A stretch of 63,681 nucleotides of DNA, the filler included, from Collodictyon triciliatum (lineage: Eukaryota): assembly GCA_043381765.1 (NCBI GenBank). It is 36 parts of 36 records of this genome, joined end to end, with 100 filler letters (N's around TTAATTAATTAA, not from the genome) between each part and the next. Parts side by side here need not be neighbours in the genome. Positions count along the whole stretch, not along the records: positions 32,884 to 34,528 come from JBHJMP010010546.1; 35 more parts are not named here. One strand, written 5' to 3'. How positions within the stretch are numbered: position 1 is the stretch's first letter; the number at the start of each line of letters is the position of its first letter. The notes under the pieces are model-generated. The model was not told where the DNA came from. It did not search any database and was given only the letters and a program-made list of their open reading frames with translations. Of the stretch, positions 1 through 63,681 are shown piece by piece. Made by a program: the position numbers and the translations under genes.

Positions 1-24930: not shown

Positions 24931-25922
24931 CTATTCGTCATCCTCGCCGTCCTCATCGTCCTCGTCGTCACCGCCGTCATCTTCGTCAAAATCTTCATGT
25001 CCGTACTCTTCATAGAGATTTTCGTGGAGATGGTCGGAATCATCACTCCACTCCACTTGGTGATCTCGATCATCATCCTCTTCGGACATCAGGTGGTGGA
25101 TCAATCCACAGCCACACGAGGCGCAAGGACTGTCTCCTTTCTGGACAGTCTGAGTGTAGGATCCATCACCCTCGTTTGCAACATCCTCCTCATCCTCCTC
25201 GTCCTCATCTTTTTCTGAGTGGTGTAATACCTCCGTGAATAATCGTACCCAATATATGGAAAGAAATACGACACCAAGAGACTCGATGGAGAAAAAGAGA
25301 AAAAGAGGAAAAAAGAAAAAAAAGAAAAAAAAGAAAAAAAAGAAAAAAAAGAAAAAAAAAGAAAAAAAAGAAAAAGAAAAAAAGAAAAAAGAAAAAGTAA
25401 GGGCAAGGAAGCTTCATTGGCCACAAGATGCCCAGCATACATACCGTGGGCAACTGGGACAAACTCCTCACAACTTCTGCACATGCTGCAGGCAGAGAAC
25501 TCGTCGCCGGGAGCAGCCGGCTCTGGTGCATCCTCGCTATCCATTTCTTCCTGGGTGTGATCAGCCCCGAAGAAGCCGCGGGTGCGAAGCGATCGGCTGC
25601 CATTGTTTGTCGGCAGTTGCATGACAGGCTCCAACCCCAGCCTCTGTCGAATGCGATTGTGGAGGTCCAGCTTGGCTTGGTAGTCATCTGTGTGTGGATT
25701 GCACTGAGTCAACAGCGAAGGCCATATTGAGACACGGGGCTTGCTTGCATCATTGTTTCATTTGGAGGCGCGTTCAGAGTAGGATACCTTTGTGTGTTTG
25801 GCCGTGCTCTGGGTTCACGTCCATACCGCCGTTTGTGCGTCTGTGTGGCGAAGCCTGCGGACTTGATTTGTTTGGATGGGCGCAGGTGTTTTGGACGGGG
25901 TTGCGATCTGATTCGGGTTCAT
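24931..25922 (-). CDS. Complete 212-aa hypothetical protein with a split Cys/His metal-binding motif and acidic tail; exons 25922-25827, 25703-25445, 25214-24931
   Basis: Phase-consistent GT-AG introns give 639 nt from ATG to TAG. Contains CSMCRSCEEF...CASCGCGLIHH and a D/E-rich C-terminus. Confidence 0.65.
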
Positions 25923-26849
25923 TGACCGGGTTTGGGATCTCCTTGGCGGGTTACATAGTGGCAGAACAGGTCAGCAAAACGAGACGAGTGAACGGGGAGA
26001 GATGGGCAGAGGCTGCTACTCAATATATGAAACAAGAATATAAAAAAGAATATAAAAAAAGAATATAAAAAAAGAATATAAAAAAAGAATATAAAAAAAG
26101 AATATAAAAAAAGAATATAAAAAAAGAATATAAAAAAAGAATNNNNNNNNNNNNNNNNNNNNNNNNNNNNNNNNNNNNNNNNNNNNTTAATTAATTAANN
26201 NNNNNNNNNNNNNNNNNNNNNNNNNNNNNNNNNNNNNNNNNNAAAACATCATCGCAATTGAAATACCTTGCACACGACAAATAACCATAAACAAATTACT
26301 TCTTAAACTTCCAGAATATTTTTCTGGTATAATTGCGAATAGTTGTAAGATTGTCCCAACCACAACATAACCAAATATAAAGAAAAATCCCTGTGTTTTT
26401 GTTTTACTTTTCAATCCCTTACTCAACCGCACCACTTATTGTTGTTAGATATCATAGTCTTTATTTAAATGACACTCGCGTTGAAGAATATAATAACCGT
26501 CTGACATACACAGGTAATGAAACTCCTTGAAATCGTTTTTAAGGTAACTGTTTTGTGAGTGCTTTTATCAACCCGACAATTTTATATGCCTTTCTGTCAG
26601 TCTCGAACACTGTGTGAAACCGCGTTGGATTTTTTTATTCATGACAGAATAAGATGTTGGCGCCCGTGCCTACAATTTTTTTCCATGTTTGATTTAACTC
26701 TCTTCAGGAAGAAAAGTCTGTGTGTAAAAATACTTTTCTACCTTTCTATTTCACCACCCAGTTTATCTTTTCTTACATTCTTATTCATCTCTTTCTATCT
26801 ATCTTTTATATTTTATAAACAAAAAATCCAAATACATAAAGTTCAAGTT

Positions 26850-26960
26850 TTCCACTGTCTCATCCGTATCTCGTTATTGTCCTAGAGGTGAAGGCAACAC
26901 CTCGACTTTGTTTTCTATTAGTAAATAGTTGAAATGAAACCAAGGAAAAATAAAAAAAAA
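26850..26960 (+). mobile_element. Short interspersed repeat family C, copy 1, with A-rich tail
   Basis: TTCCACTGTCTC...TTGTCCTAGAGGYGAAGGC...CCTCGACTTTGTTTTCT...GTTGAAAWGAAACCAA is shared with 28141-28237. Confidence 0.7.
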
Positions 26961-27153
26961 ACTGTTACCTTGAATCAATTAAAAGCAACATAACCCATAT
27001 ATACAAAAACACAAAAACATCGTCATCTAAATTTTTGTATCTATTATAAAAGATGTTTGGCAAATAATATAAAACATTTAACGCATCACCACAAGCTTAT
27101 CGATTTGCTTGCACATTTGTAAGGAATATATTGAAAACACTTGCTATTTTTAG

Positions 27154-27861
27154 CTGGAATGCCTCAAAAAATTGCATTTCTAAAGGAGCAGAGAGCAATT
27201 ACTGATGTTCGCAATATTGCCACTTTGCTTGAGTGCGTATTTCTGTTTCTTAAAAACATATGATCTGAAACTGTTCCTTTCAATGCTTTCTTATTCGAAT
27301 ATTTGTTTTAATAAAACTATTCTTTAAATTATTCGTGTTTGATACCACCATAAATACTTTTCTTGACCAGTTTTACTTCTCTTGGTGTTTATGCAAATCC
27401 AGTAAGTTTAAGTCAGTTTTAATTATTCACTTTTTTATTATTATTTATGCAATATTTTTTTTAAATTTTTTTTGTTTGTTTTCGCTTCAGTAGCTAACAA
27501 GTATGCGAACAGATGGAGGAGCCGCATGTGGAGTCACATCGCTCGCAAATGTGCTAGTGATGTGTATAAATAGAGACCTTACGAACAGAATAAGGACAGT
27601 GTCATGCAAAATTCCTTAACATTCTCTACTGCAACAACAGGTATAAATATCCTGTGCTTACACGCTCTGAGGCATTATGAACACGTTTTCTAAAAATCTT
27701 TAAATACATACATATAAAAACAACTTAATATTTTACAAAAAATATAACATTAATAGTTGGACAACACTGCCGGTGCCTTACACGCTCAAAGAAAGTAGTA
27801 AAGTTGAACAGGCCACGAAAAGCCTGCATCTTGAAGAAATTACAATAACATATATTTCATA
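27154..27861 (+). CDS. Hypothetical protein, several short exons
   Basis: AG/GT-bounded segments GMPQKIAFLKEQRAITDVRNIATLLE, FTSLGVYANP and LTSMRTDGGAACG. Exon structure is uncertain. Confidence 0.3.
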
Positions 27862-28140
27862 AGAAATATATAATAAAATTATCATATTGNNNNNNNNNNN
27901 NNNNNNNNNNNNNNNNNNNNNNNNNNNNNNNNNTTAATTAATTAANNNNNNNNNNNNNNNNNNNNNNNNNNNNNNNNNNNNNNNNNNNNTCTTTTCTCTT
28001 CTTTTCTCTTCTTTTCTCTTCTTTTCTCTTCTTTTCTCTTCTTTTCTCTTCTTTTCTCTTCTTTTCTCTTCTTTTCTCTTCTTTTCTTTTTCTTTCCTTC
28101 CACTCAAAACACAAAAACTCCAACACACATTCCAGGGGGT

Positions 28141-28237
28141 TTCCACTGTCTCGCCCACAGCTCATTTTTGTCCTAGAGGCGAAGGCGGATTCCTCGACTT
28201 TGTTTTCTCTCAATAAACTGTTGAAAAGAAACCAAAA
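28141..28237 (+). mobile_element. Short interspersed repeat family C, copy 2
   Basis: Matches 26850-26945. Both copies follow a pyrimidine tract and an AAAC..AAAA.TCCAA..ACAT motif. Confidence 0.7.
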
Positions 28238-29551
28238 ATTGTGAATGAATCATCCCTCAATCGCATATAATTTACCATTCATACTTTTAATAATATATAG
28301 TGATTTGTAGCTTATCGTTGTGATGTAATTATATTACCGAAATCGAGGCGTCTTATTTCGCATCTATTTGTGCTCCACCACAACGTTTTCCATCTGTTTT
28401 CCGTGTCATATTACACGCGTTTTGCTTCGTTATCTTAGCTTCTTTATCTTAGAATCGAATAAAGGGAAAGCGTCGCTTTCGTTTATCATCCTCTACAGAC
28501 TTATGTACCGCCTCACGCATCTTACATTCCCAGGTAATGACCGTATGTCCTCCGTCTCATCTTATAAGAACACTTCAGCAACTTTCACTTAGCTCATGGA
28601 TTCCTTTGCGTATTTTTAAAAGAGAATCCTCCAAACCTCAGCACTTGCTCCCATCTGTTTCATAATCGGACACATCACGCGCTATATATGCTGCCTGCCA
28701 CCCATATGCCATCGATGCGCGCCCTCGCTATTCTACCTACCGATACATAGCCATGGGCATCATGAAATAATTAGGCGCGAAATGTGCATTCAAATCCCCC
28801 CCTCTCCCTAGATAGCGAGTATGATGGCATTTTCCACACACAAATACTTACAAACTACATCTTCAAATATATTTTTTTTTAAAATTGTTGCGTAGTAATG
28901 CTTGAAGTATATATATCTGATTTTCATGCTATTTTCGAGTATACGTAAATATAACCCATTAGCTATTAGATGTTTACGTTTGTTGGAGCGAAATTTTGAT
29001 TCAAACATTGGTGAAAGTCGAAGAAGGCAACAAATGAAAATAAAATAAAATAAACATACAAAAGACGAAAGTCAAGATTTGCGTTAGATACAACCACACA
29101 CAGGATAATTTGCGTGTTGTGAAAGGGTGAAAATCAAATATACAAACCAACGCTATGGCACGCAATACAAAGTACTAATACAACTCGGGATAGAACATTA
29201 ATCTAGGTAATCGGCCCCGCACGCCGTAATTCAGTTCTTCTATTCAGACAACTTGAAATACTTTTGATATTTTTGTTGTCTCTTTTCGCATAATTTTTTA
29301 AATTTATTTATGTTTCGTGCGGAGATAAAATTGAATCATTCATTATCTCAAAGACGCTTTCCTCACAACGATCGGAAGCAGTATGTGTATTACGTGCGAC
29401 TTATGCGGACAACCATGAAAAAGCACACCTGGTTGTGCAATTCTAATCCAACTGTGATTGTTCAGTTCCTCATTATAATGCATCCTTATTCGTTCTTTTT
29501 TGTTTTTTTTTTTGTTGTTTTTTGTTGTTTTTTTGTTGTTTTTTGTTTTTT

Positions 29552-29635
<84 letters not shown>

Positions 29636-29899
29636 NNNNNNNNNNNNNNNNNNNNNNNNNNNNNNNNNNNNNNNNNNNNTTAATTAATTAANNNNNNNNN
29701 NNNNNNNNNNNNNNNNNNNNNNNNNNNNNNNNNNNTTATTGTTATTATTATTGTTATTATTATTGTTATTATTATTGTTATTATTATTGTTATTATTATT
29801 GTTATTATTATTGTTATTATTATTGTTATTATTATCATTGTCACTTCTCCTCTAGCAATGGCATGTTGAATATCATATTTTGTAATTTATGGTTCTTAC

Positions 29900-32590
29900 C
29901 CCGATGTTTCAATGTCAAGCATATCGCGAGATTTCCGTCCTAAATAATTTATTCGCATGGTTTATTCACGGTTAAAAAAAGTGGCAAATACTATTCCTTA
30001 TGAATAAATACTGATTTTGCACTAGAAAAACATAGACAATCAGTACAGTTTCTTTTTGTGTGTGTGAGTGCTTATGTGTATGTGTGCTGGATATATCGAT
30101 GGCGATTATCATTATTGAATATCTAATCCATGTTGATATATTGTTTCTTTTTAAGGTGAACCTGAGCCCGGAGTGCTTATTTTACTAGAAGTGCTCTCTC
30201 GCCGATTACGGAGAAACTCGACCTGGTCTTGCAAATTTATCTGCATCAACCTTTCAAGTTCTGTGCCTCTTGCTACTTCGATTTCAGTCTCGAATTCCCC
30301 ATCCCTAGTTATGTCATGGCTGCGTATGGTGTTTGTATCCTGTATATGCAAACATATTTAATGTCGGTATGATTTTTTTTTCATTTTATTGAATTGTTTC
30401 CAAAAAATATTAAAATAAATGGACATGAAGATTATACTATACAATCGTATCCATATCATCAAATGTCCTGATATCTTCGTGGTTGCCTGGACTCAAAGGA
30501 ACCTCAAAGTCTATATTTTTTTATCATTTTAATAACTTTCTGTCTATTTATCACTATCACCTATGGTTTTATATTTATCTATCCCAGAAAGTTCTATTAA
30601 AAATATAATTTTTATGGTACAGACAAATATAATACCGTGTACCAAAAGAGAAAAAGCATAGTATTAACAATCGACCTATGCTTGTATCTGGGGCAAAGTC
30701 CAGTCTTCTTCTCACGTCCCCAACCGGTGTTGGCTGCTGCAAAATAGGTGCTATGGAAAGGAAACATGCGTAGGTCGCAATATACGTATTTTTATTATGA
30801 ATTTGTTCAAAACAATATCTCAGATTTAATGTCTGTTTATGCATACTTCTTGATACTTTAAATTGTTATTTTAATGGATTGGTTTATTTGAATCTAAAGT
30901 TGTGTATGTACTTTATAAATAGGTGACTTTTGATTGCCTCGACAACCATTCAAAAAAAATAAGGAAGGTCTTTCACTGGTATAATTCATGAAACTCACAC
31001 GTTATAGTCACTCTCCTAGATTTCTTCCCTGTTGCTGTTCTAACCAAACTGCTACTATTTAGAGGCTGGCAAAGCGTCTGGAGATCATCGTTCCAGTGTT
31101 GAAAGTGTGGGGCCAACAAGGATTGTTCTTCTATCTCATTTGCATCATGGTGTTCAACCTTTAAGTAAGTTTACCCCATGATATAATTTTAACTTAGACA
31201 TTGATAAAGAAGAAAGTTCATCAAAATATTTTTCATATTTCCAAGATTTCAATTTGGTTCAAAAATATTGTTGAAGCCATGGGAATTTATTTATCGAATG
31301 AAAAAAAAAAAAAAAAAAAAAAACCCATATTACATATAACATAAATCCACAAAATGAAGGAATAGAGAATAAAACATAACANNNNNNNNNNNNNNNNNNN
31401 NNNNNNNNNNNNNNNNNNNNNNNNNNNNNNNNNNNNNNNNNNNNNNNNNNNNNNNNNNNNNNNNNNNNNNNNNNNNNNNNNNNNNNNNNNNNNNNNNNNN
31501 NNNNNNNNNNNNNNNNNNNNNNNNNNNNNNNNNNNNNNNNNNNNNNNNNNNNNNNNNNNNNNNNNNNNNNNNNNNNNNNNNNNNNNNNNNNNNNNNNNNN
31601 NNNNNNNNNNNNNNNNNNNNNNNNNNNNNNNNNNNNNNNNNNNNNNNNNNNNNNNNNNNNNNNNNNNNNNNNNNNNNNNNNNNNNNNNNNNNNNNNNNNN
31701 NNNNNNNNNNNNNNNNNNNNNNNNNNNNNNNNNNNNNNNNNNNNNNNNNNNNNNNNNNNNNNNNNNNNNNNNNNNNNNNNNNNNNNNNNNNNNNNNNNNN
31801 NNNNNNNNNNNNNNNNNNNNNNNNNNNNNNNNNNNNNNNNNNNNNNNNNNNNNNNNNNNNNNNNNNNNNNNNNTTGATTTGATATGATATGATATGATAT
31901 GATATGATATGATATGATATGATATGATATGATATGATATGATATGATATGATATGATATGATATGATATGATATGATATGATTTCGTTCGATTCGATTG
32001 CAATAAAATTAGGTATCATTAAGTTTAGAATTAAAGAGGATTACTGGTCAGTTACACCAAAGTCACCAATTGGGCTATCCATAGCAAAGCTTGCTAGAGC
32101 AAAACTTGGGTTTGTCTCCAATAGGATGGATGACTGGTTCAACCGAGAGATATCTGGTTGCAATATTGAGGCACGATTAGCTTTTCATTTTCATAAGTAT
32201 ACGTACCATAGTATGTAAGAGTTCTCATGGTAGCAACTCTCTACAAGGTAAAAAGATGTACATCTCCCTTGATGACATCTTATTTCGAGCTAACAACATG
32301 TATTATATTTACGTCTTTTCTATTTTACGTTATACATTTGTTATTTAGAGTTACCTGGTGAATTCAGTAAAATTCGGGGAACCTCTTGATTTCCCATCAA
32401 CTCCATGTTCTCATCCTTTAATTGAATCGCTTATCATTCAAAAAGTCTAATTTACTGCATTAATTCGTATTTTACTTTTGATTAAAATGAATTACGTACA
32501 TATATTTCATTCAAATGTAACGGCGCCAAGTTGACAGATGAATCCCCACCAAACCTCAAGATCTCTGTCATATTGATTTGTTCTTCCCTG
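29900..32590 (-). CDS. Multi-exon gene spanning a real scaffold gap; possible Rad21/Rec8 kleisin central region
   Basis: Exons include SSVNLAPLHL...AIQLKDENME (resembles the VDLP...AITLPE segment after the kleisin N-domain), DFEVPLSPG, and ETEIEVARG...DQVEFLRNRRES (ExxR motifs). No conserved terminal domain is visible. Confidence 0.35.
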
Positions 32591-33164
32591 AATAAGAAAT
32601 TTGTTAGTATTTTCACAATATTTTTTGTTTATTGATGACCGTTTCAAATAGAAAATATTTTAATATTACTTTTATTTGCATCTCTGTATTGTTTCCTTTT
32701 TCTTTTTTTCTTTTTTTCTTTTTTTCTTTTTTTCTTTTTTTCTTTTTTTCTTTTTTTCTTTTTTTCTTTTTTTCTTTTTTTCTNNNNNNNNNNNNNNNNN
32801 NNNNNNNNNNNNNNNNNNNNNNNNNNNTTAATTAATTAANNNNNNNNNNNNNNNNNNNNNNNNNNNNNNNNNNNNNNNNNNNNTTTTTAAAAAAAAAAAA
32901 AAAAAAAAAGAAGAAGAAGCTTTTTGAACCATTTAATATAATACCCATCCACAGACATATGTATATGACGTGGGAAAAGAACCGATAAGTAAGTTTTTTT
33001 TCTTTTGGGGGTTCGACTTTTTCCTTCCCTTTTCGACATAGAAACTCGATAGGGAGAAAAGTATTGTCTATATTATAATTTTATCATCTCCTGTCATAAC
33101 TGTTTCATTCCTTCATGCCTTCGGCTCTCTTAAGTGAACACTAATGATAACACTTCCTCCACAG

Positions 33165-34437
33165 TTTATTTGCAATGCAGAAAAGCCCCTCCTGGACTGC
33201 TAACAATAACCGATGAGATTGACGAGATAATATTGGTAGGCTAAGTTTTTATCTTCTCGGGTTATCGTACGAAAACTTTTCATAATGATAATACCAAAGT
33301 TTGTGCAGGGACTTATTCCCTTTTCTTTTATTGTGAATCAGCTTACCAAAGACAGGCAGATATTCCAATACAATATTGAGTCACTTCCGTTCACCAATAC
33401 TGTTCCTTTCGAAATCGCTCCAATCAGACAAGTTGAACGAAACGGCAAAAAGTAAAATAGGAGTCCGCAATTTTACCATATGCATCATCTTAAGCTCACT
33501 AACAGTGCCAACTGTTCTTAAATCCATTCTTGTGTTTGCAAAAAATAAAATAAAAATAAAAATGTTTAGATTTACATTCATTCGATTTTTTTTAAAAAAA
33601 GACTCAGAAACTATGTATGTTTTGCAGGGGTGCGATTCCTTTCGGTGTTCCTTTTGGTCCATTTATCCAACCGAATCCAAACTGCTTTACTCTGATGTCT
33701 GGAAATAGACTCCTGGGTGCTGGATTCTGGGATTCATGTTGGTGATTTAATATGATGTATTCGCTTGAAAATTAATATTTTCGTTGCATAAACCATTTAC
33801 TGTTGAACCGCAATCTTCAGCAATAAAGATATTATCCATGTCCTCACAAAGAACACTGCAATCCGTTGTCGGTCACAAAGATATCCTTTAAACTTCGAAC
33901 CACCAGATCATGCTGCATTTCTTATGACGCCCTTTTGTGCGTTCTGCTTGCTTGTATCTCTCCATTTCAGAGTATCAGTATATGTAAAGAAGATTATCCT
34001 TAACCCCTTCCTTACGCTTTGTTTCATGTGTTGCTATATCCGAAGACGAAAAGCTCATAGCGACAGGAAGCACAGATTGCACGATTCAGCTGTGGGATTT
34101 AAGCGGTCAATTAGGTTTGGGGGAGCACACTATTTACTTTTTATTTTATTTGCATATTTCTTTCAATTTGTCTGTGTGTTGAGATTTAATTATTTTTCAT
34201 TTGTTTTAATACGCTATTGTGTTCTAACAACTAGTTTGTTGGTGAGGTTATTGAAACTAACATGTCATTCCATACCCTTTTGCATATCCAGTGAATCGTT
34301 ATCTCCCCTTGAGCAACAAAATATCTATACCACAATCTGCTTCTATCACACCTTTCCACACCTTGTATGGTCACGATGATGAGGTAACATCAGTGTGCCT
34401 ATCTTCGGACCTAGATGTTGTCGTTAGTGGGTCGAAG
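33165..34437 (+). CDS. BEACH-domain protein (neurobeachin/NBEAL/Lvs family), C-terminal WD40 region, multi-exon fragment
   Basis: RLLGAGFWDSSIKILS...LQSVVGHKGFVSCVAISEDEKLIATGSTDCTIQLWDL...PFHTLYGHDDEVTSVCLSSDLDVVVSGSK. Confidence 0.88.
33881..34015 (+). other. U12-type (minor spliceosome) AT-AC intron
   Basis: 5' site ATATCCTTT at 33881; branch site TCCTTAAC at 33997-34004; 3' terminal AC at 34014-34015. Removal restores the in-frame WD40 sequence VVGHK-G-FVSCVAIS. Confidence 0.92.
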
Positions 34438-34439
34438 GT

Positions 34440-34506
<67 letters not shown>

Positions 34507-34880
34507 TTTTTTTTTTTTTTTTTATTTTNNNNNNNNNNNNNNNNNNNNNNNNNNNNNNNNNNNNNNNNNNNNTTAATTAATTAANNNNNNNNNNNNNNNN
34601 NNNNNNNNNNNNNNNNNNNNNNNNNNNNTAAAATAACATAACATAAAGATAAAGATAAAGATAAAGATAAAGATAAAGATAAAGATAAAGATAAAGATAA
34701 AGATAAAGATAAAGATAAAGATAAAGATAAAGATAAAGATAAAGATAAAGATAAAGATAAATATAAAGGTAAAGGTAAATATAAATAATGCACATTCAAA
34801 TAATATCATAACCGTCATCTCTACAATCAAAGATAAAGGGCACCGAATGGAGTGCCATAAACGAGAGGTTTTTCCCTACA

Positions 34881-36180
34881 GACGGCACATTCGACATGAA
34901 CGAGTTCCAGGTTTCATTTTACAAAGATATCTGGAGAGTTTTCCCACTTCCTTATTATTTTAAACAGACATCATTTTGTACTTCGAATGTTACCAAAGCT
35001 TCTTTTATCTGCTCATATCCACGTCCTACTGCTCACTTCCTTTCATAGACCGCCTTGAACCAGTGTAAAACCGACCACGCAGCCCTATGCCAGATGGCCT
35101 CCGCTGTTGCGACCAAATTAAATATTTCATTGAAATACATCTCCACTGTAGAGGAGGATTTGAATCAGGCCAAAAGAAAATACAGTCGATTGGAATCAGA
35201 TATTAGCAACAAAGACAAAGAGCTTGATAACTATCGGAATGAGATACGCTCTCTGCATAATTCAAAAAGCCAACTGCAGCATCACACTCATGAGCTTACG
35301 CGTAAAATACAGCAGCAGCAATCGGAAAGGGATATATATCTTCATCAAGTCAAAATTGCTAGTGGCACAGGTAGCACTTATCCAACAACCAACCACAGCC
35401 TGAACCCAAGTGTGGGCCATAGCTCCGGGTCAAGTCCTGTTTTCATGTCTTCACAAAACACATCCCCAGAGTTGAGCAAAACACATGACCAGAGAGCACG
35501 CCTGAAGGTTGAAACCCAACAAAGTGTGTCATCTTTTGCAAATCCATCCGAATATTCCCCAGATCGTTTTCGCGTGAGCTTGATAGGGATAGAAAATGGT
35601 CGGTTCAGTGGGATGACATCGGGTGCATCTTCGAGTCTTGAACGAAATGAGAGCGTGACTGAAAACCAAGCTCATCATTCGGGATTGAAAGAGCACGCAT
35701 CTCAGCTGGAAATTGAGAATTTAGAACTCCATGGGCATTTGACAAAGCTTGCATCTAATGCCACGACGCTTCAGACTGAGATATCGTCGCTGCAGAAGCA
35801 ATTAGAAAATGAACACGTTAGCTTCCATATTTTCACACACTTTTTTTGAGGTTTCTGAACTATTTTTAACTTCTAACGATGAAACAGTATTAAATTTCCG
35901 AACTCTCTTTTTATTTCATCTAGGAGTTTAGATCAAAGATTACTTCACAGATAACAATACTTGAAGCACAAGTTCATGAGCTCGATCAGATTATAAAACA
36001 GACTAGGGAGATTAAATCTCAATCGAAAGAGGAGTATGAAAAAAATATATCGATATACGCAATGAAGGTAATGTATATACATATATATATATAGAAAATG
36101 ATCACAAAACATCTTTCTGAATTATTTTTTTTTTCAAACACTAGGTGGAAGTACTTCAAGAGATGCTAGGAAATGTTCAG
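34881..36180 (+). CDS. Coiled-coil protein with a probable upstream EF-hand, internal multi-exon fragment
   Basis: DGTFDMNEFQ|TAL resembles the end of an EF-hand loop. Long heptad-rich exon 35050-35816 plus exons ~35924-36067 and 36145-36180. Confidence 0.65.
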
Positions 36181-36445
36181 GTTGTGCTTTAAGTTTTTTT
36201 CGAACAAAAATCAAACGAGATTGTTATTGCCCTTGTCCATACTAATGTTTCTTTTTTTTTTTTTTTTTTTTTTNNNNNNNNNNNNNNNNNNNNNNNNNNN
36301 NNNNNNNNNNNNNNNNNTTAATTAATTAANNNNNNNNNNNNNNNNNNNNNNNNNNNNNNNNNNNNNNNNNNNNCTCGCCGATACATACCAAATATAGTAT
36401 CAGCGAACGGTTTCCGGGTGAAATTTCGAGATTGCAGGGTTAAAG

Positions 36446-36487
36446 TGATATCAATATATACTTAATATTAAGTATATATTGATATCA
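36446..36487. repeat. Perfect 42-bp palindrome
   Basis: TGATATCAATATATACTTAAT|ATTAAGTATATATTGATATCA. Confidence 0.95.
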
Positions 36488-36989
36488 GATAAAAATTTAA
36501 AAAAATATTCAGCCGTTCTATTTGAACAGAAGAATTGACATAGATTATTTGGTCCAATCAATTATTATAAAAAATTACAACTTCAGTGCACACTCAGAAT
36601 CTACTTAAATCAGTGAAGCTTCGTTGTAAATCCTTTATTCATCCTTATTATTCAAAGATTTCACAAAATAAAATCCCCCATTTGAGTTTCAGAAACAAAA
36701 TTTCTTTTATGATTTTTGTACATGTTTCATTTTTTGGACATGAAGCTATTTTATTATAATCAAAGCACCACTAGCGTGCCATATTCCGTTTCGTATTTTC
36801 ATGACGAATCGGGTCATTGTCCTGGGCTGGGGTTCTGCTGGTGTAATGCCATCGGTTCTGTCTGTGTGTACATGATTTTTAATGCAAAATAAAATATGTG
36901 CACGGGCAGCCCTCTTTTACCATTATATACTATAGAGATGAGCATTTAGTGAGGCAAACATATTTTATCCTACAATCAGTGGAATAATT

Positions 36990-37830
36990 TTAAAAGTGTT
37001 TTACGTAAAACACCCTCGCAATTATATCATATCTGTGAGTGTTATACTGTCCTTCTAAAAGATTAAAGTTATTCAAATTAATGATTGCATGTAAATTGTA
37101 CGACAAACTCTGTGGTTCCATAATATCCTTACGTAAGAGGCCGTCTTGAGTTTTCTCGTACATGTACCGGTGCCCACCAACAAACCCAGAAGGTAAAATA
37201 ACCACTCCGCGATCCTTTCTGATGTTCCGTCAGAAGATTGAGAATCTAATATATGGACATAACTCTCTGCTCTTAGTTTTTTTCAGAGTATTTTTTAAAT
37301 GTAGAGGTCTATCTGACTCTTCCTTTGCATGCATGTCTACCAAGAACTGATGATGTAAATTCTCAGTTCTCAGAAATGTATTTTTTCAGTTTATCTAACC
37401 ATAATCATATAGCCATAAGATTTTTTTTTTGCAATTTTAATGTCTACGACCTTCTGTTTTCTTAAAGTCGAATTTCTTAATATTGACCTGATAACCATCT
37501 TGACCTTTCCAAAATATGATGGGGTATTGTAGAGCATCGTAACATCTATGTGTAAATATAACCCTCTTTAGTCTGTCGTTTTTTCGTCTTCATCGTCATA
37601 TCCCTTAGTATAGAGGGCTCCTTTATCATTACAATATCTACTTCGTGAACAGATGGGGCGATAGATATTGTTTTTCATTCGCCCTCTGAAGTTTTGTTAG
37701 ATGTTAACGCTTATTTTAATTCTTAACTGATATTTGACACTTCTAGAGCCATTTATAAAGGTAGAGAAAACCCTGATGCAAATATTTCCTTCGATTCTCC
37801 AAATGAAATGATAAGAAATGCATTTTACGA
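36990..37830 (-). mobile_element. Helitron Rep/helicase relic (frameshifted, with stops)
   Basis: RCYDALQYPIIFWKGQDGY, LVDMHAKEESDR, VILPSGFVGGHRYMYEKTQDGL and HRYDIIARVFYVK appear in the canonical Helitron RepHel order. Confidence 0.85.
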
Positions 37831-38342
37831 GCTCTAGTAACTTTTAGAAATTACTGAAAAGAATCGGACTCTACGTCAATAAGTCTGATAGGAGTTGTTA
37901 TACTCCCCTTTGGTTTTACACAAAAACCACACGTATGGCAACCAAGCCGAGCTCAGGTGCGGTGAGCGCAAGCGAAACGCACAAGAGTGAGGTGCCTCAA
38001 CTTGACGACGAGAATGTNNNNNNNNNNNNNNNNNNNNNNNNNNNNNNNNNNNNNNNNNNNNTTAATTAATTAANNNNNNNNNNNNNNNNNNNNNNNNNNN
38101 NNNNNNNNNNNNNNNNNAGAGAATAAAAAAAAGAGAATAAAAAAAAGAGAATAAAAAAAGAGAATAAAAAAAAGAGAATAAAAAAAAAGAGAATAAAAAA
38201 AGAGAATAAAAAAAAGAGAATAAAAAAAAGAGAATAAAAAAAAAGAGAATAAAAAAAGAGAATAAAAAAAAGAGAATAAAAAAAAGAGAATAAAAAAAAG
38301 AGGATAAAAAAAGATAACCAAATCCTGGGTGATAAGAATTAC

Positions 38343-38439
38343 ATTTGAGCTCAGCGTGTATCATTCCTTCCACAGCTTCGAACAACGACCCAGTCACTTG
38401 CGCGATTTGTTCTGGTTTCGGCCCTTCTTGTTTCTGCAT
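38343..38439 (-). CDS. Probable BLOC-1 subunit 2-like protein, first exon
   Basis: MQKQEGPKPEQIAQVTGSLFEAVEGMIHAELK resembles the BLOC1S2 N-terminal helix (L...L..LF..VS.M...EL). Confidence 0.45.
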
Positions 38440-39117
38440 CTTTTCCTTCGGCTTCTTTCGTTTTACTTGTTTTCTGGGCAGAGACAGCCTTCCTCGCTTC
38501 CTATCTTCTGTAATATTGAAAGAGAAATATATTCCAGATAGGAAGGATAAAGGCCTTAACAAGACTGCTTGCGCTCTGCGCTGTGTTTCCTCTGGGATAT
38601 ACTGCGGTAAAGTGTCAAAAAAATGGCAAAAAATCAGAACAATGCGAAAATGAAGAGAAAAGATGTCGCGTCACGATTCGAGCTGATTCATCCAGTTCCC
38701 TTAAGCAATCTGATGTTCGTGTGATGAGCCAGATACTTAATTGGTATGTGCAACCACATGCCAGAGCAACTATTTTTTTCCTTTTTCCTTTGTCTGCTGG
38801 CGAGGTTGCTGGGTGGGGTGTGAAAGGCCACCAGTTGTTATGGCTTACACAGTCGGCTGATTCTGATTCTAGATACAATAAATGAACAAAAATATAGATT
38901 TTATTTTGTTTCAATTTTTTATTTTATTTACTAGGCTCTCATGAGGGATTCACTTCACGGATGGCTTGAAGACTGTGAGGCGTATGGGACTTGCCCCCTT
39001 GTCCGTTTCTCTTTGACATTTCTATTTTTTTTCTTCATTCACGGTGATGAAATTGCAGGGGCGCTTATGTTAATTGGAAACATGAAAACATAAAAACAGA
39101 TAGAAAGGAGCTTGAAA

Positions 39118-39758
39118 TCATTTTTTGTTTACTAATTCCTCCACTTTGACATTTTCAGTGGTAAAGAGAACACGCCTAGGGTTTTTGTGGTAGCTCCAGA
39201 AGAAGCGGATGAGGAAAATAGTGACTGAGAAAGCAGACGTGGATAGTGTGATACGAGAAGATGTTGATTGTAAACCATGAAAGTCCACGTATTGGTCTTT
39301 TGAGAAAGTTTTTCCGATATTGAACTTACACATGATTGAAATGCAAAAAGCCCAAAGAATACCCACAATAGAGATATAAGCAGACTTGCGATACTTGATT
39401 CCGTACGTATCAACCATGACAAACCACTTTACCGTCAAGACAGAAAAAAGACAGAAAACTATTCGCGCGTCCCAGTGGCTCAAGATGGCTGCAGCCAAGA
39501 ATATCTTTGCTATCAGGAACATGATGTACCAATAGTCGAACGAACGAATCATATGTCGTAACATAAACGCATTTGATGTGGTTACCATATGAACAATCAG
39601 GAAAGCTATCCCCATAGCCGTCACTGAAACGCCAACAAGAAGAGCATCTGTTCCTAATCCAAAGCCGCAGCCAAAAATAATAGAAAAGGCAACAGACATA
39701 TTGCAAACTATGACTCCTGTAATATGATAAATCTTTGACTTGAGAATGGTGGATGCCA
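39118..39758 (-). CDS. Multi-pass membrane protein (about 6 TM segments visible), 5'-partial, no intron in this stretch
   Basis: Open frame longer than 200 aa with alternating hydrophobic segments; motif LRHMIRSFDYWY. Confidence 0.75.
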
Positions 39759-39858
39759 NNNNNNNNNNNNNNNNNNNNNNNNNNNNNNNNNNNNNNNNNN
39801 NNTTAATTAATTAANNNNNNNNNNNNNNNNNNNNNNNNNNNNNNNNNNNNNNNNNNNN

Positions 39859-39925
<67 letters not shown>

Positions 39926-40032
39926 CCCCTTTTTTTTTTTTTTTTTTTTTTTTTTTATTGTTTATGAAGATAACACTAGTGAGGATCACCGACAATACCA
40001 GCGAAACGGAAAATGAGGGCTTTGAAATTAGA

Positions 40033-41501
40033 TTTTATTTGCATAGAATGAAGAAGCACCGCGTGAAAACCAGATCCTCAGAGCACCAGGCCCACCGAGT
40101 CAGCAAATACGTGACAGCAAAGAGAAACGGAACCATGCTGCAAATGCAGGTTCGCAGGGTGCAGCATTCCACGCAGTTGCTCGAGAGCATTGAAGAGCAG
40201 AGCTCCACTGGTTCAGGCTCTGTCAGTGCCGAAGCAGAATTTTTGTCCGCTAAAATACCTTTGGCTATTTCTCCATTCATTGGCATGAGCCTGGTTCCCG
40301 AAGGTTTCCCCTCTTCTGCTATTAGCAGCATGACGCTGAGGTAAATGCAGTTGTTCAAGAGTATCAAGCGAAGTCTTTATGCCCAAGATCGCCCATTCGC
40401 TTATTCACTCTGTCGTTCACTCAAATCTTGATATGCACAAATAACCAAATTAAAAATAAAATATGAATGAATCAATTAATTAATGAAATATTTGATACCA
40501 ATATATACTTTACAGATAAATTCAAATTATATTTTCTGGACAGATTTCTTGATGGACGACTCGAGGCTGAATATAAGCTCCTTACTGCAAAAAATTCTCT
40601 TTCATCTGCTGTTAGTTTGTATATGCTGTGCTCTCTCTTTGGTTTTATCAATTTCTTGGACAGGTATAAGCTACAGTTTAGGATATTAATTCTATATATG
40701 TCTTTTTTCACTCAAGTAGAAAAGAATTATAAGACTACTGTCCAGGAAATATTTTACCTGTGATGTATTTAAAGGTTTTACCTCACATCCTTTCGTCATA
40801 GTTTGAATTCATCTGCCGCTGGGACTTGGATATACTCCTTATTGTCGATATTCTCCTTCTTATCTTCTGTTTGCATGATGATTATAAAGAAGATATTACA
40901 GCGGAAGGAAAATGAGAAAACCTGTACAAGGTAGTTACTTCTCCCTCTTTTTCTTTTTTATGTATTTTAATATTACGATTCATATTCATAGATTGCATCT
41001 GAAAACGAATAATTGAAAACACATTTATTCTCCAATATCTTGCGCAAAATTGAAAGGAAGAATAAAAAAAAAATTATTCTAGGATGTATTTCATCGGCCA
41101 CGGGATCGTTTTCTTTGTCCTTACCGTTCTATTTTCTAGCAAAATATTCGTGAATCCAGACATAAACCTCACTGACGTAGAAATAGTCACTCTAGTAAGA
41201 TTACTTCAACTCATTCTACCCCAACGGTGCAGCCCTAAACATTTTTCATTCACCACATAGTCAATAGTCTAATAATTGGTTGCCAAAATTTAATAAAATA
41301 ATTAGGCCATGACAACCGTTGTCTCAGGAGACTTTGTTGTCCAATCGGTGATTACAGCGTCCGCTGTGATGTACCCACTGTGTGCCTTAATTTTTCTGAC
41401 AGAGATTGATATGCCAGTCATCTTCCGGTCTATTTTGCCTCTATTACAGACTTCTCTGATTAGCATAACAATTTTGAGGATTCTGGAGACTCAAAGGAAA
41501 A
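40033..41501 (+). CDS. Polytopic membrane protein with a nucleotidyl-cyclase-like juxtamembrane motif, multi-exon fragment
   Basis: DKFKLYFLDRFLDGRLEAEYKL followed by several hydrophobic exons. No catalytic domain is in this contig. Confidence 0.5.
41041..41073 (+). mobile_element. Diverged ultra-short family A stub in an intron
   Basis: ATCTTGCGCAAAATTGAAAGGAAGAATAAAAAAAAAA with a short TTATTCT repeat on both sides, just upstream of a splice acceptor. Confidence 0.65.
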
Positions 41502-41844
41502 NNNNNNNNNNNNNNNNNNNNNNNNNNNNNNNNNNNNNNNNNNNNTTAATTAATTAANNNNNNNNNNNNNNNNNNNNNNNNNNNNNNNNNNNNNNNNNNN
41601 NTTTTGTTTTTGTTTTTGTTTTTGTTTTTGTTTTTGTTTTTGTTTTTGTTTTTGTTTTTGTTTTTGTTTTTGTTTTTGTTTTTGTTTTTGTTTTTGTTAT
41701 GTTCGGGAAAAGGAGTTGGCTGTCTATGTGTGAAACATACTTCAATGGAGTTCTCTGGTTGTTGTAAGTGTTTCGCTATAAGAGTGCTCCAGACATGTCC
41801 TTGTTCCCAACCTACGCCAATTTACGAGTCGCCCTATTTCCTCT

Positions 41845-42835
41845 GAACCTGAGCTCCATTTTGCACACGCAGAGATGAAACCACTCGCAAGCTCCAAGGA
41901 CTCCAGCACAGGGGCTCGGTCAAGGCATTCGAAAAGTGAGTCATCAGATTTCTCTTCGAGTACAACAAAGTATGCAACCGTGAAGCGCAAAAGCCATCTT
42001 CTTCAAATGAGCGTTCAAGAAGTGAAGCATTCAACGGAGGACTTTTACAACGGAATCTCTTGTGGTGATGACAGGACATCTCTCAACTCTGAGTCAAGTT
42101 TGGCACCCACGATTATTCCAGAATTCATTATGGGCGGGAATGAGGCTGGCAAGAAACAAGAACTGCCGCCTCCAGACATCGACAAAAAGACTCTGAAGTA
42201 CAATGTCGATCGTTTAACGACATTAACACTTAATGGCTTATGTTTATTCTTTATTTTCTTACTTTACCTTGTACTCTTCCTTGTTTTTTTTTATAAAAAA
42301 TATAATCATTTGAATATAGTTTTCCCGTTGATTCTACTATTCTCAAATTTTTGTCAATTATTACCAATAATTCCATTCATGGCGAGACTCAGGATTGCCT
42401 CGGATATGAATCATATGAATATATTTTCCCTGTAATTAATAGTACTTTTATTAAATTTATTAACAAAGGTTTAAGGACATCAAGCTGGAAGAGGACTATA
42501 GAATTTATTCCACAAAAACGTTCCTTCAAACTGCTATCTGGATTAACGCTATAGCATTTTTTTACCTTGTAATGACAGCATTAAAGTAGTGAGTTTTTTT
42601 AAATCAACGAGTCAGATGCATTTTACACATCTTATTTCTTACCAATAGAAATTGATATTTGTCCATTAGATTTCGGTATAAAAGAGCTAACATATAATTT
42701 TGCTAGCTCTTCGATTGTCCAGTCAATTACTCTATTATCCCTATCAGCCGCGTTTGGAATGGTCATGCAGATAATACATTTGCATATTCTAAGGCGCTTT
42801 ATTAGACAGATGAAGCATGAATTATCATGCGCGAT
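41845..42835 (+). CDS. Second polytopic membrane protein fragment with the same motif type
   Basis: Ser-rich exon, then MNIFSL|FKDIKLEEDYRIYSTKTFLQTAIWINAIAFFYLVMTAL|SSIVQSITLLSLSAAFGMVMQII. Confidence 0.5.
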
Positions 42836-43344
42836 GTTAGTTGTTTAAATTTCATAAGCTTTAAAACAATTTTCCATATTTCATTTTTACAAAGAAACCT
42901 CAGTAACACGATTAAATAATTCTATCGAGATAGATATTTCTATAGAAGCCAATACGCGGTGATGTTGACCTTGTGCACGATATACTCCTCTTGTATATTT
43001 ATAGACCAGAATAGATTTCTTACTGATATAGAAATAAATTTGATGGTATGATTTGATATACTTCAGTGTTGATAAATAAGCCCCATCAACTGATTTAAAT
43101 GTAAATTTCATCGCAGGCGTACACGATAGTACTGCCTGGGGACTATAGGACGAAATTGAAGCTGTGTCTTTTTTCAAACATTTATCCACTTTCTTTATTG
43201 GTTTACTTTAATCAAAGAAATAGCATGGCTGTAATTCGCTCTTANNNNNNNNNNNNNNNNNNNNNNNNNNNNNNNNNNNNNNNNNNNNTTAATTAATTAA
43301 NNNNNNNNNNNNNNNNNNNNNNNNNNNNNNNNNNNNNNNNNNNN

Positions 43345-43392
<48 letters not shown>

Positions 43393-43469
43393 AAAAAAGA
43401 AAAAAAGAAAAAAAGAAAAAAAGAAAAAAAGAAAAAAAGAAAAGAAAAGAAAGAGTGATAAAGTGGGAA

Positions 43470-44880
43470 CCCTGTCGAAATAGTCGCTCTCTGGATTCAG
43501 CTTCTTGAGGTAGATGCGAGAGAACGTCTGTGCAAGCTCTGTGCTCTCCTTCATAACCTCGCCCATCTTGCCCGTTGTCTGCAGATGGCCGCTGCCGGAG
43601 CCCTTCTTTTCCCCGCCTGCATTCTGCGACGCTGCGACCGATTCGATGTAGAGAGTGGCGCCACCCATCTGGGTCCAGGCAAGACCCATCACAACACCGA
43701 CAGGCGGTTCGTCGTAAAATCGGTCTGAATTGAAGACGGGTTTGCCCACGAAAGTGGACAGGTTCTTTGGTGTGATGGTGATGGCCTCGGATTTCTTCTT
43801 GACGATCTATGCCACATGATTTAGTCACTCGCAGCTATTTGTTGAACCAATGGAGAGGAAAACAGCGCATGGTATGCAGAAATTGGCTCACGAATGTTTA
43901 CTTTCTATTAGGGTATAATGGAGCTATCATTCGCACACAAAGAAGAGAGAATTACTCGAAGTGCTGCTTTTCGGTGAATTTTCTCGATTTGCTTTTGTAG
44001 ATTACGGACGCCTGACTCGCGGCAGTACTTTTCAATAAGATCTCGAATGGCTTCATCTTCGAATTTACACAAATCCTTTTGCCGAGTTCAAATTTTAATT
44101 ACAGGAATAATTAATTTCTGGAATATATTATCTTAGCCGGAAACTGCTCAGGATCTTATTATCGGGAAAAACGTAGTTAAATATAGATAGAAGTGTAAGA
44201 TATGCTTGAGTTAGTATAGGAAGGAGTATATTTGTGATAGGTTAAGATTACATCCTTCATTCCACTTTCTTTCAGTGAAGCAGGAATCAAGTAACGCTTG
44301 GCAATTTGCTCCTACATCGAAGTCCTTTAATAGAAAATCTTACTCTAGTAATTATATTGACGTATGAATGAAATCTCACAAAAAACCAAAATAATAATAT
44401 ACACCATACATATATTCCTCACTTTTTCAGCAAGCACGTATCCTGAAAGGCGAATCACTTCCATACGATCAAGCAGGGGCCCGGGGATAGTATCTGTTGA
44501 GTTGGCAGTACACACAAACAAAACCTGGTTGGAATTTAAAAGTAAATTTCCCAACCAAAGTACAGCAGTGTTGGCAAATGGAAAGTTTTAAAAACACAAC
44601 TACGTAATTATCCCGGCTTATATAAGTAACATCGCACAGGAGACATACCTTGGAGAGATCAAATGGCAGGTCGAGATAGTGGTCGATGAAGGAGGAGTTT
44701 TGCTCTGGGTCCAGCACTTCCAAAAGGGCTGATGATGGGTCACCGTGGATTCCGCGCCCTAGCTTGTCAATTTCGTCAATCATGACAACAGGATTTGCTG
44801 TCTGTGTGACTTTCAGGCTTTGAATCATCTTTCCGGGAAGAGCACCAATATAAGTTCTACGGTGGCCCTTGATTTCTGAA
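43470..44880 (-). CDS. LONP1: Mitochondrial Lon protease (AAA+ and start of the proteolytic domain), internal multi-exon fragment
   Basis: [91 protein letters not shown]. Confidence 0.96.
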
Positions 44881-45259
44881 ATGTTTTTTTTTTTGACGTA
44901 AAAAACAAAACAAAACAAAGACAAAGACAAAGACAAAGACAAAGACAAAGACAAAGACAAAGACAAAGACAAAGACAAAGACAAAGANNNNNNNNNNNNN
45001 NNNNNNNNNNNNNNNNNNNNNNNNNNNNNNNTTAATTAATTAANNNNNNNNNNNNNNNNNNNNNNNNNNNNNNNNNNNNNNNNNNNNTCTTTTCTTTTCT
45101 TTTCTTTTCTTTTCTTTTCTTTTCTTTTCTTTTCTTTTCTTTTCTTTTCTTTTCTTTTCTTTTCTTTTCTTTTCTTTTCTTTTCCTATTCGGCTCCTTGT
45201 CTTGTGCTTAAATTTATATGAATTATATGTGAGTTTTTCTAATTATTTAATAAAAATAG

Positions 45260-46574
45260 ATCCTAACCACATACCTTTGAATTGCGATCCGAATGCTGTT
45301 GCCGGGGCACTGAAGCAGTATTTCAGAGATATGCCCGAACCTGTATTTCCATTTGAGCTCTATGACTGTGTCATGGCTATCCATAGTAATATTTGTACAC
45401 ATAATTACATGCCAAAATGCCCATGTTATAGGTGATGAATATTGTGAAAAAAAAAACAATTATTAGTGTATCAATAACTATATGAGGTGTTATCTAATGC
45501 CGTTGCCTTTGAAACTTCATATGACAACTGAAAGCCATTCCCGATCATGCGGCAAGAATGAATTGCTACATTTACCTCACAAAAACATTACAACCACATC
45601 GACTTTCTCTGCTTGTCTCGCTCATGTATCTTCTAAAAGAAGTTTGCTTAAAGTCCAGCATCAATATGATGGATTCAAAAAATCTGGTATACCTTACTCC
45701 CTCAGCTTTTCATCAGAACCACTTACATTTGTCAATACTGTTATCTTCTTTATGAAAAAGTGGCAACATGACATCACTATATATATATATATATAATTAT
45801 TATTATTGTTATATAACCATATGATTTTATCAAGGCTTTGATGTTCGCGCCAAATATTCTGAAGCCATATATTCAAACTCCCCAACAAATGATGGTTGAC
45901 ATGGAAGCTCTTCCCAAATTGGTGGATGAGTTGATTCTAAACTCTTCTGAAATCTTTCAGGCAAGCGGAAATAATCAATGCAATACCATTTTAACCGTCA
46001 GAAAAATAGCAATAAAAATGAAAGCCTACTTAATCATGAAATCGGACCACAAACGAAAGAAAATTAAAAGAAAAAAAAAACAACCATCGCGCAAATAATA
46101 AAGATAATTGTCGGATAGGCCTATGAAATGGACATCCACAGCTTCGCAAGGAGGTTGACATTCTCGCATCCGCTGACAGAAGAGGAACTTTCCGTCCAGC
46201 CCCCGCCACCTGACACGCGGGCCCGCAATCTCTCGGGCACACTGGCAAGCATGTTTTCCTTCCCCACGCCCAACTTTATGAGCCTCAACTTCCCGACGTC
46301 ATTCTCGATGTCTTTGAAGAAAGACCCACGCTCGAGAAACACCCCTGGCCCAAACACAGCGGCAGATTCTTCATCAAAACCGCTCTCCCCTTTTGGCCTT
46401 TCGTCATTCCTTGGGAAAATGATGTTCAAGAAGAGCGATGAGAGCGCCAGCGATTCTGCAGACGGAGCAGCAGACGAAGGCTCGTCAACCACGGCTTCCT
46501 CCCACAAAAGCAACCCACAGGACGGTCTGTCTTTATGTTCGAATGCCTCTTTATCGGATGGATTTCTTTTGTGA
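45260..46574 (+). CDS. RhoGAP-domain protein, C-terminal exons
   Basis: DPNAVAGALKQYFRDMPEPVFPFELYD, SSINMMDSKNL|ALMFAPNILKP. Low-complexity last exon ends at TGA 46572-46574. Confidence 0.92.
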
Positions 46575-46829
46575 TGTGGTATCTACTTGTCAGTCCATCT
46601 GCCTGTGCGCCCTCTTTTTTTCTTTTTTCTTTTTTTTCTTTTTTTTCTTTTTTTTCTTTTTTTTCTTTTTTTTCTTTTTTTCTTTTTTTTCTTTTTTTTC
46701 TTTTTTTTCTTTTTTTTCTTTTTTTTCTTNNNNNNNNNNNNNNNNNNNNNNNNNNNNNNNNNNNNNNNNNNNNTTAATTAATTAANNNNNNNNNNNNNNN
46801 NNNNNNNNNNNNNNNNNNNNNNNNNNNNN

Positions 46830-47152
46830 AAACCAATCAAAAACCAATCAAAAACCAATCAAAAACCAATCAAAAACCAATCAAAAACCAATCAAAAACC
46901 AATCAAAAACCAATAAAAAACCAATAAAAAACCAATCAAAAACCAATCAAAAACCAATCAAAAACCAATCAAAAACCAATCAAAAACCAATCAAAAACCA
47001 ATCAAAAACCAATCAAAAACCAATCAAAAACCAATCAAAAACCAATAAAAACCAATAAAAACCAATAAAAACCAATAAAAACCAATAAAAACCAATAAAA
47101 ACCAATAAAAACCAATAAAAACCAATAAAAACCAATAAAAACCAATAAAAAA
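46830..47152. repeat. 10-11 bp tandem repeat (AAAAACCAATC grading to AAAACCAATA)
   Basis: About 30 units at the contig start. Confidence 0.92.
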
Positions 47153-47488
47153 CAATGAGCAGAATCATGTATGTAAGCAGAAGAATGACACATGCATCTT
47201 CGATGATGAAAAAAAGTTGGTCACCTTCTGTTTGCATAGTTTTTTGCGTAATGTGGCTGAGTGTCCATGCCAGAAAGAATTACCACAGCGAGCCACATGT
47301 CAGTCACCCAAGCAAAATGCACATGACACAAACGAACCATGCACCCGACGTCACGTATTCTTTCCCTACATCGTTGCAGAGTTCAACCAACCAAACAAGC
47401 ATGAGCATCTACAGTGATAAAGTTTTGAAGCTGTGGTTGCTGAACAAATCCTCAATCCCTTCAGACACACTATTACATCACATTCCTC

Positions 47489-47647
47489 CCACCTGACCAG
47501 CTCGCTATCACTGACTTCTTTCCAGTGCTACCCTCTCCACGGTAGTGTCTTCTCCTACTCGCGTTTGCTCTCTCCCATACGCTCCCATCCCGCCCCTTTG
47601 TATGGCATAACCTCGCTACACTTTGAATCGAATAAAGGAAAAAAAAA
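47489..47647 (+). mobile_element. Retroposon family B insertion (159 bp, A-tail) with a perfect 17-bp TSD
   Basis: ATTACATCACATTCCTC at 47472-47488 and 47648-47664. Ends CTTTGAATCGAATAAAGG followed by poly(A). Confidence 0.9.
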
Positions 47648-47723
47648 ATTACATCACATTCCTCAGCGACGTTGGTGGGGTGATGGTGGGCGTATCAACA
47701 GGAATTAAGAAACATGAAGAGAC

Positions 47724-47803
47724 TTCACCATCCTGCACAAAATTGATTCACCATCCTGCACAAAATTGAAAGGAAGAATAATAATAATAATAATAAAAAA
47801 AAA
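47724..47803 (+). mobile_element. Retroposon family A insertion (80 bp) with a perfect 17-bp TSD
   Basis: AAGAAACATGAAGAGAC at 47707-47723 and 47804-47820. Tail is (AAT)n then poly(A). Confidence 0.9.
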
Positions 47804-48281
47804 AAGAAACATGAAGAGACGAGGAACGGGTGCTACCTCAAAAGCAAACAGAACGCATAAAGCCGCGCATTGGCGAACGTTCTTTCCTTCCGCACTGAGC
47901 CAAACAAGTGCTTCCCTGGAAAGTGTGCCTCTTTGAGAATTGTCTCTCAGCAGCTGAGCAAGACACATCTTTTTGTTGGCACATAGGAACGAAGGCTATG
48001 CTCAACCCATCAGCAACAGCATTAGCATGACTGCCGAAAAACCCACCAAGGAGAAGGCTGAGCTGGCTTAATCGAGGGGCCTCAACACATCCTGCATCCT
48101 CAAGTGGTTTTTAGACAGGACAACTGGGTCTGCTGTTGTATTGTCATCGACGGCCAAGACAAGGCAGAAGTGGGCCTATCGCCACCTGTTTTGCTTCTGC
48201 GCGCTCGCCTTCCACCGCTTCAGTCTATTTCAAACCATTCTAGAAAAAAGGAAAAAGAAAAAAAAAAAGAAAAAAAGAAAA

Positions 48282-48361
<80 letters not shown>

Positions 48362-48644
48362 AAAAAAAAGAAAAAAAAAGTAAAAAAAAGTAAAAAAAAG
48401 TAAAAAAAAGTAAAAAAAAGTAAAAAAAAGTAAAAAAAAGTAAAAAAAAGTAAAAAAAAGTAAAAAAAAGNNNNNNNNNNNNNNNNNNNNNNNNNNNNNN
48501 NNNNNNNNNNNNNNTTAATTAATTAANNNNNNNNNNNNNNNNNNNNNNNNNNNNNNNNNNNNNNNNNNNNGAAATCATGTGTTATGATGATTCTTTTCTT
48601 TTATTCGATTCAAGGGAAGGAAGGGGTTCTTGATTGTTTGATAT

Positions 48645-50090
48645 CTATTTTGATTCAAATTTTCTCAGTATTTTATATGGTTCTTTGAAAAATACAATAC
48701 TCTGCTCTGGAACTGGGGCGGAAATCGGCTCATCGATGGATGGTTCTTCTATTGGCACTTCTGTGAACGATATCCATCAAATTCGAATTATATTTATGAT
48801 CCGAGAACACGCTGTAGCAGTTGAATAGTAGTCGAGACAACTATAGTAAAATATTCAAAATTTACCTTCCTTGCTTCTGCCTACCTATTCCGTCGAAAGT
48901 GAAATAATAACGTTAGGTTCGTAATGATGCAGTGAGGAAGAAAACATATAAGTATGCACAGAAAAAATATTCAAAAATATTATTATACTATATACATATT
49001 CAGTCGTCGAAGTGGTATTCAGTGGGCTGGATAGAACAGGTAAGACATCATTAACGGTGAAGGAGTGCGATTCTCTTTGCGCATACTCGAAAATTCCAAA
49101 CAATTGCTCCAATAAATCAGGGATGGATGAATCTAATTTATACAAAAGTATATTAAACGAATCATTTGGCGAAATATATCACATGTGGTGTGTATTAATA
49201 TAATCTTTTTCCCTTTATTCGATTCAAAGTGCAGCGAGTGTGTATTAATGGAATAAAATGGGGATGTTTTGGATGTATTGTGGCAAAAGAAATGTTACAA
49301 TTTACTCCGTTGGTTAGAGCTTCATTCGAATTTGTCAGAAACTTGTGGATTTTATCTGTCCTATAGACCATAGGATTAAGTTCACTTTGCTTCTTTTCTC
49401 TCTAAATTTTGAGCTTGGTTACAACTCTTCATATAGATCGAAATAACTAATATAGTAGGTTTTTAATATATATAAAAAGGGGGAAACGTATTATTACTCG
49501 TTGTCAGAAAAAGCTGCTCGGACCAGTTTAAAGATGTCAAGAGCCGATTCAAATTCAGCTATTGTCGCAAACTAAACGCAAATTAATCATCAGGGAACAA
49601 GTATTATCAACTTCATATAAATGCGAACTGAATATAAATAAAGCGTAAAATTGAGCTTTCTTGTATTGTCCACATTGAAATCTTTCATTTTTCTTTTTTT
49701 TAAAAAAAAGGAGATATAACAAGCCTTTGATGTTTTTGCCTTAACGACTGCGTCTTGCAAAACTCTTGGGTCACAAGCACTTCTAGAGTTGAGAATCTCA
49801 GATAGGCGAAAAACTTTAGAAATCAGAGATAGTTCTACCAGGCGGGCAGCCTAATGAGCATGATCAGTTCCCGTTCAAGTAACCATTTTGTCAGAGAAAT
49901 CGGAGTGACCCAGATAAAATGGAGGGGAATAAAAGAAAAAAACAATTGGGTATTCAAATCGGGCATGTCGCGTATCCTTTGTAATACTATCAAAATTGTG
50001 ATGTACTTCAAATCGGCTAGCGATGTCAATCTCCAGTTGGGCTCTCTCGTCCTGGGTCTTTTCCGCGCTTTCGATCCGTTTCTCTTTGAA
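48645..50090 (-). CDS. Hypothetical helical protein, multi-exon fragment
   Basis: Spliceable exons AARLVELSLISKVFRLSEILNS..., FATIAEFESALDIFKLVRAAFSDNE, DKIHKFLTNSNE and DSSIPDLLEQLFGIFEYAQ. Family not recognised. Confidence 0.55.
49200..49237 (-). mobile_element. 38-bp family B stub in an intron, with a perfect 12-bp TSD
   Basis: GTGTGTATTAAT at 49188-49199 and 49238-49249. Minus strand reads TCGCTGCACTTTGAATCGAATAAAGGGAAAAA. Confidence 0.82.
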
Positions 50091-50561
50091 GTGAATCTAT
50101 TCCATTAGTTGACTCCATCGTTAATACTTAAAAAATGAAAAAGTTGGCTTTGTTTTCCTCGAAGGAGATAAACACAAGAAATATTTATACGTATATTTAC
50201 ACGAGTGTGTGANNNNNNNNNNNNNNNNNNNNNNNNNNNNNNNNNNNNNNNNNNNNTTAATTAATTAANNNNNNNNNNNNNNNNNNNNNNNNNNNNNNNN
50301 NNNNNNNNNNNNTAAAAAAAGAATAAAAAAAGAATAAAAAAAGAATAAAAAAAGAATAAAAAAAGAATAAAAAAAGAATAAAAAAAGAATAAAAAGAAAA
50401 AGAAAAAGGAAAAGGAAAAAGAATAAAAAGAAAAAGGAAAAAGAGGAAAAAAAAGAATAAAAATAAAAAAGTGAGTATTCGGGGATAATTTAAAAGTGCA
50501 GTGTGACTAAGCTATTCTCCTTCAATAAACTCGGAGCCGACCATTATAGCCCCAACACCAT

Positions 50562-63060: not shown

Positions 63061-63486
63061 TTACTGCATCTCCTGGAATCGCTGGGCCACTTTCTTCTGC
63101 TCCTGGGTCATGTTGGCCAGCAGCTTGGTGTCCTGTTGAGCTGAGTTGAGCAGCCCGATGAGACCGGCCCGAAACGAGGCGACATGCTGCTTGTCCCAGG
63201 GCTCGCCGTAGGTCAGAATGAAAGAGACGGCGACCTCAGCAGGCGGATTCTTTGCCAGCTTCTTGATGTAGTACCAGCCGTCCGTCCCAGGCAGTTTGAT
63301 GCAGATGTTGTAGTTTGAGCCTGCTGCGATTCCTGCGTCCAGCCACTTTTTCGATTCGCCCGCTTTGATCTCGCGTCGGCCGCGGCCATCATCTCCTGCG
63401 CCGCAGCTTTGTCCTGTCCAAAGAATGCAGACGTCGCAAAAGACTGGGAATGGCATGTCGTTGATCACGGAGAAGCCGACGCCCAT
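63061..63486 (-). CDS. Intronless 141-aa hypothetical protein
   Basis: GC-rich ORF MGVGFSVINDMPFPVFCDVC...RFQEMQ* with AT-rich flanks. Confidence 0.7.
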   Translation of the reverse strand: MGVGFSVINDMPFPVFCDVCILWTGQSCGAGDDGRGRREIKAGESKKWLDAGIAAGSNYNICIKLPGTDGWYYIKKLAKNPPAEVAVSFILTYGEPWDKQHVASFRAGLIGLLNSAQQDTKLLANMTQEQKKVAQRFQEMQ

Positions 63487-63681
63487 GTTCACGGTTTTCT
63501 TACGGTTTTTCTTGGGTTTCTTGTATTCTTTCTTGTCTTCTTGCGCCGCCGTAGGGGTGTGTTTTAGGCGGAGTTAGAAATAGAGTATGAGCGTGTGCTT
63601 TTTTCTTTTGTTTCGTTCCTCGGGTAAAAGATAAAATAAGGGGTTTTTTTATAAAAAAAAAAAAAAAAAAAAATAATAAAA

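Follow-up and report, generated by a model that had tools for sequence, protein, structure and literature searches.

An intron with AT-AC ends in a protist genome raises the question of whether its host keeps a complete minor spliceosome. The initial annotation had placed such a U12-type intron at positions 33881..34015 of the window, the whole 63,681-nt stretch of DNA analysed here, and the donor, the branch motif, the TAC end and a transcript joint described below all bear this assignment out. Altogether, the results make it very probable that the AT-AC intron is authentically U12-type and that its host, a diphylleid (CRuMs), splices it out with a complete minor spliceosome.

A BEACH-family gene fragment on one contig

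The gene fragment is confined to contig C10546, at 32884-34528 of the 36-piece stretch. The pieces of the window (1-63681) are unrelated, almost all about 1.65 kb long and of decreasing size, with 35 linkers that each consist of N44, 12 nt and N44; therefore neither neighbourhood nor per-window density is meaningful here. The features of the contig are listed below, with X1 to X4 denoting the runs that cover them.

32884..34528, strand not assigned: whole contig C10546; BEACH domain not on the contig
32955..32988, plus strand: earliest exon that the contig contains; putative 5' edge, with a loose end of X2 matching 32959-32988
32989-33164, plus strand: GT-AG intron after the first exon; X2 loose end matching 32959-32988
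33165..33235, plus strand: exon; X2
33236..33341, plus strand: GT-AG intron, 106 nt; X2 joint
33342..33451, plus strand: exon; X2 coverage up to 33446
33452..33627, plus strand: predicted GT-AG intron, 176 nt; frame restored, no RNA joint
33628..33737, plus strand: exon ending in a G-F-W-D-S motif; X1 covers 33678-33737, putative 5' edge
33738..33820, plus strand: GT-AG intron, 83 nt; X1 joint; five paralogs have the same site
33821..33880, plus strand: exon 5' of the minor intron (SIKILSMSSQRTLQSVVGHK-G); X1 contig coverage end to end
33881..34015, plus strand: U12-type AT-AC intron, 135 nt, phase 1; sequence and X1 joint 33880>34016
33881..33889, plus strand: U12-type donor ATATCCTTT; U11 pairs through its 5' end with +4 to +9, -5.2 kcal/mol
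33997..34004, plus strand: branch motif TCCTTAAC; complementary to GUAAGGA of the genome's U12, -9.7 kcal/mol
34013..34015, plus strand: acceptor TAC; sequence and X1 joint
34016..34114, plus strand: exon 3' of the minor intron, WD40 (NBCH_WD40 positions 127-154); X1 and Pfam match
34115..34291, plus strand: GT-AG intron, 177 nt; joint in X1, X3 and X4
34292..34437, plus strand: exon (NBCH_WD40 positions 180-209); GT donor next at 34438, near the contig end

Splicing of the seven exons gives an open 209-aa fragment, residues 1-209 of which align with the post-BEACH region of database BEACH proteins, scoring 109 bits with the best of 120 BEACH proteins versus 71 bits with the best of 150 generic WD40 proteins. 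Two exons match the Pfam profile NBCH_WD40 in the correct order, both under the Pfam cut-off, and the BEACH domain, which lies off the contig, is found in all five sister paralogs. By these alignments the gene is a member of the BEACH family with a neurobeachin-type WD40 region, in agreement with the family named by the initial annotation. The 48-aa last exon, used as a homolog query, returned no match or generic WD40 repeats only, and the NBCH_WD40 profile searched against the genome gave 391 matches, drowned out by generic WD40 genes. These 391 matches include many WD40-repeat genes (L035-L049) whose frames run unbroken for as much as about 2,850 aa, in a genome that is otherwise intron-rich.

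A 190-aa open frame that spans the intron (33807-34379) had no Pfam match and was treated as chance. At 34398, X1 and X3 carry C>T in the third base of a Cys codon, a synonymous strain or allele difference. In the whole window (1-63681), no tRNA and no Rfam match was detected. Ordinary gene fragments encode a leucine-rich repeat (LRR; 5919-6773, minus strand), a Lon protease C-terminal domain (43345-43806, minus), an AAA ATPase (44472-44987, minus), a RhoGAP (45088-45432, plus), an S33 hydrolase (54103-54779, plus) and a WD40 protein (56637-57014, minus). A 227-aa frame (21406-22086, minus) matches OAS1_C weakly, at 24 bits with a cut-off of 19.9, and no stretch of it is significant alone.

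Signals and removal of the AT-AC intron

Both the extended donor consensus RTATCCTT and a branch motif 10-20 nt from the 3' end are present in the intron, and the joint U12-type motif occurs once in the 1-63681 stretch, compared to 0.013 expected per window in 300 second-order Markov simulations. The two As of TCCTTAAC precede the final base of the intron by 13 and 12 nt, close to the distance of about 12 nt given for the branch A by the initial annotation, and we infer that the branch A is at 34002 or 34003. In phase 1, the intron splits the Gly codon that follows His-Lys of a WD40 blade. The unspliced frame reads GHKDIL*, with the read-through stop just after the exon as had been claimed, and the spliced frame reads ...VVGHKGFVSCVAISEDEKLIATGS..., restoring GHKGFVSC. 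Seven frame-keeping GT-AG or GC-AG alternatives were found in 33840-34060, all of which remove the Gly-His-Lys of the blade; predictors limited to GT-AG introns would accordingly mis-model the gene, as anticipated. The unspliced G|ATATC (33880-33886) encodes Asp-Ile, in agreement with the family's usual His-x-Asp-[Val/Ile]; this is probably a coincidence, and could mislead homology-based exon calls.

The junction to be sought in transcripts is present in run X1, where a single 893-nt contig (depth 7.5) joins 33880 to 34016 with AT and AC at the ends, skipping 135 nt exactly and unambiguously, with 60 nt on its short side. The same contig skips two further GT-AG introns and therefore derives from spliced mRNA; that the run is RNA was only presumed, and the assembly may have been made from this very sample, and the junction comes from this one contig of one run. 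A transcript that uses a GT-AG pair instead was looked for, and no other junction at the site was found in four runs; X1 is the one of the four that spans it, X3 and X4 starting downstream and X2 covering upstream exons only. Runs X2-X5 cover small shares of the window.

Minor spliceosome parts encoded in the genome

Single matches to U6atac (75.7 bits; Rfam cut-off 33), U12 (72.1 bits; cut-off 53) and U11 (55.3 bits; cut-off 39) were found in the genome, U12 with a canonical branch-binding site and U11 with its 5' donor-binding end kept; for U6atac, 45 of about 4125 candidates were scored in a fragmented assembly. U4atac gave one full-length match of 47.4 bits, below the Rfam cut-off of 53 (E 1.7e-5), yet it pairs with U6atac: stem II reaches -25.4 kcal/mol, a value that none of 2000 shuffles attained, and stem I reaches -9.2 kcal/mol. 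A test of the full-length U4atac/U6atac duplex was not significant, with 584 of 1000 shuffles as low. The expectation that this organism encodes the minor snRNAs is thereby upheld, for three of them above the cut-offs and for U4atac by a match below it that pairs with U6atac. A U4atac segment 3' of stem I (L004:669-682) is complementary to the U6atac 5' end (L001:1501-1510; -9.3 kcal/mol), and both segments deviate there from the Rfam consensus.

Among the proteins, CENATAC is a clear match to the CCDC84 profile (77.1 and 30.8 bits on C3040). An SNRNP25-like exon (PF18036, 30.5 bits), one exon and weaker than CENATAC, gave two PDB hits only at E<=1, namely U11/U12-25K (E 0.06) and a 3300001G02Rik chain (E 0.043), and a SNRNP25 gene is probable by these matches. 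The Pfam profiles taken to represent SNRNP25 and CENATAC carry the names Ubiquitin_4 and CCDC84. In human cells, CENATAC depletion affects 92% of A-type minor introns, according to PMC8280824.

By analogy with the human system, U11 and U12 would recognise the donor and branch site of the 33881-34015 intron, U4atac would deliver U6atac, and the branch A would attack the AT donor. The conserved CCTT of the donor would most likely be held by U11 and proteins, because the U6atac of this genome, described next, can pair with donor +4/+5 only.

A CC-variant U6atac

The donor-pairing box of U6atac (nt 12-16) reads GCCGA where the Rfam consensus has AAGGA, and its pairing with donor +4/+5 amounts to +0.3 kcal/mol versus -6.4 kcal/mol for the consensus (AG-type) box. 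A bulged register with C13 and C14 looped out (+0.8 kcal/mol) offered no gain over this 2-bp register and was set aside. We also rejected the view that the box is novel, as it is already described in PMC2396436 (Davila Lopez et al. 2008), the sole source on the variant found in the literature; judged by its sequence, this genome's U6atac is the CC variant ([GU]CCGA box) of that paper. Hosts given there are Trichoplax, Hydra, Nematostella, a sponge, Physarum, Acanthamoeba, Physcomitrella and three oomycetes, and its authors leave undecided whether CC or AG is ancestral and how CC pairs. Counted by eye against the sequences of PMC2396436, nt 1-47 are identical to the moss Physcomitrella at 46 of 47 positions and to human at 34 of 47, and nt 9-47 show no difference from Trichoplax and Nematostella. 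Beside the known CC variants, this is the first CRuMs example found.

CRuMs are the sister of Amorphea (PMC5793813) and therefore provide an outgroup point for CC/AG polarity. An ancestral CC state is probably the simpler reading, because CRuMs now join early animals, Amoebozoa, moss and oomycetes as hosts of CC; most of this evidence already lies within the 2008 data. A CC ancestor with AG arising several times would then be the more parsimonious history.

One intron site with two classes in BEACH paralogs

A PF02138 profile search of the genome gave 65 exon-level matches on 18 contigs. The homologous intron site was read in eight paralogs besides the C10546 gene: five have an intron at the same codon and phase and three (C4334, C715 and C6255) have none. 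The intron is AT-AC in C10546 (135 nt), C1662 (97 nt) and C658 (129 nt), the latter two with ATATCCT donors and U12-like branch motifs, and GT-AG lacking a U12 donor in C2314 (152 nt), C34 (138 nt) and C241 (119 nt); the five paralog introns are predictions from sequence, and the RNA junction belongs to C10546 only. The upstream GT-AG intron (the 33738..33820 site) is common to all six intron-bearing genes, and the spliced codon at the shared site is Gly or Ser in all six.

In a FastTree phylogeny of 13 rows from this genome and 28 chosen homologs, from which contigs with a BEACH fragment only and the WDR81-like C272 were excluded and to which the C10546 gene contributes only 69 residues, the AT-AC trio had support of 1.0, the GT-AG trio 0.986 and all six genes 0.85. 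An unfinished IQ-TREE run gave the same groups, without supports. On the preferred reading, the intron site predates the six-gene BEACH expansion. Since the sister clades are AT-AC and GT-AG major-like, one class switch explains the pattern, and this switch was most likely one minor-to-major conversion, the direction being borrowed from the literature, where conversion is taken to run almost only from minor to major (PMC10639083).

It is conceivable, if unlikely, that the minor state is instead derived, either from a major intron that became minor or from a minor intron that arose during the diphylleid BEACH expansion. None of the three other paralogs read there has an intron at the site, and among 80 metagenome BEACH loci no outgroup intron was found at the site (33 loci continuous, 1 false pairing, 46 not scorable); the continuous loci fit a derived state, but the set favours intron-poor genes and says little on intron position. 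A human/mouse list of minor-intron genes, in the part of PMC6717393 available, is without NBEA/NBEAL, LRBA, LYST, NSMAF and WDR81, and the Asp of the unspliced Asp-Ile is the commonest homolog residue at the site (56 of 85), which also fit it. Against it stand the near one-way course of conversion cited above and the codons themselves: every G|ATATC gives Asp-Ile, and splicing yields a Gly or Ser codon in each of the six genes, a misfit with a simple duplication origin. The fuller version of this reading, a GT-AG major intron turned AT-AC minor, or a new minor intron followed by conversion in the sister clade, with splicing by a CC-type U6atac that is ancestral and has hardly any pairing to the donor, we consider improbable as well. 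If true, it would go against the accepted one-way rule and would imply that the helix of five base pairs between U6atac and donor in vertebrates was added later and evolved repeatedly. Minor-to-major conversion remains our preferred account of the switch.

How many minor introns the genome holds

Strict patterns (intron length about 80-170 nt, donor +1 to +7 fixed) were searched in 75.4 Mb. The AT-AC pattern ATATCCTY gave 31 matches with 28 distinct donors, and its reversed control gave 24, for which word frequencies predict only 9; a control of 24 is close to 31, would by itself mean little excess, and counts against a real one. With a purine at +8 (ATATCCTR), 10 AT-AC matches were obtained compared to 5 in the control, and the GT-AG pattern GTATCCTY gave 10 compared to 13. 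The non-trivial density of minor introns hinted at by the initial annotation, taken as a high density, is not supported: strict matches number 31 + 10 AT-AC and 10 GT-AG in 75.4 Mb.

Both flanks were open for at least 20 codons at 21 of 26 distinct ATATCCTY loci (the 28 minus one absent from the set, and with two near-identical ones merged), against a null of 0.32-0.47, and the phases 0/1/2 of these 21 were 3/10/8, a bias typical of minor introns. The ATATCCTR and GT-AG sets had open flanks in 5 of 10 each, not above null. Pfam positions are continuous across the junction at L009, L017 and L021 (AT-AC) and at L058 and L059 (GT-AG). About 20-25 strict AT-AC introns and about 5 GT-AG introns are plausible from these patterns, with an apparent skew to AT-AC, and by rough extrapolation there are perhaps 50-200 minor introns in all, tens to low hundreds, an ordinary number. 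Counts reported in PMC10639083 are 90 for Pelomyxa, 253 for Blastocystis and 265 for Protostelium. Total intron counts by two home-made gene finders (~12,000 and 1,300-1,500 introns/Mb), run on a sample without contigs numbered above C9597 except those of the window, were rejected; the finders missed known GT-AG introns, and therefore no density percentage is claimed.

Several of the matched loci lie in recognisable genes. Two G-protein alpha paralogs (L017:1501-1631 and L021:1501-1662) have a common phase-2 AT-AC intron at Pfam positions 217|219, and GT-AG introns with U12 signals were seen in RPL5 (L059; C1606:7721-7867, minus strand; Pfam 42|43) and in a P-type cation ATPase (L058; C1236:7687-7780, minus strand; Pfam 50|53). 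Further likely minor introns are L009, L015, L016, L020, L028, L029 and L053, in genes for a protein kinase, zuotin, a Ras-family GTPase, a formin, an IBR protein, a TPR protein and a dynein heavy chain. L025 and L027 (C4314 and C4450) are near-identical 118-nt AT-AC candidates, alleles or a recent duplication.

A lineage with an expanded, Physarum-like set of minor introns, whose signals are mostly too relaxed for strict patterns, is a decidedly unlikely host. It would account for the one BEACH AT-AC intron of the three that both strict patterns miss, and CC-type U6atac also occurs in Physarum (PMC2396436). The genome search argues otherwise, with 28 + 10 distinct AT-AC and 10 GT-AG matches in 75 Mb, some of them chance, and a U12 branch-binding site that is canonical, unlike that of Physarum. 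That organism has over 20,000 minor introns, and its annotated introns include 627 ATATCCTT and 3021 GTATCCTT (bioRxiv 2020.10.12.336362); neither of its hallmarks, minor introns by the thousand and a changed U12 branch-binding site, was found here. An ordinary complement of minor introns thus fits the data better.

The splicing machinery and the host

Removal of the AT-AC intron by the major (U2) spliceosome has very little to commend it. Major AT-AC introns exist (85 in human, PMC8280824), the 12 nt after TCCTTAAC are rich in pyrimidines, and pairing between the donor and the CC-type U6atac is weak (+0.3 kcal/mol, versus -6.4 kcal/mol for the AG-type box); opposed to this are the perfect complementarity to U11 and U12, the presence of all four minor snRNAs and CENATAC, and two paralogs whose introns at this site retain ATATCCT donors together with branch motifs of U12-like form. 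Minor splicing remains the preferred reading.

The four cox1 matches in the genome all lie on one 85.5-kb contig, C834. The Rpl2 of C834 is 84% identical to that of Diphylleia rotans, the sole named eukaryote among the 120 matches listed, which also include two further matches of 98% and 90% identity, as well as bacteria listed by organism name at 45-50%. By this mitochondrial contig, the host is a diphylleid (CRuMs), though probably a different one from D. rotans. On C834 (L050-L052), cox1 is split into four segments distributed over both strands, a layout that trans-splicing would lead one to expect (cf. PMC4779616). That a second eukaryote in the assembly is the source of the contig or of the snRNA genes, as a fragmented assembly of a predatory protist and a lineage assigned from a mitochondrial contig only might allow, is scarcely credible against the location of all four cox1 matches on C834, a single match per snRNA, the mutual pairing of U4atac and U6atac, and the nesting of the C10546 gene among the genome's paralogs with common intron sites.

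Standing and relation to known systems

No report on a minor spliceosome in CRuMs was found in the papers and supplements searched, and none was found there that links Diphylleia with a minor spliceosome. CRuMs names are absent from the main texts of PMC11347168 and PMC8280824, the text and supplement of PMC11039992, and the supplements of PMC10639083 and PMC9887622. That CRuMs retain a minor spliceosome was to be expected, the machine being ancient, yet it fills a gap beside Amorphea. Gene prediction in this genome must allow AT-AC introns, and the six BEACH paralogs, with one intron site, both classes and one nucleus, form a ready test set for a change of spliceosome.

Compared to BEACH proteins with a neurobeachin WD40 propeller (NBEA/NBEAL/plant BChC type), the 209-aa fragment can be aligned over its whole length with the post-BEACH region, and the C10546 gene falls in a six-member clade with no sampled outside member. 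As in the minor-to-major conversions of PMC10639083, one position is minor in some genes and major in others; unlike those cases, both states occur in sister paralog clades of one genome, as AT-AC versus GT-AG, with a direction assumed from the literature. With Physarum polycephalum (bioRxiv 2020.10.12.336362) this genome has in common the CC-type U6atac and minor introns shared by paralogs; it differs in showing no sign of thousands of minor introns and in its canonical branch motif. The AT-AC share of strict matches is nearer that of Blastocystis (77%) than that of human (about 26%). There is also a close likeness to the A-type introns (canonical U12-type AT-AC) known from animals, plants, amoebozoans and oomycetes (PMC10639083 and PMC8280824): donor, branch motif and its distance, and the AC end are alike, the bias away from phase 0, the four minor snRNAs and CENATAC are also shared, and the difference is that the present host is a CRuMs protist.
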